In this document: piece by piece, positions 1 to 64,000 of the stretch
Numbering within the stretch: the stretch's first letter is position 1
How the letters are laid out: the number at the start of each line of letters is the position of its first letter
Source of the DNA: a bacterium
GTDB lineage: Bacteria > Patescibacteriota > Minisyncoccia > UBA6257 > GWB1-50-10
NCBI GenBank assembly: GCA_021815205.1
Contig: JAKAHD010000002.1
Coordinates: forward strand, 45,538-109,537
Direction: 5' to 3'
DNA: 64,000 nt
Notes under the pieces: generated by a model
Database searches by the model: none
What the model was told of the DNA's origin: nothing
What the model saw: only the letters and a program-made list of their open reading frames with translations
Made by a program: the position numbers and the translations under genes

Positions 1-171
1 ATGGAACGAGGAGAGTATAGTATTGAAACGAAGAAAGGAATCGCGTTTGACCCAAGGATGTCGCAGACGACGCTTGCCCTCTTTCTTTCTGCGGGAAACG
101 TTCCGAAGTTTAATTTCTTAAATCAGATGCTCATGCGCCGCGCGCGTTGGCTTATCCCTCATTTTTCGTTA
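1..171 (+). CDS. 3' end of an upstream gene (5' truncated by window edge); unknown product
   Basis: Frame 1 is open from nt 1 to TAA at 169-171; the TACGAA repeat element starts right after the stop, matching the pattern at other gene ends. Confidence 0.3.
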
Positions 172-181
172 CAATAAGTTA

Positions 182-296
182 GCTACGAAATACGAATTAC
201 CTACGAATACACGAAAGAGATGACTTACAACTCACAATCGACAACTGGCAGCACGGCAATCGGATTCGTATATTCGTACTCAATTCGTAATTCGTA
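182..296. repeat. TACGAA-type intergenic imperfect palindrome (T-element copy 1)
   Basis: Left arm gctacgaaatacgaatt...tacgaatacacgaa, right arm attcgtatattcgta...aattcgtaattcgtag; ends ~10 nt before ATG at 306. Confidence 0.8.
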
Positions 297-305
297 GAGA
301 ATTTC

Positions 306-1979
306 ATGAAATTGGAGAAGAAAATATTTCTCGATAGATCCGACGATCTTAATGCGGCGGTTGATGCGATCATCAATGCTTCTGCGGCGAGAGTTATTTT
401 GAACATTCCAAAGGGTTCGGTACTCGGGGAGTCAGTGCACACGTTCCAAGTGTTGCGGAGAGAAAGCGAAACCGCGGAGAAAGAGCTTTCAATCGAGTCC
501 GTTGACGAGCATATCCTCGAGCTTGCGTCGATCGCGAAGATTCCCGCACTGAATCCAATCTTCAAAATAAAGGAACGGGCGGTAACCGATATCATTCCGC
601 GTATGACTCGAATGGAAGTTCCGAAACGGAAAGCCGCTGCAGAAAAAATAGCGGAGGATGAAGAAGAAACGGAAGAGGAACTATATTATGAAAAACGGCC
701 GGTAAAGAAAAAGAAAACGTTATGGCGAAAAAAGGAAAGAGGGGAAGAGCCCCCGGAAGAGGATAGTGAAGAAAGGAACGAAGCGTCCGAAGAGACCGAA
801 GACGCAGCACCGAAGCGGAGAGGAAGAACGGGAAAGCGTCTTGTGAAATCTTTCGTTACGTTCGTAGGGCTTGTGGCGGCGGGCGCGATCGCGGTCGTGT
901 ATATTCTGCCGCGTGTGACAATTCAGATGACCCTAAAAAAAACGCAAGCGAGCTTTGATCTTTTGGTAACCGCCGCCGCAAATACTGCGACGACGACCGT
1001 GATTTCGAACTCGGTGATGATTCCCGGGCAGATACTCTCCGCCAAGAAGAACGTAGTGATGAGTTTCAAGGCGCAGGGAACCGCGGAACAAACGGGAGGA
1101 TACGCGGAGGGCACGCTTGCGATATGGAATGCATACTCCACGGCGCCGCAAACGCTCGTTGCGACAACAAGATTTCAGTTTCCCGACGGGAAGATATTCC
1201 GCCTTGTGAATGCAGTAACCGTTCCCGGAGCAAGTATGGTAAGCGGAAAGCTGAAACCATCATCAATAGATGCGCGGGTTCGCGCCGACAAGATGGGCGA
1301 TGCCTACAACCTTTCCAAAACAAATGAGGTATGGATGATTCCGGGATTCAAAGGAACGGAGCGGTACCAGAAGTTCTACGCGACAATGAAGACCTCGATG
1401 AGTGGCGGATTTACCGGTACGAGGATAGTGCCTACAAGCGCCGACATCATGAACGCAAAACAAAAGGCGGAGGAAGCACTGCGCAATACACTCGAAGCGC
1501 AGATGACCATATCGGGTTCGAATAATTATAAACTGCTTCCGGGCGCCTCCACTTTTGAGATCACGAGCGAATCGATTTCTTCCTCGACGGCCGCGGACGG
1601 CACCTTCTCGGTATTCGCCGAAGGTACGTTACGAGAACTCGTGTTTGATGAAGGAATGCTGAAACATGCCATTATGCAATCGGCGGGTATCTCGACCGCA
1701 GGTGATATGAAGATTGATAATCTCACCTTGAACTATGGGACCTCGACTTTGGATGTCGCGAACGGAAAGGTATCGTTTACGGCACGCGGATCCATTCTTG
1801 CCGAGCCGAATATTGATTTCAACGGTTTGAAACAGCAGATCGCGGGGGATAACGAGGCGGACCTCAAGGCCGCGCTCTTCTCGCTTCCCGGACTCGAGAA
1901 GGCGAACATCTCCTTCTGGCCTTTTTGGGTCACGGCCGTGCCGCAAGACACAGGGAAGATTTATTTCGAAGTGCAGTAG
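306..1979 (+). CDS. hypothetical membrane-anchored protein (charged K/E-rich linker, single TM, large extracytoplasmic domain)
   Basis: 557-aa ORF; KKKK/EEE tract then hydrophobic segment FVTFVGLVAAGAIAVVYIL; no recognisable catalytic motif. Confidence 0.6.
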   Translation: MKLEKKIFLDRSDDLNAAVDAIINASAARVILNIPKGSVLGESVHTFQVLRRESETAEKELSIESVDEHILELASIAKIPALNPIFKIKERAVTDIIPRMTRMEVPKRKAAAEKIAEDEEETEEELYYEKRPVKKKKTLWRKKERGEEPPEEDSEERNEASEETEDAAPKRRGRTGKRLVKSFVTFVGLVAAGAIAVVYILPRVTIQMTLKKTQASFDLLVTAAANTATTTVISNSVMIPGQILSAKKNVVMSFKAQGTAEQTGGYAEGTLAIWNAYSTAPQTLVATTRFQFPDGKIFRLVNAVTVPGASMVSGKLKPSSIDARVRADKMGDAYNLSKTNEVWMIPGFKGTERYQKFYATMKTSMSGGFTGTRIVPTSADIMNAKQKAEEALRNTLEAQMTISGSNNYKLLPGASTFEITSESISSSTAADGTFSVFAEGTLRELVFDEGMLKHAIMQSAGISTAGDMKIDNLTLNYGTSTLDVANGKVSFTARGSILAEPNIDFNGLKQQIAGDNEADLKAALFSLPGLEKANISFWPFWVTAVPQDTGKIYFEVQ

Positions 1980-1991
1980 CTGACACGGATA

Positions 1992-2015
1992 GTGCTATGC
2001 CCTATAGCATGGCAC
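1992..2015. repeat. GTGCTATG...CATAGCAC palindrome family (imperfect copy)
   Basis: agtgctatgccctatagcatggcac immediately after stop of 306..1979. Confidence 0.5.
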
Positions 2016-2050
2016 CTGACTGAGATAATATAGTTGCACCCCTATTGATA

Positions 2051-2079
2051 TTGACAATTTTCCACCTCTTCGTTACCAT
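2051..2079 (+). promoter_or_regulatory. sigma70-like promoter upstream of infA
   Basis: TTGACA(2051-2056)-N17-TACCAT. Confidence 0.4.
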
Positions 2080-2091
2080 AGAACCTGCCTA

Positions 2092-2325
2092 TTGATGAAA
2101 CCATCACCGCAGCTTGTGAGAGTGGAAGGAAAGGTGATAGAGGCCCTGCCGGGTCTTCTCTTCCGCGTGATTGTGGGAAAAGAGGGGGAAGGAGGACACG
2201 AAGTCCTGGGGCATCTTGCGGGGAGGTTAAAATTGCACCGCATCCGCGTGATCCCGGGAGATCGGGTGATTCTCGAAATGGCGAACATGAACGATGCGAG
2301 GGGAAGGATCACTAGAAGGCTATAA
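2092..2325 (+). CDS. infA: translation initiation factor IF-1
   Basis: S1/OB-fold pattern (VEGKVIEALPG..FRV..G..V.GHLAG..R...IRVIPGDRV..E..), ~72 aa; TTG at 2092 or ATG at 2095. Confidence 0.85.
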   Translation: MMKPSPQLVRVEGKVIEALPGLLFRVIVGKEGEGGHEVLGHLAGRLKLHRIRVIPGDRVILEMANMNDARGRITRRL

Positions 2326-2527
2326 AAGGCGAAATCCCAAATACCAAATTTCAAATAACAAATAAATTCTGTCCCTTCGGTCATCCCTACGGGAGATGTC
2401 CCGGAGGGACAGATATCTCCCGCAGGGAGACCATTCTCGAAATCTAAAACCGGTAACATGTTTCTGATTTTGATGTTAGATTAGGTATTATTTGGAGCTT
2501 GGTGCTTGGAACTTGGAATCTTTCGAC

Positions 2528-2644
2528 ATGAAAGTACGCGCGTCGGTAAAAAAAATTTGCGAAGGCTGCAAAACCGTCCGCCGCAAAGGACGGCTTTATG
2601 TAATTTGCAAGAAAAACCCGAAGCATAAGCAGAGACAAGGCTAA
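2528..2644 (+). CDS. rpmJ: 50S ribosomal protein L36
   Basis: 38-aa [41 protein letters not shown] (absent from ORF track, <60 aa); C-x2-C...C-x4-H zinc ribbon; canonical position between infA and rpsM. Confidence 0.9.
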
Positions 2645-2791
2645 CGATAAAATCCGAAGCACGAAATCCGAAATTCGAAACAATAGTCAAAAATAAGAAA
2701 TAATAATGCTCAAAACACGTGTTTAGGATTTAGGAAATTTGGTATTGGAATTTGTTTCGTATTTCGATATTCGAATTTCGAATTTAATTGT

Positions 2792-3175
2792 ATGAGAGTA
2801 GCCGGTGTAAATATTCCCGATACTAAGAAGGTGCGGATCGCGCTTCGTTATATTTATGGCGTAGGTCCTACGAACGCGCTCGAAGTGTTGAAGATTTCTA
2901 AGATCGACCCCGAGAAGCACGCAAAGGACCTGACGCCCGAAGAGGTAAATAAAATCCAATCTTATTTTGAAAAACACATAAAGGTGGAGGGGGAACTGCG
3001 GCAGGTAGTGCGGCAGAACATCAACCGACTGAAAGACATAAAAGCCTACCGCGGCGTGAGGCATATGCGCCGCCTTCCAGTTCGGGGTCAGCGCACCAAG
3101 ACGAACTCGCGAACGGTGCGCGGAAACGTCCGGAAGACCGCAGGGAGCGGAAAGAGAAAAGTGGAACTCAAGTAA
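2792..3175 (+). CDS. rpsM: 30S ribosomal protein S13
   Basis: MRVAGVNIP..K.V..AL..IYG.G; conserved order rpmJ-rpsM-rpsK-rpsD-rpoA-rplQ. Confidence 0.95.
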   Translation: MRVAGVNIPDTKKVRIALRYIYGVGPTNALEVLKISKIDPEKHAKDLTPEEVNKIQSYFEKHIKVEGELRQVVRQNINRLKDIKAYRGVRHMRRLPVRGQRTKTNSRTVRGNVRKTAGSGKRKVELK

Positions 3176-3351
3176 CGAAATCCTAAGCACCAAATCCTAG
3201 ATTCTAAACAAATTCCAATGACAAAAACCCAAAACAACAGAACACATGTTTCGGTCATTATCATTTCGAATCTTGGTCATTGTTTAGGATTTATGTCCCT
3301 TCGGGACATCTCCCGTAGGGAGAGAAATTAGAATTTAGGATTTCGACTATT

Positions 3352-3804
3352 ATGGGGAAGAAAAAAGTAGCGGAAAAAACAAAAGAGGAGTTGATAAAGG
3401 AAAACGAATCCGTCGAGAGCGCAGTGGCAAAGCAAAAGGGCGCCGCCGGAAAATCGCGCGTGGAGCAGGGGAGGATTTACGTGCGGACGACGTATAACAA
3501 CACCATGATCACGGTAACTGATATGCAGGGAAGAGTAATCGCGTGGATGTCCGCGGGATCGCTCGGATTTTCGGGACCGAAGAAGGCGACGCCGTTCGCC
3601 GCATCAAAGGTTGCGGAGGCGATCACGCAAAAAATAGAAAAGACCGGTCCCTCGACGGTCGAGATTTATGTGAGGGGCGTGGGAAGCGGAAGAGATTCTG
3701 CGGTCCGTTCGTTCGCCGCGAAGGGCTTGAATATCATCGCGGTGAGAGACGTAACGCCGATTCCGCACAACGGGCCGCGCCCCGCGAAAGTAAGGAGGGT
3801 ATAA
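3352..3804 (+). CDS. rpsK: 30S ribosomal protein S11
   Basis: IYVRTTYNNTMITVTD..G..IAWMSAG..GFSGPKKATPFAA. Confidence 0.95.
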   Translation: MGKKKVAEKTKEELIKENESVESAVAKQKGAAGKSRVEQGRIYVRTTYNNTMITVTDMQGRVIAWMSAGSLGFSGPKKATPFAASKVAEAITQKIEKTGPSTVEIYVRGVGSGRDSAVRSFAAKGLNIIAVRDVTPIPHNGPRPAKVRRV

Positions 3805-3806
3805 CG

Positions 3807-3846
3807 CACGAATATGCACGAATCATTCACGAATATCACGAATAGG
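3807..3846 (+). repeat. four direct CACGAAT repeats phased ~10-11 bp, filling the rpsK-rpsD spacer
   Basis: cacgaatatg cacgaatcatt cacgaatat cacgaatagg; spacings 10/11/9 bp (one helical turn); ends 6 nt before rpsD ATG. Confidence 0.75.
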
Positions 3847-3851
3847 CAATT

Positions 3852-4454
3852 ATGAAATCAGTGAAAGAAAAAAAGGAACGATCACTCGGCGTGAGGCTTT
3901 TTATCAAGGCGGATCGTTGCGGTTCACCGAAGTGTGCGATGGTGCGCCATCCGTACCGCCCCGGCATGCACGGAGAAAGAGGACGCCGCACGGTCTCCGA
4001 TTACGGGCGCCAGCTTCAGGAGAAGCAGAAAATGCAGCTTCTGTACGGTTTCAACAATCGGCAGATGCGGAATCTTTTCAAAGCGCACGCTCAAGAGGAG
4101 ATTTTCCTGCGTCTTGAAATGCGGCTTGATCACGTGGTGTTCCTCCTCGGATTTGCAAAATCGCCCCGTATCGCCCGCCAACTCGTCTCCCACGGGCATG
4201 TCCATGTGAACGGGAGAAAGGTGACAATTCCTTCGTTTCATGTGAAAATAGGAGATGAGATACGTATTCGTCCGGAATCCCGCGACTCGAAAGTGTTTGA
4301 AGATATACATGCGAGATTGAAACAGCATGCGGCACCCGCATGGCTCGAACTCCTGCCCGAGAGGCTTGAAGGGAAGTGCGTTTCGAACCCTTCGCCCGAG
4401 GATCTCCGGTTGCCATTCGATATTAATTTGGTCGCCCAATTTTTTGCCCGTTAA
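3852..4454 (+). CDS. rpsD: 30S ribosomal protein S4
   Basis: C-x4-C..zinc ribbon-like N-terminus, S4 domain (RLD.VVF..GFA.SR..ARQLV.HGH..VNG..V.IPS). Confidence 0.95.
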   Translation: MKSVKEKKERSLGVRLFIKADRCGSPKCAMVRHPYRPGMHGERGRRTVSDYGRQLQEKQKMQLLYGFNNRQMRNLFKAHAQEEIFLRLEMRLDHVVFLLGFAKSPRIARQLVSHGHVHVNGRKVTIPSFHVKIGDEIRIRPESRDSKVFEDIHARLKQHAAPAWLELLPERLEGKCVSNPSPEDLRLPFDINLVAQFFAR

Positions 4455-4476
4455 ATAACGCGGGTAGCACACCAGC

Positions 4477-5235
4477 ATGAAGTACTTGCATCTTAGTGAG
4501 ACAGTGGTCGTAAAAAAGATTTCCGAGAAGGATAACATCGGAGTATTCCATATTGAAGGATTGTATACGGGATACGGCACGACCCTTGGGAACGCGCTTC
4601 GGAGAGTGCTCCTCTCTTCGCTTCCAGGAGCGGCGATTACCCAAATCAAGATACAAGGAGTGGATCACGAGTTTTCGACGCTTCCCGGCATGATGGAAGA
4701 TGTCGTCGAATATACGCTGAACCTGAAAAAGGTGAGATTTGTGTTTAACGCGGAAGAGCCGCAGACCCTTTCTTTAAAGGTAAAAGGGGAACGCGAAGTA
4801 ACGGCGGCCGATATTGAATCTTCCCCGTTCGTGCAGGTAATCAATAAAGATCTGCATCTTGCAACGCTCACGAAAAAGTCCGCCGAACTCAACATGGAAC
4901 TTACCGTCGAGAAAGGATTGGGGTACGTAGTCTCCGAGATGCATCGCGTGGAGCGTCTCTCTGTAGGAACGGTGGTCTTGGACGCAATCTTCTCTCCCGT
5001 CGTGCGCGTTGCGTTCAAGGTCGAGGACATGCGCGTGGGAGACAGGACCAACTTCAATCGTTTGGAGCTTGAGATAGAAACGGATGGCTCGATCAGCCCC
5101 TCCGAGGCGCTCCATAAAGCGGGGAAGATCATGAAAGATCATTTTGAGAAGATAGCGGAGATAGAAGTGACTCCGGCGGCGCTCGCCGAGGAAGCGGAAG
5201 AAGAGAAAGAAAAGAAAACAAAAAAGAAGAAATAA
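4477..5235 (+). CDS. rpoA: DNA-directed RNA polymerase alpha subunit, N-terminal domain only (no alpha-CTD)
   Basis: alpha-NTD motifs (GYGTTLGNALRRVLLSS.PGAAI); 252 aa ending in an EEAEEEKEKKTKKKK tail; no HhH alpha-CTD. Confidence 0.9.
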   Translation: MKYLHLSETVVVKKISEKDNIGVFHIEGLYTGYGTTLGNALRRVLLSSLPGAAITQIKIQGVDHEFSTLPGMMEDVVEYTLNLKKVRFVFNAEEPQTLSLKVKGEREVTAADIESSPFVQVINKDLHLATLTKKSAELNMELTVEKGLGYVVSEMHRVERLSVGTVVLDAIFSPVVRVAFKVEDMRVGDRTNFNRLELEIETDGSISPSEALHKAGKIMKDHFEKIAEIEVTPAALAEEAEEEKEKKTKKKK

Positions 5236-5240
5236 ATTTT

Positions 5241-5352
5241 GCTACGAAATACGAAGGTAGTACGAATATACGAAATTATAGCTTACGATTTATATCACAT
5301 AACTAACAAGGAACGCGGATTCGTATATTCGTACACAATTCGTAATTCGTAG
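5241..5352. repeat. TACGAA-type intergenic imperfect palindrome (T-element copy 2)
   Basis: gctacgaaatacgaagg..tacgaatatacgaa / attcgtatattcgta..aattcgtaattcgtag between rpoA stop and rplQ start. Confidence 0.8.
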
Positions 5353-5361
5353 AGAAATCCT

Positions 5362-5715
5362 ATGCGTCATCTCAACAAGGGGAGAAAATTTGGTTTGAAG
5401 CGGGGCCCGAGGAGGGCGTTTTTGAGGGTACTCGCGAACAACCTTATTCGCCATGAACGCATCCGTACCACGGAGGCGAGAGCGAAAGAAATAAAAATGC
5501 TTGTAGAGCGCTACATTACCTATGGAAAGAAACAGAACTTGAGCGGCATGAGATTATTGCAGCAGAAGCTTCCGAAGGTCGCCGCATACAAGGTATACCA
5601 CGAACTTGCACCGCGTTATGCGGAGCGCAAGGGAGGTTATATAAGAATTTTGAAACAGACGAAGGCTCGGACACATGACGGCGCGAAGATGGTCGTGATC
5701 GAGTTTGTGAAGTAA
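5362..5715 (+). CDS. rplQ: 50S ribosomal protein L17
   Basis: MRHLNKGRK..R...HR.A..RN...L..HERI.TT..KAKE. Confidence 0.95.
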   Translation: MRHLNKGRKFGLKRGPRRAFLRVLANNLIRHERIRTTEARAKEIKMLVERYITYGKKQNLSGMRLLQQKLPKVAAYKVYHELAPRYAERKGGYIRILKQTKARTHDGAKMVVIEFVK

Positions 5716-5835
5716 TCGCGAATAACGCGAATGAATTCAAAATAATGCGAATACGATATAACGCATACGAATATGGAAACGGGTCGAATTACAACCATTC
5801 GCGTTCTTTGCTGTAATTTGCATTATTGGTGATAA
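5716..5835. repeat. GCGAAT/ATTCGC-type intergenic imperfect palindrome (variant of T-element family)
   Basis: cgcgaataacgcgaatgaattcaaaataatgcgaatacga ... accattcgcgttctttgctgtaatttgcattattgg between rplQ and rplM. Confidence 0.6.
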
Positions 5836-5839
5836 CTCT

Positions 5840-6181
5840 ATGCAGTACGAGTTTGACGCAAAAAATAAAAAACTAGGAAGACTTGCGAGCGAGATTGCGC
5901 TCGTGCTCCAGGGCAAGAAGAGCCCTTCGTATCATCCCAAAGACGAGGGCTCCGATACGGTAGTCGTGAAAAACGCCGCGAAGCTCGTGCTCACGGGCAG
6001 GAAGGCGCAGGAAAAGGTATATTACCGCCATGCGGGCGCGCTGGGACACCTGAAAGAAACGAAGTTTGAAGATAAGTTCGCAAAAGACCCCGCCTGGGTG
6101 TTGCGGCACGCGGTGCGGCTCATGCTTCCCAAGAATCGTTTGAATATAAGAAGGTTAAAGCGGTTAAAAATAGAGGAGTAA
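5840..6181 (+). CDS. rplM: 50S ribosomal protein L13
   Basis: L13 signature (LGRLAS.IA..L.GK....Y.P..D.GD.VVV.NA). Confidence 0.95.
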   Translation: MQYEFDAKNKKLGRLASEIALVLQGKKSPSYHPKDEGSDTVVVKNAAKLVLTGRKAQEKVYYRHAGALGHLKETKFEDKFAKDPAWVLRHAVRLMLPKNRLNIRRLKRLKIEE

Positions 6182-6196
6182 TCACAAAAAACGGCA

Positions 6197-6652
6197 ATGA
6201 CAACGACAACTCCAAAAACGAAAAAAACTTCGGCGGGAAATTCCGGAAAAGAGCGGTATCTCGAGGCGGTCGGAAGAAGAAAGACGGCGGTTGCGCGCGT
6301 CCGCCTTTTTACGGGGCGTCCAAAATCAAGCAAGGAACCAGAGATGATGGTGAATGGAAAGGGATTTACCGAATACTTCGGTCTCGTAAAACAGCAGGAG
6401 ATCGTACGCGCTCCGTTTCAGGCGCTCTCGCTTAAAGAGTACAACGCGACCGCGCTCGTGAAGGGCGGGGGCGTGCATGCGCAGGCGGAGGCGATCCGTC
6501 TCGGGCTCTCGAGGACGCTCGTCGCGATGAACCCCATCTGGCGCTCGAAATTGAAATCGCTCGGATTTTTGAAACGCGATCCCCGCAAAGTGGAACGCAA
6601 AAAGTACGGTCTGCGAAAAGCAAGAAGACCTCAGCAATGGCGTAAACGTTAA
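6197..6652 (+). CDS. rpsI: 30S ribosomal protein S9
   Basis: C-terminal GGG..AQA.A.RLG..RAL...KRDPR..ERKKYG..KARR..Q..KR. Confidence 0.95.
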   Translation: MTTTTPKTKKTSAGNSGKERYLEAVGRRKTAVARVRLFTGRPKSSKEPEMMVNGKGFTEYFGLVKQQEIVRAPFQALSLKEYNATALVKGGGVHAQAEAIRLGLSRTLVAMNPIWRSKLKSLGFLKRDPRKVERKKYGLRKARRPQQWRKR

Positions 6653-6716
6653 AAAAATCCCCTATCGGGGGATTTTTCTTTACGCCATTGCTGAGAGGAG
6701 GGGGTGATGGGGGAGG
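6634..6716 (+). repeat. 83-bp direct repeat copy 1 (rpsI 3' end + terminator + G-rich hairpin)
   Basis: caatggcgtaaacgttaaaaaaatcccctatcgggggatttttctttacgccattgctgagaggagggggtgatgggggaggg; identical again at 6795-6877. Confidence 0.85.
6652..6681 (+). terminator. rho-independent terminator of rpsI
   Basis: aaatcccc-tatc-ggggattt stem-loop then T-run; duplicated at ~6813-6842. Confidence 0.75.
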
Positions 6717-6794
6717 GCGGGAAATGAGCCCTCCCCCAAGCCGGAGCTCGCGAACCGAATGGTTCGCGGGAGTCCGCCAAAGGCGGACGACGCA

Positions 6795-6877
6795 ACAATG
6801 GCGTAAACGTTAAAAAAATCCCCTATCGGGGGATTTTTCTTTACGCCATTGCTGAGAGGAGGGGGTGATGGGGGAGG
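6795..6877 (+). repeat. 83-bp direct repeat copy 2 (includes second terminator copy)
   Basis: Perfect repeat of 6634-6716, 161 bp downstream. Confidence 0.85.
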
Positions 6878-6880
6878 GGC

Positions 6881-6972
6881 GGATCGCTGTATTGAAAAAG
6901 TGTGCGCTCCAAGACCGCCTGCCTGCGCAGGCAGGCGAGGCCGGTCTTACCCACTTTTTCAATACAGCGAAT
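6881..6972. repeat. ~90-nt near-perfect hairpin/palindrome at the convergent junction
   Basis: gctgtattgaaaaagtg...cactttttcaatacagc arms (17/17), aagaccg/cggtctt, central perfect palindrome cctgcctgcgcaggcagg. Confidence 0.7.
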
Positions 6973-7028
6973 CCGCTTTTCACGTAAAAAACCCTGCCTA
7001 TAATGCGGGGTTTCTATTGGGAGAGGGT

Positions 7029-7814
7029 TTATCGAAGCGCAAAAGTCGCGTGCACAAGGTAGGTCAGAAGTTTTTCAACCGAGGAGGTGTCGTATGCGCC
7101 GTAATCCGAAACAAGCGTTGAGTTTACGGGTGTGATCTGCGTGACGCCGATACTCGATGACCGCAAGTTTCCGACCGTCGCCCCGACGCCTTCGGTGATC
7201 GCCTTTGCCCGGTCGCGGGCATCCGAAAGCGCGCTCTGGAGCATTCCTCGCCTCAAGGAGTCGAGTGTTTCGTTCTTCAAGTAATATTCCGGGCTCTGCG
7301 CGGAAAAGATGATTCCTTTTCCGACGAGGAACTGCGGTGCGTCATGCGCAAGCGTGGTGAGCCCGTCTACGTTGTCCGATTCGACGAGTATGCTTTGCGA
7401 GAGATCGTATCCTGTAAGTGTTCCCCCCAGGCCGCCGCCGTAGAACTTCGCGCTCATCACGCCGTTCGCCGTCTGATACTGAGGATCGACGGAAAGAGGA
7501 TTGACCGTGATCGAGGAAGTCGCGATGCCATTCGACGTGAAATAGGCGAGGATGGTATTCAAATCGCTCGTCATCTGCGCGGAACCGGTCTTCAAATCGC
7601 TTTCCGCAGGACCGGTGTGGCGGAGGAATGTGCCCCTCCACTTCACGACGTCGGATTTCACCGTTTTCTGGGAGACGCCCGTCACGGTGACGACCGCGTT
7701 ATTGTAGGTTTTTACGTAATACACAACCCAGCTTACGATAACCGCAGTGAGCATCAAGCTCAGGCCGAGTATTATTCCGAACGGAACGAGCGATCTCGGT
7801 TTGTTTTCATTCAT
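7029..7814 (-). CDS. SIMPL/DUF541-like periplasmic protein with N-terminal membrane anchor (hypothetical)
   Basis: Start taken at MNENKPRSLVPFGIILGLSLMLTAVIV (signal anchor); composition and length resemble SIMPL-domain proteins; terminator hairpin with T-run downstream on minus strand (~6990-7020). Confidence 0.55.
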   Translation of the reverse strand: MNENKPRSLVPFGIILGLSLMLTAVIVSWVVYYVKTYNNAVVTVTGVSQKTVKSDVVKWRGTFLRHTGPAESDLKTGSAQMTSDLNTILAYFTSNGIATSSITVNPLSVDPQYQTANGVMSAKFYGGGLGGTLTGYDLSQSILVESDNVDGLTTLAHDAPQFLVGKGIIFSAQSPEYYLKNETLDSLRRGMLQSALSDARDRAKAITEGVGATVGNLRSSSIGVTQITPVNSTLVSDYGAYDTSSVEKLLTYLVHATFALR

Positions 7815-7979
7815 TGTTGTGGAGAGAAATGAACGACCTTTTGAGACAGTATAGCAGATTCGAAATAACAAATCACAGGCGTAAATCCTCAATAATGACC
7901 AAAATCAGAAATTCCAATTATCAAAACACGCGTTTTGAATTTTGTATTTTTTAGGATTTAGAATTTTGAGTTTAGGATT

Positions 7980-9329
7980 TCACTCTCCGAGCGTCGTTTG
8001 CACGAAGCTCCCATCGCGCTTCATTGCGTAGATTGTGTTTCCTTCCGGAAACACCTTCTTAATCGCACTGCTTATAATCGAGATGTTTTGGGGCGTTCTG
8101 TTGTCGAGTTCGGCGAGTGCGGCGCCCTTCGTGCCGAGCACAAGGCCGTAGTCGGGAAAGCTCGGAAGCCAGAAAAACTCGCGGGGTGTTCCGAGCGAAT
8201 CAGGGAGCTCAATGCTCCACTCGGCGCCCTGGAGCACGTCGGTATCGCTGTGGTAATCTTTGAGGGCGAGCATGCGAAGCGAGCCGTCGGTTCCAAGGAG
8301 TGCGAGTCGTTCCTCTCCGGGCGAGAGGAAGAATGACTGCACGCCATGCGCAAGGAGATTGATGGTATGGGAGCTTCGGTCGTAGCGGGAGAGATCGCCG
8401 TTCTTCTTGAGCAGGAAGATTTCGTTGCCGCCCGGATTCGTCTCAAGTTTTGTGGTGTTCACGGCGCCGAGAGCGTACTCGTTCGTGGTCTGAAGAAGCA
8501 GGTTGAATACGAGAAGCTTCCCTTCGTCGTTCACGAGAAACACCTCGTTTTCGGATGTGGTCGCCGCGACGATGTGCGGGAAATTCGAAAGGAGATCAAT
8601 TCGCGTCCGCCGCAAGTCGAGAAGATACAAGCCGTTCGAAGTAGTAAGAAGCAACCTCCCCGCGCTAAAAGGGTGGAAGAGAATCCGGGTGATAGGCCCC
8701 GCCGCACTTTTTGCGGTGCGCCCGGAGAGAGAGGCAAAAAGCGAAGAAATATTCGTACTGCTCGCGGGGTTCTGGAGGTCGGTAAAGAAGTAGTTTTTTC
8801 CCTCGCTCGAGATGAGGTAGTTCGAGTCTTTATCGCTTACCGCGACGTTCGTTCCGCGGAGTGTCGTACCGTCGAAATGGAGCGAGCGCTTCGCGTCGCT
8901 CGTTACGGCGCCGCTTTGGGTGAGCCAGAAATCGGAGATGGGGTCTTTCGCGACCTCGGTGAAGCTGAATGTTGCGGGCCACAGTGTGATACGCGCCGCC
9001 GCGGTGACAATTCCCGATTTTACGGCGAGATCCTTCGTCCATGAATCATATCCATTTTTTGCGAGTACGAGATGATACGCGCCCGGTTTGAGGTCGGTGA
9101 TAAGTACGCCGGGAATCACGAATCCCTGCGATGCGTCTTCCAACACCCCATTCAAGGTAAGTGAAGCGTCGGTGGGATTGAACTTTAAGAAGAGCGCGCC
9201 AGTTTTCACGAATCTGAAATTGTTCGCGTCAAACACAAGGCCTTGCGCGGTGAGAAGAAGATACGCGCCCACGATTACGAAGACGAGTATAAAAAAATAG
9301 AAGAGAACTCTTCGCGCAACAGTGTTCAT
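7980..9329 (-). CDS. membrane-anchored PEGA-domain protein with C-terminal beta-propeller-like repeats (hypothetical)
   Basis: Start at MNTVARRVLFYFFILVF (RR + TM); PEGA-like segment LITDLKPGAYHLVLAKNGYDSWTKDLAVKSG; + strand ORF 8346..9044 is its shadow. Confidence 0.55.
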   Translation of the reverse strand: MNTVARRVLFYFFILVFVIVGAYLLLTAQGLVFDANNFRFVKTGALFLKFNPTDASLTLNGVLEDASQGFVIPGVLITDLKPGAYHLVLAKNGYDSWTKDLAVKSGIVTAAARITLWPATFSFTEVAKDPISDFWLTQSGAVTSDAKRSLHFDGTTLRGTNVAVSDKDSNYLISSEGKNYFFTDLQNPASSTNISSLFASLSGRTAKSAAGPITRILFHPFSAGRLLLTTSNGLYLLDLRRTRIDLLSNFPHIVAATTSENEVFLVNDEGKLLVFNLLLQTTNEYALGAVNTTKLETNPGGNEIFLLKKNGDLSRYDRSSHTINLLAHGVQSFFLSPGEERLALLGTDGSLRMLALKDYHSDTDVLQGAEWSIELPDSLGTPREFFWLPSFPDYGLVLGTKGAALAELDNRTPQNISIISSAIKKVFPEGNTIYAMKRDGSFVQTTLGE

Positions 9330-9664
9330 GCCTATAGTATGGTACGCATGAGGAGCGATATTTTCAAGGCAAGGATGCATAAGGCCACATACATATTGCA
9401 CTCGGTGAGGCCATCGCCTCACCCATGAGAATCCATTGTACATATACCGGTGTCAAAGGGATGTTGACGGTATACCGTGATGCGTTACGCTCGAAGAGGG
9501 TGAAAGAAATTTTTCTCTGCCATATCCTTAAGAAGGATGGTAAAAGTTTTATGTGTTCAAAATATGGACACAGAGAATTATCAAGAGAAGAGCTTAGATG
9601 GCTTAATGAAATTCGTCGTAAATAATCAATGGTCTAGCAAAATAAATAGCCCTCTGTAAAGATA

Positions 9665-10051
9665 TTACAAAGGGCTTTTCATTATCTCTAATATCCTCTC
9701 CCTAATTTCTTTATAGGGAGTGGATAATCTAACCGCAACAACAGGAACCTCAGGATGTTTGATTCGGTGATCCTCCACAAAATTAGGACCAGTCACCGAA
9801 AGAGGAATAAACTTATACCTCTTATCAACGAAAATAACATAAAAATCTATTCCGTTAATCACATCAGAATAACTAAAATTCCCACTGCTTACGAAATTAA
9901 CAATCTCCTTGTTATCCCTCATCTTTAAAAGAGCCTTTTCTACTTTTTGCTCTCGTATTTTCCCAATTTTCAATTTCCACCTTGGCTGGTTTTCCTTTCT
10001 CTTCAAGACGATTTCCCTCATTTGAAGAAAATTATTTGTCCTTAAAGACAT
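9665..10051 (-). CDS. hypothetical protein in AT-rich island
   Basis: 128-aa ORF (MSLRTNNFLQMREIV...) in a ~0.9-kb AT-rich segment unlike flanking DNA; no motif recognised. Confidence 0.3.
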   Translation of the reverse strand: MSLRTNNFLQMREIVLKRKENQPRWKLKIGKIREQKVEKALLKMRDNKEIVNFVSSGNFSYSDVINGIDFYVIFVDKRYKFIPLSVTGPNFVEDHRIKHPEVPVVAVRLSTPYKEIRERILEIMKSPL

Positions 10052-10103
10052 CACTACCTCCTTTAATCTATACGGGCTGATAATAAGTATAGCATGAATA
10101 AAT

Positions 10104-10171
10104 CCCGTAAGAAGCTCACACGGGGTAGTAAACCCAGCGTTCGCCACGGGGATTTCTGCTTTTCACGGGAT
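10104..10171. repeat. MITE-like element X (terminal inverted repeats cccgtRagaagc / gcttYtcacggg)
   Basis: tcccgtaagaagctcacacggggtagtaaacccagcgttcgccacggggatttctgcttttcacggga; second copy at 47103-47229 carries a nested insertion. Confidence 0.7.
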
Positions 10172-10364
10172 AAAACGAAGAAACTTGAATTCTTTCCAAA
10201 TTGAAGTTACAGTAGGGATGTTACCCCGCACATAATAAAGCGCATAAGAGAAGCCTAGGTTATATCGGGGTTACCTTGTACAATAGCCGAGTGTAGTATA
10301 AAGAGCCTTATGTGCGGGGTGCTCAATTTTATAGTTGCTCGCTCCGCTCGCAAATAAAATTGGC

Positions 10365-11375
10365 ATGTTCATCAGAAAAATAGGAATCGACCTGGGGACC
10401 ACGAACACCATCGTGTTTTTGCCCAATCGGGGGATCGTGATCAACGAGCCGACGGCGGTCGCGCTCCGCAGGCCGGGGAACAATGTGCTTGCGGTCGGTG
10501 CGGAAGCAAAGGAGATGGTGGGACGCACGCCGGACGATATCGTAACGTACCGGCCGCTGAAGGACGGAGTGATCGCGGAGTATTACATCACGCAGGCGAT
10601 GCTCAAGTATTTCATCTCGAAGAGCGTTGGTTCTTTGAACGTGTTTCGCCCCGAGGTGGTGATCTCGGTGCCTGCGGGGATTACCTCGACGGAATACCGC
10701 GCCGTGATGAACGCCGCGAAAGAAGCGGGCGCGAAGGAGGTGTATCTCGTAAAAGAACCGCTCTTAGCCGCGCTCGGCGCGGGCATTCCGATCCACTCCG
10801 CGGAAGGAAATATGATCGTGAATATCGGCGGCGGCACGACGGAGGTTGCCGTGATTTCTTTGGGAGGCATTGTGACGTGGGCGAGCGTGCGCGTCGCGGG
10901 GAACCGTTTTGATCAGTCCATCTCGGATTATGTAAAGAAAAAGTACGGCCTCGCGATAGGGGACGCGACCGCGGAGCACGTAAAAATCTCCATCGGTACC
11001 GCGCTTCCGAACCGGGCAAAGACCGAGATGAAGATTCGCGGAAGAGATCTCGCATCGGGGCTTCCCAAAGACCTCCTCGTAAACTCGAACGAGGTGGCGG
11101 AAGCGGTGAACCCTCATCTTGTGGATATCATGAGCGCCGTCCAGTCCGTTTTCAACGTGACGCCGCCCGAACTTGCGGCGGATATCATGGAGAAGGGGAT
11201 TATTCTCTCGGGCGGCAGTGCTCAACTCCGCGATTTCGAGGAGTTCTTCAAGCGTTCGCTCGGCGTTGCGGCGTATGTCGCGGAAGAGCCCATTCTCTGT
11301 GTCGCAAAAGGCACGGCGATTATCTTGAATCACCTCGACGTGTATAAGCGTACGCTCCTCAATAAAGCCCGCTAA
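10365..11375 (+). CDS. mreB: rod shape-determining protein MreB (actin homolog), paralog 1
   Basis: [15 protein letters not shown]...NEP..VA; ATP-binding motifs; start at second Met. Confidence 0.9.
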   Translation: MFIRKIGIDLGTTNTIVFLPNRGIVINEPTAVALRRPGNNVLAVGAEAKEMVGRTPDDIVTYRPLKDGVIAEYYITQAMLKYFISKSVGSLNVFRPEVVISVPAGITSTEYRAVMNAAKEAGAKEVYLVKEPLLAALGAGIPIHSAEGNMIVNIGGGTTEVAVISLGGIVTWASVRVAGNRFDQSISDYVKKKYGLAIGDATAEHVKISIGTALPNRAKTEMKIRGRDLASGLPKDLLVNSNEVAEAVNPHLVDIMSAVQSVFNVTPPELAADIMEKGIILSGGSAQLRDFEEFFKRSLGVAAYVAEEPILCVAKGTAIILNHLDVYKRTLLNKAR

Positions 11376-11393
11376 CGACGCACTTACTTCGCA

Positions 11394-12164
11394 ATGAAAT
11401 TTTTCGGAAACGAAACTATTATTACGGCATTCCTTGCGGGAATACGCGAAGGAACGCTTGCACACGCGTATCTTTTGTACGGCGAAAAGGGGATAGGGAA
11501 GACCACATGCGCGCAGTATATTGCTCGCCTGCTCGAATCGGATGGCGCGGAGCATTCTCTTGCGCCGCTTCTTGATGTCTACACGCTTCTTCCCGAAGAA
11601 GGAAAAACGATGATCGGTGTGGACGCCGCGCGCGCCGTGAAGGCGTTTCTCTCGGAGAAACCCTTGCGGTCCACGAAGCGCACGGTGATTATTCCCGACG
11701 CGGAACTTCTTACGGACGAAGCGCAGGGCGCGCTTCTCAAGATCGTGGAAGAACCCCCCGCATCCGCGCTGATCTTCTTTATAGCCCAGGATCCGCAGAC
11801 GCTCACCCCGCCGCTTCGCTCCCGCCTTCAGAAGGTATATATGAGAAAGATGCCAAAAGAGCGGATCGCGGAAATTTTAACGGAAGAGTACGGCGTCGAA
11901 AAAAAGACGGCAATACTCCGCGCGGCTCGTTCATTCGGGCGACTCGGAGAAGCGCTCCGCGCGGAAGAAAAAAAAGAAGAGACGAGTGACGACGTATATT
12001 CGTTCCTCGAGCGCACAATCGTGTCGCTCTGGGAGAAGGATAAGCGGAAGTACGCACCGCTCTTACGGACGCTCCTGCTTCGTGAATCGCTTATTACGCG
12101 CTATACTGTAAATGCGAACCTGCAGAAAAAGGCGATAGAAGAAATTGTACACGATGCATTGTAG
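11394..12164 (+). CDS. holB: DNA polymerase III delta' subunit (clamp-loader AAA+), short form
   Basis: AHAYLLYGEKGIGKTT P-loop-like; box VIIPDAELLTDEAQGALLKIVEEPP...LRSRLQ. Confidence 0.75.
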   Translation: MKFFGNETIITAFLAGIREGTLAHAYLLYGEKGIGKTTCAQYIARLLESDGAEHSLAPLLDVYTLLPEEGKTMIGVDAARAVKAFLSEKPLRSTKRTVIIPDAELLTDEAQGALLKIVEEPPASALIFFIAQDPQTLTPPLRSRLQKVYMRKMPKERIAEILTEEYGVEKKTAILRAARSFGRLGEALRAEEKKEETSDDVYSFLERTIVSLWEKDKRKYAPLLRTLLLRESLITRYTVNANLQKKAIEEIVHDAL

Positions 12165-12171
12165 TATACCG

Positions 12172-12250
12172 TCATCCTGAATCTGCCACAGGCGGATGAA
12201 GGATCTGTTCAGCAAGAAAGAGATTCTTCTCCGCCAAGGGCGGATCAGAA
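12172..12250. repeat. MITE-like element W (gtcatcctgaa...ctcagaatgac family)
   Basis: gtcatcctgaatctgccacaggcggatgaaggatct...gagattcttctccgccaagggcggatcagaa; copies at 33310-33382, 53355-53402, fragment 24256-24280. Confidence 0.6.
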
Positions 12251-12279
12251 ACACGAGGGGTTTTGATAATTGAAACACT

Positions 12280-12828
12280 ATGGAATATCTTAATTTTATA
12301 AAAGAAAAGGGAAACGCAGTCATCGAAGATCTGAAGAAAGCCATGGCGGGGATACGCACGGGACGACCCTCTCCCGCGTTGCTCGAAGAAATCAAAGTTT
12401 CCTATTACGATCAGATGGTGCCGATGAAACAGGTGGGATCGATAGGAGTACAGCCCCCGCGGGAACTCTTCGTACAGGTGTGGGATAAGACCGCGATCCC
12501 CGGAATTGTAAAAGCGATCGAGACATCTTCCTTGAATGTATCGGCGAACGTTGATGGAAACGTAATACGCGTCTTCCTTCCCGAGTTGAGCGCGGAGCGG
12601 AGAGAGGAACTTATGCGGCACGCAAAGAAGATCGGCGAGGATCATCGTATCGAGATCCGCCACATCCGCGATGAAGCAATGAAACAGGTGCAGGAGGCGT
12701 TCAATGCGGGCGATTTTGGAGAGGATCAGAAATTCAAGACGAAAGAAAGCATACAGAAAGAAGTGGATCGCCTCAACAGCTTCATTGAAGAGGTTTTGGA
12801 AAAAAAGATGCAAGAGATTTCGGAATAA
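12280..12828 (+). CDS. frr: ribosome recycling factor
   Basis: RRF pattern (IRTGR..P.LL..I.V.YYG...P..Q...I...E.R.L.V...D); 182 aa. Confidence 0.95.
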   Translation: MEYLNFIKEKGNAVIEDLKKAMAGIRTGRPSPALLEEIKVSYYDQMVPMKQVGSIGVQPPRELFVQVWDKTAIPGIVKAIETSSLNVSANVDGNVIRVFLPELSAERREELMRHAKKIGEDHRIEIRHIRDEAMKQVQEAFNAGDFGEDQKFKTKESIQKEVDRLNSFIEEVLEKKMQEISE

Positions 12829-12829
12829 C

Positions 12830-13873
12830 ATGAGCACCGTTCTCATTATTATCGGCCTCGCGCTTCTTATCTTCGTGCACGAGGCGGGACACTTCGTGAG
12901 CGCGAAGCTTATGAAGATGAAGGTGGAGGAGTTTGGATTCGGATTTCCTCCGCGGCTTTGGGGGAAGAAAATAGGGGAGACACTGTATAGTGTGAACGCA
13001 CTCCCCTTCGGAGGGTTCGTGCGCCTCTTGGGCGAAGATGAGGAAACGAAGACAAAAGGAGGGTTTATGGATCAGCCGTTCCGGAGACGGATGCCGGTAC
13101 TCCTCGCCGGGGTTCTGATGAATTTCGTGATCGGGTGGTTCCTCTTCAGCGTCGTCTTTATGGCGGGCGCGCCCCGGCACCTTGCAATCGCGGATGTTTT
13201 ACCTGACTCTCCCGCGTATACCGCGGGAATAAAGAGCGGAGATATTGTGACGGAAGCGGTAATTGGGAGCGAGACGCTCAAAGATCCGATTGATGTGGCC
13301 GTATTCGTGAATGCGGTGAGGCGTTCTGCCGCGCCAAACGTAGCGCTCACGATTCTTCGCGGAAAGGACTCTCACGTACTCACGGTAACAAAACGAGTGA
13401 ACCCGCCTGCAGGCGAAGGCGCGCTCGGGGTGAGTCTCGCGGAGATCGGCATCGCGCCCCAGCCGTTCTTCGGGAGTTTTCTCTCGGGGATCGGCGAAGC
13501 ATGGAACACGGTCGTGCTCGTCGTGCAGGGACTTGTGCAGTTTATCGGCGGGTTGTTCATGAATCCCGGGGCGACCATACAGGAGGTTGCGGGTCCCGTA
13601 GGAATTGTATTCCTTGCGAGCCAGGCGGGCGCCTTGGGGTTCGTCTACTTCCTCAATCTTTTAGCGCTCATCTCGATCAATCTCGCGGTGCTGAACCTTA
13701 TCCCGTTCCCGGCACTTGACGGAGGGCGGGCGCTCTTTCTTATCATCGAGAAGATCAAGGGGAGCCCCGTCTCCAAAAAGTTGCAGATAATCGTGAACGG
13801 CGCAGGATTTGCGGTCCTCATTGCACTCATGGTACTGGTCACGATTCAGGACATTTCAAGAGTTACCCGCTAG
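12830..13873 (+). CDS. rseP: RIP zinc metalloprotease RseP (site-2 protease, M50) with one PDZ domain
   Basis: HEAGHF (HExxH) in first TM; PDZ segment; start at MSTVLIIIG directly after frr stop. Confidence 0.85.
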   Translation: MSTVLIIIGLALLIFVHEAGHFVSAKLMKMKVEEFGFGFPPRLWGKKIGETLYSVNALPFGGFVRLLGEDEETKTKGGFMDQPFRRRMPVLLAGVLMNFVIGWFLFSVVFMAGAPRHLAIADVLPDSPAYTAGIKSGDIVTEAVIGSETLKDPIDVAVFVNAVRRSAAPNVALTILRGKDSHVLTVTKRVNPPAGEGALGVSLAEIGIAPQPFFGSFLSGIGEAWNTVVLVVQGLVQFIGGLFMNPGATIQEVAGPVGIVFLASQAGALGFVYFLNLLALISINLAVLNLIPFPALDGGRALFLIIEKIKGSPVSKKLQIIVNGAGFAVLIALMVLVTIQDISRVTR

Positions 13874-13981
13874 AAGCAGATCACGCAGATAAGACGCGGA
13901 TATACGCAGAAATGTATCCGCGTGTTTCTGCGCCGCTTCAGCGTTATCTGCTTCTACGATTCGTATGTTACAATTACCGAT

Positions 13982-14986
13982 ATGACACCAAAAGGGAAGA
14001 AACAGAAGAATGAAAAAATCAGGGTGGCGGTTCTGATGGGCGGACCTTCGACGGAGCACGAGGTGTCCTTGAAAACCGGCGCGAATATCTTGGAGCACTT
14101 CGACCCCGAACAATTCGAAGCGAAAGGAGTTGTGATCAGTAAGGAGGGGAAGTGGCCCTTTGCGGTCGAGGAGCTTCCGCAGAAATTCGACGTGGCATTT
14201 ATCGCGATGCACGGAACCTACGGTGAGGACGGCACGGTGCAGGGGATTCTGGACGAGGTCTCGATCCCGTATACGGGTTCGGGGAAACTCTCGAGTGCGC
14301 TCGGGATGAATAAGTTTCTCTCACTCCGCCTCTTCAAAGATGCGGGGCTCACGATTCCCCCAACGCTCCACTTTATCCTCCGCGACTTCCCTGAGCGGGA
14401 AGAAGAGGTGATGCAAAACATTCTTTGGTATCTCGAGAAGCCCTGGGTCGTGAAGCCGAACTACGGCGGTTCGAGCGTGGGGACCGTGATCATAAATGAT
14501 AAAGAAGCGCTCCGCGACGTACTTCGCGCCGCGGCGAACGATTATAAAGATGCGCTGGTGCAGACGTGCATTCCCGGAAGGGAAGTCACGTGCGGTGTTG
14601 TGGATTACGGCACGGAGGATTCGGCGTTCGCGCTTCCGCCTACAGAGATCGTGCCGCGGGCGAGCCGCTTTTTTGATTACAAGGCGAAGTACGAGCCCGG
14701 CGGTTCGGATGAGATTACTCCCGCCCGATTTCCCGAGTCGTTCCTTAAGGAGTTCAGGAGGATTGCGCTTCTCACGCACCGGCTTACGGGATGCAGGGGA
14801 TTCTCGCGCACCGATATGATTGTGGGAAAAGATAAGAAGATATACCTCCTCGAGATCAATACGATCCCGGGGCTCACGAAAGAAAGTCTGCTCCCGAAGG
14901 CCGCGCACGTCTACGGCATCCCGTTCCAGAAACTCCTTGAGCTCCTTGTGGAATCGGCGTTCGCTTCGCATAAGAGAAAATCATAG
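13982..14986 (+). CDS. ddl: D-alanine--D-alanine ligase
   Basis: ATP-grasp; RVAVLMGG.S.EHEVSL.T; MHGTYGEDGTVQG.L; start at MTPKGKK. Confidence 0.9.
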   Translation: MTPKGKKQKNEKIRVAVLMGGPSTEHEVSLKTGANILEHFDPEQFEAKGVVISKEGKWPFAVEELPQKFDVAFIAMHGTYGEDGTVQGILDEVSIPYTGSGKLSSALGMNKFLSLRLFKDAGLTIPPTLHFILRDFPEREEEVMQNILWYLEKPWVVKPNYGGSSVGTVIINDKEALRDVLRAAANDYKDALVQTCIPGREVTCGVVDYGTEDSAFALPPTEIVPRASRFFDYKAKYEPGGSDEITPARFPESFLKEFRRIALLTHRLTGCRGFSRTDMIVGKDKKIYLLEINTIPGLTKESLLPKAAHVYGIPFQKLLELLVESAFASHKRKS

Positions 14987-15173
14987 AAAAAAAGATTTTC
15001 ACAGATGGGAGACAGATTTCCACCGAATCACAGATGCGTCGTCACCTATTACCTGTTTTGATTTGTAGTTATCCGTGAGATCTGTTTGAGGCATAATGAA
15101 TACAATACAGAAATACTGAAGCCCCAAAATACCAAAACCGTGAGCAGTATCATCACGCGGAGACCCTATGACA

Positions 15174-15197
15174 GGTGCTATGCTATAGCATAGCACC
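15174..15197. repeat. perfect 24-bp palindrome ggtgctatgctatagcatagcacc (P family)
   Basis: Exact self-complementarity; one of 7 copies in the window. Confidence 0.9.
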
Positions 15198-15213
15198 CTA
15201 GAAAAGCATGTAT

Positions 15214-15310
15214 CCCTCGCATAACGTAAGAGAAAAAAGGAGAATATAATATGATGAAAACTTCGAAAAATGAAAGAGGTCGCTTTTATAGTGAGTTATG
15301 TGAGGGATGA
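15214..15310 (+). promoter_or_regulatory. leader element V: inverted repeat sequestering RBS plus 19-aa uORF (15251..15310) coupled by ATGA to downstream gene
   Basis: ccctcgcataac(15214-25) pairs with gttatgtgaggg(15295-306); uORF MMKTSKNERGRFYSELCEG, stop TGA 15308-10 overlaps ATG 15307-09; paralogous element before mreC. Confidence 0.6.
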
Positions 15311-15948
15311 ATCAAGAACAAAGAACTTGTCAGAATTGTAAACAAAGGTTCATGATTGAACCCGACGATTTTGTGTTCTACGAGAAGATAAAGGTGCCGC
15401 CTCCGACCTTTTGCCCCGAGTGTAGGAATGTGCGGAGGATGACGTGGCGCAATGAGCGGACGCTCTATAAGCGTGCCTGCGAAAAGACGGGAAAACAGAT
15501 CATCTCCTGCTTTGCTCCGGATTCCGGGATCCATGTATACGATCGCGATATATGGTGGTCAGACGAGTGGAATCCGCTCTCATTTGGTCGAGAATACGAT
15601 TTTTTGAGGCCGTTTTTCTCCCAGTTTCGCGAGCTGCTCGGCGCAGTCCCTATGCCGGCGGTATTCAACAGCCGATGTGTGCGGACTGAGTATGCGAATC
15701 ACGGCGGCGAGCTTAAAGATTCATACCTCGTGTTTGCCTCATGGGGAGGGGAGAATCTGCTCTACAGTAGCAAGATACAAAACGGAAAAGATTCACCCGA
15801 TCTCCTTGTTGTAAGTAATTCCGAACTCTGCTACGAGGTAATGAATTCTTCAAAACACTTCCACGGCGACACGCCCTGTCCGAACGAATTTGAGACAAGC
15901 TATGCCCCCAACCGCCCTGAGATCATCTATTGTGAAAGCTGCTACTAG
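15307..15948 (+). CDS. hypothetical Cys-rich protein with N-terminal zinc-ribbon (CxxC...CxxC)
   Basis: CQNCKQRF...CPECRNV and C-terminal CPNEF...CESCY; flanked by P palindromes. Confidence 0.5.
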   Translation: MNQEQRTCQNCKQRFMIEPDDFVFYEKIKVPPPTFCPECRNVRRMTWRNERTLYKRACEKTGKQIISCFAPDSGIHVYDRDIWWSDEWNPLSFGREYDFLRPFFSQFRELLGAVPMPAVFNSRCVRTEYANHGGELKDSYLVFASWGGENLLYSSKIQNGKDSPDLLVVSNSELCYEVMNSSKHFHGDTPCPNEFETSYAPNRPEIIYCESCY

Positions 15949-15962
15949 GCGGAGGTAGTGTG

Positions 15963-15996
15963 CCATAGGTGCTATGACATGTCATAGCACCTATGG
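15963..15996. repeat. perfect 34-bp palindrome ccataggtgctatgacatgtcatagcacctatgg (P family)
   Basis: Exact self-complementarity, 15 nt after stop of 15307..15948. Confidence 0.9.
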
Positions 15997-16032
15997 TGCG
16001 TGCCATATGCGATATTGATCGGTGGAGCCCCA

Positions 16033-16262
16033 CGGCTTTACCCCCACACCATGGGCGTAAGCTCATGGTGTGAGGGTTTACAGCCGTGGCACCGCTCCAC
16101 ACGCTTCGTCGGGCGGAACCCTCCGAAGCGTATCCTCCTTCGCTCAAGCTACGGAGGATGCCCTCGTGCACCCCCGCATCTATGTATAGGTGTGGGGGTG
16201 CATCCCTGCATTTACGGGTGGGGCTTTCTCCGCTTCGCGGAGGAGGGTAGATTCAAGTATGA
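16033..16262. repeat. composite repeat C1 (contains Y-type cccccacac...gtgtggggg palindromes plus ~150-bp conserved core shared with 57375-57560)
   Basis: acggctttacccccacaccatggg...tttacagccgtggcaccgctccacacgcttcgtcgggcggaaccctccgaagcg shared with C2; second Y-like palindrome at ~16168-16203. Confidence 0.7.
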
Positions 16263-16297
16263 TAAGGGGAGGAGTATAATAAACAAAACATGAGAAT

Positions 16298-16720
16298 ATG
16301 AAAAAGAAGAAAATGCATATCTCGCTCATTTCGCATTACCCATCGCGTAAAGAATGGGAGAGCGCTTCGTGGGAGATAATTGTGCGATCTCCAGACATCC
16401 TTAACGCGCTGACTACTCCTCGCGAACGCCACGATTTAGTGATGCGCACCGCGGTAATAGAAAGAATTCATTCCGGGAAAAGCTATCGCGAGATTGGAAA
16501 AGAATTGTGGTGTTCTCCGCAGACCATAAGCAGCATCAAAAAGGCGCTTTATGAGAAAAAGTATCGAAGTTACCGAGAGCGGGGCAAAACAGAGCGGAAG
16601 AAAAGAGTGTATTCCTCGTTCTCCCGCAGAGCCGAACGAGAACCTAAGAAAAGAAAAGCGTACCGCGATTACGGTATGCCTCAATTATCGGGTATTTCAA
16701 GAAGACACCCGCTTAATTAA
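16298..16720 (+). CDS. TrpR-like (YerC/YecD family) HTH protein
   Basis: R..V...I..G.SYREIG......S..TISSIKKAL matches the YerC/YecD TrpR-like HTH pattern. Confidence 0.55.
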   Translation: MKKKKMHISLISHYPSRKEWESASWEIIVRSPDILNALTTPRERHDLVMRTAVIERIHSGKSYREIGKELWCSPQTISSIKKALYEKKYRSYRERGKTERKKRVYSSFSRRAEREPKKRKAYRDYGMPQLSGISRRHPLN

Positions 16721-16739
16721 GTACAGAAGGAAGAACAGG

Positions 16740-16767
16740 AGGGTGCTATGACATGTCATAGCACCCT
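16740..16767. repeat. perfect 28-bp palindrome agggtgctatgacatgtcatagcaccct (P family)
   Basis: Exact self-complementarity 20 nt after the stop of the TrpR-like gene. Confidence 0.9.
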
Positions 16768-16883
16768 CTATGCGTCAGAGGATGTATTTCGTTAGATTTT
16801 ACTGAGTCTCTTTCTGCTCCGAGTGCCGTATCGCTGTTTTTCGTTTTATTACCTTCTTCTCCGGGTTGTGGTATGGTTACCTT

Positions 16884-18050
16884 ATGAAGAAAATTGCGGT
16901 TATGTATTTTCTTGCCGCGCTTATCATTGAATTTGCTGCGGTTTCATACTTTGGGGGAAGCATGGCGTTCTTTCATGTTCCGCAATCGAGTGTGAGGATG
17001 GGGGAGACCTTATCGTCCTCGAGAAACCAACCGGCGATCTCCATTGCGTCAGGAACGGATCCCGCATCGGCGGCGCCGATAAGTACTTCTCCTCAAAAAC
17101 AGAGCACCGCTTCGTCCTCGGGGAAGAAAAAGACGAACCCGACGGTACGAGAGGCGCCGCCGCCCCAGTCCGCATCTTCAGTACCGCAAGTTGATTTACA
17201 AGGAAAAAGTTTTGTGGGACTCTTGTGCCACTTTGGTGCAAACACCGCCGCGATTGCGAACGCGTACGGCAACAGTTCCGGAGAGATCCTCATGAAAGGA
17301 AGCGGGGTCATCGTAAATTCCGAAGGGTATATCTTGACCGTGCGGCATCTTGTCGATCCAAAATGGACGAACTGGGCATATGCCTCTTCAACCTCGGACA
17401 GTATGAAGATCTTAAACAACAATATCACGTTCAAGTACTGCGAGGTTGCGATGCCGACCTCGGATGCGCTGCCCGATATCGCGGTGATTCAGCGCATCAA
17501 TCCGAATATCACCGTGAACCACCCGTTCTTGTATCTTGCGACGCTTGCGTTTGTGCCGCCGCAGGGGAGTTTGAGCGATTATGAGTACGGATATCTTGAT
17601 TTTGCGGTGTTGAAAGTTACGGAGCCGATGCATAATTGCGCGCAGTTCAACGCGTGCACCCTGCCGCGTTCCTATCCCTACAGCCCGTCGCTCTCCGCGG
17701 AGGTGCCGGAAAAGGGGACGAATATCCTGAATTTCGGATATCCCGCGGAGCTCATTAATTCAAGAGCAAGCACCTTCAATGATTTTTATTTGAAGGGTAC
17801 GCTCGGGTACTTGAAGGATTATTTCGGAGGCGATGCGTACTTCAAAAACAAACCCTTCACGTTCGAGTGGACGGCGAACGATGTCCTCGAGGGACGATCG
17901 GGGTCGCCCCTCATGTGGAAGGGGTACATTGTGGGAATTCAGACCTCGACGAACATTGAGAACTCCGCGGAGGACTTTGCGCTCGGCATCCCCGCGATCC
18001 AGCGGATCCTCAAGGAGAATAATTTAGGGGACATCCTTATAACGAATTAA
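16884..18050 (+). CDS. secreted trypsin-like serine protease (S1 family)
   Basis: Signal anchor MKKIAVMYFLAALII; GSGVIVNSEGYILTVRHLV (His) and GRSGSPL (Ser) motifs. Confidence 0.7.
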   Translation: MKKIAVMYFLAALIIEFAAVSYFGGSMAFFHVPQSSVRMGETLSSSRNQPAISIASGTDPASAAPISTSPQKQSTASSSGKKKTNPTVREAPPPQSASSVPQVDLQGKSFVGLLCHFGANTAAIANAYGNSSGEILMKGSGVIVNSEGYILTVRHLVDPKWTNWAYASSTSDSMKILNNNITFKYCEVAMPTSDALPDIAVIQRINPNITVNHPFLYLATLAFVPPQGSLSDYEYGYLDFAVLKVTEPMHNCAQFNACTLPRSYPYSPSLSAEVPEKGTNILNFGYPAELINSRASTFNDFYLKGTLGYLKDYFGGDAYFKNKPFTFEWTANDVLEGRSGSPLMWKGYIVGIQTSTNIENSAEDFALGIPAIQRILKENNLGDILITN

Positions 18051-18053
18051 TGA

Positions 18054-18147
18054 CCGCTGATTCACCCCCCACACCCATGCATGGGTGTGGGGGTGAAGCT
18101 GATTTTCGCCGATACATTATCCGCGGTCATCAGATCACAATCAGCGG
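18054..18147. repeat. MITE-like element Z with nested Y palindrome (18063-18095)
   Basis: ccgctgatt...[caccccccacacccatgcatgggtgtgggggtg]gaagctgattttcgccgata...aatcagcgg; Z copy without insert at 46987-47036. Confidence 0.65.
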
Positions 18148-18203
18148 AGATCAGTTATGAAGAGCGTTGAAAGGCGGCAAAACCTCTGCTACAATTCCTC
18201 CGT

Positions 18204-19457
18204 ATGCGCGAGTCACAGTTATTCTTCAAGACCCAAAAGGACTTCCCCAAGGACGAGGTCGCGATAAACGCCCAGCTTCTCTTGCGGGCTAATTTTATCG
18301 AAAAACTCATGGCGGGCGTGTATTCGTACCTGCCACTGGGGTATCGCGTGCGCGAGAAGATTATTCGCATCATCGAGGAAGAAATGAACGCGTTGGGCGC
18401 GGCGGAGATCCTCATGCCCGCGCTCCATCCCCGCTCGGTGTGGGATGCGACGAAGCGGTGGGAGACGATGGGAAAGATCATGTACCAATTTAAAGATCAC
18501 TCGGGGCGCGAGGTGGGCTTGGGACCCACACATGAAGAAGTGATGGCAGTGATCGGAAAAACCGTGATTGATTCGTACGCCGATCTGCCGCGCGCCGTCT
18601 ACCAGATCCAGACGAAGTATCGTGACGAACCGCGCGCGAAGTCCGGCGTTTTGCGGGGAAGGGAGTTCACCATGAAAGATCTTTACAGTTTTCATACGGA
18701 CGAAGCGTCGCTCGCGGAGTTCTATGAAGAAGCGAAGAAAGCGTACACGAAAGTGTTTACCCGCGCGGGACTCAAGGCGTATGCGACGGAAGCTTCAGGG
18801 GGGGACTTTACGAAAGAGTATTCTCACGAGTTCATGGTGGAAACGAATGCGGGGGAAGACGAGATGATGCTCTGCCGGCTCTGCGGGTTCGCGCAGAATA
18901 CGGAGATCTCAAAGCTGAAGTCGGGGACACAATGCCCGAAATGCCAGAGCGGCGTCTTGGACAAGGTAACGAGCGTCGAAGTCGGAAATATCTTCAAACT
19001 CGGGACGAAGTTTTCGGAGCCCGTCGGATTCACCTACAAGAATCAGGAGGGGAGATCGATGCCCGTCGTGATGGGTTCGTACGGAATCGGTATCGAGCGG
19101 CTCTTGGGCACGATCGTCGAGGTGCATCATGACGACAAAGGGATTGTATGGCCAGAGGCCGTCGCCCCCTTTAAGGCGCATCTCCTCCGCATCGGGGAGG
19201 CGACCCCGGAGCTTCAACGACTCTCGGAAGAAACGTATCACGCGCTCCAAAAAAGCGGTGTCGAGGTGCTCTTTGACGATAGGGAGAGAGCGAGTTCCGG
19301 AGAGAAATTTTTCGACGCCGATCTCATAGGAATTCCGTGGCGCATCGTGGTGAGCGAGAAGACGCTCGTCCGGGAGAAGGTCGAACTCAAGCGCCGGAAT
19401 GAGCAAGAGGTAAAAGTAATTACACTGAACGCATGCATAAAATCACTTACTCTATAG
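18204..19457 (+). CDS. proS: prolyl-tRNA synthetase (class II, no INS editing domain; Zn-ribbon insertion)
   Basis: Class II motifs; 417 aa; CRLCGF...CPKCQSG. Confidence 0.9.
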   Translation: MRESQLFFKTQKDFPKDEVAINAQLLLRANFIEKLMAGVYSYLPLGYRVREKIIRIIEEEMNALGAAEILMPALHPRSVWDATKRWETMGKIMYQFKDHSGREVGLGPTHEEVMAVIGKTVIDSYADLPRAVYQIQTKYRDEPRAKSGVLRGREFTMKDLYSFHTDEASLAEFYEEAKKAYTKVFTRAGLKAYATEASGGDFTKEYSHEFMVETNAGEDEMMLCRLCGFAQNTEISKLKSGTQCPKCQSGVLDKVTSVEVGNIFKLGTKFSEPVGFTYKNQEGRSMPVVMGSYGIGIERLLGTIVEVHHDDKGIVWPEAVAPFKAHLLRIGEATPELQRLSEETYHALQKSGVEVLFDDRERASSGEKFFDADLIGIPWRIVVSEKTLVREKVELKRRNEQEVKVITLNACIKSLTL

Positions 19458-19462
19458 GAGGT

Positions 19463-20488
19463 ATGACTGTCAAGAAAGTCATCGGAATTGATCTCGGGAC
19501 CGACACCACGCAGGTGTACCTGAAGGGCACGGGCATTATTGTGAACGAGCCCTCGATTGTGGCGTTCAATAACCGTACGAACCGAATTGTCGCGGTGGGG
19601 AGCGATGCCAAGCGGATGCTCTCGCGCACGCCGAGCCACGTGACCGCCTTACACCCCATGGTGAACGGCGTGATCGGCGATTTCGACATGGCAAAGGAGA
19701 TGATGCAGCGCTTTCTAAAAATGAAACATATTCCGTGGTCGTGGTTCACGGAAACCGTGGTAAGCGTGCCGACGAATCTTACGGAAGTGGAGCGGAAGTC
19801 GGTCGAGGATCTCCTGCGGGAAGTAGGAGTGAACAAGGTGCATTTGATCGAGCAGCCGATCGCGGCGGCCTTGGGAAGCGGGCTCGATATCAATCAACCC
19901 ACCGCCTACCTCATTGTCGATATCGGGGCGGGAACGACCGACATGGCGATTATTTCCATGAACGGGGTTGTGGCGTCGCGCCGTTTGAAAATCGCAGGGG
20001 ATTATTTGAACCAGGAGATCATCAAAGGCATGAAAGAAGAGCTTAAACTTCATATCGGCGAGCCCACCGCGGAGGAGATAAAGATTGGAGTGGGGGAGGC
20101 GATACCGCAGAGCGAGCGGCTCGACCTTGTGGTCCGCGGCCGCGACGCGGGAAGCGGCCTGCCGCGCGAAGCGGTTATTAAGGATACACAGGTACGGTAC
20201 TGGCTCACGAGGCCCTTGAAGCTCATTATCGAATCCTTGAAGGAACTCATCGATATCACTCCTCCCGAGCTCGTAGGGGATGTGTATAAGAACGGAATCT
20301 ATCTTTGCGGCGGAGGAAGCCTCTTGCGCGGCGTTGAGCAGTTGTTCGAAAAGGAGATCGGCGTCGAGGTGCACCTCGTGGACGAGCCGCTCTTGTGCGT
20401 TGCGCGGGGAACCGGCCTCGTTGCCGAACACATTGATGCGTTTGCGGCGATCGTGGACACGTTCTCAAGCGCGAAGGTCGCATTATAA
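19463..20488 (+). CDS. mreB: MreB-like actin homolog, paralog 2
   Basis: MTVKKVIGIDLGTDTT..NEPS.VA; directly upstream of mreC-mreD-PBP2. Confidence 0.85.
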   Translation: MTVKKVIGIDLGTDTTQVYLKGTGIIVNEPSIVAFNNRTNRIVAVGSDAKRMLSRTPSHVTALHPMVNGVIGDFDMAKEMMQRFLKMKHIPWSWFTETVVSVPTNLTEVERKSVEDLLREVGVNKVHLIEQPIAAALGSGLDINQPTAYLIVDIGAGTTDMAIISMNGVVASRRLKIAGDYLNQEIIKGMKEELKLHIGEPTAEEIKIGVGEAIPQSERLDLVVRGRDAGSGLPREAVIKDTQVRYWLTRPLKLIIESLKELIDITPPELVGDVYKNGIYLCGGGSLLRGVEQLFEKEIGVEVHLVDEPLLCVARGTGLVAEHIDAFAAIVDTFSSAKVAL

Positions 20489-20490
20489 AC

Positions 20491-20590
20491 CCCTCACATA
20501 ACAGAGAAGTTAAGAGGGAGATAGTTGAGCAGTATGAAAACCCAAGGTTTTAGTACAAGTCGATTGAGTCACGAGTTATGTGAGAGATGA
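20491..20590 (+). promoter_or_regulatory. leader element V copy 2: IR plus 18-aa uORF (20534..20590) ATGA-coupled to mreC
   Basis: ccctcacataac(20491-502) / gttatgtgagag(20575-586); uORF MKTQGFSTSRLSHELCER, stop TGA 20588-90 overlaps mreC ATG 20587-89. Confidence 0.6.
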
Positions 20591-21309
20591 GACCGTTTAG
20601 GAATCTCGTTGCGGGAGCGGTTGCGCTTATACTGCTTCTTATCATTCTTGTATGGCAGGATCCGATCGTGCATTTTTTTGAGAATGTACGCGTATTTTTT
20701 GCAGGTTCGGCGGACCCCTCATTCAATTATGGTTCATTTGAGTCGCTCAAGATCGAGAATGCCGCGCTCCGCACCCAGTGTGCCGCGGCCTCATCTTCCC
20801 CGCGCGCTCCGTGGTTTTCGACGAGTTCCGCGGACCGCGCGCGGTATAACCTCCGTGAAGTACAAATCTACTCCCGCTACCCGTTCAATAATGAGGCGTC
20901 GGTTTCGATTAATGCGGGCTCGGAGGATGGAATACGAGCGGGAATGCCGGTCTTAGCCGCGCCGGGGGTGTTGTTCGGGAAGGTGAAAACGGTGGAGCGG
21001 ACGCGGAGCGAAGTCGAAACGATCTTTGATCCCTCCTGGCGCAGTACGGTACTTGTGGGAGACGCCCGCACGAAGGCGGTCTTTGTCGGCGCGTCCTTCC
21101 CGTATCTTGATCTTATCCCGAAAAACGCTTCGACTACGGCGGGAGATGTCATTCTTAATGCGGATCCCGATTTTCCATTGAATCTCCTCATCGGAAACGT
21201 CGCCTCCCTTCAAGAGGGTGCGAATGCGCTCTGGCTCCAGGCAAAAGTGGATCCTTCGTTCCGATTCGATGCGCTTCGCCGGGTATTTGTCGTTCTCAAC
21301 TATCCGTAG
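20587..21309 (+). CDS. mreC: rod shape-determining protein MreC
   Basis: N-terminal TM, coiled coil, C-terminal beta domain (GMPVLAAPGVLFGKV..V....S.V); synteny mreB-mreC-mreD-mrdA. Confidence 0.8.
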   Translation: MRPFRNLVAGAVALILLLIILVWQDPIVHFFENVRVFFAGSADPSFNYGSFESLKIENAALRTQCAAASSSPRAPWFSTSSADRARYNLREVQIYSRYPFNNEASVSINAGSEDGIRAGMPVLAAPGVLFGKVKTVERTRSEVETIFDPSWRSTVLVGDARTKAVFVGASFPYLDLIPKNASTTAGDVILNADPDFPLNLLIGNVASLQEGANALWLQAKVDPSFRFDALRRVFVVLNYP

Positions 21310-21317
21310 TACGTTCC

Positions 21318-21800
21318 ATGGCACACAAAGTCGCCATCGCATGGGCGCTACTCACAATACTTCTCTTCAGCGAAGCGGCGCGGCTCTTCGAGATCGGGGG
21401 TATCGCTCCGAATCTTGTTATTGTCTTTTTTGCCGTGCTTTTTACGGGGACGCGGTTCGGGGGATCGTTACGCGCCGCTCCTTTTTTCGCGCTCCTCTTC
21501 TTTCTTATGGCGGCGGGCGCGCTCCTCTTTCCTTTCTGGTTTTTGGAGTTCCTCATACTCTCTTCCGTAATCGGCGTGCTCTACGGCGCGCGCAAGAAGC
21601 TCGTCGGGACGCCTTTTTTTGATCTGCTGCTTTTCTGTATCGGAGGCACGGCGCTCTTCTATGCCCTACTCGCGGTCGCAGGCACGAGTCCATTTTTTGC
21701 GGGACGCGTAACGGAAGAAGCGCTCGTGACGACCGCGTATGGAGTCGTATCCTGGCTTGTGGTACGGTATGGAGTGTATGCACGGAGACCTCAACCTTGA
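21318..21800 (+). CDS. mreD: rod shape-determining protein MreD (polytopic membrane protein)
   Basis: 160 aa, ~5 TM helices; position between mreC and PBP2. Confidence 0.55.
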   Translation: MAHKVAIAWALLTILLFSEAARLFEIGGIAPNLVIVFFAVLFTGTRFGGSLRAAPFFALLFFLMAAGALLFPFWFLEFLILSSVIGVLYGARKKLVGTPFFDLLLFCIGGTALFYALLAVAGTSPFFAGRVTEEALVTTAYGVVSWLVVRYGVYARRPQP

Positions 21801-23628
21801 AGACATACTGACCGACCGCGCCGTCGAAGAAGACCTCCTCGAAGTGCCGCTCACCGACAAGGTATTTAGGCGCTTTTCCTGGATCTCGGGGATCGTGATA
21901 TTTCTTGTGCTCGCACAGATCGTGAACGTGGGAGTATTCCAGCACGGGTTCTATGTGAAGCGCGCGATCGCGAATATGAGCGATATAAAAACGGAGGTTG
22001 CGCCGCGCGGAATTATCTATGATCGTTTCGGAAATCCGCTTATCAAAAACGATCCCGCATTCGATGCGTTTCTTGTTCCGAGCGAACTGCCGAAAGACGC
22101 CGATTCGAGGAGCGCCATTATTGCGAGAGTAAGTAAGCTGCTCGGCCTACAGGAGGCGGAGGTGCGGATGAAGATCGAGAAACGGGACTGGAGTTTGCGC
22201 TCGGACCTGCTCTTGAAACACGCCATTTCGCACGATGAGATCGTTGCGCTTTCTTCCGCAGCGCTCCAGGGGATTCAGATCACCCCCTCGTTTGAGCGAG
22301 TGCCCATTATACCCTTTACGTTCGCGCATCTTTTGGGATATACAGGACTCGTGAACGAGAGCGACCTAAGGGGAAATCAGAATCTCGCCATTGACGATCA
22401 AGTAGGAAGAGCCGGACTTGAGCGCGTGTACGACACCTACCTCCGCGGAGCGGATGGGAAAACCATGATCGTAACAAATGCGCGGGGCGAGCGGCAGAAC
22501 GAACGGGTGATTGCGCAGCCGACGATAGGCGATTCCCTCGCCACCTATATTGATAAGGATATGCAGCGTTATTTTTACGACGAGCTGCAGACTAAGATTC
22601 GCGCGCTCGGAAGAAACGTTGGGGTGGGAATCGCAATGAATCCCCAGAACGGAGAAGTGCTCGCACTCTTCAGCATTCCTTCATACGATTCAAATCACGT
22701 CGCGGCGTCCCTGAACGCGCCCTTTAATCCGATGTTTAACCGCGCGGTGAGCGGGCTCTACAGCCCGGGTTCGACCGTAAAGCCGCTTGTCGCGACTGGA
22801 GCTCTGGCGGAGGGGATACTGGACCCGAACCATGAGATCTACTCCCCGGGGTATCTCGATATCCCAAATCCGTACGACCCCTCGCATCCATCCCGATTTC
22901 TGGATTGGCAGCCTCAGGGATGGGTGAATCTCTTCTCCGCACTTGCGCGTTCGAGCGATGTCTACTTCTACGAAGTGGGCGGGGGATTTGGCGATCAGCG
23001 GGGCTTGGGCATTACGCGCCTTAGAAGCTGGTGGGAGAAGTTTGGATTGAACGTAACAACAGGGATTGATCTGCCGAACGAGAATGCGGGCTTTCTCCCC
23101 GACCCGCAATGGAAAGAGCGGGTGAAGGGTGAACCGTGGCGCCTCGGCGATACCTTCAATGTTTCGATCGGGCAGGGCGATCTCGTGATTACGCCGATCG
23201 AGCTTCTTAATTATGTGAACGCGATTGCGAATGGAGGGAAATTCGTTACGCCTCGTGTTATGAAAGATATAAAAGACGCGCAAGGGAACATCGTTCTTAA
23301 GAGCGCCCCCTCGGTGCGTGCTGACATAAGTTCCGAGATAGGAAAAGTTCTTCCTCTTGTGCGGCAAGGTATGCGCGACACGGTAATGAAACCCTACGGC
23401 ACCGCGTATCTTCTGCATGATCTTCCCATCGAGGTTGCGGCGAAGACCGGTTCCGCGCAAGTCGAAAATAACGCGAAGACGAACGCATTTTTCGTTGGGT
23501 ACGCGCCGTACCAAGATCCGCAGATTGCGATCGTGATCCTTGTCGAGAATGCGAGAGAAGGGAGCTTGAACGTAGTGCCGGTAGCGCGGGATTTCTTTCT
23601 GTGGTACTATAAGAACAGAATGAAATAG
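21739..23628 (+). CDS. mrdA: penicillin-binding protein 2 (class B PBP)
   Basis: SxxK (STVKP), SxN, KTG(S) motifs; N-terminal TM; start may be 21769 (MECMHG). Confidence 0.85.
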   Translation: MESYPGLWYGMECMHGDLNLEDILTDRAVEEDLLEVPLTDKVFRRFSWISGIVIFLVLAQIVNVGVFQHGFYVKRAIANMSDIKTEVAPRGIIYDRFGNPLIKNDPAFDAFLVPSELPKDADSRSAIIARVSKLLGLQEAEVRMKIEKRDWSLRSDLLLKHAISHDEIVALSSAALQGIQITPSFERVPIIPFTFAHLLGYTGLVNESDLRGNQNLAIDDQVGRAGLERVYDTYLRGADGKTMIVTNARGERQNERVIAQPTIGDSLATYIDKDMQRYFYDELQTKIRALGRNVGVGIAMNPQNGEVLALFSIPSYDSNHVAASLNAPFNPMFNRAVSGLYSPGSTVKPLVATGALAEGILDPNHEIYSPGYLDIPNPYDPSHPSRFLDWQPQGWVNLFSALARSSDVYFYEVGGGFGDQRGLGITRLRSWWEKFGLNVTTGIDLPNENAGFLPDPQWKERVKGEPWRLGDTFNVSIGQGDLVITPIELLNYVNAIANGGKFVTPRVMKDIKDAQGNIVLKSAPSVRADISSEIGKVLPLVRQGMRDTVMKPYGTAYLLHDLPIEVAAKTGSAQVENNAKTNAFFVGYAPYQDPQIAIVILVENAREGSLNVVPVARDFFLWYYKNRMK

Positions 23629-23632
23629 CGTA

Positions 23633-23745
23633 GCTACGAAATACGAATTTTCTACGAATATACGAATCTCCACGTCGTTCTGATTTACCTCCGGCGGAGA
23701 AGACCCTTCGTGTTCGTATATTCATAATCAATTCGTAATTCGTAG
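23633..23745. repeat. TACGAA-type intergenic imperfect palindrome (T-element copy 3)
   Basis: gctacgaaatacgaattttctacgaatatacgaa / ttcgtatattcataatcaattcgtaattcgtag between PBP2 and greA. Confidence 0.8.
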
Positions 23746-23753
23746 AGAATCAC

Positions 23754-24212
23754 ATGCAAAATTATTTAACAAAGGAACGACATGAGGAGCTTGTCGCGGA
23801 GTTAGATGATTTAAAGACGAAAGGGCGGCAGTCGGTTTCTGAGCGGCTGCGGCACGCGAAGGATCTGGGTGATCTCTCGGAGAACGCGGAGTATCAGGCG
23901 GCGCGCGAAGAGCAGTCGCTTTTGGAGCAGAAGATAGTCCAGCTCGAGTCGCTTTTGAAGTACTCGTCGATTATCGAGCACCAGCCGAAGGGAGGTACGG
24001 CGGTGCGGCTCGGATCGAAAGTGAAAGTGAAGAAGAATGGGTCGTCCGTCGAGTACACGCTCGTGGGCTCGAACGAGGCGGACCCCTTTCAGAATCTTAT
24101 CTCGAACGAGTCGCCCTTGGGGCGCGAGCTCCTTGGAAAGAATGTGGGGGATACGATACAGGTGCAGACGCCGAAAGGAACGGCAGAATATATAATCGAA
24201 GAAATTCACTGA
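23754..24212 (+). CDS. greA: transcription elongation factor GreA
   Basis: LT..G...L..EL..L....R..V...I..A...GDLSENAEY..A...Q. Confidence 0.9.
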   Translation: MQNYLTKERHEELVAELDDLKTKGRQSVSERLRHAKDLGDLSENAEYQAAREEQSLLEQKIVQLESLLKYSSIIEHQPKGGTAVRLGSKVKVKKNGSSVEYTLVGSNEADPFQNLISNESPLGRELLGKNVGDTIQVQTPKGTAEYIIEEIH

Positions 24213-24214
24213 GG

Positions 24215-24320
24215 GCTACGAAATACGAATTTTGTATGAATATACGAAAATACGAGATCCTTCACTTCGTTCAGGATGACGGCTGTATTCGTATATTCGT
24301 AAGTGATTCGTATTTCGTAG
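24215..24320. repeat. TACGAA-type intergenic imperfect palindrome (T-element copy 4; W-element fragment in centre)
   Basis: gctacgaaatacgaattttgtatgaatatacgaaaatacga...attcgtatattcgtaagtgattcgtatttcgtag; centre gatccttcacttcgttcaggatgac. Confidence 0.8.
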
Positions 24321-24340
24321 CATAATCTTAATAGAGTTCA

Positions 24341-25783
24341 ATGTTAGAGGACATCATGCAAGAACGGCGGGAAAAACTTTCCCGCTATACAAAAGAAGCG
24401 GATCCGTATCCGGCCCGCGTGAAGAGAACCGTAACGGCGCATGAGGCGCTTCTTCGGTTCGGCGCATTCCTAAAGGCAAACAAAACGATATGGCTTACGG
24501 GGAGAGTGATGAGTATGCGCGACCAGGGAGGGATCGTGTTTTTGCATATTGAGGATAAAAGCGGAACGATTCAAATCATCTTGAGAAAAGAAGAAACGAA
24601 AGGGTTCCGGGTGCTTCAGAAGACGCTCGACAAGGGCGACTTCCTTGAGGTTGCGGGGAAGGCGATGAAGACGAAGCGAGGGGAGAAGAGCGTGCTCGCA
24701 TCGCGGGCGCGGATTATCGCGAAGAGTCTCCGGCCCATTCCCGATTCGTGGTTCGGGCTCGAGGATGCGGAGACGCGCCTTCGGAAACGTTACCTCGATG
24801 CGATCGTGCACCCCGAAACCAGAGAACTCATGGAAAAGAAAGCGGTGTTTTGGGAGACCGTTCGGGAATTTCTGAAGCACGCATCGTTTCTGGAGGTCGA
24901 GACGCCCGTCCTGGAGCCGATTCCGGGAGGCGCCGAGGCGGAACCCTTCATCACGCACCATAACGCTTTGGACAGGAACTTCTATCTCCGCATCTCGCTT
25001 GAACTCTCATTGAAAAAGATGCTTGTCGCCGGACTTGAGCGGGTATTTGAGATTGGAAGGATTTTTAGGAACGAGGGGATCGATCGCGAGCATCTACAGG
25101 ACTACACGCAGATGGAGTGCTACATGGCGTATGCGGACTATCACGACATGATGCGGCTTACCGAAAAAATGTTCAAAGCAATCGTGAAACGAACCTGCGG
25201 GACATTCACCACCTCTCAAGGAGGAAAGAAGGTAAACTGGGGAACAAAATGGAAGAGCGTTGACTATTATGCGGCGTTCAAAAGATATAACGGCATCGAT
25301 TTGAAATCCGCGCCGGTCGAATCTCTGCGCGCTCGCGCGCGCGAGCTCGGCATCCCGCTCGATGCGTCCGTCGGGAAGGGAAAACTTATCGATCTTATAT
25401 ACAAAAAAACGGTGCGCCCGAAACTCGTGAATCCTTGTTTTCTCGTGAATCCTCCGGTTGCGATCGAGCCGCTCGCAAAACGCGTGCCGGAAGACCGGGA
25501 TCGCGTGGAGCGATTCCAGATTGTCGCCCTCGGTACGGAGCTCGGAAAAGGATTCTCGGAGTTGAACGATCCGATCGATCAGCGGGCGCGATTCGAGGAG
25601 CAAATGGCGCTTCGAGACGCGGGCGACAAGGAAGCGCAGATGCTCGACGAAGATTTTATAGAAGCATTGGAATACGGCATGCCTCCCGCCGCCGGGTTTG
25701 GCATGTCGGAGCGCTTTTTTGCGGTTTTGATGGACAAGCCCGTACGGGAGACGGTATTTTTTCCTTTGATGAGAGAACGGTGA
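24341..25783 (+). CDS. lysS: lysyl-tRNA synthetase (class II)
   Basis: OB anticodon-binding domain then class II core (FLEVETP, RISLEL..K, FEIGRIFRNEG, ELG.GFSE). Confidence 0.9.
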   Translation: MLEDIMQERREKLSRYTKEADPYPARVKRTVTAHEALLRFGAFLKANKTIWLTGRVMSMRDQGGIVFLHIEDKSGTIQIILRKEETKGFRVLQKTLDKGDFLEVAGKAMKTKRGEKSVLASRARIIAKSLRPIPDSWFGLEDAETRLRKRYLDAIVHPETRELMEKKAVFWETVREFLKHASFLEVETPVLEPIPGGAEAEPFITHHNALDRNFYLRISLELSLKKMLVAGLERVFEIGRIFRNEGIDREHLQDYTQMECYMAYADYHDMMRLTEKMFKAIVKRTCGTFTTSQGGKKVNWGTKWKSVDYYAAFKRYNGIDLKSAPVESLRARARELGIPLDASVGKGKLIDLIYKKTVRPKLVNPCFLVNPPVAIEPLAKRVPEDRDRVERFQIVALGTELGKGFSELNDPIDQRARFEEQMALRDAGDKEAQMLDEDFIEALEYGMPPAAGFGMSERFFAVLMDKPVRETVFFPLMRER

Positions 25784-25786
25784 TAT

Positions 25787-25901
25787 GCTACGCAATACGA
25801 ATTTTGTAGGAATATACGAAAACGAAGAATATGCAAGCAGCGTGTTACTGAGCGGTATGTGTTGTACATTCGTATATTCGTAATTAATTCGTATTTCGTA
25901 G
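25787..25901. repeat. TACGAA-type intergenic imperfect palindrome (T-element copy 5)
   Basis: gctacgcaatacgaattttgtaggaatatacgaaaacgaa ... attcgtatattcgtaattaattcgtatttcgtag between lysS and serS. Confidence 0.8.
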
Positions 25902-25920
25902 CGAATTTTTATAGAAAATT

Positions 25921-27174
25921 ATGCTTAATGTGAATCTTATACGGGAAAATCCCGAAGCGGTGAAACAGGGGATTATGAAGAAAAATGTCGACGGGAAGCT
26001 TGTCGACAAGTTTTTGAAGCTCGATGAAACGTGGCGCGCAAAAACGAAAGCCCTGGATGAACTGAAGGCGGAACAGAATGCCGTGACAAAGGAGCTTTCA
26101 CACGGCCCGAAAGAGGACTTGATCAGCAAAGCGCAACTCTTAAAGCAGCGTATCGCGGACATAGAGGCAGAGTGCGATGCCGCGGGAGCGAAACGAAAGG
26201 AACTCTTGGGCCGGATCCCGAACGTGCCATTCGAGGATGTGCCGGTTGGGAAAGACGAAACCGAGAATAAGGTGGTCCGCGAAGTCGGAAAGAAACCGAA
26301 GTTTGATTTCGAACCGAAAGAATATCTTCCGCTTGCCGAAAAGCTTGGTATCGTGAATCTCAAAAAGGCATCAGAGGTTTCGGGAAGCCGATTCGGATAT
26401 CTTGTAGGGGACGCGGCGCTCCTCGAGTTTGCGCTCGTACAGCTCGCATTCGATACGGCGCGCGAAGAGGGATTTGTTCCCGTCGTACCGCCCGTGATGA
26501 TCAAGCCCGATGTGTATGCCGGCATGGGGCGTCTTGCCGCCGACCAGAAGGAGGAGCGCTACTATCTGCCGAAGGATGAGCTGTATCTCGTAGGAAGCGC
26601 CGAACACACGGTAGGGCCGCTTCATATGCATGAAGTGTTTGAAGCGGAAGATCTGCCCCGCCGTTATATCGCGTTTTCAACGTGTTTCAGAAGGGAAGCG
26701 GGATCATATGGAAAAGACACGAAGGGGATTTTGAGGGTGCATCAATTCGACAAGGTGGAGTTATTCTCCTTCTCGCACCCAGAAAAATCGGAAGAGGAGC
26801 ATCGGTTCCTCCTTTCGCTCCAGGAGCGATTATTTCAGAAACTTGAGATTCCCTATCGCGTGGTCGCGATCTGTACGGGTGACATGGGATGGACGGATGC
26901 GCGGCAATTCGATATTGAAGCGTGGCTTCCCGGAGAAAAGGCGTATCGCGAGATCACCTCGTGTTCCAACACCACTGACTTCCAGGCGCGCGGCATCAAC
27001 GCGAAATACAAAACGAAGGACGGGAAAAAGGAATTCGTCCATATGCTGAACGCGACTGGGTTCGCGATCGGAAGAACTTTGATCGCGATCATCGAAAACA
27101 ACCAGACGAAAGAAGGGACGATCCGTGTCCCGAAGGCGCTCCAAAGATACCTCGGGAAGGAAGAGATACAGTAA
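25921..27174 (+). CDS. serS: seryl-tRNA synthetase
   Basis: N-terminal coiled coil, class II core (FRREAGS.GKDT.G..R.HQF.KVE). Confidence 0.9.
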   Translation: MLNVNLIRENPEAVKQGIMKKNVDGKLVDKFLKLDETWRAKTKALDELKAEQNAVTKELSHGPKEDLISKAQLLKQRIADIEAECDAAGAKRKELLGRIPNVPFEDVPVGKDETENKVVREVGKKPKFDFEPKEYLPLAEKLGIVNLKKASEVSGSRFGYLVGDAALLEFALVQLAFDTAREEGFVPVVPPVMIKPDVYAGMGRLAADQKEERYYLPKDELYLVGSAEHTVGPLHMHEVFEAEDLPRRYIAFSTCFRREAGSYGKDTKGILRVHQFDKVELFSFSHPEKSEEEHRFLLSLQERLFQKLEIPYRVVAICTGDMGWTDARQFDIEAWLPGEKAYREITSCSNTTDFQARGINAKYKTKDGKKEFVHMLNATGFAIGRTLIAIIENNQTKEGTIRVPKALQRYLGKEEIQ

Positions 27175-27244
27175 ATGAGGCAGTAGGTAGCAGAATTTTA
27201 AAACCCTGTATACCATAGTGAGATAGTAATAAAATAGAACCCAC

Positions 27245-27278
27245 ACCAAGTTATTTCGCCATGGCGAAATAACTTGGT
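27245..27278. promoter_or_regulatory. perfect 34-bp palindrome accaagttatttcgccatggcgaaataacttggt (operator-like) at start of PaaX-like gene
   Basis: Exact self-complementarity; 42-bp version at 28042-28083. Confidence 0.7.
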
Positions 27279-27900
27279 AGAAAATGGAACGCGCGCCAAA
27301 ATAAGGCACATGACTCAAGGACAGAAAAGAAAAATGCAATTACGGCGCGGATCCCGTGCGCATCATATTATGAAATGTGTTGCATTGGGAGGCGGTGTGC
27401 TGGTTCTATCGCTTGTTGCTCCTATGGGCGGCGCACTCCTTGTGCGAAATTTGATCCGCGTGTATTTCAGGAGGAGATCTTTTGAGAAAAAACGGTTCCT
27501 GAACGACCTCAAGAGTCTTCGGGAACGCAGTTTGGTGGAGTATCATGAGTCACGGGACGGAACGGTGAGGATTACGTTCACAAAAGCGGGAAAAGAAAAG
27601 ATGCTTGAATATCGGGTGGACGAGATGAAGCTTAAAAGGCCAGAAAAGTGGGATAAAAAATGGCGTCTCGTAATGTTTGATATTCCAAGCGATCACAAAG
27701 AAGCGAGAGATGCATTAAGAAGAAAGTTGAAGAGATTGGAATTTTATCCTATGCAGAAAAGCGTGTATCTTACCCCGTATCCATGCGAAGATGAAATAGA
27801 ATTTTTAGCCGCGCTCTTTGATGTGAGGCGATATATACTCGTGCTTTACGCAAGCGGTTTTGAGAGCGAGGAGAAATTAAAACGGCATTTTGATTTGTGA
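27274..27900 (+). CDS. PaaX-like regulator: N-terminal hydrophobic segment, wHTH, Cas2/VapD-like domain (start uncertain, possibly 27310 or 27370)
   Basis: SLVEYHESRDGTVRITFTKAGKEKM (winged helix) then WRLVMFDIPSDHKEARDALRRKLKRLEFYPMQKSVYL (Cas2-like strand-helix-strand as in PaaX central domain). Confidence 0.5.
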   Translation: MVENGTRAKIRHMTQGQKRKMQLRRGSRAHHIMKCVALGGGVLVLSLVAPMGGALLVRNLIRVYFRRRSFEKKRFLNDLKSLRERSLVEYHESRDGTVRITFTKAGKEKMLEYRVDEMKLKRPEKWDKKWRLVMFDIPSDHKEARDALRRKLKRLEFYPMQKSVYLTPYPCEDEIEFLAALFDVRRYILVLYASGFESEEKLKRHFDL

Positions 27901-28041
27901 AGTTTTTGTAGCGCTCTATGACCCTCGTAGTCGCGTGATTGTTATGGCGGAGTAGGCCGAATGCGGCACTCACCTCACACACTTTGTCGAGTGGAGTTTC
28001 TTGAGGCGCGTCGCCGTAGCGGCCCGCCCTAAAGGTTTTGC

Positions 28042-28083
28042 GCCACACCAAGTTATTTCGCCATGGCGAAATAACTTGGTGTG
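28042..28083. promoter_or_regulatory. perfect 42-bp palindrome ccacaccaagttatttcgccatggcgaaataacttggtgtgg (second operator-like copy)
   Basis: Exact self-complementarity; ~40 nt upstream of PKD-domain gene. Confidence 0.7.
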
Positions 28084-28121
28084 GGCATGGAGGTAGTACA
28101 AATGTGTATAATAAAAGAGTA

Positions 28122-28769
28122 ATGAGAATTTTTAGGAAGGCATTGCTTTGGATTATCGTGCTCGTAGCCGTGGGATACGGCGCATGGTATGCCTACTCCA
28201 AGTGGTGGGGGATTGATAATGCGAAACGGGTGGGGGGCTTTATGGATACTACGGCGAAAAATATCGGCAATGCCGCCGTCACGAAGGCGGGTGAAATAGG
28301 GACCGAGGTGGCATCGAATACGGTGAAAAGCGCACGCTCCTTCGTAGGGAGCACGATCGGCAACCTGCTCTCGGGGCTCGGAAGCTCGATTGAGAATGCG
28401 GGGATAGGTCTCGGAGGAACTCCTTCGTCTCCGGCGGGATCAACTACGAACGGAAATCAAACCTACGCACAGCCGGCTCTTCCAAGCGGTTCCGCGCCCG
28501 CGCCGACCTCGAGCGCGTTCTCTGTGCCGCCGCCTCCCGCGACGGTTATGACGAAAGTGGGCGTGCCATTGAGTTTCTCGATCAACAGCGGAACAACATA
28601 CCGCGTTGAATGGGGAGATGGAAAAGTCGCCGAAGGGACGACTGCGGCGCACGAAGTTACGGTCATCAGCCATATGTGGAGTGCACAAGGCGACTATACG
28701 GTGCATATGACGATCGGAGACAACGGGTCAAAAACCATTTCGTCGTTTCCGGTACGAGCGTACCAATAG
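28122..28769 (+). CDS. membrane-anchored protein with C-terminal PKD/Ig-like domain (hypothetical)
   Basis: Start at MRIFRKALLWIIVLVAVGYGAW; Gly/Ser-rich linker; YRVEWGDG...H.V...W...GDYTVHMTIGDNG resembles PKD. Confidence 0.5.
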   Translation: MRIFRKALLWIIVLVAVGYGAWYAYSKWWGIDNAKRVGGFMDTTAKNIGNAAVTKAGEIGTEVASNTVKSARSFVGSTIGNLLSGLGSSIENAGIGLGGTPSSPAGSTTNGNQTYAQPALPSGSAPAPTSSAFSVPPPPATVMTKVGVPLSFSINSGTTYRVEWGDGKVAEGTTAAHEVTVISHMWSAQGDYTVHMTIGDNGSKTISSFPVRAYQ

Positions 28770-28772
28770 AAG

Positions 28773-29588
28773 ATGTTCCGGTATAAGAAGAAAAAATTCA
28801 ATCCCGAACTCTATCCCTCTCATCACAAAAAGAAACGGAACGCAATCTGGTTCTGGATAGCGAGCGGAGCGATCATCATTCTCCTTCTCACGGGTGCGGG
28901 ATATGCGGCGCTGAACCTTGTCTGGCTCCGCGTAGCCGATTTTAAAGTGGAGGGAAACGTACAGGTGCCGCCCGACGCGATTATTTCCGAGACGGCGAAG
29001 GAGATGCTTACGAACACATGGCGGGGATGGATAGGTCCCGGAAATATCCTGTTCTGGGTGTTCGGAAAAACCCCGGAGCGCCTCGACCGCTTTCCCGAGG
29101 TGAAGGAAGTGCGCGTCACCTCGAATCTTTTTACGCGCAGCGTGAATATCACGGCGGAGGAACGAACGCCATTCGCGATTCTATGCGAGGCGTCTTCAAC
29201 GAGGTGTTTCGTTATGGATCACGAAGGGATTCTTTTCGCCTCGGCGCCCCAGACGGAGGGGACGCTCATTCTGAAGATTCAGGATGCCACAAATCGGACC
29301 CTGCTCCTCGGAATGCCGTTTCTTCCGGATGCTTTGTGGATACATCACGTCTTTTCGGTGCTCGAGGCATTGAAGCGGAACGATTTTGTGCCGCGTGCGA
29401 CCTCAATTGAAAGTCTTTCGCTCCGCACGTGGTCCGTGAAGGTGACCCAGGGACCAACATTCGTCTTCAGCTTGAACTTCGTGCCAGACAATCTCGACTC
29501 CATCTTGAGCAACCTCTCCGGAAAGTTGGATTTTTCGAGCGTCTCGACGGTGAACTTTGAAGTGCCGAACAGGATATACTACCAATAA
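28773..29588 (+). CDS. ftsQ: cell division protein FtsQ/DivIB
   Basis: Short cytoplasmic tail, one TM, POTRA-like FKVEGNVQVPPDAI, FtsQ-type beta domain. Confidence 0.7.
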   Translation: MFRYKKKKFNPELYPSHHKKKRNAIWFWIASGAIIILLLTGAGYAALNLVWLRVADFKVEGNVQVPPDAIISETAKEMLTNTWRGWIGPGNILFWVFGKTPERLDRFPEVKEVRVTSNLFTRSVNITAEERTPFAILCEASSTRCFVMDHEGILFASAPQTEGTLILKIQDATNRTLLLGMPFLPDALWIHHVFSVLEALKRNDFVPRATSIESLSLRTWSVKVTQGPTFVFSLNFVPDNLDSILSNLSGKLDFSSVSTVNFEVPNRIYYQ

Positions 29589-29692
29589 GGACAAATTTTA
29601 AATTCTAAATTTCAATTGAATGAACGAATTTTAAAATGTAATAAGTTGAAATTGATTTAAAATTTAGAACTTAAAATTTAAAATTATCGCAT
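29589..29692. terminator. AT-rich ~100-bp inverted repeat between convergent ftsQ and PMT genes (likely bidirectional terminator)
   Basis: aaattttaaattctaaatttcaattgaatgaac ... gttgaaattgatttaaaatttagaacttaaaatttaaaatt. Confidence 0.5.
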
Positions 29693-31570
29693 GTGGTACA
29701 CGAATATTGACGTTCCTACCCTGTAATCCGGCTGTGGTACCTCTCCCATACCCGGTTTCGGAGGGCGGAGCGCGGTAAGCCATTCGTATGAATTCTCGGA
29801 CTTCCTCGTGAAGCCGTTCGAAACGGGCGCGATCGAGCTCTCAAGCGTGTTAATGGAGACGGCGAGCCACTCGATTCCTTGTATGCTCGGATCGCCATCC
29901 TTCGAAGCCCATGGGATCGCGACATTTTTACCGAGATAGTATTCCGGACTGCCGCCGCCGAAGTAATCCACGGCGATTTTTTGTATATGGCGTTCCTGAA
30001 CGAACGATGCGAGACGTTTCAGGTCTTGCCCCCAGTCGTAGTTCGAATCGTCAACGTAGCGATAGCCGTTTTGGGTTCCGCCCGTGATCTCATTAGTGTA
30101 AGAGAGGAGATAAGGATACGCGGCGACCGTTTCGCCGATGAACCAGATGGCGCACAATCCCGCGGTCGAGGCTCGTACGAGCCGCCCTTTTTCTTTCGCA
30201 AGTATCCAGTGCCGCACCCCGAGCGCGGCGAGAATGTAAATGAAGGGAAGGGTGGGGAGAAGATGCCGTACGCCGATATTCAAATTCGAATGCATGCTGT
30301 ACGTCCAGTAGAACGCGATAATAAAGAGCATCGCAAACTCGGCGAAGTGGATGCCGAGATATTCGCCGAGGCGCCGCATGCGCGACATAAGGAACGGCGA
30401 CTTTTTGAATACGGATGCGAGTCCGGTAGAGAGCGCAAGAAGTATGAGGAGGAGAGAAGGGATCGGCTCCTTGAGAAGGAAGACGACGGGGAAGTAGTAC
30501 CACCACCCCGTATTCGTGACCGTGCCGAGGAAGTATGCCGTGTTTCCTCCGCTTGAGCGCTGGAGCACCATCATAATTCCAAGGAAGTAGTGTGCGATCG
30601 GCCTCGTGATCGGGTTCGAAGCGAGCGCGATTTCAAACGAGGCGAGCGGTGAGGATTTGAAGAAATCCCCGAGAAGGTATTGTGTGTCGTGAATCTGCTT
30701 CTCGATCGGATAATGAAGCGTGAGGACGGCGTACGCCGCAACAATCACGGCGAGCGCGATTGCGAACATAAAGGCGAGCTTGCCCGCGTAGCGGAGCGCG
30801 CCGCGCGTAAAGAAGCGGAACGGCCGTACCTCGTCCCCGGAGTCCTTTTTTCTGATAGTTTCTCCGAGAAGAAAAAACCCCGCAAGCATCACGAAAAGCG
30901 GAATAAGAAGTACGGTTGAGAATTTGGTGAGTTCGGCGATACCGAGCGCAATCCCCGCGTAGAGCAGGTTCTTTTTCGATTGATGGGTGAGATAGCGCAC
31001 GAAATAAAAGCTCGCAAGAAGAAAGCCGAATGCGGCGGCAAGGTCCGTCGTCACGTAATGCCCGTGAGCAAGTACGGTAGGTGAGAGGCCAAAAAGAAAT
31101 GCGGGAAGGAGCCCCCACTCGGAGCCCATCACGTCTTTCGCCCACACGTATATGAGCACGACAGTGAGAAGCGTAAGAAGTATCGGAAATATCCGCGCGA
31201 GCGAGATCATCTGATCGGCGTTGTTTCCCGAGTCATAAAGAAAGATCGTGCCGATATCCCACTGCGCGTTCGTCTCGTGCGTCCAATGGGCGCTTGTCGC
31301 GGGGAAGGAAATCGGGAGTGAAAGAAGAGGAAGCGCGGCAAGCGCCTTCAGAAGCGGGGGATGCTCGGGATTCAGGCGATAATCCAAGAATTTCGCGTAC
31401 GTATATCCCGCGGGAATGTGCGCGAGCTCGTCCATGATCGCGGATTCCTGTCCCGCGAGGTTCCACATGAGGGAGCCCGAAACGACGAGTATGAGACACA
31501 ACGCGATCGGCGCAAAAAGCGCCCTGGATTTTATCTGCATGATGGAGGTTTTTATGGTATCATTATACAA
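29684..31570 (-). CDS. GT-C family glycosyltransferase, PMT/ArnT-like (GT39/GT83)
   Basis: ~12 TM; first-loop IMDELAHIPAGYTY (DE..H motif); 628 aa. Confidence 0.75.
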   Translation of the reverse strand: MYNDTIKTSIMQIKSRALFAPIALCLILVVSGSLMWNLAGQESAIMDELAHIPAGYTYAKFLDYRLNPEHPPLLKALAALPLLSLPISFPATSAHWTHETNAQWDIGTIFLYDSGNNADQMISLARIFPILLTLLTVVLIYVWAKDVMGSEWGLLPAFLFGLSPTVLAHGHYVTTDLAAAFGFLLASFYFVRYLTHQSKKNLLYAGIALGIAELTKFSTVLLIPLFVMLAGFFLLGETIRKKDSGDEVRPFRFFTRGALRYAGKLAFMFAIALAVIVAAYAVLTLHYPIEKQIHDTQYLLGDFFKSSPLASFEIALASNPITRPIAHYFLGIMMVLQRSSGGNTAYFLGTVTNTGWWYYFPVVFLLKEPIPSLLLILLALSTGLASVFKKSPFLMSRMRRLGEYLGIHFAEFAMLFIIAFYWTYSMHSNLNIGVRHLLPTLPFIYILAALGVRHWILAKEKGRLVRASTAGLCAIWFIGETVAAYPYLLSYTNEITGGTQNGYRYVDDSNYDWGQDLKRLASFVQERHIQKIAVDYFGGGSPEYYLGKNVAIPWASKDGDPSIQGIEWLAVSINTLESSIAPVSNGFTRKSENSYEWLTALRPPKPGMGEVPQPDYRVGTSIFVYHMR

Positions 31571-31683
31571 CAGAATTAAGGTTTATCGGACACCAGCATA
31601 TATCGGCTTTATCAGCACACATCAGCGTCAAAAATCCCCTCGGCTTAATTATGATATCAACTCGAAATAACAACGTGGAAAAT

Positions 31684-32475
31684 ATGAAAAGGAGCATACA
31701 CAGTAAGCTTGGTTTTTCACTCGTCGAACTTATGATCTATATCGCGATCTTTATGGTGAGTGCGGTTTTTTTGGTCGCGATCCTTACGACGTTTACGAGA
31801 ATCCAATCGCGGCAGACCTCCGAAGGGGAGGTGAATCGGCAGATAGGGTTCGTGGGAGACACGATACAGCGGCTCGTGCAAAACGCGAGTCTTGTCGATA
31901 TGACGGCAGGCGTCGCGACGTCCACGTTAAAACTCCGCACGGCGTCTTCGACGAATGATCCAACACTCGTCTACGCGAGCGGTACGGCAGTGTACTTGAA
32001 GCAGGGATCGAGCGCTCCGATTGCGCTCACAAACTCGGAGGTCACGGTCGGGAGTTTTCTCGTCACGCCGTACGTGAACCCGGGGGGCGTTACGATTGTC
32101 CAATTAAACCTCACAATGAGTTATCAGGCGACGAATCCCACGGGCCAGCTCACGCGGTCGCTTGCAACCTCGATCGCAAGGGTATCGGCGGCGCAGTTTG
32201 ATTCATCGGTGTATCCGAACGCGGACGGCACGCTTGATCTCGGCACTGCGACGAATGAATGGAGGAACGCGTACTTCAGCGGCACCGTGACGACCAAGGG
32301 GCTTACCACCTTGGGGACGGGAGTTGCCGGCGCGACGACCTTGAAGGCGCAGGGGAATATAGGATTTTCCACCTCGAGTTACGGGATTATCTTCGTGACT
32401 CCCGGAGGTTCGTGTCTTCTGATGGGTCTCTCGAATTCGGGAAATGTCACCACAAGTTCCGTTGCCTGCCCGTAG
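31684..32475 (+). CDS. type IV pilin/pseudopilin (prepilin N-terminal methylation motif)
   Basis: KLGFSLVELMIYIAIF (G|FSLVE cleavage/methylation motif) then hydrophobic helix; start at MKRSIHS. Confidence 0.8.
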   Translation: MKRSIHSKLGFSLVELMIYIAIFMVSAVFLVAILTTFTRIQSRQTSEGEVNRQIGFVGDTIQRLVQNASLVDMTAGVATSTLKLRTASSTNDPTLVYASGTAVYLKQGSSAPIALTNSEVTVGSFLVTPYVNPGGVTIVQLNLTMSYQATNPTGQLTRSLATSIARVSAAQFDSSVYPNADGTLDLGTATNEWRNAYFSGTVTTKGLTTLGTGVAGATTLKAQGNIGFSTSSYGIIFVTPGGSCLLMGLSNSGNVTTSSVACP

Positions 32476-32546
32476 CCATAGAAGCAGATTACCTGCCTGA
32501 CCAAAAACTTGGTCGTTCGGGCGGGCGCCACGAAGGGCGGTAGAGA

Positions 32547-32581
32547 TTAGCGCTTGACAATATCGAGTGCTAATTTATACT
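32547..32581 (+). promoter_or_regulatory. CIRCE operator (TTAGCGCTT-N9-GAGTGCTAA) overlapping sigma70 promoter (TTGACA 32554-59, TATACT 32576-81) of the hrcA-grpE-dnaK-dnaJ operon
   Basis: CIRCE consensus TTAGCACTC-N9-GAGTGCTAA: right arm perfect, left arm 2 mismatches; -35 lies in the spacer. Confidence 0.8.
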
Positions 32582-32589
32582 TATACCTA

Positions 32590-33288
32590 ATGACAGAACG
32601 TACGGAAGCGATATTGGAAGCGGCGCTTCGTGATTTCATCAGCACCGGAAGGCCGGTTACCTCGGAATCGCTCTACGAATCGCATGATTTCGGCATCAAG
32701 CCCGCGATGATACGCTGGGAATTAAACGAATTGAGCAAAGAAGGGTATTTTTATCAGCGCCATCCTTCGGGCGGCAGGATACCCTCCGACAAGGCATACC
32801 GTTTTTTTACGGAACGCACACTCCGCAAAGAAGAGGCGCGGAACGTCCGGGGTTTCGAGAGCGCACTCCACGATTTTGTGAAAGGAGCGCGCAGAGCGTT
32901 TATCGAAGGTCTCGCGGAGCAGTTTGGAAACTTGAGCGTAGGATACGAACCGGAGTACGATGAGGTTTACGAAAGCGGACTCCACGCGCTGTTACGCCGC
33001 CTTCAGGATGACGCCATCGCCCCCGATGAGCTCTTGGAGATCGTGAGCGATTTCGAATCCCTTCCGCTTCGTGTCCACGAGCTGCGTTCCTGGTGGGAAG
33101 AGGAAGGAATGTGGCCCCGGGTATTCGTCGGGAAGAATCCGTTTACGAAAAGCACGAACGTCGCGGTCGTCGCCTCATGCCTCAAGCGCGGCGAAGAACA
33201 GTTTCTCCTGCTTTCGATAGGCCCGAAACGGATGGATTACGCGAAACCGATCAGGGCGTTCAAGTTTTTTGAAAGGTCATTGGAATAA
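32590..33288 (+). CDS. hrcA: heat-inducible transcription repressor HrcA (short form)
   Basis: N-terminal wHTH (LTERTEAIL.A...F..TG.PV.S..L......S.A.IR.E...L...G...HPSGGR.PS..AYR.F); upstream of grpE-dnaK; CIRCE in own promoter. Confidence 0.8.
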   Translation: MTERTEAILEAALRDFISTGRPVTSESLYESHDFGIKPAMIRWELNELSKEGYFYQRHPSGGRIPSDKAYRFFTERTLRKEEARNVRGFESALHDFVKGARRAFIEGLAEQFGNLSVGYEPEYDEVYESGLHALLRRLQDDAIAPDELLEIVSDFESLPLRVHELRSWWEEEGMWPRVFVGKNPFTKSTNVAVVASCLKRGEEQFLLLSIGPKRMDYAKPIRAFKFFERSLE

Positions 33289-33309
33289 AGATATATGAAG
33301 GGATAATTT

Positions 33310-33382
33310 GTCATCCTGAACGCAGTGAAGGATCTTTTGTTGTAGAGATTCTTCGTCCGCTAGCGGGTGAACTCAGAATGAC
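33310..33382. repeat. MITE-like element W (full copy with TIR gtcatcctgaa/ctcagaatgac)
   Basis: tgtcatcctgaacgcagtgaaggatc...gagattcttcgtccgctagcgggtgaactcagaatgac. Confidence 0.65.
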
Positions 33383-33415
33383 GTCGGTCGACATCTGAAT
33401 AAAAAGGCAATTACT

Positions 33416-33976
33416 ATGGAGGAAAATAATAAAGACGAATTTACGGAGAAGTGGAATAGCGTATATGGTTCGCTTCCTCCGGAATGTCAAGAGAAGTTGG
33501 AACCAATAACTGAACTTTTCAAGGATACCTTGAAGAAAGTTGAAAAAGACCGGGACGAATACCTCGGCGGATGGAAGCGGGCAAAGGCCGATCTCATAAA
33601 CTATAAAAAAGAAGAAGCGGAGCGCATGCAGTACCTCGCGAGAAAAAGCAACGAAACGCTCCTCGGCGATCTTATCATGATTCTCGATAGTTTCGAGCTT
33701 GGACTTTCCGCGATGGACGAGCACGACGCTTCAAAGAAAGGCATGGCACTCATACGGAATCAGTTATACGACACGATGAAAAAGTACGGCGTCGAAATCG
33801 TGAAAATCCGCGAGGGAGATCCGTACGACCCGGAATTCGCGGAGGCGGTGGGGACGATCGAATCGGGGCAGAGTCCGGGTACAATCGCGGAAGAGGTAAC
33901 GAAAGGGTATACTCTCTACGGAAAGACATTGCGTCCGGCGAGGGTCATCATAACAAAAGAGAAGAGCGAAAAATAA
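33416..33976 (+). CDS. grpE: nucleotide exchange factor GrpE
   Basis: Coiled-coil N-term; LLGDLIMILDSFE; C-terminal beta domain. Confidence 0.9.
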   Translation: MEENNKDEFTEKWNSVYGSLPPECQEKLEPITELFKDTLKKVEKDRDEYLGGWKRAKADLINYKKEEAERMQYLARKSNETLLGDLIMILDSFELGLSAMDEHDASKKGMALIRNQLYDTMKKYGVEIVKIREGDPYDPEFAEAVGTIESGQSPGTIAEEVTKGYTLYGKTLRPARVIITKEKSEK

Positions 33977-34132
33977 AGTCGAAATAATAATAAAAATAAC
34001 AAATCACAAATTCCAGATAACAAATAAGTTCCAATATTCAAACTCTCATCGGTGTTTTCGTGAATCGTTTGGATATTTAATTATTGCAATTTATTTGAGA
34101 TTTGGTGCTTGGTATTTGGAAATTAAACAACT

Positions 34133-36001
34133 ATGCCAAAAATTTTGGGAATCGATCTGGGAACGACGAACTCGGCAATGGCCGTGATCGAAGGCGGCGA
34201 GCCGAGGGTTTTGGAAAACAGTGAAGGCGCCCGCACGACGCCCTCGATGATCGCGGTCAGTAAGTCGGGGGAACGGCTCGCGGGAATGCTTGCGAAGCGC
34301 CAGGGAGTCGTGAATCCGAAACACACGATCTATTCGATGAAACGGCTCATTGGGCGGAAATTCACCGATCCCGAGGTACAGAAAGACAAGGCGTGGCTTA
34401 CCTACGATATCCGCGAGTCCTCCAAAGGAGGCGTCGAGATCCATATGGGCGACAAGTGGTACACACCCGAGGAGATCTCGGCGATGGTGCTTCAAAAACT
34501 CAAGGCGGATGCGGAAGCGAAGCTCGGGGAGACAATTGAAGAAGCGGTCATTACCGTACCTGCGTACTTTGACGATTCGGAACGCCAGGCGACGAAGAAC
34601 GCGGGAGAAGTTGCGGGGTTTAAAGTGCGAAGAATATTGAACGAGCCGACTGCGGCGGCTTTGGCATACGGCTTAAATAAACAGAAGAACGAAAAGATAG
34701 TGGTTTATGATTTCGGCGGCGGCACGTTCGACATCTCTATTCTCGAGGTGGGCGATGATACCGTGGAGGTGAAGGCGACGGGGGGTGATACGCATCTCGG
34801 AGGCGATGATTTCGACAAACGTATCATCGAGCATCTTGTCGGCGAGTATAAGAAACAGGAAGGAGTTGATCTTTCGAAAGACACACTTGCGCTCCAACGC
34901 TTGAAGGAGGCCGCCGAGCGCGCGAAGCACGAGCTCTCGACCGTTACGGAAACTGAGATTAACCTCCCCTACATTACCTCGGACGCATCGGGGCCGAAGC
35001 ATTTCCTTATGAAGCTTACTCGCGCAAAACTCGAAAATCTCGTCGCGGATTTCATCGAGCGCTCAATCACGCTTGTGAAGGACGCGGTTACGGCGCCGGC
35101 GCCGAAGGGTGCGGGGCTTGCACTCTCGGACATCAATGAGGTGGTCTTGGTGGGAGGGCAGACGAGAATGCCCGCGATTCAGGAGGCAGTGAAGAAGCTT
35201 TTCGGGAAGGAACCCCATAAGGGCATTAATCCCGACGAAGTGGTTGCGATAGGCGCCGCGGTACAGGCGGGGATCTTGCAGGGAGACGTGAAAGACATCT
35301 TGCTCCTCGACGTGACCCCGCTTACCCTAAGCATCGAAACTTTGGGAGGGGTCGCGACCCCCATGATTCAAAAGAACACGACGGTACCGACCTCGAAAAC
35401 GCAAACCTTCTCCACCGCCGCGGACAATCAGACCTCGGTCGAGGTGCATATCGGGCAAGGCGAGCGGCCGATGATGGCGGACAATAAAACGCTTGCGCGG
35501 TTCATTCTGGACGGGATTCCGCCCGCGCCCCGCGGCGTGCCGCAGATCGAAGTAACCTTCGATATTGATGCAAACGGAATTCTCACGGTTTCGGCGAAAG
35601 ACAAGGCGTCCGGAAAAGCGCAATCGGTCCGCGTCGAAGCGACGACGACGCTCTCGAAGGACGAGGTGGAGCGCCTCAAGAAAGAAGCCGCGGAGCATGC
35701 GGCGGAGGATGAAAGGAAAAAGGAGCTCATCGATGTAAAGAACCAGGCGGAGACGCTTATCTACACCGCAGAGAAGAGCCTTCGCGATTTAGGGGATAAG
35801 GTGACCCCGGAGATGAAGGACGAGATTAATCAGAAGATCGCGCGAGTACACGAAGTGAAGCAAGGAGAAGATAAGGCCGCAATCGATGCGGCGACCAAGG
35901 AACTCTCCGCATCCCTTCAAAAGATAGGCGAATCTCTCTATAATAAAAAAGATGAACCCCAATCCGGAGATAGTGAGCCGCACCAGGGAGCCGGAGAATG
36001 A
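34133..36001 (+). CDS. dnaK: chaperone DnaK (Hsp70)
   Basis: [18 protein letters not shown], full NBD+SBD; 622 aa. Confidence 0.97.
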
Positions 36002-36059
36002 CAGAAGCCCGTGGAAGATCGCGCTCCTCGGGCTTTTCGGCGTTGCATCAAGCGCGGCC

Positions 36060-36998
36060 ATGGTCTCGGAGTTTCTGAATTTTTCAACCACGCTTCGCAC
36101 GTCCTACTTCTGGATCTCGATTATTGCGGCGCTTCTCTTCTTCTCGTTCGCCCTGCTTCAGGCATTCTTCGTAAAAGGATCGTGGAAACTTTTTCTTATC
36201 ACGTTCCTCGAGTTTGCGGTTCCGCTCCTCATCTTCCGTTCTCGTTTTGATGCGCAGACGTTGCCATATCTTGCCGCCGCGTGCATTCTGGGAATCGCGT
36301 ACATCGGGTTCGCGCTCGAGTATGGGAAGAGACTTTTGGCGAACAGCGTCGAGCCGAGATTTTTCTCAATCGCGAAGCGCATACTTCCTAGACTCGTGAC
36401 GGGCACTCTTCTCTTCTTGAGCATTCTCCTGTATCTCAATTATTTCGTATGGGGGAATTTTACGGACGCGCTCGGAAAAACGTTCGTGACCGGCGCACTT
36501 TCTTCTTCGGCGCCTGTCATAAAGCTTTGGGTTCCGAACGTGTCGTTCGATGCCTCGGTGCGCGATTTCATCGCGTCGCTCGCGAAGGACAGGTTGCAGC
36601 GGACGAGCATTACCGTAGTCGATTCCGGAGGAAGGAGCCAAACCTTCTTATGGAATAACCTCCCTCAAAAACAGCAGGGAGAGTATCTGCAACAAGCGAT
36701 CACCCAGACGAGCCTTGCATTCACGAAGCAGTTCGGAGAGATGAATCAGAATGAGTCCATGCACGAGTTCATATACGGACTGCTCAAGGGGTATGTCGAA
36801 AGAGCGCGCGGGGCGACGGGGAGTCTTCTGCCGATCGCGGCAATCATGCTCTTTTTCTTTGTGATAAAAGGCGTTGCGGCGTTGCTCTCATGGCTCATCG
36901 TGTGTGTTGCGTTTATTATTTTCAAACTGTCGGTGGTCACGGGATTTGCGGAGGAAGCGGTTGAAACGAGGAACAGAACGTTTCTCATTCTTCCTTAG
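36060..36998 (+). CDS. polytopic membrane protein of unknown function inserted between dnaK and dnaJ (alternative start 35952 overlapping dnaK)
   Basis: ~8 hydrophobic helices; no motif recognised; co-directional and tightly packed in the heat-shock operon. Confidence 0.5.
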   Translation: MVSEFLNFSTTLRTSYFWISIIAALLFFSFALLQAFFVKGSWKLFLITFLEFAVPLLIFRSRFDAQTLPYLAAACILGIAYIGFALEYGKRLLANSVEPRFFSIAKRILPRLVTGTLLFLSILLYLNYFVWGNFTDALGKTFVTGALSSSAPVIKLWVPNVSFDASVRDFIASLAKDRLQRTSITVVDSGGRSQTFLWNNLPQKQQGEYLQQAITQTSLAFTKQFGEMNQNESMHEFIYGLLKGYVERARGATGSLLPIAAIMLFFFVIKGVAALLSWLIVCVAFIIFKLSVVTGFAEEAVETRNRTFLILP

Positions 36999-37021
36999 CT
37001 GCTCCTCACGCGGCATGACCT

Positions 37022-38128
37022 ATGCATCAGAAAGATTACTACAAGATGCTCGGCGTTTCGAAAAGCGCGTCCGAGGATGAAATAAAGAAAGCATATCGGA
37101 AGTTGGCGCATCAGTATCATCCCGACAAGGCGGGCGGCGACGAGAAGAAGTTTAAGGAGATCAATGAGGCCTACCAGGTACTCGGGAACAAGGAGAAGCG
37201 CGCCCAGTACGACCAGTTCGGGAAGGTATTCGAAGGCGGAGATATGCCGGGCGGCGGAGCGAATCCGTTCGAAGGTTTTGATTTCGGCGGCGGTGGATTC
37301 TCATGGAATGCGGGTATGGGCGGCGACATGAACGATATCTTCGAGAGTATCTTTGAGCAGTTCGGGGGGGGAGGGCGGCGGCAATCCGCCTCTTCTCACG
37401 GATCCGATGTGGAAATTATACAGCACCTCACGCTCGAGGAGGCGTTTCGTGGTGTTACGCGTGACCTTGAGTTCAAGACGAATGTGGCATGCGCCGTGTG
37501 CGGCGGCATCGGGTATCAAAAAGAACAGGGGCAAAAGGATTGCGCGAAGTGCGGCGGACGAGGAGAGCTACGAGTGGAGCGGAGAACGTTTTTCGGGAGG
37601 TTTTCGCAGGTACAGCAGTGCCCCGATTGCTTCGGTGTGGGAAAAACTCCCAATGCGCCGTGCGCTTCGTGCAAAGGAACGGGCCGCGTCTTTGGCACGA
37701 GAACCGTGCGTGTTACGATCGCGCCGGGGATCGATGATGGCCAGGTGATCAAGGTGCATGGCGGAGGGGAAACGGGCGAGCGCGGGGGAGGAAATGGCGA
37801 TCTGTACATCGTGGTGAAAATCAAGCCGCACGCACATTTTACGCGGGTGAAAAGCGATCTCTATCTTGTGAAAAAGATTACGCTTGCAGAAATGCTTCTT
37901 GAACGCCCCGTGAAGCTCAAAGATATAGGCGGCGAGGAGTTCTCGATAACAATTCCCGCTGGATTTTCCTTGAAGGAGAAGATGAGAGTGCCGCACCGCG
38001 GCATGCCGAAGTTCGGGTCCGCGGCGAGGGGCGACCTCTATCTTCTATTCGATCTTGAGGTGCCGAAACATCTTTCCGCGAAAGCGAAAAAGCTTCTCGG
38101 CGAGCTCAACGACGAGTTAGGGAGTTAG
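37022..38128 (+). CDS. dnaJ: chaperone DnaJ
   Basis: J domain HPD (YHPDK), G/F region, four CxxCxGxG zinc-finger repeats, C-terminal domains. Confidence 0.95.
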   Translation: MHQKDYYKMLGVSKSASEDEIKKAYRKLAHQYHPDKAGGDEKKFKEINEAYQVLGNKEKRAQYDQFGKVFEGGDMPGGGANPFEGFDFGGGGFSWNAGMGGDMNDIFESIFEQFGGGGRRQSASSHGSDVEIIQHLTLEEAFRGVTRDLEFKTNVACAVCGGIGYQKEQGQKDCAKCGGRGELRVERRTFFGRFSQVQQCPDCFGVGKTPNAPCASCKGTGRVFGTRTVRVTIAPGIDDGQVIKVHGGGETGERGGGNGDLYIVVKIKPHAHFTRVKSDLYLVKKITLAEMLLERPVKLKDIGGEEFSITIPAGFSLKEKMRVPHRGMPKFGSAARGDLYLLFDLEVPKHLSAKAKKLLGELNDELGS

Positions 38129-38135
38129 TGAAACT

Positions 38136-39392
38136 ATGAAGCAAAAGAAACAAAGCGGACTTTTTGATATCTCGGGCGAAGGACCGAAGAAAGAGATACC
38201 GGCTGGAGCGTCGCAACCGGCGGATGAGGAGAAGCTATTTCGCGTCGGCGAATTCTTGGATTTTCTGAACGGACTCTGGAAAGGAAAAGAGTATGCCGTG
38301 CAGGGTGAGATCTCCGAGTTCAAAATGCATCCCTCGGGAGCATATTTCGCCCTGAAGGACGCGGAGGGTGAAGGTGTGCTGTATTGTTATATGAATCCCT
38401 ACGCCTACCGCACGCTTGGCTTCGCACTCGAAGACGGATTCGTGGTCCGCGCGTACGGCGTGCCGAACATCTATAAGCCGAAAGGAAGAATGAGTTTCGT
38501 GGTGCGCACGATGACGCTTGCGGGGGAAGGGTCCTTGAAAAAAGCATATGAAGCATTGAAGAAAAAACTCGAAAACGAGGGGCTCTTCGCGCGGAAACGC
38601 CCGATTCCGGAGTTCATCACGCGTATCGGCATTATTACCTCGAAAACGGGGGCCGTGATCGACGATTTCAGGAAGAACCTGAAACCGTTAGGGCTCCATC
38701 TCTCGCTTTTCGATACGCGGGTCGAAGGCCCCTCGGCGCCCGCAAATATTATCCGCGGGCTTCGCTGGTTTAATGAACATCATCTCGAGTGCGACGTGAT
38801 CGTAGTGATCCGGGGCGGCGGAAGCCTCGAGGATCTCCAGCCGTTCAACAACGAGCTTGTCGCGCGCGCCGTGTTCAGCTCGGAGATTCCGGTCATTGCG
38901 GGAATAGGACACGACCGCGACGTGCCGATTGTAAGCCTTGTCGCGGACGCGCAGACCTCGACGCCGTCGTTCGCGGCGGCGGCGATAAACGAGTCGTGGG
39001 ACAGAGTAGTGCTCGGCGTACCGCGGCTCGAACGGGAACTTGCACTCGCGTTTGAAGGCGCCCTCGCGAAACTCCGATTACGCCTCTCACGATACGGCGA
39101 GCGATTTCTGACGCGCCTCGCGCGGCTTACTGTACGGTACCGAACACTCGAGGTATCGCTTGTACGGATGTTTGCGCTTCGCCTCTCCGCGATTAATTCC
39201 CAGCTTATGCATGCCGCGCAGTATCTTTCCGCAGTCGACCCCGAAAGAAATTTGAAGCTCGGGTATGGTATCGTATTCGATGCGCACGGAAGAGTGATGA
39301 AAGATGCGCGGAATGCGAAGGAGGGGGAGATGATCGCCGCGCGCCTCTACCGAGGATCATTGATGGCAAGAATCGAGAAAAAAACCGAGTGA
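38136..39392 (+). CDS. xseA: exodeoxyribonuclease VII large subunit
   Basis: OB-fold N-term (V.GEISEFK.H.SGAYFALKD), catalytic domain (VIRGGGS.EDL..FN). Confidence 0.9.
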   Translation: MKQKKQSGLFDISGEGPKKEIPAGASQPADEEKLFRVGEFLDFLNGLWKGKEYAVQGEISEFKMHPSGAYFALKDAEGEGVLYCYMNPYAYRTLGFALEDGFVVRAYGVPNIYKPKGRMSFVVRTMTLAGEGSLKKAYEALKKKLENEGLFARKRPIPEFITRIGIITSKTGAVIDDFRKNLKPLGLHLSLFDTRVEGPSAPANIIRGLRWFNEHHLECDVIVVIRGGGSLEDLQPFNNELVARAVFSSEIPVIAGIGHDRDVPIVSLVADAQTSTPSFAAAAINESWDRVVLGVPRLERELALAFEGALAKLRLRLSRYGERFLTRLARLTVRYRTLEVSLVRMFALRLSAINSQLMHAAQYLSAVDPERNLKLGYGIVFDAHGRVMKDARNAKEGEMIAARLYRGSLMARIEKKTE

Positions 39393-39634
39393 CGTGGTAC
39401 AATAAATGCGCTATGGAGAAACAAAAGAAGGACAAAAAGGAAATTGGAACAAAGCTCGGGAAACTTGAAGCGATCGTTGCATGGTTTGAAGCCCAAGAAG
39501 AAGTTGATGTGGAGGAGGGTTTGAAGAGAGTGAGGGAAGGCGCGGCGCTCGTTAAGGATTTGAAGGAGAGAATGAAGGGGATAGAAAATGAATTTGAAGA
39601 GATAAAGAAGGATCTCTCGGACAATGCGGCATAG
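39389..39634 (+). CDS. xseB: exodeoxyribonuclease VII small subunit
   Basis: 81-aa helical protein overlapping xseA stop (ATGA); LEAIVAWFEAQE..VEEGLKRVREGAALVK. Confidence 0.8.
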   Translation: MTWYNKCAMEKQKKDKKEIGTKLGKLEAIVAWFEAQEEVDVEEGLKRVREGAALVKDLKERMKGIENEFEEIKKDLSDNAA

Positions 39635-42113
39635 TCAGGACGCGGCACAGTTTCAGGGACTTTCCTCGGAAGAGGCCGCGCGGCGCCTTGCTCGGTTCGG
39701 GGAGAATGTGATCGTACGAAGGAAAAGATTCAGGCCCCTTGTCGCGTTTTTCAAAAAACTCGGAAGTCCGCTTCTCCTGCTCTTAATCGGCGCCGCCGCC
39801 GTCTCTTTCTTTGTCGGCGAACGCACCAATGCCATCATCATTCTGGTGATGGTGTTTGTTTCCGGGGTCCTCGATTTTGTGAACAGCTACAAGTCGGAGA
39901 AAGCGGTTGCGAAGCTTCTCGAAACAATTACGACGACGGCAACGGTATTGCGGGACGGAGTAAGGCGTGAGATTGACTTGCGGGAGATCGTGCCGGGGGA
40001 TATTGTGTTTCTCTCCGCGGGCGACGTGATTCCAGCGGATAGCGAGCTCCTCGAGGCGCGCGATTGCTTCGTACATCAGGCAGCTTTAACAGGCGAGTCG
40101 TTTCCCGCGGCAAAGTATGCCGTTTCGGAACACGGAGTGAACGGAACGGTTCCGACCGAGAAACAAAATCTTGTCTTCATGGGTACGAGCGTTGTGACCG
40201 GCTACGCGGTGGCCCGCGTGATACAGACGGGACCTTCGACCGAGTTCGGAAAAATCGCCGCGCGCATGACGGCCGAATCCCTTCCAACCGATTTCGAACA
40301 GGGAATAAAAAGGTTCAGCGTGTTTATTATGCGCCTCACGTGTGTAATGGTTGCGTTCGTATTCGTCGCGAACGCGCTCCTCGGGCACGGTATCTTCGAT
40401 TCGTTCGTGTTTGCAATCGCGATCGCAATCGGCCTTACTCCAGAGCTTCTGCCGATCGTTATGTCAGTTTCGTTGAGCAGAGGATCGCTCGAGATGGCGA
40501 AGAAGCACGTGGTGGTGAAGAACCTCTCCTCGATCGAGAGTTTCGGAAGTATGAACGTGCTCTGCACCGACAAGACGGGAACCTTGACCGAGGACAGGAT
40601 CACGCTCGTGAAATACACGGACTGTTTTGGCAGAACGGCCGACGACGTATTCCTTTCGGCGTACATAAGCAGCGCCTTCCATACGGGCGTGAAGAGCCCG
40701 CTCGATAAGGCGATCAGGGAGCACAAGCAGATTGAACTCGGGGTATATGAGAAGATTGACGAAGTGCCGTTCGATTTCGATCGAAAACGGGATTCGATTA
40801 TATTCAAACATGAGGGTACGTGCACGCTCATCACGAAGGGGGCGCCCGAAGATATTTTCTCAATCGTTACGAAATATGCGGCAGGCGGCGCGGTAAAAAA
40901 ATGGGATGACGCCGCGAGACGAACGGCGGCGGCCCAGTTCGACGGGTTCAGCAAGGAAGGATTCCGAGTGCTTGCCGTATCCCTGAAGGAGATCGGAGAG
41001 AAGAAAGAGTACGTGAAAGAAGACGAGAGGGAGATGACATTTCTCGGTTTTATGGCGTTCTATGATCCCCCAAAAGCGACCGCATCTTCCGCGATCAAGG
41101 ACTTGAAAGAGCTTGGTATCACCGTGAAGATTCTTACGGGAGACAGCGAACTCCTCACCGAGAAGATCTGCCGCGATATCGGGCTTCCGATCGAGGGAAC
41201 GCTTACGGGGGCGGAAATAGCCGCGCTCGACGACGAGGCGCTTCTCGCGCGCTCGAAGAAGACGACCATTTTCGCGAGAATCACCCCCGAAGAGAAAGAG
41301 CGGATCATTGTAACGCTCAAGAAAGCGGGATATGCCGTAGGGTACTTAGGCGACGGCATTAACGATGCGCCGGCCCTCACGGCCGCCGATGTGGGGCTCT
41401 CGGTCAATAATGCCGTGGATGTTGCGAAGGAGACCGCCGACATCATTCTTCTCGAAAAAAGCCTGCGCGTCTTGCACGACGGCGTGAGAGAGGGAAGAAA
41501 AACGTTCGCAAATACCATGAAGTACATCATGATGGGATTGAGTTCGAACTTCGGGAACATGTTTTCAATGATGGGCGCCTCGCTCGTGCTCCCGTTTCTT
41601 CCGATGCTGCCGCCGCAGATACTTTTAAATAACTTCCTCTACGATACTTCCCAGCTTACGCTTGCGACCGACTCGGTGGATCAAAAACTTCTCGAAAAGC
41701 CGCCCAAGTGGGATATTGCGTTCGTTAAAAAATTCATGGTGATTTTCGGCCCCGTGAGCTCAATCTTCGATTTTCTGACGTTCGGGCTCCTGCTGCTCGT
41801 GTTCCGTCTGCCGGAGGCGCAGTTTCAAACCGGGTGGTTTATCGAATCGCTCGCGACACAGGTGTTCGTGATCTATGTAATCCGCACGCGGTTTATCCCC
41901 TTCCTTGAAAGCAGGCCGAGTAAACCGCTCTTCTGGAATACATTCTTGATTGTGGTTCTCGGGTGGCTCATTCCCTTTCTTGGTTTCGGACTTTTCTTTT
42001 CGTTTGCACCGCTCTCGCTTCCGGTACTCCTCGGTATCGCGGGAATCGTGCTTGCATATCTCATCGTCACGGAATTGGTGAAGCGCCTCTTTTTTGCTAG
42101 AATGCTTACATGA
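39624..42113 (+). CDS. cation-transporting P-type ATPase (MgtA/Ca2+-ATPase-like, P2/P3 type)
   Basis: DKTGTLTE phosphorylation motif, TGES, GDGINDAPAL, 10 TM; 829 aa. Confidence 0.9.
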   Translation: MRHSQDAAQFQGLSSEEAARRLARFGENVIVRRKRFRPLVAFFKKLGSPLLLLLIGAAAVSFFVGERTNAIIILVMVFVSGVLDFVNSYKSEKAVAKLLETITTTATVLRDGVRREIDLREIVPGDIVFLSAGDVIPADSELLEARDCFVHQAALTGESFPAAKYAVSEHGVNGTVPTEKQNLVFMGTSVVTGYAVARVIQTGPSTEFGKIAARMTAESLPTDFEQGIKRFSVFIMRLTCVMVAFVFVANALLGHGIFDSFVFAIAIAIGLTPELLPIVMSVSLSRGSLEMAKKHVVVKNLSSIESFGSMNVLCTDKTGTLTEDRITLVKYTDCFGRTADDVFLSAYISSAFHTGVKSPLDKAIREHKQIELGVYEKIDEVPFDFDRKRDSIIFKHEGTCTLITKGAPEDIFSIVTKYAAGGAVKKWDDAARRTAAAQFDGFSKEGFRVLAVSLKEIGEKKEYVKEDEREMTFLGFMAFYDPPKATASSAIKDLKELGITVKILTGDSELLTEKICRDIGLPIEGTLTGAEIAALDDEALLARSKKTTIFARITPEEKERIIVTLKKAGYAVGYLGDGINDAPALTAADVGLSVNNAVDVAKETADIILLEKSLRVLHDGVREGRKTFANTMKYIMMGLSSNFGNMFSMMGASLVLPFLPMLPPQILLNNFLYDTSQLTLATDSVDQKLLEKPPKWDIAFVKKFMVIFGPVSSIFDFLTFGLLLLVFRLPEAQFQTGWFIESLATQVFVIYVIRTRFIPFLESRPSKPLFWNTFLIVVLGWLIPFLGFGLFFSFAPLSLPVLLGIAGIVLAYLIVTELVKRLFFARMLT

Positions 42114-42439
42114 CCTTTGGTGAGTACCAGGAATTTTGCAAAAAGACGGCCGTCTATCCTGAACGCGGGAAGAACCTTGTCTATCCAACGCTCGGTCTCG
42201 TAGGAGAAGCCGGGGAAGTGGCGGAAAAGGTGAAGAAGCTCATCCGCGACAGAGGGAACGTGCTTGATGAGACGACGAAGAAGGAGATTGCAAAAGAGGT
42301 GGGTGACGTGATCTGGTATGTCTGTATGTGTGCGGTAGAGCTGGGTTTTTCGTTCGAAGAAGTGGTTCAGATGAATCTCGAAAAGCTCCGCTCACGCCTT
42401 GCACGAGAGAAGCTCCACGGCGACGGGGACAATCGTTAG
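42110..42439 (+). CDS. MazG-like nucleoside triphosphate pyrophosphohydrolase
   Basis: EAGEVAE....E.GDV.WY all-alpha NTP-PPase signature; 109 aa. Confidence 0.8.
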   Translation: MTFGEYQEFCKKTAVYPERGKNLVYPTLGLVGEAGEVAEKVKKLIRDRGNVLDETTKKEIAKEVGDVIWYVCMCAVELGFSFEEVVQMNLEKLRSRLAREKLHGDGDNR

Positions 42440-42447
42440 CGTTTTTC

Positions 42448-42798
42448 ATGAATATCTCGTTTAACCAGTTTAAAGAATTGGATTTAAGGATCGCGAAGAT
42501 TCTTGAGGCGTCGCGGGTCGAAGGATCGGAGAAGCTCGTGAAACTTCTCATTGATATGGGCGGTGAAAAGCGTGAGCTCGTTGCGGGAATAGGCAAGGCA
42601 TACGATCCGGACGTGCTCGTGGGGAGGGAGATTGCGGTTGTTGCGAATCTTGAGTCGAAAATCTTCACCCTTCGACTCAGCTCAGGGCAAGTGGCGCTCG
42701 AAAGCCAGGGGATGCTTCTTGCGGCACACGGTGCGCAGGGTGAACCCGTACTCCTTGTGCCCGAGAGAGAAGTGCCGCCGGGAAGCACAATCACGTAG
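42448..42798 (+). CDS. tRNA-binding protein (CsaA/Trbp111-like OB fold)
   Basis: F.ELDLR...I.EA......KL.KL.ID.G...R.LV.GI...Y.P..LVG...AVV.NL; start at MNISFNQF. Confidence 0.75.
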   Translation: MNISFNQFKELDLRIAKILEASRVEGSEKLVKLLIDMGGEKRELVAGIGKAYDPDVLVGREIAVVANLESKIFTLRLSSGQVALESQGMLLAAHGAQGEPVLLVPEREVPPGSTIT

Positions 42799-42929
42799 CA
42801 AAATTTTTAATTTGAAATTTACAATTTTCAATCAAATTCTAATTTTATAATGCGTTAATGTTTAAATATTATAACATTATTGCATTTAAAATTGATTAAA
42901 AATTAAGAACTAAAAATTAAAAATTCTTA
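42799..42929. repeat. AT-rich ~130-bp inverted repeat (same family as 29589-29692)
   Basis: aatttttaatttgaaatttacaattttcaatcaaattctaatttt ... aaaattgattaaaaattaagaactaaaaattaaaaatt. Confidence 0.5.
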
Positions 42930-42935
42930 TTGCTT

Positions 42936-43787
42936 ATGTCTCGTCCCAAAATCGGTGCGCACGTATCAGCCGCGGGCGGGCTCTGGACGGCATTCGACCG
43001 GGCCAAAGAAATCGGCGCCGAGTGCATGCAAATATTCGGTTCGACGCCGCGTTCATGGAGCGTGAAACTCCCGACCGCACAGGAAGCGGATGCGTTCAAA
43101 AAAGCGGGGAAGCGTGCTGGCATCGGCCCCGTGTATCTCCATGCGCCGTACCTTGTGAATCTCGGGAGCGGAGAGGCGCGTATCCACGGCGCCTCGGAAT
43201 CGGCGCTTGCAGGGCACTGTAAAATCGCTGAGATGCTCGGCGCGGAAGGCACCATTTTTCATATCGGTTCCGCGAAGGGAACGACAAAAACGAAAGCAAT
43301 CGCGGCGATCGCCGCTTCGCTTACGGCGATTTTGAAAAAGGTTCCCGGGAGAAGTTTTATCGTGCTTGAGAATGCGGCGGGCGGGGGAGACAAGATCGGG
43401 GCGACGCCCGAGGAGATTGCCGTGATTCTCCGGAAGGTAAAAAGCAATCGGCTCAAAGTGTGTTTTGATACGGCGCACGCCTTCGAGGCGGGGATCATAA
43501 GAGATTACGAACCGAACACAATAAAGGAACTGTTTGACGCGTGGGACGATGCGCTCGGTATCAATCGGATCGTCGCGTTGCATGTGAATGATTCGAAGAC
43601 CGAATATAACTCGCATAACGACCGGCATGGAAATATCGGCGAAGGGTATATCGGGCTCAAGGGATTCAAGGCGCTCGCGAAGGAGAAGCGGCTTTGGGAC
43701 AAGGCGTGGCTCCTTGAGGTGCCCGGGACGGATCATAAGGGGCCGGACAAGGCGAATGTGGATCGCCTGAAATCATGCTTTGGTTAA
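42936..43787 (+). CDS. nfo: endonuclease IV (AP endonuclease family 2)
   Basis: Xylose-isomerase-like TIM barrel motifs (GAHVS..GG, LHAPYLVNL, LENAAGGG, FDTAHAF, HVNDSK...HNDRH). Confidence 0.9.
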   Translation: MSRPKIGAHVSAAGGLWTAFDRAKEIGAECMQIFGSTPRSWSVKLPTAQEADAFKKAGKRAGIGPVYLHAPYLVNLGSGEARIHGASESALAGHCKIAEMLGAEGTIFHIGSAKGTTKTKAIAAIAASLTAILKKVPGRSFIVLENAAGGGDKIGATPEEIAVILRKVKSNRLKVCFDTAHAFEAGIIRDYEPNTIKELFDAWDDALGINRIVALHVNDSKTEYNSHNDRHGNIGEGYIGLKGFKALAKEKRLWDKAWLLEVPGTDHKGPDKANVDRLKSCFG

Positions 43788-43926
43788 TGTCTGCGGCCTC
43801 CCTCTTTTCACTCGGGCGCTCCGGGGCGCTAGCCCAAGTCTTACCCTCGCTCAGAGAGGGACGCCGCAGACGCTACAAGGACTTCGCATATTTTGGCGAT
43901 TTGTGGGAGAATAAGGGGAGAGGAAT

Positions 43927-44145
43927 ATGCGTATATTAGTAACGGTAAAACCGAGGGCGCGCAAAAAAGAAGTGGTGAAAATTGATAGAACTCATTACGA
44001 GGTGTGGGTTACCGTGCCGCCCGAAGGGGGAAAAGCGAACGCGGCGGTACGCGATGTGCTCGCGGAATTTTTGGAGGTGCCGAAATCACGTCTCGTGCTT
44101 TCGTCCGGCGAAACGTCGAGAGAAAAAACATTTGAGATACTGTGA
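43927..44145 (+). CDS. DUF167/YggU-family small protein
   Basis: 72 aa; V.VKP.A.K..V.......V....PPE.GKAN.A....LA..L.V.KS...L..G..SR.K. Confidence 0.6.
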   Translation: MRILVTVKPRARKKEVVKIDRTHYEVWVTVPPEGGKANAAVRDVLAEFLEVPKSRLVLSSGETSREKTFEIL

Positions 44146-44441
44146 GCTTCAGGGAAAAAGTACTCCGCGCGGTGAAGCGGATTCCGAAGGGAAGCACCGC
44201 GAGTTACAAGGAAGTAGCGGAGGCGGCAGGGTGCCCTGGCGCCTACCGCGCCGTGGGGACAATTATGAAACATAACACCGATCCGAGCGTGCCGTGCCAC
44301 AGAGTAATCCGGTCCGATGGGTCGCTTGGCGGGTACAACGGGATACGGGGAAAGAAAGAAGCGTTACTCCGAGAAGAAAGGCGCCCCCGTGCGAGGTTGA
44401 ACCTCGCACGGGTAGAAATCTCTCCTCGAGGAGGAGTTTGA
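44142..44441 (+). CDS. ogt: methylated-DNA-[protein]-cysteine S-methyltransferase, DNA-binding/active-site domain only (Ogt-like, 99 aa); GTG start
   Basis: PCHRV active-site motif, HTH (TASYKEVAEAAG...AVG). Confidence 0.75.
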   Translation: MSFREKVLRAVKRIPKGSTASYKEVAEAAGCPGAYRAVGTIMKHNTDPSVPCHRVIRSDGSLGGYNGIRGKKEALLREERRPRARLNLARVEISPRGGV

Positions 44442-44589
44442 TAAAATAAGGAGATGGGATTGAAGATCAGGGATTTTTCCGCATCGGTTATCAGAAAAAT
44501 TTTCGGGCTTCTCGAATTTTTCCTTTTCTTAAGAGTAGTGCTTGAGTTTTTAAATGCGAATCCCGCCGCGGTCGTGGCGGATTATTTTT

Positions 44590-44635
44590 ACCCCCACACT
44601 GAGCGTAAGCCCATAGTGTGGGGGTTTATCGGATC
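44590..44635. repeat. Y-type palindromic repeat (acccccacac-N-gtgtgggggt)
   Basis: tttacccccacactgagcgtaagcccatagtgtgggggtttat; same tttaccccc.../...gggggtttac ends as copies at 16040 and 57385. Confidence 0.65.
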
Positions 44636-44899
44636 ACCGGTTTTTTCACATCCCCGTTCAATTCCATTTTTCCTTCTGCCCAATTATGGGGGCATGTGAT
44701 CGACATTGTGACGATATCCGCCATTATCGCGTACTGGATCGCATTCGAGATTATTATGAAATTCCTGACGTCAAAGAAAATCTACTACTCATAAGGCTGG
44801 AACGGAAGAAGATCTCAAGAAAATACGGGAGAAACAAATCCGAGTAGAGGTGGAATCTATATTTACGACACCTCCTCTTTATGGCATTATGTAGTATAT

Positions 44900-44983
44900 G
44901 CTCAGGTGTCGGAACTGGTAGACGATCACGACTCAAAATCGTGTGGCCGTAAGGCCGTGAGGGTTCAAGTCCCTCCCTGAGCA
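44900..44983 (+). tRNA. tRNA-Leu (anticodon CAA)
   Basis: Acceptor gctcagg/cctgagc, anticodon stem cacga/tcgtg with loop cuCAAaa, long variable arm ggccgtaaggcc, T-arm gaggg-ttcaagt-ccctc, discriminator A. Confidence 0.85.
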
Positions 44984-44985
44984 CA

Positions 44986-45555
44986 ATGGGAGTACGAACA
45001 TCATTTCATCGAGCGTCTAGTGCGGATACTTTAGAAAATAAAGAAAATCTTTCTTATGTCATTGGTGTAGCCATTGGTGATGGTAATCTCTCAAATCCAA
45101 ACGGAAGGACAGTGCGCTTAAGGGTAACTTGCGCCACTCAATACCCGAATCTTATCAGGCAAATAAAGAAATCTATAGAGAAAGTATTCCCGCATAATAA
45201 AGTATCCCTCGTGAAAAGAAAGGAGACATATTTGGATGTCAGCTGTTATTCCAATAAATGGGAGAGTATTCTTGGATGGAGAGCGTCTGGCGGTTCGAAA
45301 TACAAACAAAGCGTTTCTGTTCCCCAATGGATAAAAGAAAATAAAAGATATTCCATGAAATGCCTGCAAGGACTGTTAGTGACCGATGGCTCCTTATATC
45401 TTGATAGAGGGTATAGAATGATTAATTTTACGACTGTGATTCCACGGCTTGCGCAAGACGTGAGAGAAATGATTGTTAATTTATGGTTCAGCTCAAGAAT
45501 CTACAGATTAAAAACAAAAGGAAAAGATAAGTATGTTATTAAGAATAGCAACTAA
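44986..45555 (+). CDS. LAGLIDADG homing endonuclease (two-motif, free-standing)
   Basis: LSYVIGVAIGDGNL and LQGLLVTDGSLY motifs; AT-rich ORF starting 3 nt after tRNA-Leu. Confidence 0.8.
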   Translation: MGVRTSFHRASSADTLENKENLSYVIGVAIGDGNLSNPNGRTVRLRVTCATQYPNLIRQIKKSIEKVFPHNKVSLVKRKETYLDVSCYSNKWESILGWRASGGSKYKQSVSVPQWIKENKRYSMKCLQGLLVTDGSLYLDRGYRMINFTTVIPRLAQDVREMIVNLWFSSRIYRLKTKGKDKYVIKNSN

Positions 45556-45607
45556 TGTGGATAATTTCATAAAAACGGTCGGTTTCAAAAAGGATTAAGT
45601 TTGGCTT

Positions 45608-46549
45608 ATGGCTCGCGTCATAGCAGTATGCAATCAAAAAGGGGGCGTCGGGAAAACCACAACCGCAATGAATCTTGCGGCATATCTCGCAATATATGGG
45701 AGACGGGTGCTCCTTATTGATTTCGACCCGCAGTTCAATGCGACGTCCGGATTGGGCGTGACCTACGCGCCGGACGAGACGATCTACCACGCACTCCTCG
45801 GGGGACAGGCGCACGAGCGGGTGATCAAGCGCACCTATCTCGCAAATCTCGAGCTTACGCCCGCGTCTCCGGATCTCGCGGGGGCCTTGGTGGAGCTTGT
45901 GAATCTTCCCGAGAGGGAATGGTATCTGCATCGCTTTGTGAAAAAGGTGGGGGATTGGTATGATTTTGTGCTCATAGATCTCGGGCCAAGTTTAAACCTT
46001 CTCACCGTGAACGGGCTTCTCGCCGCGGATGAAGTCTTAATCCCTGTGCAGTGCGAATACTACAGTTTGGAAGGATTGTCCCAGCTCTTGGAGAGCATCG
46101 AGCTCATCAAGAATAATCTGGGGCACGAGATTCGTTCGGTGAGCGCCCTTATCACCATGTACGACAAACGGGAAAAACTTTCGCGCGAGATTGCGCGCGA
46201 AGTGCGCCGCCGTTTTCCGTACAAGGTGTATGAGGCGGAGATACCGCGATCGGTGAGTCTCGCCGAAGCGCCGAGTTACAAAAAACCGATCATGCTCTAC
46301 GCGCCGCAGAGCCCCGGCGCGATCGCGTACGAGGCGCTTGCGCAGGAGATTCTCGGGATGGTCGAGGAACGCGTGATGGGTACGCATCCTCCCATGCGCC
46401 CGGTCGAGAAAAAACTCGCCTCGATGCAAAAAGAAGCGTCTCGGATAGTGGAATCCGCGATGCAAGAAGAAGCCGCGCGCGCCGATTTCGAAGCACCCCC
46501 CTTTGAACTTCCCCTGGACGCCCCGTATCCCTTTGACATCTTGCGATAA
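45608..46549 (+). CDS. parA: chromosome partitioning ATPase ParA/Soj
   Basis: Deviant Walker A KGGVGKTTTA; ParA family; C-terminal extension. Confidence 0.9.
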   Translation: MARVIAVCNQKGGVGKTTTAMNLAAYLAIYGRRVLLIDFDPQFNATSGLGVTYAPDETIYHALLGGQAHERVIKRTYLANLELTPASPDLAGALVELVNLPEREWYLHRFVKKVGDWYDFVLIDLGPSLNLLTVNGLLAADEVLIPVQCEYYSLEGLSQLLESIELIKNNLGHEIRSVSALITMYDKREKLSREIAREVRRRFPYKVYEAEIPRSVSLAEAPSYKKPIMLYAPQSPGAIAYEALAQEILGMVEERVMGTHPPMRPVEKKLASMQKEASRIVESAMQEEAARADFEAPPFELPLDAPYPFDILR

Positions 46550-46986
46550 CTCCTTCTCGCTTATTTTTCCCGGATTGTATCGAAGTTCAACCTCGCTATT
46601 TTTAGGATAGTGAAGTTGAACTTCGATAGGGTTTCCGGGTTCCGTATGTTTCATCAAACCTCGTGTTGACACGCGAGAGCGGAATGCTATCATTCTCTAC
46701 GGTTCGTGCCAATGTGAGGAGGTCTTGTCGTGTTCGAATTCGCACACGGCCGTTGCGGAGGAGGGTGCGACAGGCATTCGATCATTTGTATTGAGCTAAC
46801 GTATACGTTTCACTAAGACAGAGGATCATACTACGATCTCCGAAACGGTGTACCAAGTACTTCATATTTCGAGTTGCTCTTTGTTTATTTTTTATTGACA
46901 TTGTCCTCGAGATTTCTTTTGAAGGAACGGAATATCGTCGAAGGAGGCCTTGGTGTGCCTCTGTTTTAGTTTGTTCTCTTAGATTA

Positions 46987-47036
46987 CCGCTGATTGCGAG
47001 CTGATTTTCGCGGATATGGCATCTGCGGCAATCAGC
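46987..47036. repeat. MITE-like element Z (copy without nested insert)
   Basis: ccgctgattgcgagctgattttcgcggatatggcatctgcggcaatcagc. Confidence 0.55.
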
Positions 47037-47102
47037 TTCACCCCGTTAGAAGTTGCGCAGAAATAATGATGCGTCTTCTTCTATGATGCGATTATCATAA
47101 AT

Positions 47103-47229
47103 CCCGTGAGAAGCTCACATGGGGTAGTAAACCCCGCGTTCGCCACGGGACGAGGCATTCACCCCCACACTAAATGAGTGTGGGGGTTCATCCCTGTGGC
47201 ACGCCCGGGGTTTTCTGCTTCTCACGGGA
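47103..47229. repeat. MITE-like element X with nested Y palindrome (47161-47187)
   Basis: tcccgtgagaagctcacatggggtagtaaaccccgcgttcgccacggg[acgaggcattcacccccacactaaatgagtgtgggggttcatccctgtggcacgcccgg]ggttttctgcttctcacggga vs uninterrupted copy at 10104-10171. Confidence 0.75.
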
Positions 47230-47363
47230 TAAAGAACTGGGAGTGATCCCAATGTGAGACTTCTAACGGGGTAAAATCAGCGAAATTTTGAACAACAAAA
47301 AGAATACGGGGCAACAACAATTATGAATACCAACAATCCTCCGCTATAATATATAATAATTAT

Positions 47364-48302
47364 ATGCCAGGACAGGGATTATCTTCTCTCATTCCGCAAA
47401 AAGGAAACGAGGAGCATACGCGCGGAGAAGAGAAGGCGCACCCCGAAGTATTGCCGCTCGTGAACGCGCACGAGCACGTGGCGCCGCCGCGCGAGAAGCG
47501 CGATCATCACGCGCACGAATCGGTGTTCCAAATAGAAACGGAGAAAATAAAACCGAATCCGTATCAGCCGCGGCACGAATTTGAGGAAGAAGGAATCGAG
47601 GAGCTCATGCAGTCGATCAGGGAGTTTGGCGTCATACAGCCGCTTATCGTTTCAAGTATCACCGAAGAAACGGAATCGGGAACGCGCGTCTCATACCAGC
47701 TCATTGCCGGGGAGCGGCGCCTTCGCGCCGCGAAGAAACTCGGGCTCGCCCAAGTGCCTGCAATCATAAGAGCGGTCAATGAGGGCCGTTCGAAGCTCGA
47801 GATGGCGCTTATTGAGAACATTCAACGAGAAGACTTGAACCCGCTCGAAGCGGCGAACGCCTACGTGCGGCTCGCGGATGAGTTCCAGCTTACCCAGCGG
47901 GAGATCGCCCGTAAGGTGGGGAAAAGCAGGGAGACGGTGGCGAATGCCATGCGGCTTCTGGGGCTTCCGGCGCATATCCAAAGCGCGCTCCGCGAAAAAA
48001 AGATCAGCGAGTCGCAGGCGCGGACCCTGCTCGGCATAAATGATCGCGAGGCGCAGGAAAATGCGTTTCGGGATGCCCTCGAGAAAAAAACAAGTGTCCA
48101 TTCGCTTCGGATGAAGCGCCCTGCGGCCGAGTCCCCATCGGATTCGGAAACGGCATACTGGAAGAAGCGATTTGAGGAAACGCTCGGCATGCCCGTCGCG
48201 ATCGCGAAAAAGAACGGGAAAGGGAAGATCACGCTTTCTTTCTATTCCGAGGAAGAGTGGAACGCGCTCGTTGGCAAGCTTCTCGGCGAGATGAAAGAAT
48301 GA
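47364..48302 (+). CDS. parB: chromosome partitioning protein ParB/Spo0J
   Basis: ParB box (GERRLRAAK), HTH, N-terminal IKPNPYQPR. Confidence 0.9.
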   Translation: MPGQGLSSLIPQKGNEEHTRGEEKAHPEVLPLVNAHEHVAPPREKRDHHAHESVFQIETEKIKPNPYQPRHEFEEEGIEELMQSIREFGVIQPLIVSSITEETESGTRVSYQLIAGERRLRAAKKLGLAQVPAIIRAVNEGRSKLEMALIENIQREDLNPLEAANAYVRLADEFQLTQREIARKVGKSRETVANAMRLLGLPAHIQSALREKKISESQARTLLGINDREAQENAFRDALEKKTSVHSLRMKRPAAESPSDSETAYWKKRFEETLGMPVAIAKKNGKGKITLSFYSEEEWNALVGKLLGEMKE

Positions 48303-48319
48303 GGGTTCTGGAACCTGTT

Positions 48320-50017
48320 TCACCTAATGGACTTGTAGCTTACCTCCCGCGTGCCGGGGATTTTTTTCAGGTTCACGAGAAGTTTCCCGAGTTTTCGTTC
48401 CGGAAACGCAGAAGCGCGAAGCGTGACGGCCGAGAACTTCATGCGGTGGTCCGTCTGGCTTGTGAGGAAGGAGATGTTTACCTTTGCGTTTCCGAATACT
48501 GCCGTAACGTCCTTCAAGTAGCCGGGCCTGTCCACGTTTATGATCCTGAACTCGATGAGCGCTGGCTCCTTTTTTGCGTGCAGGCCGATATGTTTTGCGT
48601 GGAGCGCGATTCTGATATGTTTCTTTGCCGCCGCGGTCTTCGCGAGGCGGAGCCAGCTTTCTGAAGGTTTCTTGCCCCGTTGCGTGATAATTTCTACCAT
48701 ATCTCCCGAGTGGAGCACGTAGTCGAAGGGCACGATGACGTGGTTCACCTTTGCTCCCACGCACTCGTTGCCGATGTCGGTATGGATGCGGTAGGCGAAG
48801 TCGATCGGGGTTGCGCCGAAGGGAAGATCAACAATGTCGTTCCGCGGCGTGAGCACGAAGATCCGGTCTTTGAAAAAATCAAACTTCAACCCCTCAAGGA
48901 ATTCTTTCTCGTTCACGAAGTGCTTCTGCCAGTTTTGGAGCTGCGTGATCCACGTGAGCTCTTTTTTGTTTTTTACCCCCTTCCATTCGTTGCGTTTGTC
49001 TTTCGAACTTTTCACCTGCTCGTACGCCCAGTGGGCGGCGATACCCATCTCGTTTGCTTCGTGCATCTCCTCGGTTTTGATCTGCACCTCGAGGATCCGG
49101 CTGTCGGCACAGAAGACGGTCGTGTGCAAGCTCCGATAGCCGTTCGGTTTGGGACGCGCGATATAATCTTTAAAACGGTTCGGCACGGGTTGCCAGAGTT
49201 GATGTACAACACCGAGTGCGGCATAACACTCGGCGACGGTCCTTGTGATGATACGGAGCGCAACGAGATCGTAGATTCTCGAGAGATCCATATCGTAGCG
49301 AAGCAGTTTCTTGTAGAGGCTATAGTAGCGCTTCGCCCTCGAATCGATGCGTATCGGATGAATGCCGTTCCGCGCGAGTTCTTTCGTGATCAAGGGCACC
49401 ACTTTTTTCGCATACGCTTCGCGCGTTGCATAGTCGTTCTTGGTTTCTTGAAGGAGCCATCGGTACTCTTCGGGATGTACGTAAGGAAACGCGAGGTCCT
49501 CGAGTTCGCCGCTCAAGCGTTGCATGCCGAGGCGGTAAGCAAGCGGCGCGTAGATCTCGGTTGTTTCCCAGGCAAAACGTTCCTGCCGATCGGGAGGAAG
49601 AAACTTGAGCGTCTTCATGTTGTGGAAGCGATCCGCAAGCTTGATAAGGAGAACGCGCAGATCCTTACCGAACGAGAGGATGAATCTCCGGAGATTTTCA
49701 ATGTCCGGATTTTCGGGATACTGAAGGGTCTTGAGTTTTGTAAGCCCGTCAACGAGAAAGGCGATCTCCTCGCCGAACGCTTTCTTGATATCGCGGATCG
49801 TGACATCGGAATCTTCGACGACGTCGTGCAAAAACGCCGCCGCGACCGCGGCATCTCCCAGATGCCATTCGTACGAGCTTCGTGCGACCTCAATGCTGTG
49901 GACGATGTAGGGGTCGCCGTTCATGCGCTTCGCGTCTTTATGGATCTCCGCCGCGAATGCGTAGGCCTTATGCGCCACACTGTCACTTGGAATCTTCTCA
50001 AGCCACTCGATCGCCAT
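48320..50017 (-). CDS. bifunctional (p)ppGpp synthetase/hydrolase RelA/SpoT family (short)
   Basis: HD domain (HDVVED), synthetase domain, TGS domain; + strand ORF 48680..50521 is its shadow (except groES at its 3' end). Confidence 0.9.
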   Translation of the reverse strand: MAIEWLEKIPSDSVAHKAYAFAAEIHKDAKRMNGDPYIVHSIEVARSSYEWHLGDAAVAAAFLHDVVEDSDVTIRDIKKAFGEEIAFLVDGLTKLKTLQYPENPDIENLRRFILSFGKDLRVLLIKLADRFHNMKTLKFLPPDRQERFAWETTEIYAPLAYRLGMQRLSGELEDLAFPYVHPEEYRWLLQETKNDYATREAYAKKVVPLITKELARNGIHPIRIDSRAKRYYSLYKKLLRYDMDLSRIYDLVALRIITRTVAECYAALGVVHQLWQPVPNRFKDYIARPKPNGYRSLHTTVFCADSRILEVQIKTEEMHEANEMGIAAHWAYEQVKSSKDKRNEWKGVKNKKELTWITQLQNWQKHFVNEKEFLEGLKFDFFKDRIFVLTPRNDIVDLPFGATPIDFAYRIHTDIGNECVGAKVNHVIVPFDYVLHSGDMVEIITQRGKKPSESWLRLAKTAAAKKHIRIALHAKHIGLHAKKEPALIEFRIINVDRPGYLKDVTAVFGNAKVNISFLTSQTDHRMKFSAVTLRASAFPERKLGKLLVNLKKIPGTREVSYKSIR

Positions 50018-50045
50018 GCCTTTATTGTAGAATCGTTTTTCTGCC

Positions 50046-50108
50046 TTGACAAAACGACCCTCATGCCTACAATAATGAACGTTAGCAGTGAGAAGTCGAC
50101 ACTGCTAG
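50046..50108 (+). promoter_or_regulatory. groESL sigma70 promoter (TTGACA-N16-TACAAT) followed by CIRCE (TTAGCAGTG-N9-CACTGCTAG, 50082-50108)
   Basis: -35 at 50046-51, -10 at 50068-73; CIRCE inverted repeat 9+9 with 9-nt spacer. Confidence 0.8.
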
Positions 50109-50112
50109 TCAG

Positions 50113-50222
50113 CACGCATGAATATACACTACTATCCACGAATATCACGAATACGGAACGAAAACGTTTGCGTAATCGAGTATTATTCGTGGCATTCGTG
50201 TGCAATTCGTGCGCATTCGTGC
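50113..50222. repeat. CACGAAT/ATTCGTG-type imperfect palindrome in groES leader (variant of T-element family)
   Basis: cacgcatgaatat..ccacgaatatcacgaatacggaacgaaaacg ... attcgtggcattcgtgtgcaattcgtgcgcattcgtgcg, ending 3 nt before groES ATG. Confidence 0.7.
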
Positions 50223-50224
50223 GT

Positions 50225-50521
50225 ATGAAATTAAAACCATTATCGAATCATGTGCTCATCGAACGTATCGAAGAGGAGCGCATGGTCACGAAGTCGGGAA
50301 TCGTACTTCCCGATACGGTCGAAAAAAAGGAACAAACAAAAGGAACGGTCGTTGCAGTAGGTCCGGGGAAGGCGCAGAACGGCACGAGGATCGCACCCGA
50401 AGTAAAACCGGGTGACAAGGTACTCTTTAATAAGCCGTGGGGGGAAGATAAGAAGATTGAAGAGGACGGAAAGGTCTACTTTCTCGCGGACGAGGACGAT
50501 GTGCTGGCGATCATTGAGTAA
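50225..50521 (+). CDS. groES: co-chaperonin GroES
   Basis: MKLKPLSNHVLIERIEEE..T.SGIVLPDT..EK...G.VVAVG.G; 98 aa. Confidence 0.9.
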   Translation: MKLKPLSNHVLIERIEEERMVTKSGIVLPDTVEKKEQTKGTVVAVGPGKAQNGTRIAPEVKPGDKVLFNKPWGEDKKIEEDGKVYFLADEDDVLAIIE

Positions 50522-50635
50522 ATAATTATATCAGCATACATCTGCCTTATCAGTATAAATCAGCGTCGGCCCCTCATCTGTAAGAGAACGCTGATCAATG
50601 CTGATAGAGCCGATAGATGCTGATAACGAATGAAT

Positions 50636-52270
50636 ATGGCGAAACAAATAAAATTCAACGAAGAGGCGCGCATTGCCTTAAAAAAAGGAATCGATACCCT
50701 TGCCGCCGCCGTAAAGATGACGCTTGGCCCCCGCGGCCGCGCGGTCGTGATCGAGAAGGGGTACGGCGCGCCGCAGGTAACGTTCGACGGCGTGACGGTC
50801 GCGAAAGAAATCGAGCTCGAAGGGAAGTATGAAAACCTCGGCGCCGAGTTCATTAAACAGGCGGCTGATAAGACGAACGACAACGTAGGAGACGGCACGA
50901 CCACCTCGGTTGTCTTGACCCACGCGCTTATCGAAGAAGGTGAGAAAGTGATCCGCGAGAAAGGGTTCAATGTCATTCAACTTGCCGAAGAGCTCAAGAA
51001 AGAAAGCGAGTCGGTCATCAAGGCGCTCGAAGCCCAGAAAGAAGAAATCAACGACAGCAAGAAGATCGAAGAAGTGGCGACGCTCTCCGCAAAGGACGCC
51101 TCGATCGGAAAACTCATCGCGGAAGTGATGACAAAAGTGGGAAGAGAAGGCGTCGTCACTGTCGAAGATTCGAACACGATAGGGAACTCGTACGAGATGG
51201 TTGAGGGCATGCAGTTCGATCGCGGCTACGTGTCGCAGTATATGGTGACGAATCAGGAAAAAATGGAATCCGAGCTCGAAGACCCGTATGTGCTCGTCAC
51301 CGACCGAAAGATCTCCTCAATTAATGAACTTCTGCCGCTCTTGGAGAAAGTTTTGCAGAGCGGAAAGAAAGAGCTCTTTATCATCGCGGATGATGTGGAC
51401 GGCGAGGCGCTCGCGACGATTATCGTGAACAAAATCCGCGGTATCGTGAATATCGTGGCGGTTAAGGCTCCCGGATTCGGCGACAGGAAAAAAGAAATGC
51501 TGCAGGATATCGCGATCGTGACCGGCGCCGATTATATCTCGGAAGATCTCGGCAAGAAGCTCGAGAACACGGATATTGATCAGCTCGGACACGCGCATCG
51601 CGTAATTGCCTCGAAGGATGCGACGACGATCGTGAGCGGCAAAGGAGATAAGAAGGCGATCGAGGATCGCGTGGCGCAGATCAAGGCGCAGATCAAGAAA
51701 ACCGAATCGGAATTCGACAAGGAGAAACTGCAGGAACGCCTCGGGAAACTCGCGGGAGGCGTCGCGGTGATTAAAGTCGGTGCGCCCACGGAATCCGCGC
51801 AGAAAGAACTGAAACAGCGCGTGGATGACGCGGTCGCGGCGACCCGCGCCGCGATGGAGGAGGGAATCGTGCCCGGCGGCGGCATTGCGCTTTTCAATGT
51901 GTACCGCGAGAAGTCACAGGAAACGGGAAGAGGAGAACTTGAAAAAAATACGCTCGGGATCGTGTGTGCGGCCTTGAAAGCCCCGCTCTCCGCGATTGTG
52001 GAGAATAGCGGCGAGTCACCGAAGGTCGTGATCGAAGAGCTGCTTTCCAAAAAGAAAGGAAAGAATGACGCATGGATCGGTTTCAACGCCGCAACAAACA
52101 AGATCGGCGACTTGAAGGAGGTCGGCATCATTGATCCTCTGAAAGTGACGAAGACGGCGTGGCGGAACGCGATCTCTGTTGCGGCGAATTACTTGACGAT
52201 CGGCGCCGCGGTAACCGAGATTCCCGAAAAGAAGGACAAGGCGCCCGGCGGCATGGATATGGGGTACTAG
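50636..52270 (+). CDS. groEL: chaperonin GroEL
   Basis: MAKQIKFNEEAR...; full Cpn60; C-terminal GGMDMGY. Confidence 0.97.
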   Translation: MAKQIKFNEEARIALKKGIDTLAAAVKMTLGPRGRAVVIEKGYGAPQVTFDGVTVAKEIELEGKYENLGAEFIKQAADKTNDNVGDGTTTSVVLTHALIEEGEKVIREKGFNVIQLAEELKKESESVIKALEAQKEEINDSKKIEEVATLSAKDASIGKLIAEVMTKVGREGVVTVEDSNTIGNSYEMVEGMQFDRGYVSQYMVTNQEKMESELEDPYVLVTDRKISSINELLPLLEKVLQSGKKELFIIADDVDGEALATIIVNKIRGIVNIVAVKAPGFGDRKKEMLQDIAIVTGADYISEDLGKKLENTDIDQLGHAHRVIASKDATTIVSGKGDKKAIEDRVAQIKAQIKKTESEFDKEKLQERLGKLAGGVAVIKVGAPTESAQKELKQRVDDAVAATRAAMEEGIVPGGGIALFNVYREKSQETGRGELEKNTLGIVCAALKAPLSAIVENSGESPKVVIEELLSKKKGKNDAWIGFNAATNKIGDLKEVGIIDPLKVTKTAWRNAISVAANYLTIGAAVTEIPEKKDKAPGGMDMGY

Positions 52271-52324
52271 TAAAATGAAGCTCCGCGGGCTTACGCCCGG
52301 GGTATTCTCGCGCAGGCGGATAAA

Positions 52325-52370
52325 GGGGTGTCCAACCTCCTTAGGAGGTTGGACACCCTTAGGATTTTCA
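52325..52370 (+). terminator. rho-independent terminator after groEL
   Basis: gggtgtccaacctcc-ttag-gaggttggacaccc hairpin followed by T-rich tract. Confidence 0.7.
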
Positions 52371-52404
52371 GATCAGAATGGGGGATTTTTGCTATACTGA
52401 ACTC

Positions 52405-53334
52405 ATGAAACAATACCTCGATTTGCTCCGCGACGTGGTGGAGCATGGGACAAGGAAGGGTGATCGAACCGGCACGGGAACCGTCTCGATCTTCGGGCGG
52501 CAGATACGTTTCAATCTCGAAGACGGATTTCCCGCGGTGACGACGAAGAAGCTCTATATGAAAGCCGTGATCCATGAACTCTTATGGCTTTTGATGGGCG
52601 AGACGAACATCCAGTACCTTGTGAAGCACGACGTGAAGATCTGGAACGAGTGGGCGTTCGAGGTGTATCTCGCGAAAAATAATCTCCGCGAACAATATCC
52701 GCGCTACTCCGATGCGTGGCAGGAAGAGATGAAAAATTTTATCGAGAGGGTAAAGACGGATGACGTGTTTGCAAAAGCATGGGGCGAACTGGGGCCGATC
52801 TACGGAAAGCAGTGGCGGAGGTGGCAGGGACCGAACGGAGAAGAGGTGGATCAGATTGCAAACATAGTGGATCTAATTGAACACGATCCGACCTCGCGGA
52901 GAATTATCGTAAGCGGGTGGAACGTGGGAGAGATTCAGGAACTCGTGCGAAACCATCATTCGGCGCCACCGCCGTGCCACACGCTTTTTCAATTTATTGT
53001 GGTGGATGGAAAACTTTCGTGCCAGCTCTATCAGCGGAGCGCCGACCTTTTTCTTGGAGTACCCTTCAATATCGCGTCGTACGCGCTTCTCACGATGATG
53101 CTCGCGCAGGTGACGGGCCTGAAGCCGGGAGAGTTCATTCATACGTTCGGCGACGCGCATATTTATCTGAATCATCTGGATCAGGTGAGAGAGCAACTCT
53201 CGCGCACGCCGCGGCCCCTGCCTCGCATGAAGATTAATCCGAGCGTGAAGTCCATCTTCGATTTTAAGTATGAGGACTTTGAACTCGAGGGCTATGACCC
53301 GTACCCCGCCATCAAGGCGCCGATTTCAGTCTAA
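52405..53334 (+). CDS. thyA: thymidylate synthase (ThyA) with ~45-aa insertion
   Basis: DRTGTGT, active-site [27 protein letters not shown]. Confidence 0.9.
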
Positions 53335-53354
53335 AACTTATGCCAAGATATTTT

Positions 53355-53402
53355 GTCATCCTGAGTTTTTCTGTCATCACTGAACGCAGTGAAGGATCTT
53401 CT
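53355..53402. repeat. W-element partial copy
   Basis: tgtcatcctgagtttttctgtcatcactgaacgcagtgaaggatcttc. Confidence 0.5.
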
Positions 53403-53416
53403 TTGATTAAATAGTA

Positions 53417-53914
53417 ATGATTATCTCTCTTATTGCAGCACTATCGAACGACGGAGTGATCGGGAACCGTGGGAAGATTCCGTGGCATCTTCCCGCGGAT
53501 TTGAAGCATTTCAAGGAGATCACGTTGGGGCACCCCGTGATCATGGGGCGAAAAACTTATGAATCAATAGGGAAACCGCTTCCCGGGAGAACGAACATTA
53601 TTGTAACGCGGCACAAGGAGTATGCTGCGCCGGAGTGCGTCGTGGCATCCACACTCGAAGAAGCGTTCGATGCCGCGCGCGTCTCGGGTGCGGGAGAAGC
53701 GTTTGTGATAGGAGGCGCGGAGATTTATAAAGAAGCGATGCCGCGCGCGGAGAAACTGTACCTCACGAACGTGGAAGGAGATTTCGAGGGAGACGCATTT
53801 TTTCCCGAAGTGAGTTCGCTTGAATGGAAGGAGATTTCGAGGGAGAAGGGAGTCGTGGACGAGAAGAACGGGTATCCGCATACATTTCTTGTATTTGAAA
53901 GAAAACGGAATTGA
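53417..53914 (+). CDS. folA: dihydrofolate reductase
   Basis: IAA...DGVIG....IPWHLP.DLK.FK..T.G..VIMGRKT.ESIG.PLP.R.NIVVTR. Confidence 0.9.
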   Translation: MIISLIAALSNDGVIGNRGKIPWHLPADLKHFKEITLGHPVIMGRKTYESIGKPLPGRTNIIVTRHKEYAAPECVVASTLEEAFDAARVSGAGEAFVIGGAEIYKEAMPRAEKLYLTNVEGDFEGDAFFPEVSSLEWKEISREKGVVDEKNGYPHTFLVFERKRN

Positions 53915-53938
53915 CATTTTTTCGGTTCCCGTGATAAT
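53911..53938 (+). promoter_or_regulatory. near-consensus sigma70 promoter (TTGACA-N16-GATAAT)
   Basis: ttgacattttttcggttcccgtgataat immediately after folA stop. Confidence 0.6.
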
Positions 53939-53944
53939 CTGGAG

Positions 53945-54125
53945 TCCGATAGACCTTTCACATACACGGCGGAGTCTTATGGTTGAGGTCCTGGCCGCAT
54001 GATGTCGGAGTTATCGCCCGACAACACGCAACTGATGATAGGCTAATGTCATCGGTGCCGGGACGAGGGTTCGAGTCCTTTGCTCCGCACGAAGTTTCTC
54101 TCCTCGCAGAAAAGGAGGTCGGCAT
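53945..54125 (+). ncRNA. candidate structured RNA or long leader of lemA-htpX (tRNA-like T-arm; ends in hairpin + U-tract)
   Basis: ~180 nt between strong promoter and lemA; gaggg-ttcgagt-ccttt T-arm-like motif pairing gcggagt/gctccgc (too long for a tRNA); hairpin tctcctc-gcagaaaa-ggagg followed by tttttatattt. Confidence 0.3.
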
Positions 54126-54184
54126 TTTTATATTTCCCGCCGCACCTCCTTTCTTTTTTCTCTCGTCGTGCTATACTGTCTCAC

Positions 54185-54739
54185 ATGACCCCAGAAACAA
54201 TAATTCTTATTATCGCCGCGGTGATTATAGTGTGGGCGATTTCTTCGTTTAACGGTCTTGTTTCAAGGAAAAACAGGGTTGCCGAGGCGTGGTCGGATAT
54301 CGAGGTCCAGCTCAAACGCCGGTACGATCTGATCCCGAATCTCGTCGAGACCGTGAAAGGATATGCCGCGCACGAGAAATCCGTGCTTGAGAATGTGACC
54401 AATGCCCGTACTGCCGCAATGTCTACCGAAGATCCCAAGGCGAAACTCCAGGCGGAAAACCAACTCTCCCAAACCTTGAAGACGCTCTTCGCGGTCGCGG
54501 AGAATTATCCCCAGCTCAAGGCGAACGAAAACTTTTCGAAACTGCAGGACGAACTCACCGATACGGAAGACAAGATTCAAGCCGCGCGCAGGTTTTATAA
54601 CGGCAATGTCCGCGACTACAACACGGCGATCGAGGTGTTTCCGAAGAACGTGATTGCCGGCATGTTCGGCTTCACGCACAAAGAACTCTTTGACGTGGAC
54701 AACGACGTCGAGAAACAACCAATCCAAGTCAAGTTCTAA
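54185..54739 (+). CDS. lemA: LemA family protein
   Basis: N-terminal TM; W.D.E.QLKRR.DLIPNLV..VKGYA.HE; typical lemA-htpX pairing. Confidence 0.85.
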   Translation: MTPETIILIIAAVIIVWAISSFNGLVSRKNRVAEAWSDIEVQLKRRYDLIPNLVETVKGYAAHEKSVLENVTNARTAAMSTEDPKAKLQAENQLSQTLKTLFAVAENYPQLKANENFSKLQDELTDTEDKIQAARRFYNGNVRDYNTAIEVFPKNVIAGMFGFTHKELFDVDNDVEKQPIQVKF

Positions 54740-54741
54740 CG

Positions 54742-54852
54742 CACGAATGGGCACAAATCGCCCACGAATATCACAAATTCGTATGAGTGGTATTCGTGTT
54801 CGTCGACCGGCGGGATTTGTGTCGCATTTGTGGTTTATTAGTGTATATTCGT
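54742..54852. repeat. CACGAAT/ATTCGTG-type imperfect palindrome in htpX leader
   Basis: gcacgaatgggcacaaatcgcccacgaatatcacaaattcgtatgagtggtattcgtgttcg ... tatattcgtgcg ending at htpX start. Confidence 0.65.
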
Positions 54853-54856
54853 GCGT

Positions 54857-55765
54857 ATGACCTTATACACCCAAGCATCCTCAAATGTCCGAAAAACGTG
54901 GGCGCTTCTCATGGGTTTTTTCGTGCTCATTATCGCGATCGGCTGGACTTTTAGTTATGCGTATCAGTCGCCGGGCATTCTTGTTTTTGCCGTTATGGTG
55001 AGTGTGATAATGAGTGTCACGAGCTACTGGTTTTCGGATAAGATCGTGCTTGCGAGTGCGGGTGCGAAACCAATCGAGAAAAAGGACAATCCGGAATTAT
55101 ATCGCCTCGTCGAAAATCTTACTATCGCCTCTGGGCTCCCAATGCCGAAGCTTTACGTGATCCCGAATCCCGCGCCGAACGCGTTCGCGACGGGGCGCGA
55201 CAAGGAACACGCGGTCGTAGCCGTAACGCAGGGACTTTTAGATGTCATGAACAAGCAGGAGCTTGAGGGAGTCCTCGCGCATGAGCTTTCGCACATCGGC
55301 AACAAGGATATGCTCGTCTCGACGGTCGTCGTGGTCCTTGTGGGTGTAATTTCGCTCCTCGCCGACTGGTTCTTACGGATGAGTTTCTTCGGTGGAAGGA
55401 GAGATGACAGGGACTCGGGCGGCAATATTATGTTTTTTCTTGGCATCGCAGGCGCGATTCTCGCGCCGATTGCGGCGACCTTGATCCAGCTCGCGATCTC
55501 AAGAAAGCGGGAGTTTTTGGCGGACGCCTCGGGCGCCCTCCTCACGCGGTATCCCGAAGGGCTCGCGAGCGCACTCCAAAAACTGGAGGCGAACCCGTAC
55601 AGCATGAAAGCATCGTCCGCAACCGCGCATCTCTATTTTGCAAACCCGTTCAAGGCGGATAGGGGAGAGAAAGATTCGAAGAAGATACCCTGGGTTACGA
55701 AACTTTTCATGACGCATCCCCCGATTGAGGAGCGCATTAAAGTATTGCGTCAGATGTCGGTCTGA
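54857..55765 (+). CDS. htpX: zinc metalloprotease HtpX (M48)
   Basis: HELSHIGNKDM (HExxH), 4 TM, C-terminal FMTHPP.EERI. Confidence 0.85.
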   Translation: MTLYTQASSNVRKTWALLMGFFVLIIAIGWTFSYAYQSPGILVFAVMVSVIMSVTSYWFSDKIVLASAGAKPIEKKDNPELYRLVENLTIASGLPMPKLYVIPNPAPNAFATGRDKEHAVVAVTQGLLDVMNKQELEGVLAHELSHIGNKDMLVSTVVVVLVGVISLLADWFLRMSFFGGRRDDRDSGGNIMFFLGIAGAILAPIAATLIQLAISRKREFLADASGALLTRYPEGLASALQKLEANPYSMKASSATAHLYFANPFKADRGEKDSKKIPWVTKLFMTHPPIEERIKVLRQMSV

Positions 55766-55881
55766 TTCATCAGGATCCATCTCAAAAGTACTCAGAATTA
55801 TGCTCTGGGACTCCTCGAATGCGCCAAGGAAGTTCAACTTCTTTAGAGAGTCGAACTTCGAAGACACTCCGCGTTGAAACA

Positions 55882-55915
55882 CCGAGGGTGCTATGACATG
55901 TCATAGCACCCTCGG
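55882..55915. repeat. perfect 34-bp palindrome ccgagggtgctatgacatgtcatagcaccctcgg (P family)
   Basis: Exact self-complementarity. Confidence 0.9.
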
Positions 55916-55955
55916 TGCGGTGGAAAAAAGGGGATGATTGTGTAATAATAAAGGC

Positions 55956-56927
55956 ATGAAGAAGAATGATGGTTTTATACCGCTGTGGGCGCTCCTCGTC
56001 GCGCTCGGCGTGATCGTAGTCGCGGGAGGAGTGTGGTATCTCAACTCATCGTCGGGGACAAAAGTATTTGACCCGAGTCCCAATGATCCGATTTGGCGGG
56101 TGTACACCGACACCGCGAACGGATTTGAAGTAAAGTATCCAACGGGAGTTACGCTCCAAGAGCAGAACGGCGACGTCTCCCTCTCTTTTCCGGGAGATAA
56201 GGCGCGCATTTATCTTAAGGTAACCAACACACTCTCCGCACCGCTTTTCGGGACGTTCGGCGGCTGGTATCAATATAACAAAGCCGCGGGGTCACCAAAT
56301 CTCGTGTCCACCGGCACAATCGGTAACTTCGCAGTAGATTATTTTATGCAAGATGCCGGCATGGGGTCGTGGGACAGAGCGATAAATGCGTATCAGACGA
56401 AGAACGGCACCTATTATGAATTATCCTTGTATTATCCGCGGGAATTCAGCGTGCCGGCCGGCGCTGATCACCAAGCCGCTATTGCGGAGGCAAGCGCTGA
56501 TTTGCACGATCTGAACAACGCATATGTGAAGACATTTACGAAAATTCTTAATACATTCCGGTTTACCCTGCCGCAGGGAGTGGAGAAGAAAACATGGAAC
56601 GGAATGACTTTCGACTATCCGGCCGGGTGGACGGTGAGGGAAGATACGTACGCGACACCCGCGCAGACAGCGGAAGGCACCCCACCTTCAGTGGTTGGTC
56701 TCAGTATCGAAAAAGTAACGGGAGCAGAACAATATTTTATTGAGATCGGCGGGCGTCAAGCCGACTGCCGCGGAAACAGCGGTTATGCGAAGTGCGTGAC
56801 TATTCAAACGCCGGATAAACAGCTTTGGCCCGTGCACACAATAAACAGAGACTCCGACACTTTGAGCGTTTTCGATTCAATCGTTCAGAGCATCGTGCAG
56901 CACGGCGGCGCGATCTACCGCTACTAA
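55956..56927 (+). CDS. hypothetical membrane-anchored/secreted protein
   Basis: Start at MKKNDGFIPLWALLVALGVIVVAGG (signal anchor); no motif recognised. Confidence 0.5.
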   Translation: MKKNDGFIPLWALLVALGVIVVAGGVWYLNSSSGTKVFDPSPNDPIWRVYTDTANGFEVKYPTGVTLQEQNGDVSLSFPGDKARIYLKVTNTLSAPLFGTFGGWYQYNKAAGSPNLVSTGTIGNFAVDYFMQDAGMGSWDRAINAYQTKNGTYYELSLYYPREFSVPAGADHQAAIAEASADLHDLNNAYVKTFTKILNTFRFTLPQGVEKKTWNGMTFDYPAGWTVREDTYATPAQTAEGTPPSVVGLSIEKVTGAEQYFIEIGGRQADCRGNSGYAKCVTIQTPDKQLWPVHTINRDSDTLSVFDSIVQSIVQHGGAIYRY

Positions 56928-56970
56928 AGTAGGAAAGTAGGAATCGAAAATCTGTTTTGGGGATAATATA

Positions 56971-56997
56971 AAAACCTCGCATAAGACGAGGTTTTTC
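56971..56997. terminator. bidirectional rho-independent terminator
   Basis: aaaacctcg-cataaga-cgaggtttttc; A-run upstream, T-run downstream; convergent genes on both sides. Confidence 0.8.
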
Positions 56998-57018
56998 TGT
57001 GATTAATGTTCAGATTTT

Positions 57019-57365
57019 TCAGATGCTCAAGGCGATCTGAATTAATCCCTTCGACACCTTTTTTCGGTCTTCCGGGCCAAGTGACTCTCCCGTGGGAATC
57101 ACATCGCTCACCATAAGGATGGTAAGAGCTCGTATTCCATACAGTGCCGCGCGGGTGTAGAGCTCTGCGCTTTCCATTTCAACAGCAAGGACCCCGTATT
57201 TCGTCCAAAGCTTCCACTCGTCCGGATATTCATCGTCGTAGAAGAAATCCGTTGCGAGGATGTTGCCGACTCGGATGGGAATAGTACCCCTTTCTCTGTA
57301 TCCGAGGGAAGAGGAAGAAGGGAGATAATATCGGAAATGGGAGACGTCGAAAAACTTACGGAGCT
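57019..57365 (-). pseudogene. deoD: truncated purine nucleoside phosphorylase DeoD-type (C-terminal ~110 aa only), disrupted by repeat C2
   Basis: RVGNILATDFFYDDEYPDEWKLWTKYGVLAVEMESAELYTRAALYGIRALTILMVSDV matches DeoD/PNP-UDP C-terminus; N-terminal ~130 aa replaced by repeat-derived sequence. Confidence 0.6.
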
Positions 57366-57374
57366 TGTGGAGCC

Positions 57375-57560
57375 CTACGGCTTTACCCCCACACCATGGG
57401 CTCATGATGTGGGGGGTTTACACCCGTGGCACCGCTCCACACGCTTCGTCAGGCGAAACCCTCCGAAGCGATCCTTCTTCGCCAAAGGCTACGAAGGATA
57501 CCCTCCTTTGCATTCATCCATGGGCTTACACCCGTGGTTTTCTGCGAAGGAGGGTAAAAA
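57375..57560. repeat. composite repeat C2 (Y palindrome 57385-57417 plus conserved core shared with C1)
   Basis: acggctttacccccacaccatggg...tttacacccgtggcaccgctccacacgcttcgtcaggcgaaaccctccgaagcg aligns with 16033-16130. Confidence 0.7.
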
Positions 57561-57635
57561 AGTTTCGTGATGACCTGAACTGAAAGCGGTTCCATAATTT
57601 TTGACCGGAGATTTTGAAAATATGATTTCTGCCCC

Positions 57636-57661
57636 AGGTGCTATGCTATAGCATAGCACCT
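57636..57661. repeat. perfect 26-bp palindrome aggtgctatgctatagcatagcacct (P family)
   Basis: Exact self-complementarity. Confidence 0.9.
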
Positions 57662-57708
57662 AATGTATTTCAATACCTGTAGACATTGTTATCCTCTCTC
57701 CTGCGAAA

Positions 57709-58224
57709 GTGCGGGAGAAGATCGGGAAAGAAATAAGAAGGGGGACAAAGGGTTACCCATGTTACTTTCTCGTTGATAACACAAAGCTCATTCCGCATCT
57801 GAGTTTGTGGCATGTACGGATGAGGGAGAAGGATATCAAAGTGCTTTCTGAGGAATTGAAGAAGCTGCTAAGAAAGCAAAATTCGATTGTCATACGCGCT
57901 CCGAGGTTTGAGGTCTCGAAGCGGAGCAACATAGTCAGTTTCGCGGTTCAGGGCTCTCAATCACTTTCCTCGCTTCAATTGCTCGGGTTGTGGAAAGGGG
58001 AGACGCTCAAAGAAGCAAGGAAGTACGGCCGACCGTTCCGGTTTGATCCGTACTTCACAATGGGGGTAATGAGGCGGCGCGAAGACACACTCACGGTGGA
58101 AAAGAATATGCAAGGAGTGAGATTCCAATTCGCCGCGAACGAGATTTACATTTGCGAGGTAAATCGCTGGTGGCAAGTGACGAGGATGATAAAAAAGATA
58201 ACGTTTGGAAAAAGTTATAAGTAG
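57709..58224 (+). CDS. hypothetical protein (single H-x-S/T-x motif; possible degenerate 2H phosphoesterase-like) flanked by P palindromes
   Basis: 171 aa; PHLSLWHV resembles one HxTx motif of the 2H family, second motif not found. Confidence 0.35.
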   Translation: MREKIGKEIRRGTKGYPCYFLVDNTKLIPHLSLWHVRMREKDIKVLSEELKKLLRKQNSIVIRAPRFEVSKRSNIVSFAVQGSQSLSSLQLLGLWKGETLKEARKYGRPFRFDPYFTMGVMRRREDTLTVEKNMQGVRFQFAANEIYICEVNRWWQVTRMIKKITFGKSYK

Positions 58225-58245
58225 GTAGTATCGAGTAATTGGTGA

Positions 58246-58271
58246 GGGTGTTATGACGCGTCATAACACCC
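58246..58271. repeat. perfect 26-bp palindrome gggtgttatgacgcgtcataacaccc (P family variant)
   Basis: Exact self-complementarity. Confidence 0.85.
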
Positions 58272-58490
58272 CAAATTTCTTGCGTGGTACCCCAGTGGTA
58301 AATAGGATGGATAAAAAATATAAGAACCCGGGATTGCTCCTGAGTTCTTTTCGTATCACCTCATAAATAAGCCGCGTATTTGATTTTACATCTTGCGGGA
58401 TGTAGAGTAACGAAACTGGAAGAGTCGCATTGCGCCTCATCGGCGCATCCGCCGCTGAGACGAAAGCAGTAAATAAGATGTACTACAAAA

Positions 58491-58580
58491 GGAGGGGTCG
58501 CATAGCGGTCTAGTGCGCAGTCCTGGAAAGACTGTATACCCGAAAGGGTATCGAGGGTTCAAATCCCTCCCCCTCCGCCA
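58491..58580 (+). tRNA. tRNA-Ser (anticodon GGA), CCA encoded
   Basis: Acceptor ggagggg/cccctcc, anticodon stem cagtc/gactg loop cuGGAaa, long variable arm tataccc-gaaa-gggtat, T-arm gaggg-ttcaaat-ccctc, discriminator G. Confidence 0.85.
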
Positions 58581-58619
58581 ATACACAAACAGGATATCTT
58601 TATGGTATCCTGTTTGTGT
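58581..58619 (+). terminator. hairpin terminator after tRNA-Ser
   Basis: atacacaaacaggatatc-ttta-tggtatcctgtttgtgtat perfect 17-bp stem. Confidence 0.6.
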
Positions 58620-58741
58620 ATCTTGACGTGCGGATTTGAACGGAACTTTCGCGCCTGCAGGGCAGGATTCAGCGAAAGTCCGTGGCTTCGGAGGAGCAAT
58701 TTCATTTGAGCGAAGCGAATATGTAAATTGCGGAGGAGAAG

Positions 58742-58802
58742 AAATCCCTCCCCCTCCGCCAATACACAAACAGGATATCTTTATGGTATCCTGTTTGTGT
58801 AT
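58742..58802 (+). repeat. 61-bp exact direct repeat of tRNA-Ser 3' end + terminator (copy 1 at 58561-58621); att-site-like
   Basis: aaatccctccccctccgccaatacacaaacaggatatctttatggtatcctgtttgtgtat occurs twice 181 bp apart. Confidence 0.85.
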
Positions 58803-59000
58803 TGGCGGTGTCTTCTGGTTAAAATCCGAACCTACTTTGATGAACATCCGGACGAGGAATGAACCGCCCCGCCGCCGCTCGCTTCGCTCGCTGTTCCGCT
58901 TGAGCGTATTTTTGGCTTGGTTGGCGTCTTTTTCATGTTGTACACAACGCGCATGTTTTGACGTTCTCTCGTTTTGGTATAATGATCACTGTACGGGATC

Positions 59001-62000
59001 ATGAACTATACCAATAGGTATTTTGTACTTTCCCTCCTTGGCGCGGTGGCGTTTCTCTTTATTGTCGCATCTCCCGCACACGCGGCGGTTGTGGGCACAT
59101 CAACCGCAATCACCTCGAACGCCCTGAATACCTTGAGCGCGAATACCCGGGCGGCGGTCTTGAATTTGGATCTTAGCGCGAACGGAACGCCGCAGGAGGC
59201 GTTCAACAGTGTTACCGTTACCGTCGCGACCTCGAGCGTCGCCACATCCACTCCGTTTTCCACATCGAGTTTATCCTTTTTGGGCGTTGCGAAGGACGTG
59301 AACGCGAACGGCATCTTTGACGGAACTGACACAGTGCTCGCGACCTCGAGCGTTGCGGGGATTAACGCCACGACCACGGTGAATATCGCTGCGGCAACCT
59401 CAACGCCCGCGAACGGAAATTTCTTTGTGTTTCTTCAGACGAGCGCCACGTCAACCTTCACTGATAACGGCGCTCCGGAAAACGGCGCGGCGGTAGCGCA
59501 AAAATTTGTGGTGCGCATCAGCACTTCGACCGGCGTCGTCGCCTCGTCAACAAACGCGAGTTTGACGGGCGCGACCTCAACCGCGGTATTTACCGCCGAC
59601 ATCCATTCGCAGGCGCCCGTTCCGGGAGCGATCACTCCCCACTTTGATTCTTCGAACAGCACCTACAGTATTTCGAGCAGTGGGGGAGCTGGGGAGCTTG
59701 GTGTGGTGTATGTGTACGCTACTTCGACCGTGGGCGCGACGCCCATCGCCACGAGTTCCGTGAATCAAAGCGGCGTCTTCAGTGCGTCTCTAGGCGCCAC
59801 CTACCGCCCTTCTATCTGGATGGACGCGACCGATGTCGCGGGAAATGCCACGAGCTCCAAGGCGCAATTCAATCTCTCGGCGTACAAGCCCACCGTTACT
59901 TCGCTTGGCGTTTTTACGGATAGAATCATCATGCAGGTAACGAAACCCTTGCGCGGCGACCAGGCGAGCATCTGTTCCAACTATCTCGTGAACGGCGCGG
60001 CGCCGAACTGTTCGAACTCGCCCGGCGCGCCTTATATCGAATTCAGCGGCAATCAGGTTGTTCTAAAGAACCTCTCCTTGTCCGGCACGGCAAGTTTCAG
60101 TGTGAACGGTCTGATACAAGATACGAACGCCGACCAATTCCCGCTTTCATTTTCAACCTCAAGCGTCGCGGTGCAAACCGTATCGGTGCCGACGGTGAGC
60201 GGCGTAACCCCTTCCTCCGGCCAGGCGGGAAATACGGTGACGATTGCCGGAACAAATTTCGGTACCGCGACCGGAACCGTGTACTTCAGCGGCGGCTTTG
60301 ACCCCACGACCGGCCCCAAACAGCCCGTCGAAGCATCCACGACTGCGTGGAGCAACACCTCGATCACCGCGACCGTGCCAACGGGGGCGCAAGGCGGGCC
60401 GGTACAAGTTATTACGTCCGGCGGAATGATGTCGGACGTGAACCAAAACACCTTCTTTGATATTCTCGGAAATGCGTATTTCAAACTTGCGCTCGCGACT
60501 TCGAGCGCTCCTATTGCGACGTCTACCAACATGCGAATCTTTGTAGGCGATAAAAACGGCGAGCATGTGTATTACGCGGGCGACGCCTCGAGTACCAGCT
60601 TTAACGCAACCACCTATGTCTATACTATTCCGAACATTTCAGGAAACGGTTTTGTCTGGGCCTACGACGCGTCGGGAACAAATCTCCCTGCACCGGGAAC
60701 GCAACTGCAATCCGGGACCTCTTCTTCGACTCCACAAACACTCGTGCTCGCGAGTTCCACGCCCTACAGCGTATCAGGCACAATCACACTCGGCACCTCA
60801 TGCATCGCCGCGTATAAAAATCAAAATGTGGCGGTGATGGCAATCCCGCAGGGCGCGAGTGCGGCAATGGGTCCGGGGGGCGTTCAGCCCGCCTTCTTCA
60901 CGACGGACACCGCGTGTCAAACCTCCTATGCGCTCGCTCTCCCCGGGGCCGGCACCTACGACGTGGAGGCGCACCTTCCTCCGTCAACGTCCGCGGGGGG
61001 TCTTCTCGACCCTGCGGGGCAGACGGCGGTGATTACCGGCGGCACGCCAACTGCAACAGCGAACTTTACCTTTACGACCGCGGCTCATTCGATTTATGGC
61101 CGGGTCGTGGGGGGTGATGGCGCTGCGCTTACTGCGGACAAGTACAACAACTTGTGGGTTTTTGCCTATCAGCCGATCGCGGGCGGCCAAGGAGGCGCGG
61201 CGCGCCCCGATACGAGCGGCTATTTCCGGCTCTATGCCGCAGCCGGTGCGTATAAATTGAGTGTGGGCGGACCTGCAATGCCCTCGGGCATTGAACAAGA
61301 CGTACTCGTTACCACAAGCACTTCGTTTGCCGCGGACGCCTCGACGCCGGTCGTCACGATAAAACTTGCGCCGCCTACAAGCTACATTGAAGGGTACGTG
61401 AAAGACGGTGCGAACAACGCTATCGCAAGTGCCGACGTCTTTTCCTATTGCGCAAATGGCCCGGGCGGCGGGCGCGGCACCACCGATTCGCAGGGGTACT
61501 ACAAGATGTTCGTGCCGCCATGCTCGAACTATCATGTGAGCGGATTCTCGCCGCAGTACGGCCAGTTCACCGAGCAGACGGGGATTGCGATCGCGAACGC
61601 CGCGAGCACCGCAACCGTGAACTTTACGCTTTCAAGTTCGGATTTCGTCACGGTGAGCGGTACGGTAAGCAAAAATAGCACGCCGGTCGCGAGTGCAAAC
61701 GTCTGGATTACACAGGGTACCTTTGGAGGAAGTGTTGCCGGCGGCCAGACGGACGCAAACGGCGCATTTTCACTCAAGGTCCGTACAGGCCTTTCGAATC
61801 TGTATGTGCACGCGGCCGTGAACGGACAGGGAGAGCTTGCAAGCGCGGCGCTCGCGAACGGCGGGACGGTTTCAAGCAACCAGACCGGAATCTCCCTCTC
61901 GTCAAGCGTTGCCACACTCACCATTCAATTGAAACCCGGAAATACATTCAGCCAGGTATTCTTAGGCGCCCACAGTGCATCGGGTGGCGGTTATACAAAT

Positions 62001-64000
62001 ACCGCGACGGCGACCTCTACCGATCACGATACCTATCAAATCAGCGTACCCTATGCTCCGGGCGGCACCCTCTACACTATTGACGGCGGGATACCGAACT
62101 TTGGCCCCATTCCAGCAACCTCCACGACGGTTACGGGCAACGCAACGATTATTATTGACCTGAGCTCCATCAACTATTACACCGTTTCGGGGAGTGTCAC
62201 GGGAGATTTTAATGGCGCGTTCGTCTGGGCGGGAGGCGTAAATGGCGGAGGCGGCACGCAGGTGAGCTCCTCAACCGGCGCCTTTTCAATGACGCTCCGG
62301 CAGGGGACGTATGATATCGGTGTGAACAAACCCGGGTATAGCGGATCGCTCCTTGCAAGCCAAAACATTTCCACAACCACGACTGGGTTGAGCTTATCCC
62401 TTACCCAAAGTACAAGCACCTTAAGCGGTACCGTATCCTATAACGGTACGGCGGTGGATGGCGTGCGGGTGTGGGCGGATAACGCGTCAGGCGGCTGGGC
62501 CGGAGGGCAGACAGACGCGAACGGCGCATTCAGCTTGAGCGTTTCCCCTGGTTCGTGGAGAATTCACGCACTTGCGGACGGATATGAGTTGTTGTCTCCG
62601 CTTCTTGTCACGGCTCCCGCGAGCGGACTTTCCTTGAACTTGAGCGCCGTGAATTTCACCCCGGCACAGCAGTTGCAATCCATAAGTCCGAGCGCCGGCG
62701 GCATAGTGCAAACCTCAAGCACGCTTGTGCAAATTCCACAAGGCGCGTTGGGGAGCGGTTCCACCAATGTGCAGCTTTCGGTTGCGGATACCATGAGCAC
62801 GCCGAGCAAGAAAGGCGCAAAAGTCATCGGTAACGGCAAGAATATCAGCGCTTCCTACGCGTCGGGCGCGAGCCAGGGGCAGGCGATTACGACACTTTCG
62901 GGGAACATCACTCTACAGTTCGTGCTGACGAAGGCGGAACTCATCGCGGACGGCATCACCAACTTGACCGCGGCGCAGAAAATGCAGATAGGGTATGACG
63001 ATACGACCTCGAACTCGTGGACCTACATTCCCACAACCGTGACGGCAAGTTCGACGGACGGCACATGGAACACGCTCGAGTCCATCACGCTTTCCGGCAC
63101 GACAAGCCACCTTTCGACGTATGCGCCGGTTTCGCCGACCTCGGGGAGTGCACCCAACACGCCGACCGGTGTCTCTGCTTCGGCTGGCAACGGGCAGGTA
63201 ACACTCTCCTGGGATGCGGTAAGCGGCGCGACAAAGTATGATGTCTATAAACAGAGCGGATCTGAGTATGTGTATCTCGCGCAGACGACATCCCTCTCCT
63301 CTACCGAGACGGGCCTTACAAACGGCACCACCTATTATTACAAAGTTTCTGCATTAGACGACAGCGATAATGAGTCAGCGGCGAGCGCCGCCGTATCCGC
63401 AACTCCGAGCGCGCCGAGCAGTGGCGGCGGCGGAGGAGGAGGAGCCGCTCCCGCGCCCTACTTCACGGTTCAAAATGGCGCATCTTCCGTCTCGAACCCG
63501 GATGTGATGCTCGAGATGTTTGTGCCTTCCGACATCCATACGATGTCCTTTGCAACCTCCTCAAGCGGTTTATCGGCTTCTTCAAGCGTGCCGTATGCCT
63601 CGCAGTACGCATGGAATCTTTGCGGCATTGCGGGAACACCGTGCGCTCCCGGCGTATATACCGTATATGGAAGGTTCTTTACCACGACGGGCGGCCCCGT
63701 CTATGACGCAACGCGATCCGTAACGCTTGTTGCAAGCGCGACAAGCTCTCCCGCCGCGCTTCCTTCGGTCTCTACGCCTGCATCTGCGGGAACCGTTCCC
63801 GCTTCATTCGCGAGCGCATCTGAATTGCAGGCGGTGTTTACCTACCCCTTAATGCGGGGGGTTCGCGGGAACGCAGTAACCCGTCTCCAGGAACTTTTAT
63901 CAGAAGACCGCACGTTATATCCCGAAGGCAGCATCACCGGTTACTTTGGCCCGCTGACCGAACGCGCGGTACAACGATTTCAAAAGAAATACGGAATTGT
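59001..64000 (+). CDS. giant secreted/cell-surface protein, partial (3' end beyond window; >1666 aa)
   Basis: ATG 59001, signal peptide MNYTNRYFVLSLLGAVAFLFIVASPAHAA; frame 0 open to window end (no closed ORFs listed in this frame); IPT/TIG-like (~60186-60480), CarboxypepD_reg-like repeats (~61080-61560), FN3 (~63150-63410), PG_binding_1-like (~63830-63990); Thr/Ser/Ala/Gly-rich. Confidence 0.8.
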   Translation, partial: MNYTNRYFVLSLLGAVAFLFIVASPAHAAVVGTSTAITSNALNTLSANTRAAVLNLDLSANGTPQEAFNSVTVTVATSSVATSTPFSTSSLSFLGVAKDVNANGIFDGTDTVLATSSVAGINATTTVNIAAATSTPANGNFFVFLQTSATSTFTDNGAPENGAAVAQKFVVRISTSTGVVASSTNASLTGATSTAVFTADIHSQAPVPGAITPHFDSSNSTYSISSSGGAGELGVVYVYATSTVGATPIATSSVNQSGVFSASLGATYRPSIWMDATDVAGNATSSKAQFNLSAYKPTVTSLGVFTDRIIMQVTKPLRGDQASICSNYLVNGAAPNCSNSPGAPYIEFSGNQVVLKNLSLSGTASFSVNGLIQDTNADQFPLSFSTSSVAVQTVSVPTVSGVTPSSGQAGNTVTIAGTNFGTATGTVYFSGGFDPTTGPKQPVEASTTAWSNTSITATVPTGAQGGPVQVITSGGMMSDVNQNTFFDILGNAYFKLALATSSAPIATSTNMRIFVGDKNGEHVYYAGDASSTSFNATTYVYTIPNISGNGFVWAYDASGTNLPAPGTQLQSGTSSSTPQTLVLASSTPYSVSGTITLGTSCIAAYKNQNVAVMAIPQGASAAMGPGGVQPAFFTTDTACQTSYALALPGAGTYDVEAHLPPSTSAGGLLDPAGQTAVITGGTPTATANFTFTTAAHSIYGRVVGGDGAALTADKYNNLWVFAYQPIAGGQGGAARPDTSGYFRLYAAAGAYKLSVGGPAMPSGIEQDVLVTTSTSFAADASTPVVTIKLAPPTSYIEGYVKDGANNAIASADVFSYCANGPGGGRGTTDSQGYYKMFVPPCSNYHVSGFSPQYGQFTEQTGIAIANAASTATVNFTLSSSDFVTVSGTVSKNSTPVASANVWITQGTFGGSVAGGQTDANGAFSLKVRTGLSNLYVHAAVNGQGELASAALANGGTVSSNQTGISLSSSVATLTIQLKPGNTFSQVFLGAHSASGGGYTNTATATSTDHDTYQISVPYAPGGTLYTIDGGIPNFGPIPATSTTVTGNATIIIDLSSINYYTVSGSVTGDFNGAFVWAGGVNGGGGTQVSSSTGAFSMTLRQGTYDIGVNKPGYSGSLLASQNISTTTTGLSLSLTQSTSTLSGTVSYNGTAVDGVRVWADNASGGWAGGQTDANGAFSLSVSPGSWRIHALADGYELLSPLLVTAPASGLSLNLSAVNFTPAQQLQSISPSAGGIVQTSSTLVQIPQGALGSGSTNVQLSVADTMSTPSKKGAKVIGNGKNISASYASGASQGQAITTLSGNITLQFVLTKAELIADGITNLTAAQKMQIGYDDTTSNSWTYIPTTVTASSTDGTWNTLESITLSGTTSHLSTYAPVSPTSGSAPNTPTGVSASAGNGQVTLSWDAVSGATKYDVYKQSGSEYVYLAQTTSLSSTETGLTNGTTYYYKVSALDDSDNESAASAAVSATPSAPSSGGGGGGGAAPAPYFTVQNGASSVSNPDVMLEMFVPSDIHTMSFATSSSGLSASSSVPYASQYAWNLCGIAGTPCAPGVYTVYGRFFTTTGGPVYDATRSVTLVASATSSPAALPSVSTPASAGTVPASFASASELQAVFTYPLMRGVRGNAVTRLQELLSEDRTLYPEGSITGYFGPLTERAVQRFQKKYGI

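Follow-up and report, generated by a model that had tools for sequence, protein, structure and literature searches.

Palindromes and genes of the window

The locus analysed here, referred to as the window, is a stretch of 64,000 nucleotides of contig JAKAHD010000002.1 from a member of the Patescibacteriota, and it carries a family of palindromes, a gene for a TrpR-like protein and a remnant of a Cys-rich protein family (Table 1). Its gene content and the relatives described below place it in Patescibacteria (CPR), and it was matched to contig DAIBZI010000002.1 of MAG GCA_027423515.1. A hairpin scan of the window identified six exact palindromes and one decayed copy, where none would be expected by chance, and when GGTGCTATG-N6-CATAGCACC was used as a search pattern, allowing at most two mismatches, six sites were returned in the window and none in 100 shuffles. 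Outside the common core, every copy in the hairpin scan stays perfectly palindromic with its own flanking bases, and pairs of sites of different subtypes lie within 120–800 bp at four places on the contig. The ORFs to either side of the decayed copy (306–1979 and 2073–2459) have no Pfam match.

These results modify the original prediction, which was of seven exact palindromes of 24–34 bp with two core subtypes. Six of the seven are indeed exact, but the copy near 1992 has a 2-nt insertion and one T.G mismatch and is probably a weak or non-functional site. The exact palindromes measure 24–38 bp, and there are three subtypes, namely a G-type with the centre CTATAG, an S-type with the centre ACATGT and an L-type with GTTATG arms and an ACGCGT centre, the last being the copy at 58246, which reads GGGTGTTATGACGCGTCATAACACCC and differs from the other copies in both arms and centre. 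The pairs said to flank the Cys-rich gene and a hypothetical gene (57709–58224) had been placed correctly, whereas the TrpR-like gene, thought to be followed by a single copy, sits between two copies of the same type (15963 and 16739).

Table 1. Features of the palindrome system in the window; operator and promoter assignments are predictions from sequence.
Feature	Position	Strand	Context
Decayed G-type site, AGTGCTATG-CC-CTATAG-CATGGCACC	1991–2016		12 nt past the stop of ORF 306–1979
Candidate G-type operator, GGTGCTATG CTATAG CATAGCACC, 24 bp	15174–15197		between ddl (13922–14986) and the Cys-rich remnant
Cys-rich family remnant, 213 aa, internally deleted	15307–15948	+	from a ~590-aa family recurring beside CTATAG-type sites
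Candidate S-type operator, 34-bp perfect palindrome, core CTATG ACATGT CATAG	15963–15996		upstream member of the pair at the TrpR-like gene
Predicted -10 element TATAAT (within GGAGTATAAT)	16275–16280	+	putative promoter of the TrpR-like gene, read from the sequence
TrpR-fold HTH regulator P0001, 140 aa	16298–16720	+	proposed ACATGT-type binder (Pfam, Foldseek, hhalign, operator co-variation)
Candidate S-type operator, 30-bp perfect palindrome	16739–16768		18 nt past the TrpR-like stop, ~115 nt before an HtrA-like protease gene
PaaX-like gene (PaaX_M/Cas2-like domain)	27274–27900		between two copies of ACCAAGTTATTTCGCCATGGCGAAATAACTTGGT
Palindrome ACCAAGTTATTTCGCCATGGCGAAATAACTTGGT, two copies	27245–27278, 28043–28084		at the PaaX-like gene
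Candidate S-type operator, 38-bp perfect palindrome	55880–55917		between htpX and a 323-aa hypothetical gene
Candidate G-type operator, 26 bp, centre CTATAG	57636–57661		upstream of a LigT-like gene
Candidate L-type operator, GGGTGTTATG ACGCGT CATAACACCC, 26 bp	58246–58271		after the LigT-like gene; predicted cognate subtype of P0005

Several structures of other kinds were also observed in the window. A second copy of the final 20 nt of tRNA-Ser(GGA) and of a 41-nt hairpin (ATACACAAACAGGATA-N9-TATCCTGTTTGTGTAT) is found ~160 nt downstream (58491–58808) and resembles the att-type scar left behind by a since-lost element that had inserted at the tRNA. The perfect palindrome CGCCTGCCTGCGCAGGCAGGCG (6916–6937) resembles AACCTGCCTGCCGGCAGGCAGGTT on an unrelated CPR contig (L058, 8230–8253) and may be another conserved protein-binding site, and an imperfect inverted repeat with 38-nt arms of 79% complementarity (50529–50625), which stops 5 nt short of the groEL start codon, is possibly a heat-shock operator and does not resemble CIRCE. 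Following rpsI, a block of ~160 nt is duplicated in tandem (6630–6695 and 6793–6854), each copy having a terminator-like hairpin AAAAATCCCCTATCGGGGGATTTTT nested in an inverted repeat of 15–17 nt. A LAGLIDADG-type ORF (44986–45555, in the region 44900–45555) begins 2 nt after tRNA-Leu(CAA). The genes parA and parB (45608–48302) lie ~800 nt apart with hairpins between them at 46578, 46780, 46999 and 47153, and no canonical parS with up to two mismatches was found in the window. A switch of GC skew near 60 kb, considered as a replication terminus, is explained by a 1745-aa gene of different composition.

A TrpR-like regulator gene between two copies of its proposed site

The original prediction had listed the TrpR-like gene merely as a neighbour of the palindromes. 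Its product P0001 matches the Pfam family Trp_repressor (PF01371) barely over threshold, and a profile search of PDB sequences identified the TrpR-like protein 3kor of S. aureus (E = 4e-4). The AlphaFold2 model has a confident helical core (pLDDT >90 at residues ~10–85), for which the top Foldseek matches were E. coli TrpR and TrpR-like structures with probabilities of 0.99–1.0. In an hhalign comparison with the E. coli TrpR sequence (E = 9e-6), SPQTISS of P0001 is placed opposite G78-I79-A80-T81-I82-T83-R84. The bracketed proteins of CPR are ~125–150 aa long, have no recognisable catalytic domain and carry an added conserved basic segment, YRSY-X-ERGKTERKK...RTKYG.

A scan for the motif in one genome per species revealed 52 loci, ~34 of them in Patescibacteria of many classes, including Saccharibacteria, Zambryski-, Jorgensen-, Wolfe-, Brenner- and Paceibacteria and Parcubacteria. 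The CPR loci have the centre CTATAG, ACATGT or a near variant, and variants in their arms are nearly always compensated on both arms. The 17 matches outside CPR have arbitrary centres, several with a T-tract behind them, as chance terminators would have; among the at least 120 viral-contig loci listed with a looser pattern there were chance hairpins only and no centre of the CPR type. When the ORFs beside the palindromes were clustered, two families recurred, one TrpR-like of ~140 aa and one Cys-rich of ~590 aa, and all eight TrpR-like genes at the loci found through the palindrome were bracketed.

Homologues were also fetched by protein only, to avoid ascertainment bias. Those from an exact protein look-up (L054–L061) were all bracketed, and a degenerate-peptide scan of metagenome contigs yielded 79 loci with 67 distinct genes, among which bracketing was counted for the genes with enough flank. 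For the genes fetched from metagenomes by protein pattern alone, a palindrome was present upstream in 58 of 62, at 0–76 nt past the stop codon in 58 of 63, and on both sides in 52 of 58. The 16-bp core was the same upstream and downstream at 43 of those 52 loci, compared with 10% between different loci. Up to 100 nt from the gene there were 8.7 sites per kb, compared with 0.03–0.15 per kb at distances above 500 nt, or approximately one site per 7–36 kb. It is the regulator gene itself that is bracketed consistently across CPR. A bracketed TrpR-like regulator system in CPR was not found in the literature searched (CPR palindromes, YerC, regulons), and the CPR-wide layout of each regulator gene between two copies of its own site is undescribed there.

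A TrpR-family HTH gene is thus present and physically linked to the palindromes, and the core NCTATG-N6-CATAGN, which occurs in all lineages, matches the layout of HisR operators. Comparison across these loci strongly supports the TrpR-like gene product as the candidate binding protein of the palindromes. The original prediction had left a choice between a site for a dimeric DNA-binding protein and an RNA hairpin; the protein site is the part that is strongly supported, whereas the hairpin is disfavoured by copies that lack T-tracts and by copies between divergent genes.

Promoter geometry of the upstream site

At 33 of 57 proximal upstream sites an extended -10 element (TGnTAnnnT) follows 5–6 nt after the core, a spacing seen at 2 of 57 in the reverse orientation and at none of 57 downstream sites. 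The operator core then lies at about -36 to -21, over the -35 region, in most CPR lineages, and in ACATGT/ACGCGT-type sites the half-site ATGACA occupies the position of the -35 hexamer. As the upstream site lies over the promoter, autorepression is its natural reading, and the geometry suggests that this is its effect in most CPR lineages; the upstream copy is probably an operator embedded in the promoter and untranscribed.

The lineage of the window has a different arrangement, with the centre of the upstream site near -65 from the predicted transcription start and not over the promoter. The sequence GGAGTATAAT occurs ~36 nt after the upstream palindrome of the paralogue genes P0007 and P0005 described below, and in P0001 the upstream site is ~300 nt from the gene with a hairpin-rich insertion of ~280 nt between them. 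Among the other copies, the one at 55880–55917 ends 3 nt ahead of a promoter-like TGGAAA-17-AATAAT.

A hairpin-rich repeat of ~145 nt was observed at 16022–16165 and 57367–57505 (87% identical), with a partial copy at 44587–44628. It is full of CCCCCACAC motifs, and both full copies adjoin operator palindromes, the one at 16022–16165 standing between the TrpR-like gene and its upstream operator. No Rfam match to the repeat was found; an E-value search of 15950–16300 gave sub-threshold chance matches alone, and at the gathering threshold the whole window contained two tRNAs and nothing else. The repeat could be a MITE or a small RNA.

Protein residues that track bases of the proposed operators

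The operators vary across lineages, with arms of CTATG, CTTTG, CTGTG, TTATG, ATATG and GTATG and centres of ACATGT, ACGCGT, CTATAG, ATGCAT, ATATAT, CCGCGG, AACCTT, CCCAGG, CTGCAG and ACCGGT. Three residues of the protein follow this variation almost without exception, in counts that are not corrected for phylogeny. Residue 74, which aligns with TrpR Ile79, is P with CTATG arms (51/51), S with CT[T/G]TG (10/12), L with [A/T]TATG (5/5) and R with GTATG (1/1). Residue 79, which aligns with TrpR Arg84, is associated with the start of the centre, S or T with an A (31/33) and G with a C (12/18). Residue 93, the X of YRSY-X-ERGK, is associated with the second base of the centre: R with C (38/38), L, W, F, H or Q with T (22/25), A with A (3/3) and K with C (3/3). 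The same three residues are the columns with the highest mutual information in the whole 70-sequence alignment (kinship uncorrected), residue 93 reaching 1.11 bits, and the DNA positions tracked are arm positions 1 and 3 and centre positions 1 and 2.

Shared ancestry is unlikely to be the sole cause of this code, because all combinations of the residue-74 and residue-93 classes occur and each of them obeys it. The pairing of Arg or Lys with a G:C pair and of Leu, Trp or Phe with a T:A pair would also be chemically sensible. In addition, residues 74 and 79 align with residues of E. coli TrpR, Ile79 and Arg84, that contact DNA.

The genome of the window, or a near-identical one, encodes three paralogues of the regulator, whose private sites differ from each other. 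P0001 (P74, S79, R93) lies between CTATG-ACATGT-CATAG sites. P0007 (P74, G79, W93), which is on the contig of the window but outside it (L054, 5001–5441), lies between CTATG-CTATAG-CATAG sites. P0005 (L74, R93), which comes from a near-identical organism of the same sequencing run as P0007 and is not on the window's contig, lies between TTATG-ACGCGT-CATAA sites. The third of these confirms a prediction. Under the code, the GTTATG-ACGCGT-CATAAC subtype at 58246 was expected to go with a paralogue carrying L at residue 74, and P0005, which has the sequence SLQTIGSIKR and R93, proved to have precisely GGTGTTATGACGCGTCATAACACC both upstream and downstream. Two further metagenome contigs have pairs of paralogues with differing private sites, and in all such differences between paralogues of one genome were seen on three contigs. 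The best reading of the palindrome subtypes in the window would be that they are the operator classes of the three paralogous regulators.

Genes beside the other sites

The genes facing non-self sites encode MiaA, PGK, FtsH, Nramp, TyrRS/TrpRS, LepA, a TypA-like GTPase, a DsbA-like protein, PfkB, glycerate kinase, an HtrA-like protease and the htpX neighbour. No functional theme was found among the genes beside non-self sites, and a classical metabolic regulon is not evident. The sole recurrent family beside them is the Cys-rich one, which is next to CTATAG-type sites in the window and at five other loci (L015, L022, L036, L046 and L054). At one of these (L054) the CTATAG-type site ends 8 nt ahead of the ATG of a full-length Cys-rich copy. 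The family has no Pfam or NCBIfam match. Its members have CxxC pairs at both ends and occur in multiple copies, in tandem in some CPR MAGs; in addition to the copy in the window (15307–15948), copies were observed at 260–2041 of L046 and 10009–10441 of L054.

Interpretation and alternative explanations

We consider it highly probable that the palindromes are operators of three paralogous, mutually distinct TrpR-family regulators that belong to a CPR-specific branch of the TrpR/YerC (HisR) family. At the level of sequence, comparison establishes that gene and site go together, that each paralogue has a subtype of its own and that a code connects residues with bases. In the mechanism that we propose, each palindrome would act as double-stranded DNA bound by a homodimer of the CPR branch of this HTH family, with a functional core of ~16–20 bp, (N)CTATG-N6-CATAG(N), in the 7+6+7 layout of HisR operators; the dimeric state is itself an expectation. 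The other copies in the window would be further targets of the three regulators, namely the copy that follows ORF 306–1979, the one separating ddl from the Cys-rich gene, the one past htpX and the two that flank the LigT-like gene. The site past the stop codon would be a second operator, forming a loop or a roadblock, and not a terminator.

Two features fall outside the simple operator model, namely the conserved site past the stop codon and the perfect palindromic extension. This extension reaches 3–12 bp past any plausible protein footprint, and the chance of one more base pair is ~0.7 compared with 0.25 at random. Provisionally, the copy-specific extension may be left behind when a strong palindrome undergoes hairpin-templated repair or template switching. 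Potentially, operator, regulator gene and operator form a self-contained duplicating module that has branched in CPR into several families of repressor/operator pairs, mutually distinct and governed by a simple three-residue code, and the palindromes also have a structural role, acting as cruciforms, hairpins, roadblocks or loop anchors that insulate or bracket neighbouring genes. We hold this broader reading to be rather unlikely; if true, it would represent a CPR-specific form of gene insulation rather than a plain regulon.

A different explanation is that the palindromes function as RNA hairpins, as bidirectional terminators without U-tracts, insulators or stabilisers of 3' ends, with the TrpR-like link being incidental or the protein binding RNA. 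Their predicted folding is strong (-17 to -33 kcal/mol, z-scores of -4 to -7), many copies lie 0–50 nt past a stop codon and some between convergent genes, and the stems lengthen by copy-specific complementary bases. At proximal upstream sites, the first unpaired position was also G.T slightly more often than expected (34/79); in a mixed set, however, G.T was at chance (12/71), and the stems stop abruptly with no pairing past the first mismatch. The location of the copies likewise speaks against transcripts as their site of action. Some lie between divergent genes, the upstream copies precede the conserved extended -10 and so are probably untranscribed, and those in tandem gene pairs show no bias to stop codons (median distances of ~72 nt from the stop codon and 73 nt from the start that follows). 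Palindromes found mostly at operon ends with U-tracts would have told against the original prediction, and a test for T-tracts after the downstream copies was negative (57 loci; mean of 3.25 T in 10 nt, with six or more T in 12%). No copy in the window has a T-tract after it, although the hairpin scan revealed ordinary hairpins with an A-tract, stem and T-tract elsewhere in the window (6653, 6814 and 56970). An intrinsic terminator is ruled out because of the missing U-tracts, the copies between divergent genes and the upstream copies ahead of a -10 element. The co-variation of residues in the HTH recognition helix, two of which align with DNA-contacting residues of TrpR, further makes a hairpin function improbable as the main explanation, and a secondary RNA role is possible for the copies past stop codons.

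We give even less weight to the palindromes being mobile or recombinogenic elements, REP/RAYT-like, MITE-like or attC-like, that move cassettes with the TrpR-like protein as a DNA-binding accessory factor. A gene flanked by a palindrome that is also scattered through the genome is a REPtron-like layout, the palindrome families vary by lineage, and a palindrome separates tandem Cys-rich paralogues. The bracketed genes vary as well, with the orders ddl-P-Cys-P-TrpR-P-HtrA in the window, ddl-P-TrpR-P-PGK in L007 and ddl-P-TyrRS in L031 (P, palindrome). However, the bracketed protein is a TrpR-fold HTH protein of ~130–150 aa that has no recognisable catalytic domain, and the gene tables, which cover ~6.3–63.3 kb of the window, contain no integrase, transposase, RAYT or HUH gene. 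The sites are sparse away from the regulator gene, and the upstream copy forms part of a promoter, with constant spacing. The resemblance to attC-flanked integron cassettes or REP-bounded units that had been suggested originally does not hold, as the palindromes are perfect and short, without the asymmetric features of attC or REP, and the gene consistently bracketed is the regulator. Integron arrays have IntI and attI, imperfect attC hairpins of 57–141 bp with extrahelical bases, and promoterless cassettes in one orientation; here there is no integrase in the gene tables of the window, the sites are perfect and of 24–38 bp, and the regulator has its own promoter. REP/RAYT systems have an HUH-Y1 gene and imperfect palindromes with a GTAG/CGTC head in tens to hundreds of copies per genome; here the flanked gene is of the TrpR fold and the palindromes are perfect, lack that head and are of low density.

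Comparably remote is a role in chromosome structure or insulation, as in parS/ParB, matS/MatP or NBS/Noc-like systems, in which dimers on a pair of palindromes would make a bridge, with the DNA between them looped out. Sites do occur in every intergenic type without positional bias, pairs of them (including pairs of different subtypes) enclose whole genes, the protein has a conserved basic C-terminal tail, and the target genes lack a functional theme. Nevertheless, the sites cluster strongly around the regulator gene itself, where the upstream copy has a fixed promoter geometry, several paralogues of mutually exclusive specificity fit regulation better than global structure, and the window already has a regular ParA/ParB pair. 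A parS-like reading was rejected on anatomy. The CIRCE/HrcA operator, whose consensus is TTAGCACTC-N9-GAGTGCTAA upstream of groE/dnaK, was also rejected, as the arm order here is reversed (GTGCTA...TAGCAC), the spacer is N6 and neither dnaK nor groEL of the window has a copy ahead of it.

Significance for gene regulation in CPR

Very little is known of gene regulation in CPR, and the sole regulon study met in the literature searched, seen there as a reference entry, concerned LexA. If the operator reading is true, CPR have a widespread regulator family whose operator, promoter layout and residue-to-base code can be read from sequence, their regulons would become predictable from metagenomes, and a conspicuous class of perfect CPR palindromes would be explained. 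The paralogues would also represent natural repressor/operator pairs that do not cross-react and, potentially, tools for organisms that are hard to manipulate. Our results raise the question of why the regulator gene keeps a second operator right after its stop codon.

Comparison with known systems

The REPtron has a comparable architecture in that a gene in one or few copies is flanked by a palindrome family that is also scattered in intergenic DNA and changes along with the protein lineage. It differs in that the CPR protein is a TrpR-fold HTH protein and not an HUH/Y1 nuclease, and in that the CPR palindromes are perfect, have no GTAG/CGTC head and are present in far fewer copies, one of which is part of the promoter of the gene.

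E. coli TrpR, which acts at the trp, aroH and trpR operators, has the same fold by Foldseek and hhalign. The similarities extend to operators of ~18–20 bp with twofold symmetry, to two co-varying CPR residues that align with the DNA-contacting Ile79 and Arg84, and potentially to autoregulation through an operator in the gene's own promoter, which we infer for CPR. In contrast to TrpR, the CPR regulators go with another half-site and with a second candidate operator past the stop codon; their third specificity residue is outside the classical HTH, and one small genome has up to three mutually distinct paralogues.

HisR (YerC) of Firmicutes binds 20-bp palindromes, cacTTTA-N6-TAAAgtg (PMC9413887). 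The CPR system shares with it the TrpR-family HTH, the 7+6+7 operator layout with cacTATG-N6-CATAgtg at CPR sites (several of which read CACTATG-N6-CATAGTG), lineage-specific operator variants and occasional paralogues. The CPR proteins are longer, however, at ~125–150 aa compared with <100 aa for HisR, and have the basic extension YRSY-X-ERGKTERKK...RTKYG, whose residue X tracks the operator centre. Further differences are that the CPR regulator gene lies between two operators, that the palindromes are perfect and extend past the operator, and that the CPR genes have no link to histidine genes.

A parallel in layout is present in the window itself, where the PaaX-like gene is also between two copies of a perfect palindrome, although its protein family and palindrome sequence are unrelated to those of the TrpR-like system. 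The gene that follows encodes a PKD-domain protein, and its TATAAT lies 22 nt past the end of the downstream copy of that palindrome. Since the PaaX-like gene is placed in the same manner, the operator-gene-operator layout is perhaps general, and the keeping of a regulator gene between its own sites may be a wider habit of this genome.

Follow-up and report, generated by a model that had tools for sequence, protein, structure and literature searches.

The mini-PaaX gene of an uncultivated bacterium of the candidate phyla radiation (CPR), which encodes a winged-helix protein with a Cas2-like C-terminal domain, lies between two copies of a long perfect palindrome. The same layout, built from different palindromes, was found around relatives of the gene in dozens of genomes, for which reason we read the palindromes as binding sites, very probably those of the mini-PaaX protein itself. 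The arrangement of a gene between two cognate sites is conserved, the site is unique, it has conserved positions, and its upstream copy is promoter-proximal. Our preferred explanation, which we regard as probable, is a PaaX-type repressor that is autoregulated and has two cognate operators; binding, the stoichiometry of a dimer, repression, and looping or a roadblock are all inferred from sequence comparisons. The coordinates of the relevant features are compiled in Table 1.

Table 1. Features at the mini-PaaX locus (positions in the window)
Feature	Position	Strand	Remarks	Basis
Upstream cognate-site copy (predicted)	27241..27278	.		palindrome search, repeat comparison, shuffles
Candidate -10 TAGAAAAT	27278..27285	+	abutting the palindrome	read from sequence, analogy with homologous loci
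mini-PaaX (wHTH + Cas2-like) coding sequence	27310..27900	+	196 aa	ORF list, Pfam, homologue alignment, AF2, annotation
Winged helix-turn-helix	27355..27579	+	residues ~16-90	AF2; Foldseek matches PaaX, F93, MarR-type wHTH
Cas2-like ferredoxin-fold domain	27643..27888	+	PaaX_M, residues 112-193	Pfam, AF2, Foldseek, alignment
Downstream cognate-site copy (predicted)	28043..28084	.		palindrome search, repeat comparison, shuffles
PKD-domain protein	28122-28769		ATG 28122; next gene downstream	Pfam, annotation
FtsQ-like POTRA protein	28773-29588		after PKD gene	Pfam, annotation

The palindrome pair and the gene it encloses

In the window, i.e. the whole 64-kb stretch of DNA that was analysed, the upstream palindrome (halves ACCAAGTTATTTCGCCA and TGGCGAAATAACTTGGT) is perfect and comprises 34 bp at positions 27245-27278. 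Downstream of the gene the same sequence is extended to a perfect palindrome of 42 bp (CCACACC...GGTGTGG). The initial annotation had rightly described both as perfect, but had set the downstream one a single base off, at 28042-28083. Common to the two copies are a direct repeat of 38 nt (27241-27278 = 28043-28080) and an inverted repeat of 39 nt starting at 27240 on the upstream side. A search allowing up to three mismatches gave exactly two matches in the window, while none were expected from 100 shuffles, and the half-site pair AGTTAT-N8-22-ATAACT occurred in both copies and nowhere else in the 64 kb. Folded as single-stranded DNA hairpins, the upstream and downstream palindromes reached -15.6 kcal/mol (z = -7.7) and -23.6 kcal/mol (z = -9.5), respectively. 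Among 185,579 reference species genomes, the 22-nt core of the palindrome was detected in only one other genome. There it resides 51 nt past the stop codon of a homologue with 54% identity, whose 5′-end carries a degenerate copy and whose gene neighbourhood is not related to that of the window. The sole other occurrence in the reference genomes adjoins a relative of the gene, in support of the autoregulated repressor proposed at the outset.

Several common kinds of element were considered and discarded. Neither copy was called as a rho-independent terminator. No T-run follows the stem; T prevails in the outer arm on the 5′ side and A in the one on the 3′ side, which is the reverse of terminator geometry. 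The palindromes do not conform to an intrinsic terminator with a GC-rich stem, a loop of 3-8 nt and a 3′ U-tract. An integron attC site was rejected because the palindromes are perfect and free of extrahelical bases, no integrase is present, and the unit itself contains the promoter. A replication origin or terminus was rejected as well, since the GC skew does not switch at the locus. Rfam searches of the whole window at gathering thresholds and of positions 27100-28200 at permissive settings gave nothing but two tRNAs and, on the hairpin, two miRNA-like matches due to chance.

The open reading frame 27274-27900 reported initially exists, but its TTG at 27274 is probably not the true start codon. 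Homologues start at the motif M..(K/R)LRR(N/G)S, corresponding to ATG 27310 (AAGG at 27303-27306) or ATG 27334. The NCBI annotation (GCA_027423515.1; P0001, 176 aa) begins at ATG 27370, a start that would remove this conserved motif. With the homologue-supported start at ATG 27310, approximately 32 nt separate the palindrome from the coding region downstream, so that the overlap with the gene start assumed at first is likely to be wrong.

Within about 5 kb we found lysS, serS (upstream of the mini-PaaX gene), the genes of the PKD and FtsQ-like proteins in the order predicted earlier, and a gene for a PMT-type glycosyltransferase. The downstream palindrome is located 143 nt past the stop codon. 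A TATAAT (28107-28112) that belongs to the PKD/FtsQ-like genes follows 22 nt further on. No CRISPR array emerged from a direct-repeat survey of the window, and cas1 is absent among the neighbours, which are housekeeping genes; the initial statement on this point stands. Genes of the paa type were not found near the mini-PaaX gene either, and the neighbours of its homologues are varied and unrelated. A tblastn search of the protein against the window gave no paralogue. The GC content of the gene is 0.45, compared with 0.50-0.55 in its surroundings.

Two-sided sites and promoter position in homologous loci

An exact match of at least 12 nt was common to the upstream and downstream 200-nt flanks in 44 of 74 homologous loci, but in only 1 of 108 controls. 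The shared sequences are specific for each locus and are often perfect palindromes of 30-64 bp. Perfect palindromes with a stem of at least 12 were present in 35 of 53 flanks of close homologues and in 10 of 132 other non-ORF regions of the same loci; their density was 1.39 per kb near the gene versus 0.073 per kb elsewhere. The downstream copy resides 3-143 nt past the stop codon, in most loci 3-70 nt. The two copies are oriented directly in 20 loci and inversely in 12, and are fully palindromic in another 12, as would be expected for sites read by a symmetric dimer. At the loci L002 and L004 the downstream copy is placed between convergent genes, hence it cannot generally be an operator of the neighbour's promoter.

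Alignment of the sites of 35 loci disclosed G at position -4 (31/35), C at -3 (32/35) and A at -1 (26/35). The centre is GC-N4-GC; positions -10 to -8 form a TAT block, positions -16 to -13 read YCCA, and N24-N28 lie between the outer half-sites TATC(C/A)(A/C). Between sister copies within one locus 11 differences in the arms were detected, each of which was matched by a complementary change on the opposite arm. This perfect symmetry exceeds the needs of a dimer, and the reading of both sites by one protein does not explain it.

A TATAAT-like hexamer (at least 5/6 matches) followed the upstream copy within 18 nt in 10 of 18 loci (background 10%, p = 2e-6), whereas on the opposite side of the same palindromes such a hexamer was found only once in 18. 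In the window, the candidate -10 TAGAAAAT resembles TAGAGAAT/TATAGAAAAT just upstream of greA, lysS and serS. It is a weak candidate, TAGAAA(AT) matching only 4/6, and a sigma-70 scan called no canonical promoter. A second candidate, TAAAAT at 27230-27235, precedes the upstream palindrome by 9 nt.

The mini-PaaX family comprises 1,323 clusters at 50% identity (E <= 1e-30) and seems to be confined to CPR bacteria; phage or plasmid homologues were not found in IMG/VR, INPHARED and PLSDB. Close relatives are syntenic, the protein diverging about as fast as the products of the neighbour genes, while different genes adjoin the homologues of distant genomes. The second possibility raised in the initial annotation, a cassette bounded by repeats, is, in the sense of a mobile element, not supported in view of the mixed orientation of the copies, the lack of a recombinase or transposase, the neighbour-like rate of evolution and the missing phage and plasmid homologues. 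A transposon or IS with terminal inverted repeats was dismissed on similar grounds, as the ends have no fixed inverted orientation and a transposase is absent. In the literature we found no paper connecting PaaX-like or Cas2-like CPR proteins with palindromes.

The protein and its predicted action as a repressor

The PaaX central or Cas2-like domain that had been recognized in the C-terminal half was confirmed by Pfam PaaX_M (PF20803; E 5.9e-22, 78 bits versus a cut-off of 24), which is present in all 33 of 33 aligned relatives. Pfam CRISPR_Cas2 scored 26.2 bits (cut-off 23.8) and covered only profile positions 2-36 of 74; TIGR01573 (Cas2) with 21.7 bits remained under its cut-off of 24.5, and TIGR02277 (PaaX) reached 21.5 bits versus 264.55. 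PADLOC gave partial Cas2 matches only, PHROGs no match. The other two PaaX domains were not matched. PF07848 (PaaX N-terminal) gave nothing at E <= 1, although the AF2 winged helix superposes on PaaX 8a39. PaaX_C was not matched, and the protein stops directly after the Cas2-like domain (196 aa compared with ~305 for PaaX).

The AF2 model (pLDDT 88.8) consists of a winged helix followed by a beta-alpha-beta-beta-alpha-beta unit, the Cas2-like ferredoxin fold. Foldseek against the PDB ranked E. coli PaaX 8a39 first (199 columns, both domains), followed by wHTH proteins and Cas2. In the model the winged helix, postulated before, is canonical. The hydrophobic segment contributes helix 1 and strand 1 to it, residues 60-72 (KKRFLNDLKSLRE) are the predicted recognition helix, and residues 76-90 the wing. 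A profile search against the PDB gave weak matches to TubR (second-best) and MarR.

Two properties of the protein count against the reading as a plain repressor. Residues W114, D115, R119, D124, Q149 and S151 are invariant across the family, D124 (in FDIP) aligns with the Asp of the Cas2 YDI/V motif, and a PYPC motif is conserved among relatives. The invariant Cas2-type residues (D124, Q149, S151) and PYPC suggest that the C-terminal domain has a role beyond dimerisation. Secondly, the N-terminal hydrophobic segment noticed earlier is a conserved family trait. It is TM-like in 173 of 236 relatives (19-residue Kyte-Doolittle window >1.6), exceeds 2.0 in 103 and keeps the same N-terminal position. 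A plain repressor would not usually have such a segment; in the relatives P0076, P0080, P0086, P0088 and P0089 the hydrophobicity is absent. A further point against the operator model is that the only detectable sites flank the protein's own gene, with no obvious target within the ~64 kb searched.

The sequence bound by E. coli PaaX is TGATTC-N27-GAATCA; at its own promoter the protein acts as a repressor by steric hindrance, occluding RNA polymerase (PMC9493321). The PaaX proteins of E. coli W (PDB 8a39) and Jannaschia (3l09) share with mini-PaaX the order of a winged helix and a Cas2-like central domain. The N27 spacing has its counterpart in the N24-N28 between the mini-PaaX half-sites, and the upstream mini-PaaX site, where binding is predicted, abuts the -10 region. 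Unlike PaaX, mini-PaaX has no C-terminal effector (phenylacetyl-CoA) domain and no paa genes nearby, its N-terminal segment is hydrophobic, and its site is palindromic through the spacer with a second copy just 3′ of the gene. With Cas2 and VapD the protein has in common the ferredoxin-like fold, the beta1 motif (V/M)FDI aligning with Cas2 YD(I/V) and Q-x-S-V-(F/Y) with the motif of Cas2 beta2. In contrast to Cas2, it is fused to a wHTH, its match is confined to the first half of the Cas2 profile, and it is accompanied by neither cas1 nor an array; its repeats differ from those of CRISPR in being two copies ~620-800 bp apart that enclose the gene.

Looping repressors such as lambda cI between OL and OR, or those of gal (OE/OI) and lac (O1/O2), have operators that flank the controlled unit or lie inside it, and loops of hundreds of bp to ~2 kb are compatible with cooperative binding. 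Compared to lambda, gal and lac, each predicted mini-PaaX operator consists of one long perfect palindrome, and the second site is found a few to ~140 nt past the stop codon of a regulator gene that is monocistronic.

The flank pairs of the homologues, the position of the -10 region and the PaaX-like geometry argue for the autoregulated repressor with two operators that had been suggested from the locus alone. In this model mini-PaaX would be a minimal PaaX-type protein without an effector domain, whose winged helix would read the DNA and whose Cas2-like domain would dimerise as in PaaX. The two-fold symmetric dimer would occupy a long palindrome via the outer half-sites ~24-28 bp apart, with additional contacts to the TAT block and the GC-N4-GC centre. 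As the upstream copy is positioned against or just downstream of the -10 region, its occupancy would shut off the protein's own gene by occlusion or as a roadblock. The least certain step concerns the downstream copy as a second operator. It may act by a repression loop enclosing the gene, or it may be a protein roadblock that insulates from, or couples to, neighbouring transcription.

Gene regulation in CPR/Patescibacteria is barely known, and to our knowledge there is no CPR transcription factor with a defined operator. By comparative evidence alone, the locus provides a very large, uncharacterised family with a predicted cognate site of ~34-50 bp, and the half-site consensus, the spacing and the promoter position are testable predictions. 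Mini-PaaX presents the core of PaaX (wHTH and Cas2-like domain) without the effector domain and bears on the Cas2 fold outside CRISPR.

Alternative readings and a parallel case

The compensated arm differences raise the question of how small genomes keep long palindromes perfect, and they speak in favour of another reading. The palindromes, extruded as cruciforms or present as single-strand hairpins, may be actively kept self-complementary and bound, perhaps also cut or nicked, by a Cas2-derived domain with retained metal-site residues. Gene and palindromes would then be a self-contained, possibly selfish hairpin-gene-hairpin unit with a Cas2-derived enzyme, comparable to REP/RAYT or the ends of IS200/IS605. 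We consider this unlikely, though it would account for a symmetry that is perfect through the centre and compensated in 11 of 11 sister-copy differences, for compensated differences also between the orthologous sites L031 and L071, and for asymmetric centres that are flipped between the copies in L014, L023 and L054. The strong hairpins, the invariant Cas2 signature residues, the different neighbours in distant genomes and the lower GC content of the gene fit it as well. REPtrons (REP/RAYT) and IS200/IS605 likewise consist of one gene between two hairpin palindromes that co-vary with the gene between genomes. Unlike them, mini-PaaX has no HUH/Y1 domain (Pfam: PaaX_M and Cas2 only), its palindromes are not dispersed (two copies in the 64 kb searched, one other locus in the reference genomes), the orientation of the copies is not fixed, and the perfect hairpins have no conserved GTAG-type heads. 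The gene is single-copy, close relatives keep synteny and diverge about like their neighbours, and the viral and plasmid databases hold no homologues. Moreover, many members (L054, L061, L063, L064) have non-palindromic centres with conserved outer inverted half-sites, and the conserved positions are patterned as in contacts between a protein and duplex DNA. The operators of a TrpR-like regulator (see below) are equally perfect, so that perfection may be a property of the genomes rather than of the protein. If the hairpin reading were true, there would be a large CPR-specific hairpin-gene-hairpin family, either as a new kind of selfish or structure-dependent element or as a membrane-tethered, site-specific DNA anchor. 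It would also be a living case in which a protein of Cas2 fold has, outside CRISPR, a sequence-specific repeat of its own.

Slightly less probable still is a function at the RNA level. The transcribed palindromes would form hairpins at both ends of the mRNA, 5′ and 3′, or else at the 3′-end of the transcript from upstream, and would serve as stabilisers or factor-dependent terminators. The Cas2-like (RNase-fold) protein itself might bind them; members of the Cas2 and VapD families are reported as RNases. The downstream copy is close to the stop codon in most loci, the RNA of the window folds strongly, and with TAAAAT at 27230-27235 transcription could start where the upstream palindrome has its left edge. 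In most loci, however, the -10-like hexamer comes after the upstream copy with the start codon 6-11 nt beyond, which marks this copy as promoter DNA and not as transcript, and in L004 it lies between divergent genes. The stems are not followed by a U-tract, the composition of the arms is the reverse of that of terminators, the loop sequences are palindromic themselves, and Rfam gave no match. Among the mismatches of imperfect copies, G-U pairs of the sense strand were not in excess (4 sense versus 3 antisense, with 9 other).

That the protein is held in the membrane by its N-terminal segment and tethers the palindromes there, like centromeres adjoining the gene of their binding protein, for chromosome organisation or segregation instead of control of transcription, appears more doubtful again. 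The hydrophobicity of the segment in most relatives, the two detectable sites that both flank the gene, the weak match to the partition protein TubR and the large, seemingly CPR-confined family would agree with such a membrane-tethered, site-specific DNA anchor. Against it, AF2 packs the segment into the winged helix, both of its sides are strongly basic and fit a simple single-span topology badly, and the five relatives named above are without the hydrophobicity. A partner NTPase is not found nearby, the neighbours vary, and there is no switch in GC skew.

It is highly improbable that generic intergenic palindromes, terminator- or REP-like, adjoin the gene on both sides by mere chance and are not connected with the protein: although the window contains 19 perfect palindromes (stem of at least 10), all intergenic, and another six-copy family brackets three other genes, the mini-PaaX palindrome occurs at the two flanks only, its sole other reference-genome occurrence adjoins a homologue, the flank-pair statistic (44/74 versus 1/108) is opposed to chance, and the six-copy family proved to be cognate to a regulator gene of its own.

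This regulator is a TrpR/YerC-like HTH protein encoded at 16298-16720 of the window, whose predicted cognate palindromes read GGTGYTATGAC..GTCATARCACC. Binding of the six-copy family by the mini-PaaX protein was considered and rejected, as the pattern does not fit the position weights and the family belongs to the TrpR-like regulator. The TrpR/YerC-like gene has one perfect palindrome upstream and another 8-45 nt past its stop codon, and both are kept in homologues and in a paralogue. Its layout is the same as that of mini-PaaX with an unrelated DNA-binding fold, so a regulator gene between its own perfect palindromes appears to be a recurring design. While the mini-PaaX site is found at its own gene only, the TrpR/YerC-like palindromes, of which the window contains six copies, reside at further genes too, as in a regulon.

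The mini-PaaX protein and its family

The ORF 27274-27900 is present in the window. For its product, termed mini-PaaX (approximately 196 aa from ATG 27310), the initial annotation had proposed a winged helix followed by a Cas2-like domain as in PaaX repressors, and this assignment was supported by domain searches, modelling and structural comparison. Pfam disclosed PaaX_M ("PaaX central Cas2-like domain", E 5.9e-22) and a partial Cas2 match barely over the threshold. The AlphaFold2 model, calculated from an alignment of 33 relatives (pLDDT 88.8, pTM 0.72), exhibited a canonical winged helix (helix 16-26, strand 30-34, helix 43-52, recognition helix 60-72, wing 76-90), followed by a linker helix and then by a beta-alpha-beta-beta-alpha-beta domain. 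Its top Foldseek match in the PDB was E. coli PaaX (8a39), with 199 columns across both domains; winged-helix proteins and Cas2 ranked lower, each matching one domain. Mini-PaaX is neither a PaaX equivalog nor Cas2 proper. Its NCBIfam scores are far under the cut-off for PaaX and slightly under it for Cas2. PaaX_M was present in 33/33 aligned relatives, the N- or C-terminal Pfam families of PaaX in 0/33. The N-terminal hydrophobic segment already noted is a family trait, exceeding 1.6 in a Kyte-Doolittle 19-residue window in 173 of 236 relatives; in the model it contributes the first helix and the first strand of the winged helix, with lower confidence there, and it may possibly act as a membrane anchor.

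Mini-PaaX most likely acts like the DNA-binding core of PaaX. The residues W114, D115, R119, D124, Q149 and S151 are invariant among the relatives, D124 residing in FDIP and aligning with the Asp of Cas2 YDV. Together with a PYPC motif, which is also conserved, and the TM-like segment, these invariant Cas2-type residues hint that the protein does more than bind DNA. The family comprises 1,323 clusters (50% identity) at E <= 1e-30 and 3,875 at E <= 1e-10. All named members stem from MAGs of Patescibacteria (candidate phyla radiation, CPR), and no homologues were found in IMG/VR, INPHARED or PLSDB. A literature search yielded no paper on this family.

Palindromes at the flanks of the mini-PaaX gene

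Both perfect palindromes reported around the gene were confirmed, merely the downstream coordinates having been off by one base.

Features of the window and their positions
Feature	Position	Remarks
Upstream palindrome	27245-27278	perfect, 34 bp; ACCAAGTTATTTCGCCATGGCGAAATAACTTGGT
Downstream palindrome	28043-28084	perfect, 42 bp; ACCAAGTTATTTCGCCATGGCGAAATAACTTGGT recurs at 28047-28080
Second palindrome family	15174-15197, 15963-15996, 16739-16768, 55880-55917, 57636-57661, 58246-58271	perfect
TrpR/YerC-like HTH gene	16298-16720	one of three bracketed genes
Long imperfect inverted repeat	163-301, 5222-5356, 23614-23749, 24196-24324, 25768-25905	five intergenic regions
tRNA-Ser	58491-58580	
Copied tRNA-Ser 3' end with hairpin	58561-58621, 58742-58802	exact, 181 bp downstream
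Tandem-like duplication	6632-6722, 6793-6883	91 nt, 97% identity
Intergenic hairpins	18066-18093, 47161-47187, 16040-16077	CCCCCACAC(C)...GTGTGGGGG
53-nt repeat	10098-10150, 47097-47149	94% identity
~140-nt element	16022-16165, 57367-57505	83-97% identity

With up to three mismatches, the palindrome occurs exactly twice in 64 kb and in none of 100 shuffles. Searching the window for the half-site pair AGTTAT-N8-22-ATAACT or for the outer 10-mer gave no further site, and no target besides the gene itself was visible in the 64 kb. Contrary to the initial view, the upstream copy does not overlap the likely gene start. Since the homologues share the conserved N-terminal motif M..(K/R)LRR(N/G)S, which points to a start at ATG 27310 (AAGG at 27303-27306) or ATG 27334, this palindrome lies outside the coding region and ends about 32 nt before it; TTG 27274 and the publicly annotated ATG 27370 fit the homologue starts less well. 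Between stop codon and downstream palindrome, 143 nt (27901-28042) are unusually long and GC-rich compared to 3-70 nt in homologous loci. Folded as RNA, this region is stable (z = -4.8 including the hairpin), and it revealed neither an Rfam match nor a convincing ORF.

Scanning one genome per species (185,579 species) with the 22-nt palindrome core identified only one locus outside the window's genome, in a Paceibacterota MAG of other base composition and with other neighbours (transketolase). In this MAG, a 36-bp palindrome identical to that of the window is located 51 nt past the stop of a mini-PaaX homologue (54% identity), whose 5' end carries a degenerate copy. We collected 85 homologous loci. 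Close homologues possess long perfect palindromes (28-64 bp) at both flanks, which are similar within a locus and different between loci; where only one side seemed occupied, the other mostly contained a degenerate copy, a half copy or the contig end. Perfect palindromes were found at 35/53 flanks of close homologues versus 10/132 of the remaining non-ORF regions at these loci. In a test that did not presuppose palindromes, the 200-nt upstream and downstream flanks shared an exact match of at least 12 nt in 44/74 loci versus 1/108 controls, and such matches were also present in distant relatives with site centres that are not palindromic. Judged from these sequence comparisons, the palindrome belongs to the mini-PaaX gene. 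The sites of locus L001 and the window are identical over 36 bp despite 54% protein identity, those of L023 and L026 clearly diverged despite 78%. In locus L085, whose mini-PaaX homologue is devoid of detectable flanking palindromes, a perfect 42-bp palindrome (CACTTGGCGGTTTAACCGCCATGGCGGTTAAACCGCCAAGTG, 1335-1376) with the same centre GCCATGGC lies within the alanyl-tRNA synthetase frame, about 1.1 kb ahead of the homologue.

Anatomy of the sites and possible functions

Alignment of the sites of 35 loci, anchored on the palindrome centre, revealed G at -4 (31/35), C at -3 (32/35) and A at -1 (26/35), as well as a TAT block spanning -10 to -8, YCCA spanning -16 to -13 and T-rich outer ends. 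Outer half-sites of the type TATC(C/A)(A/C) are spaced by 24-28 bp; PaaX of E. coli recognises TGATTC-N27-GAATCA and acts as a repressor of its own promoter through steric hindrance (review PMC9493321). Within 18 nt past the upstream copy, a hexamer matching TATAAT in at least 5/6 positions was detected at 10/18 loci (background 10%, p = 2e-6), on the opposite side at 1/18. The start codon often comes just 6-11 nt after this hexamer, which places the upstream copy over the -35 and spacer region. In the window, the upstream palindrome adjoins TAGAAAAT (27278-27285), which is similar to motifs before greA, lysS and serS and is a weaker candidate for the -10 region of mini-PaaX. The downstream copy is positioned 3-143 nt past the stop; its placement relative to the next promoter varies, and at loci L002 and L004 it falls between convergent genes. 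Just inside it, a -10-like hexamer pointing into the gene from the antisense side was seen at 7/27 loci (e.g., L009, L011, L019, L071) versus about 10%, a weak signal that possibly reflects an antisense promoter mirroring the sense one and a count that AT-rich 3' regions may inflate.

We propose that mini-PaaX is a dimeric PaaX-type DNA-binding protein without effector domain, which would exert negative autoregulation at the upstream site and may use the site at the 3'-end as a second operator, by loop or roadblock. The predicted repressor with two operators, as first suggested, is supported by independent comparative evidence. This two-site architecture is unusual and conserved in a large, uncharacterised CPR family, and is now directly testable.

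At L004, L011, L019, L024, L025, L030 and L071, sister copies within a locus differed at 11 arm positions, and in every case the opposite arm carried the matching complementary base; compensated changes also occurred between the orthologous sites of L031 and L071. Asymmetric centres are now and then flipped between copies (L014, L023, L054). For one protein to read both sites, compensated arm changes would not be needed; the perfect symmetry calls for either self-folding of the DNA (cruciform or hairpin) or arm-to-arm correction in these genomes.

A role of the palindromes as terminators or RNA hairpins is disfavoured by their geometry (outer arms T-rich 5' and A-rich 3', no U-tract), by the promoter position of the upstream copy, by loops that are palindromic too and by the lack of a G-U bias among the mismatches of imperfect copies. 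The other initial suggestion, a cassette bounded by repeats, is not supported in the sense of a mobile element: the copies are direct at 20 loci, inverted at 12 and fully palindromic at 12, a recombinase is absent, close relatives retain the same neighbours, and the protein diverges at about their rate. Generic palindromes flanking the gene by chance are effectively excluded by the flank statistics and by the second, six-copy family of the window, which turned out to be cognate to another regulator gene.

A TrpR/YerC-like regulator and other repeats

The second family consists of the palindromes GGTGYTATGAC[A/G]YGTCATARCACC and GGTGCTATGCTATAGCATAGCACC. In the window it encloses three small genes, one of which encodes the TrpR/YerC-like regulator. 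The homologues of this regulator gene in other genomes, as well as a paralogue elsewhere on the same contig, carry palindromes of this family upstream and 8-45 nt past the stop. As the layout equals that of mini-PaaX, with an own palindrome upstream and after the stop, the enclosure of a regulator gene by its cognate perfect palindrome recurs as a design in these genomes. The palindromes are probably operators of the TrpR/YerC-like regulator, with a small regulon; in two loci containing its relatives (L089, L090) they adjoin a DUF4147/MOFRL glycerate-kinase-like gene. Both copies of the ~140-nt element, without Rfam match, lie beside TrpR-linked palindromes, the second one running over the end of a truncated PNP_UDP_1 ORF (57019-57405, minus strand).

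The long inverted repeat is composed of CTACGAAATACGAAT..TACGAATATACGAA, about 30-40 nt and TTCGTATATTCGTA..ATTCGTAATTCGTAG, followed by TAGAGAAT/TAGAAAAT-like motifs. Each repeat ends 5-25 nt ahead of a start codon (greA, lysS, serS, two others) and could be a common promoter/regulatory module or a structured leader. The copied tRNA-Ser 3' end, including a 16-22 bp hairpin (ATACACAAACAGGATA..TATCCTGTTTGTGTAT), looks like an attachment-site type duplication or an integration remnant. A terminator-like hairpin, AAAAATCCCCTATCGGGGGATTTTT, resides in each half of the 91-nt duplication. The CCACACC/GGTGTGG motif of the intergenic hairpins also makes up the outer part by which the downstream mini-PaaX palindrome is extended, and the 53-nt repeat lies alongside two of these hairpins.

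Follow-up and report, generated by a model that had tools for sequence, protein, structure and literature searches.

A LAGLIDADG endonuclease gene directly follows an intact tRNA-Leu(CAA) gene

Why does a LAGLIDADG endonuclease gene stand immediately behind a tRNA-Leu(CAA) gene on the chromosome of a bacterium of the Patescibacteria (CPR)? We addressed this question in a 64,000-nt stretch of contig JAKAHD010000002.1 (assembly GCA_021815205.1, positions 45,538 to 109,537), referred to here as the window. A first-pass annotation made from the letters alone had proposed that a free-standing homing endonuclease gene invaded next to this tRNA locus or targets it. Introns and inteins are well known to harbour homing endonucleases, and phages and organelles carry them as free-standing genes.

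ARAGORN places the tRNA-Leu(CAA) gene at 44900-44984 on the + strand, and the Rfam tRNA model RF00005 matches 44900-44983 with 52.6 bits. The tRNA is of type II, with an acceptor stem paired at 7/7 positions and no encoded CCA. Both methods agree that it is whole, as the first-pass annotation had read it. We also searched 43800-46200 with Rfam for an intron at the tRNA or an intron-like structure 3' of it. Even at E ≤ 10, neither a group I intron nor any other intron family scored, and only the tRNA and chance matches were returned.

The endonuclease ORF (44986..45555, + strand, frame 0, 189 aa) encodes two LAGLIDADG domains and is truncated by a frameshift. Its ATG lies 3 nt past 44983, the spacing given in the first-pass annotation, and 2 nt past C74, which follows the discriminator A; the junction reads ...GAGCA-C-A-ATG. 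The gene has 37.2% GC, whereas stretches of equal length average 52.2 ± 4.2% (z = -3.6; only 0.4% of them equally low), and its GC3 is 0.35 compared to 0.63-0.66 in the adjoining genes. The impression that this DNA is far more AT-rich than its surroundings was therefore correct, and the composition of the gene is foreign to the DNA around it.

The predicted protein resembles I-DmoI and is truncated by a frameshift

A profile search of the ORF matched Pfam LAGLIDADG_WhiA to the N-terminal domain (E = 7e-5) and LAGLIDADG_3 to the C-terminal domain (E = 5.8e-9). The two motifs that had been recognized by eye are VIGVAIGDG (24-33) and LQGLLVTDG (127-135). In an AlphaFold2 model of the window protein (pLDDT 91.7), they are carried by helices 16-32 and 120-134, each of which ends in an aspartate, D32 or D134, at the place of the superfamily's metal-binding acidic residue. 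Both residues are invariant in 29/29 aligned sequences, and the window copy is thus not one in which the acidic residues are missing from both motifs, the kind of degeneration that the first-pass annotation had named as evidence against its reading. Pfam detected no Hint or intein domain, and neither Pfam nor the alignment revealed an HTH or other added domain in these proteins of ~190-203 aa. With no intron and no intein domain detected, the description of the gene as free-standing holds.

When PDB was searched by sequence, neither the protein nor the family profile gave more than noise (BamA POTRA) and I-DmoI at E ~0.1. Therefore, we compared folds. The best PDB fold matches of the model were I-DmoI (Foldseek E 1.5e-8, TM ~0.65, the best of them), the PI-SceI/Tli intein endonuclease domains and I-Tsp061I. 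I-DmoI is a monomeric LAGLIDADG endonuclease encoded in an archaeal 23S rRNA intron. The predicted window protein shares its monomeric build, its size of ~190 aa, its pair of LAGLIDADG domains and the acidic residue that closes each LAGLIDADG helix. The two differ in sequence (19-22% identity, barely detectable by sequence search) and in setting, since I-DmoI resides inside an rRNA intron whereas the window gene is free-standing behind a bacterial tRNA gene and lacks the last helix. By sequence and model, the window protein is a two-domain LAGLIDADG enzyme of the I-DmoI kind that retains both predicted catalytic Asp residues.

The first-pass annotation had considered the ORF intact, and this does not hold. 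Relative to the family, the window copy has one extra A in AAGAATA (45541..45547, + strand). This 1-nt insertion near 45544 moves the last 17 conserved codons (IATNVDNFIKTVGFKKD), which together with the stop codon occupy 45545..45598 (+ strand) in alignment with relatives, to the +1 frame. As a result, the window copy ends KYVIKNSN* at 45555, whereas relatives end ...RYNIRISKNVxxFIKxIxxxK and the C-terminal NVxxFIKxIxxxK is kept in 28/28 aligned relatives. When the frame is repaired, the protein is 203 aa long and the Pfam LAGLIDADG match reaches further toward the C-terminus. Enzymes of this superfamily have the alpha-beta-beta-alpha-beta-beta-alpha fold twice. In the model, domain 1 is complete and domain 2 stops after the fourth strand, because the frameshift cuts off the final helix that the rest of the family encodes.

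Contigs from several sequencing runs, 11 in all, encode the identical truncated protein, indicating that the frameshift is not a one-off assembly error. Degeneration has begun at the C-terminus, while both catalytic residues persist. These data fit a slightly decayed free-standing endonuclease gene in the degeneration phase of the homing cycle. Among relatives from other genomes, 79/80 are full length; this exceeds what a simple cycle of gain and decay would predict, in a count for which the peptide patterns used to find loci favour intact copies. For annotation, it is a warning that some family copies, the window copy among them, are pseudogenes.

The endonuclease belongs to a CPR family linked to tRNA-Leu(CAA)

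We found at least 627 homologous proteins, mostly ~189 aa (about 190) long and 52-62% identical. Among species-representative genomes, 146 loci were confirmed, and those with a lineage name fall almost all within CPR groups. In 66 of the 72 usable loci of other genomes, tRNA-Leu(CAA) is followed immediately, and on its own strand, by the endonuclease gene, with the start codon 0-27 nt past the tRNA. The exceptions still touch a tRNA: in L056 (L numbers denote loci) a complete tRNA-Leu(CAA) begins 2 nt past the stop codon, and in L006 and L060 the tRNA adjoins the endonuclease gene on the other strand. Tight spacing between tRNA and ORF is by itself not special, because other host genes also begin right behind tRNA-Leu(CAA) in compact CPR genomes. 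Gene callers run these ORFs into the tRNA, and N-termini such as ...GSSPSPGT... are translated tRNA.

A search of IMG/VR viral contigs for relatives of the endonuclease found none. In the literature searched, we found no description of a large chromosomal family that keeps to the 3' end of a single tRNA gene throughout a bacterial super-phylum, and the family is apparently undescribed.

Most parA-linked tRNA-Leu(CAA) loci lack the endonuclease family

Downstream of the endonuclease gene lies parA (45608..46549, + strand; Pfam AAA_31/CbiA/ParA), whose place beside tRNA-Leu(CAA) is conserved in this lineage. The spacer between the original endonuclease stop and the parA start (45599..45607, + strand) is 9 nt long, too short for a promoter, and contains no tRNA remnant. 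The ORF fills the entire interval from the tRNA to parA, and a search of 45000-45608 found no terminator-like site and none resembling a promoter on the + strand.

The first-pass annotation suggested comparing the same tRNA locus in relatives. About 60 parA relatives have tRNA-Leu(CAA) beside parA, and the endonuclease family is present at only three of these loci (L132, L146 and L155). L086 (ParA 88% identical) has no endonuclease gene between tRNA and parA, nor does L087 (ParA 80%), which shares the yggU-MGMT-tRNA-parA order. A search for an endonuclease-free sister closer than ParA 88% found none. Empty sites therefore exist, as close relatives with the same tRNA-Leu(CAA)-parA neighbourhood mostly lack the gene. 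Endonuclease and ParA identities also disagree, at 49% vs 70% between the window and L132 and 58% vs 59% between the window and L146.

The locus is far from identical in all relatives, which was the other observation named as contrary to an invasion: even the tRNA is inverted. The window tRNA-Leu(CAA) lies on the strand opposite to that of most relatives sharing parA, L086 and L087 included. The region upstream of the tRNA (44855..44899, + strand) corresponds, in diverged and inverted form, to the intergenic region that separates parA from the tRNA in relatives, and window positions 44860-44989 align in reverse orientation with the tRNA and parA-tRNA spacer of L087 (3360-3498; 74% over 140 nt). 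This region is probably the tRNA promoter region; a strong sigma-70 consensus was looked for in it and is absent. The window parA lacks the promoter region that L086 and L087 have in common. Relative to the nearest relatives, the tRNA-endonuclease module is thus inverted, and it adjoins parA.

Displaced tRNA fragments lie downstream of some family members

We probed the 150 nt after the stop codon of each endonuclease gene with a 15-mer, allowing ≤ 2 mismatches in 15 nt. A tRNA-Leu 3' end was present in at least 11/80 family loci, compared to 0/240 control windows. L146 and L155 also hold tRNA fragments, which begin at the stop codon. Remnants are limited to about 15-20% of loci; nhmmer with a tRNA profile was too insensitive for such short remnants and gave only 3 above controls. 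The fragment in L036 reads GTGGG/CCCAC where the resident tRNA has GAGGG/CCCTC, and that in L065 reads GAGGG/CTCTC where the resident has GCGGG/CCCGC. The differences from the resident tRNA are compensatory changes within stems, so these fragments derive from another functional allele. No significant tRNA remnant was found in the window, where only the 9 nt separate the original stop from parA. Two candidates at 44412 (17/21) and 44554 (16/21) were rejected as being at chance level for the window.

Other nucleases occupy the same slot. A second LAGLIDADG family is present in L133 and L148, and a GIY-YIG gene in L118 and L120, with a remnant 4 nt before parA. L133 and L134 share 95.6% identity in the 2.3 kb that start at parA, and their tRNAs are mutually inverted and only 75% identical.

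Endonuclease and tRNA identities are weakly correlated

Endonuclease identity and linked-tRNA identity gave a Spearman correlation of 0.07, suggesting that whole-tRNA co-transfer is not the rule. Some close endonucleases accompany unlike tRNAs, with 82% endonuclease vs 65% tRNA identity in L021/L033 and 78% vs 66% in L015/L019. On these grounds, obligatory co-transfer of the whole tRNA was dropped.

We compared 71 endonuclease-linked tRNAs with 51 other tRNA-Leu(CAA) column by column and found no immunising substitution common to all linked tRNAs that could account for the resident tRNA escaping cleavage. The only differences were in D-stem pairs and appeared lineage-related, and the comparison gave no signature of a target or of immunity. 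No conserved right half-site was found, and conservation in the 3' flanks of empty sites ends at C74.

We also considered that tRNA-Leu(CAA) might be uniquely hypervariable, and the result was mixed. In the parA set, the L152/L162 comparison gave 0.59 for tRNA-Leu(CAA) vs 0.97 for tRNA-Leu(GAG). Across the same loci of the other set, tRNA-Trp was as divergent as tRNA-Leu(CAA), and CPR tRNAs generally diverge fast. We restrict the claim to individual cases.

The arrangement parallels mobile ORFs at the ends of mitochondrial genes

In fungal mitochondria, mobile ORFs (mORFs) encoding LAGLIDADG or GIY-YIG endonucleases lie at the 3' end of essential genes (atp6 in Allomyces; atp6, atp9, cox2 and nad3 in Glomus), where the ORF is preceded by a substitute 3' portion of the gene and followed by the native 3' portion, displaced and different in sequence (PMC3630166). 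The CPR family has a like order of tRNA, endonuclease ORF and displaced tRNA 3' fragment, in which either tRNA copy may be the native one. It differs in that the host gene, on a bacterial chromosome, specifies a tRNA instead of a protein, and its function has to be preserved by base pairing in stems instead of by synonymous codons. The window copy also differs in having no downstream remnant, although other family members do.

T4 SegB is a free-standing GIY-YIG endonuclease encoded in a tRNA gene cluster; it cuts tRNA gene DNA at the T-psi-C stem-loop and drives the inheritance of itself and neighbouring tRNA genes (PMC2330249). The CPR endonuclease is likewise a free-standing gene among tRNA genes. 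SegB belongs to another enzyme family and to a phage genome, and spreads in co-infection, whereas the CPR family is chromosomal, is tied to one isoacceptor (CAA) and is predicted to cleave.

Within Patescibacteria, two papers describe LAGLIDADG genes that lie in insertions of CPR rRNA genes, and tRNA genes whose group I introns bear endonucleases, the reported tRNA-intron endonucleases being of the HNH type (PMC11270868, PMC13011429). These cases share with the window a phylum and the general pattern of an endonuclease lodged in an RNA gene of high conservation. They differ in that the endonuclease genes lie within introns or insertions that interrupt the RNA gene, and, as far as they were searched, the two papers do not mention a free-standing LAGLIDADG gene behind tRNA-Leu(CAA).

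A homing endonuclease at the tRNA-Leu(CAA) slot is the favoured explanation

We consider it probable that the window gene is a decayed, free-standing I-DmoI-like endonuclease of a CPR family that homes at the slot 3' of tRNA-Leu(CAA), with that locus as its predicted target, and that it is co-transcribed with the tRNA. The foreign GC, the empty sites and the 66/72 linkage agree with the original proposal of a gene that invaded next to the tRNA locus or targets it. The endonuclease gene would lack a promoter of its own and be expressed by read-through from the tRNA promoter, and tRNA 3' end processing would leave an mRNA with almost no leader. The enzyme would then cut tRNA-Leu(CAA) loci that have no endonuclease gene. 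Repair may copy the gene from the donor, often with a replacement 3' part of the tRNA or the whole donor tRNA, such that tRNA function is kept. The recipient's own tRNA 3' fragment would be pushed downstream of the endonuclease gene, the architecture seen at other loci, and would decay afterwards. The window copy would be an older insertion, with no remnant, a module inverted beside parA and the last helix cut off by the 1-nt insertion. Several results weigh against this explanation: the linked tRNAs share no immunising substitution, empty sites show no conserved half-site, endonuclease and tRNA identities scarcely correlate, remnants are confined to a minority of loci, nearly all copies are full length, other host genes can follow this tRNA as closely, tRNA-Trp diverges as much as tRNA-Leu(CAA) across one set of loci, and IMG/VR contigs yielded no relatives.

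One other account is that of an ancient relic, in which a single insertion in an early CPR ancestor was inherited vertically, lost many times and is no longer mobile. Between classes, pairwise identities are 50-63%, much as for host proteins, some sub-groups such as that with the MRGYFR N-terminus cluster in related lineages, and the closest endonuclease pairs usually have near-identical tRNAs. We nevertheless regard this account as unlikely. The 15-point GC deficit and GC3 gap of the window copy should have faded over a long residence, tRNA remnants with 0-2 mismatches imply recent events, and dozens of independent losses would be needed within the parA clade alone. The discordance of endonuclease and ParA similarities (window-L132 49% vs 70%; window-L146 58% vs 59%) and the 82% endonuclease vs 65% tRNA identity of L021/L033 argue in the same direction.

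We also think it unlikely that the protein was domesticated for a host job tied to tRNA-Leu(CAA) or to the downstream operon, such as WhiA-like DNA binding or regulation or a maturase-like RNA role, with the linkage reflecting co-expression. WhiA and maturases tend to lose the catalytic Asp, and in this family both are invariant, with no HTH or added domain. Most close relatives with the same tRNA locus lack the gene, the frameshifted copy with its foreign composition persists in several samples, and both the tRNA fragments displaced downstream and the presence of unrelated nuclease families in this slot point to invasion rather than function. What speaks for domestication is that 79/80 copies are full length (in a sample favouring intact ones), that 45 alignment positions are invariant across distant CPR lineages, that the placement of the gene always forces co-transcription with the tRNA, and that some sources label relatives as WhiA, which is also among the fold matches. 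A WhiA-type regulator is defined by a degenerate active site and a C-terminal helix-turn-helix domain; with the catalytic Asp kept, a length of ~190-203 aa and no such C-terminal domain, this identity was ruled out. A far more remote idea is that the ORF is part of a group I intron or other splicing element, such as an intein, at the tRNA. Group I introns are common in Patescibacteria tRNA and rRNA genes, and the rRNA-intron endonucleases are LAGLIDADG proteins (PMC13011429, PMC11270868). At this locus, the tRNA is complete, no Rfam intron family is detected in 43800-46200 at E ≤ 10, the ORF occupies the whole tRNA-parA space and there is no Hint/intein domain. A group I intron-encoded endonuclease was rejected in particular, as there is no ribozyme core and the tRNA is not split into exons.

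tRNA-Leu genes as possible sites of repeated replacement

Beyond homing at this slot, we tentatively raise a broader possibility, that Patescibacteria tRNA-Leu genes are a battleground of cleave-and-replace cassettes. Each cassette would pair a nuclease (of this LAGLIDADG family, of the second one, or of the GIY-YIG type) with a functional but cleavage-resistant tRNA or tRNA 3' part, recoded in its stems by compensatory changes. The nuclease would destroy the sensitive native allele, and the cassette would be installed by repair. Repeated rounds would lead to the unusually fast turnover, inversion and replacement of tRNA-Leu(CAA) between very close relatives, and the nuclease would be made from a leaderless mRNA released by tRNA 3' processing. 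In this reading, L133 and L134, with flanks 95.6% identical and tRNAs 75% identical and inverted, would exemplify tRNA-Leu(CAA) turnover.

If the homing model is true, the mitochondrial strategy of a mobile ORF with a replacement gene end would extend to bacterial RNA genes. The model would offer an explanation of why tRNA-Leu(CAA) genes have been replaced and inverted rapidly between some close CPR relatives, and would be a natural analogue of engineered cleave-and-rescue gene drives. The family would also offer dozens of compact (~190 aa), diverse I-DmoI-like enzymes whose likely targets, variants of the tRNA-Leu gene, can be guessed from context, a set useful for studying the evolution of specificity.

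The first-pass annotation also pointed to a second AT-rich island with an unassigned ORF at 9440-10330. The 160-aa ORF there (9665-10147, - strand) has no significant Pfam match, and the AT-richness is borne out by a GC of 0.416 for 9001-10000.

A LAGLIDADG enzyme encoded next to tRNA-Leu(CAA)

The first-pass annotation described an intact, double-motif LAGLIDADG ORF in an AT-rich insert, abutting an apparently uninterrupted tRNA-Leu(CAA), with no group I intron detected. Apart from the word "intact", this description held. ARAGORN placed a complete tRNA-Leu(CAA) at 44900-44984 on the plus strand (52.6 bits with the Rfam tRNA model), with an acceptor stem paired at 7/7 positions and no encoded CCA. 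A 189-codon ORF on the same strand begins two bases past the tRNA (44986-45555), and no intron family was found when Rfam was searched across 43800-46200 down to E ≤ 10. In Pfam, LAGLIDADG_3 matches the C-terminal half of the ORF (E = 5.8e-9) and LAGLIDADG_WhiA its N-terminal half (E = 7e-5). An acidic residue is present in each of the two motifs, VIGVAIGDG and LQGLLVTDG. The gene is 37.2% GC compared to 52.2 ± 4.2% in equal-sized windows (z = -3.6), and its GC3 is 0.35, where the MGMT-like and parA genes on either side have 0.63-0.66.

Sequence searches of the PDB barely detected I-DmoI (E about 0.1). When Foldseek was run with an AlphaFold2 model (pLDDT 91.7), it matched I-DmoI, the endonuclease domains of PI-SceI and the Tli intein, I-Tsp061I and WhiA, with E-values down to 1.5e-8. 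D32 and D134 form the exact ends of the two LAGLIDADG helices in the model and are invariant in 29/29 sequences when the protein is aligned with 28 relatives. The protein is predicted to be a compact, monomeric, two-domain LAGLIDADG enzyme whose active site is apparently intact. We place it in the I-DmoI-like LAGLIDADG group as a new and distant member. We rejected a WhiA-type regulator because no extra domain was found in the window protein and both catalytic Asp residues are kept.

The endonuclease family is linked to tRNA-Leu(CAA)

At least 627 homologues of the window protein were found, mostly of about 189 aa and with 52-62% identity. The named ones come from Falkow-, Uhr-, Magasanik- and Parcubacteria and "Patescibacteria group", and pipelines have already annotated some as "LAGLIDADG family homing endonuclease". 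When one genome per species was scanned, 146 family loci were confirmed (numbered with L, as are the metagenomic parA loci described below). Some MAG records bear other, putative phylum labels. We analysed the best 80 of the 146. Usable upstream sequence was available for 72 of these, and 66 have tRNA-Leu(CAA) immediately upstream of the endonuclease gene in the same orientation, with the start codon (ATG; TTG in some) 0-27 nt past the tRNA. Other arrangements include a complete tRNA-Leu(CAA) beginning 2 nt past the endonuclease stop codon (L056) and a tRNA adjoining the endonuclease on the other strand (L006 and L060). Because the downstream genes differ between lineages, with parA in some and a miaA-like gene in others, the tRNA is the constant partner of the family.

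Three loci where the endonuclease does not adjoin a tRNA (L039, L029 and L051) share the sequence CGATTTTGAAAATAGGTGCGAGCTTGGTAAAATAA about 35 nt upstream of the ORF. With its resemblance to a -35/-10 promoter, this sequence sets apart a sub-group that has a putative expression signal of its own. In five protein database entries (P0011, P0098, P0031, P0095 and P0119), the called ORFs run upstream into the tRNA, and N-terminal stretches such as ...EGSSPSPGT... are translated T-arm and acceptor rather than real protein.

Displaced tRNA fragments follow the endonuclease gene at part of the loci

In many loci of the family, another tRNA-Leu 3' end comes after the stop codon, and beyond it an A-rich stretch and a terminator hairpin. 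Using a 15-nt probe with ≤ 2 mismatches, we detected tRNA-Leu 3' ends in 11/80 loci compared to 0/240 control windows. Examples of such fragments in family loci are taa followed by GTCCCTCTCCGGGCAC (L014), tga followed by GGGTTCAAGTCCCTCCCTCGGCAC (L146) and taa followed by AATCGTG...CCCGGGCAC (L155); the L036 fragment starts at the variable arm and the L065 fragment at the anticodon loop. Fragment and resident tRNA are often distinguished by paired stem changes, as in L036 (GTGGG/CCCAC vs GAGGG/CCCTC) and L065 (GAGGG/CTCTC vs GCGGG/CCCGC); in L146, L155 and L063 their acceptor sequences are unlike as well. These differences indicate that the fragments come from a different functional allele and are not decayed copies of the resident gene. 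No displaced fragment was found in the window; the best look-alikes, at 44412 (17/21) and 44554 (16/21), were rejected as chance-level matches.

In L146, where the endonuclease is on the minus strand, the region downstream of the gene (about 1-640 of the locus) holds a second tRNA-Leu 3' end about 190 nt beyond the remnant at the stop codon, and between them an inverted, interrupted copy. These copies suggest repeated invasions or rearrangements at this locus.

Empty sites, inversion and other nucleases at the same locus

We compared the window to 80 metagenomic loci fetched via ParA (59-88% identical to the window ParA). tRNA-Leu(CAA) lies about 50-150 nt from parA in about 60 of the 80, mostly on the opposite strand, and among these the window's endonuclease family is found 3' of the tRNA only in L132, L146 and L155. 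Presence of the gene at the same tRNA locus therefore differs between relatives, and most parA-linked loci lack the family. The 3' flanks of empty sites showed no conservation past C74.

L087 (ParA 80%) has the order yggU-MGMT-tRNA-parA as in the window, with its tRNA on the minus strand and separated from the MGMT-like gene by a terminator alone. In L086 (ParA 88%), the minus strand holds the 5' half of the tRNA at a distance of about 55 nt from parA. Both have a promoter-like spacer for parA that the window lacks. Window positions 44860-44989 align in reverse to the L087 tRNA and spacer (74% over 140 nt), indicating that the promoter-tRNA-endonuclease module of the window is inverted relative to its nearest relatives. 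No promoter-like or terminator-like site was found between the window endonuclease and parA, and no relative closer to the window was found in the protein collection.

Unrelated nucleases converge on this slot: several loci first scored as endonuclease-free hold different nuclease genes there. Another double-motif LAGLIDADG family, distantly related and of about 242 aa (MPKPKLPFKEFEW...LAYAIGLIVTDGNL...FLRGHLDGDGSI), is represented in L133 by a 242-aa protein gene starting 3 nt past tRNA-Leu(CAA) (1873-2598, minus strand), in L148 by a 58%-identical relative directly 3' of tRNA-Leu(CAA) (2560-3255, minus strand), and in L152 by a relative directly 5' of tRNA-Leu(GAG) (689-1300, minus strand). 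A small GIY-YIG gene (80-89 aa; Pfam E = 5e-10) begins immediately after tRNA-Leu(CAA) in L118 (461-703) and L120 (127-393); in L118 a tRNA 3' remnant (about 760-788) lies 4 nt before the parA start codon. Relatives of the GIY-YIG gene are found immediately 5' of the tRNA in L164 (792-1022) and L088 (855-1073), both on the minus strand. L133 and L134 share 95.6% identity over 2.3 kb beginning exactly at parA, and their tRNA-Leu(CAA) genes (L133 2601-2740; L134 54-159) are oppositely oriented and only about 75% identical. Judged from sequence, these arrangements mark the tRNA-Leu locus as a probable recurrent target of nuclease-gene invasion and rearrangement. The L134 tRNA ends 9 nt ahead of the parA start codon, the same distance as the window endonuclease gene.

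The window copy carries a frameshift

The aligned relatives all continue through ...RYNIRISKNVxxFIKxIxxxK, whereas the window protein ends at KYVIKNSN, so the ORF carries a 1-nt frameshift. Translation in the +1 frame from 45545 gives IATNVDNFIKTVGFKKD and a stop, and ends at 45598; parA begins 9 nt after this original end of the gene. A single extra A in AAGAATA (about 45541-45547) accounts for the shift, and the repaired protein (203 aa) fits LAGLIDADG domain profiles as far as residue 200. In the model, the second domain stops after its fourth strand, suggesting that the fold's final helix is missing. The truncated protein recurs unchanged on 11 contigs, from several runs and one NCBI MAG (GCA_027423515.1), so the frameshift is real. 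In other genomes, 79/80 loci are full length; the single exception, L065, has an in-frame stop. The window copy is an ordinary, slightly degraded member of the family.

A homing element as the favored explanation

The best explanation for the window ORF, and one we hold to be fairly probable, is a homing element. The first-pass reading, a homing endonuclease gene that invaded next to or targets the tRNA locus, is supported by the tRNA linkage, the empty sites and the foreign composition. Because there is no space for a promoter, the endonuclease is probably co-transcribed with the tRNA. RNase Z cleaves precursors that lack CCA just after the discriminator base, and tRNA 3' processing would then leave an mRNA with almost no leader. 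The enzyme may cleave endonuclease-free tRNA-Leu(CAA) alleles, and repair would copy the gene in with variable co-conversion of the tRNA. Comparison of endonuclease-linked tRNAs found no universal substitution marking them. Linked-tRNA similarity follows endonuclease similarity only weakly (rho 0.07), and there are clear mismatches, L021/L033 among them. This suggests that the mobile unit is at times only the ORF and at times the ORF together with some or all of a tRNA.

A domesticated host function would account for the strong conservation and the high intact share (79/80), but does not fit a gene that most close relatives lack, that keeps its active site and a foreign base composition, and that persists in the window despite its frameshift; the tRNA remnants at family loci do not fit it either. 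The remnants are also at odds with a purely vertical relic, as are the GC gap and the disagreement between endonuclease and ParA similarities. An endonuclease borne by an intron or intein fails on direct tests: the tRNA is complete, the Rfam intron scan was negative, and Pfam gave no Hint or intein domain. The homing element has known parallels. Mobile ORFs (mORFs) of fungal mitochondria consist of a gene with an inserted foreign 3' end, an endonuclease ORF and then the displaced native 3' end (PMC3630166). Fragment-bearing family loci match this layout, whereas the window copy lacks the fragment. The element also recalls T4 SegB, an enzyme that cleaves tRNA genes and carries them with it (PMC2330249). 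It probably works like a free-standing homing endonuclease, with an mORF-like build in part of the family. In their searchable parts, papers on CPR rRNA insertions (PMC11270868) and Patescibacteria tRNA introns (PMC13011429) do not mention it. Our analysis adds that linkage to tRNA-Leu(CAA) is family-wide, that displaced tRNA fragments occur, and that several nuclease families have converged on this tRNA.

Other features of the window

The first-pass annotation had also noted a second AT-rich island with an unassigned ORF at 9440-10330, and GC content there is indeed low (0.416 for 9001-10000). The 160-aa ORF (9665-10147, minus strand) has no significant Pfam match and lies between a 487-aa ORF (7980-9443, minus strand) and an MreB-like gene (10335-11375). 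No link between this island and the tRNA element was found.

A perfect 32-nt hairpin, CCCCACACTGAGCGTAAGCCCATAGTGTGGGG, at 44592-44623 is unique in the window and splits a YggT-like gene (44454-44794) into two frames. Deleting exactly those 32 nt gives a single 102-aa ORF that covers nearly the whole Pfam YGGT profile (E = 7e-5, under the curated cut-off). The split gene is flanked by the MGMT-like gene and the tRNA; the syntenic relative L087 has nothing corresponding to it. The lowest GC near the endonuclease locus (about 0.2-0.3 in 200-nt windows) is found in an exceptionally AT-rich, roughly 140-nt spacer (42790-42930), directly upstream of an AP-endonuclease-family gene (42930-43787).
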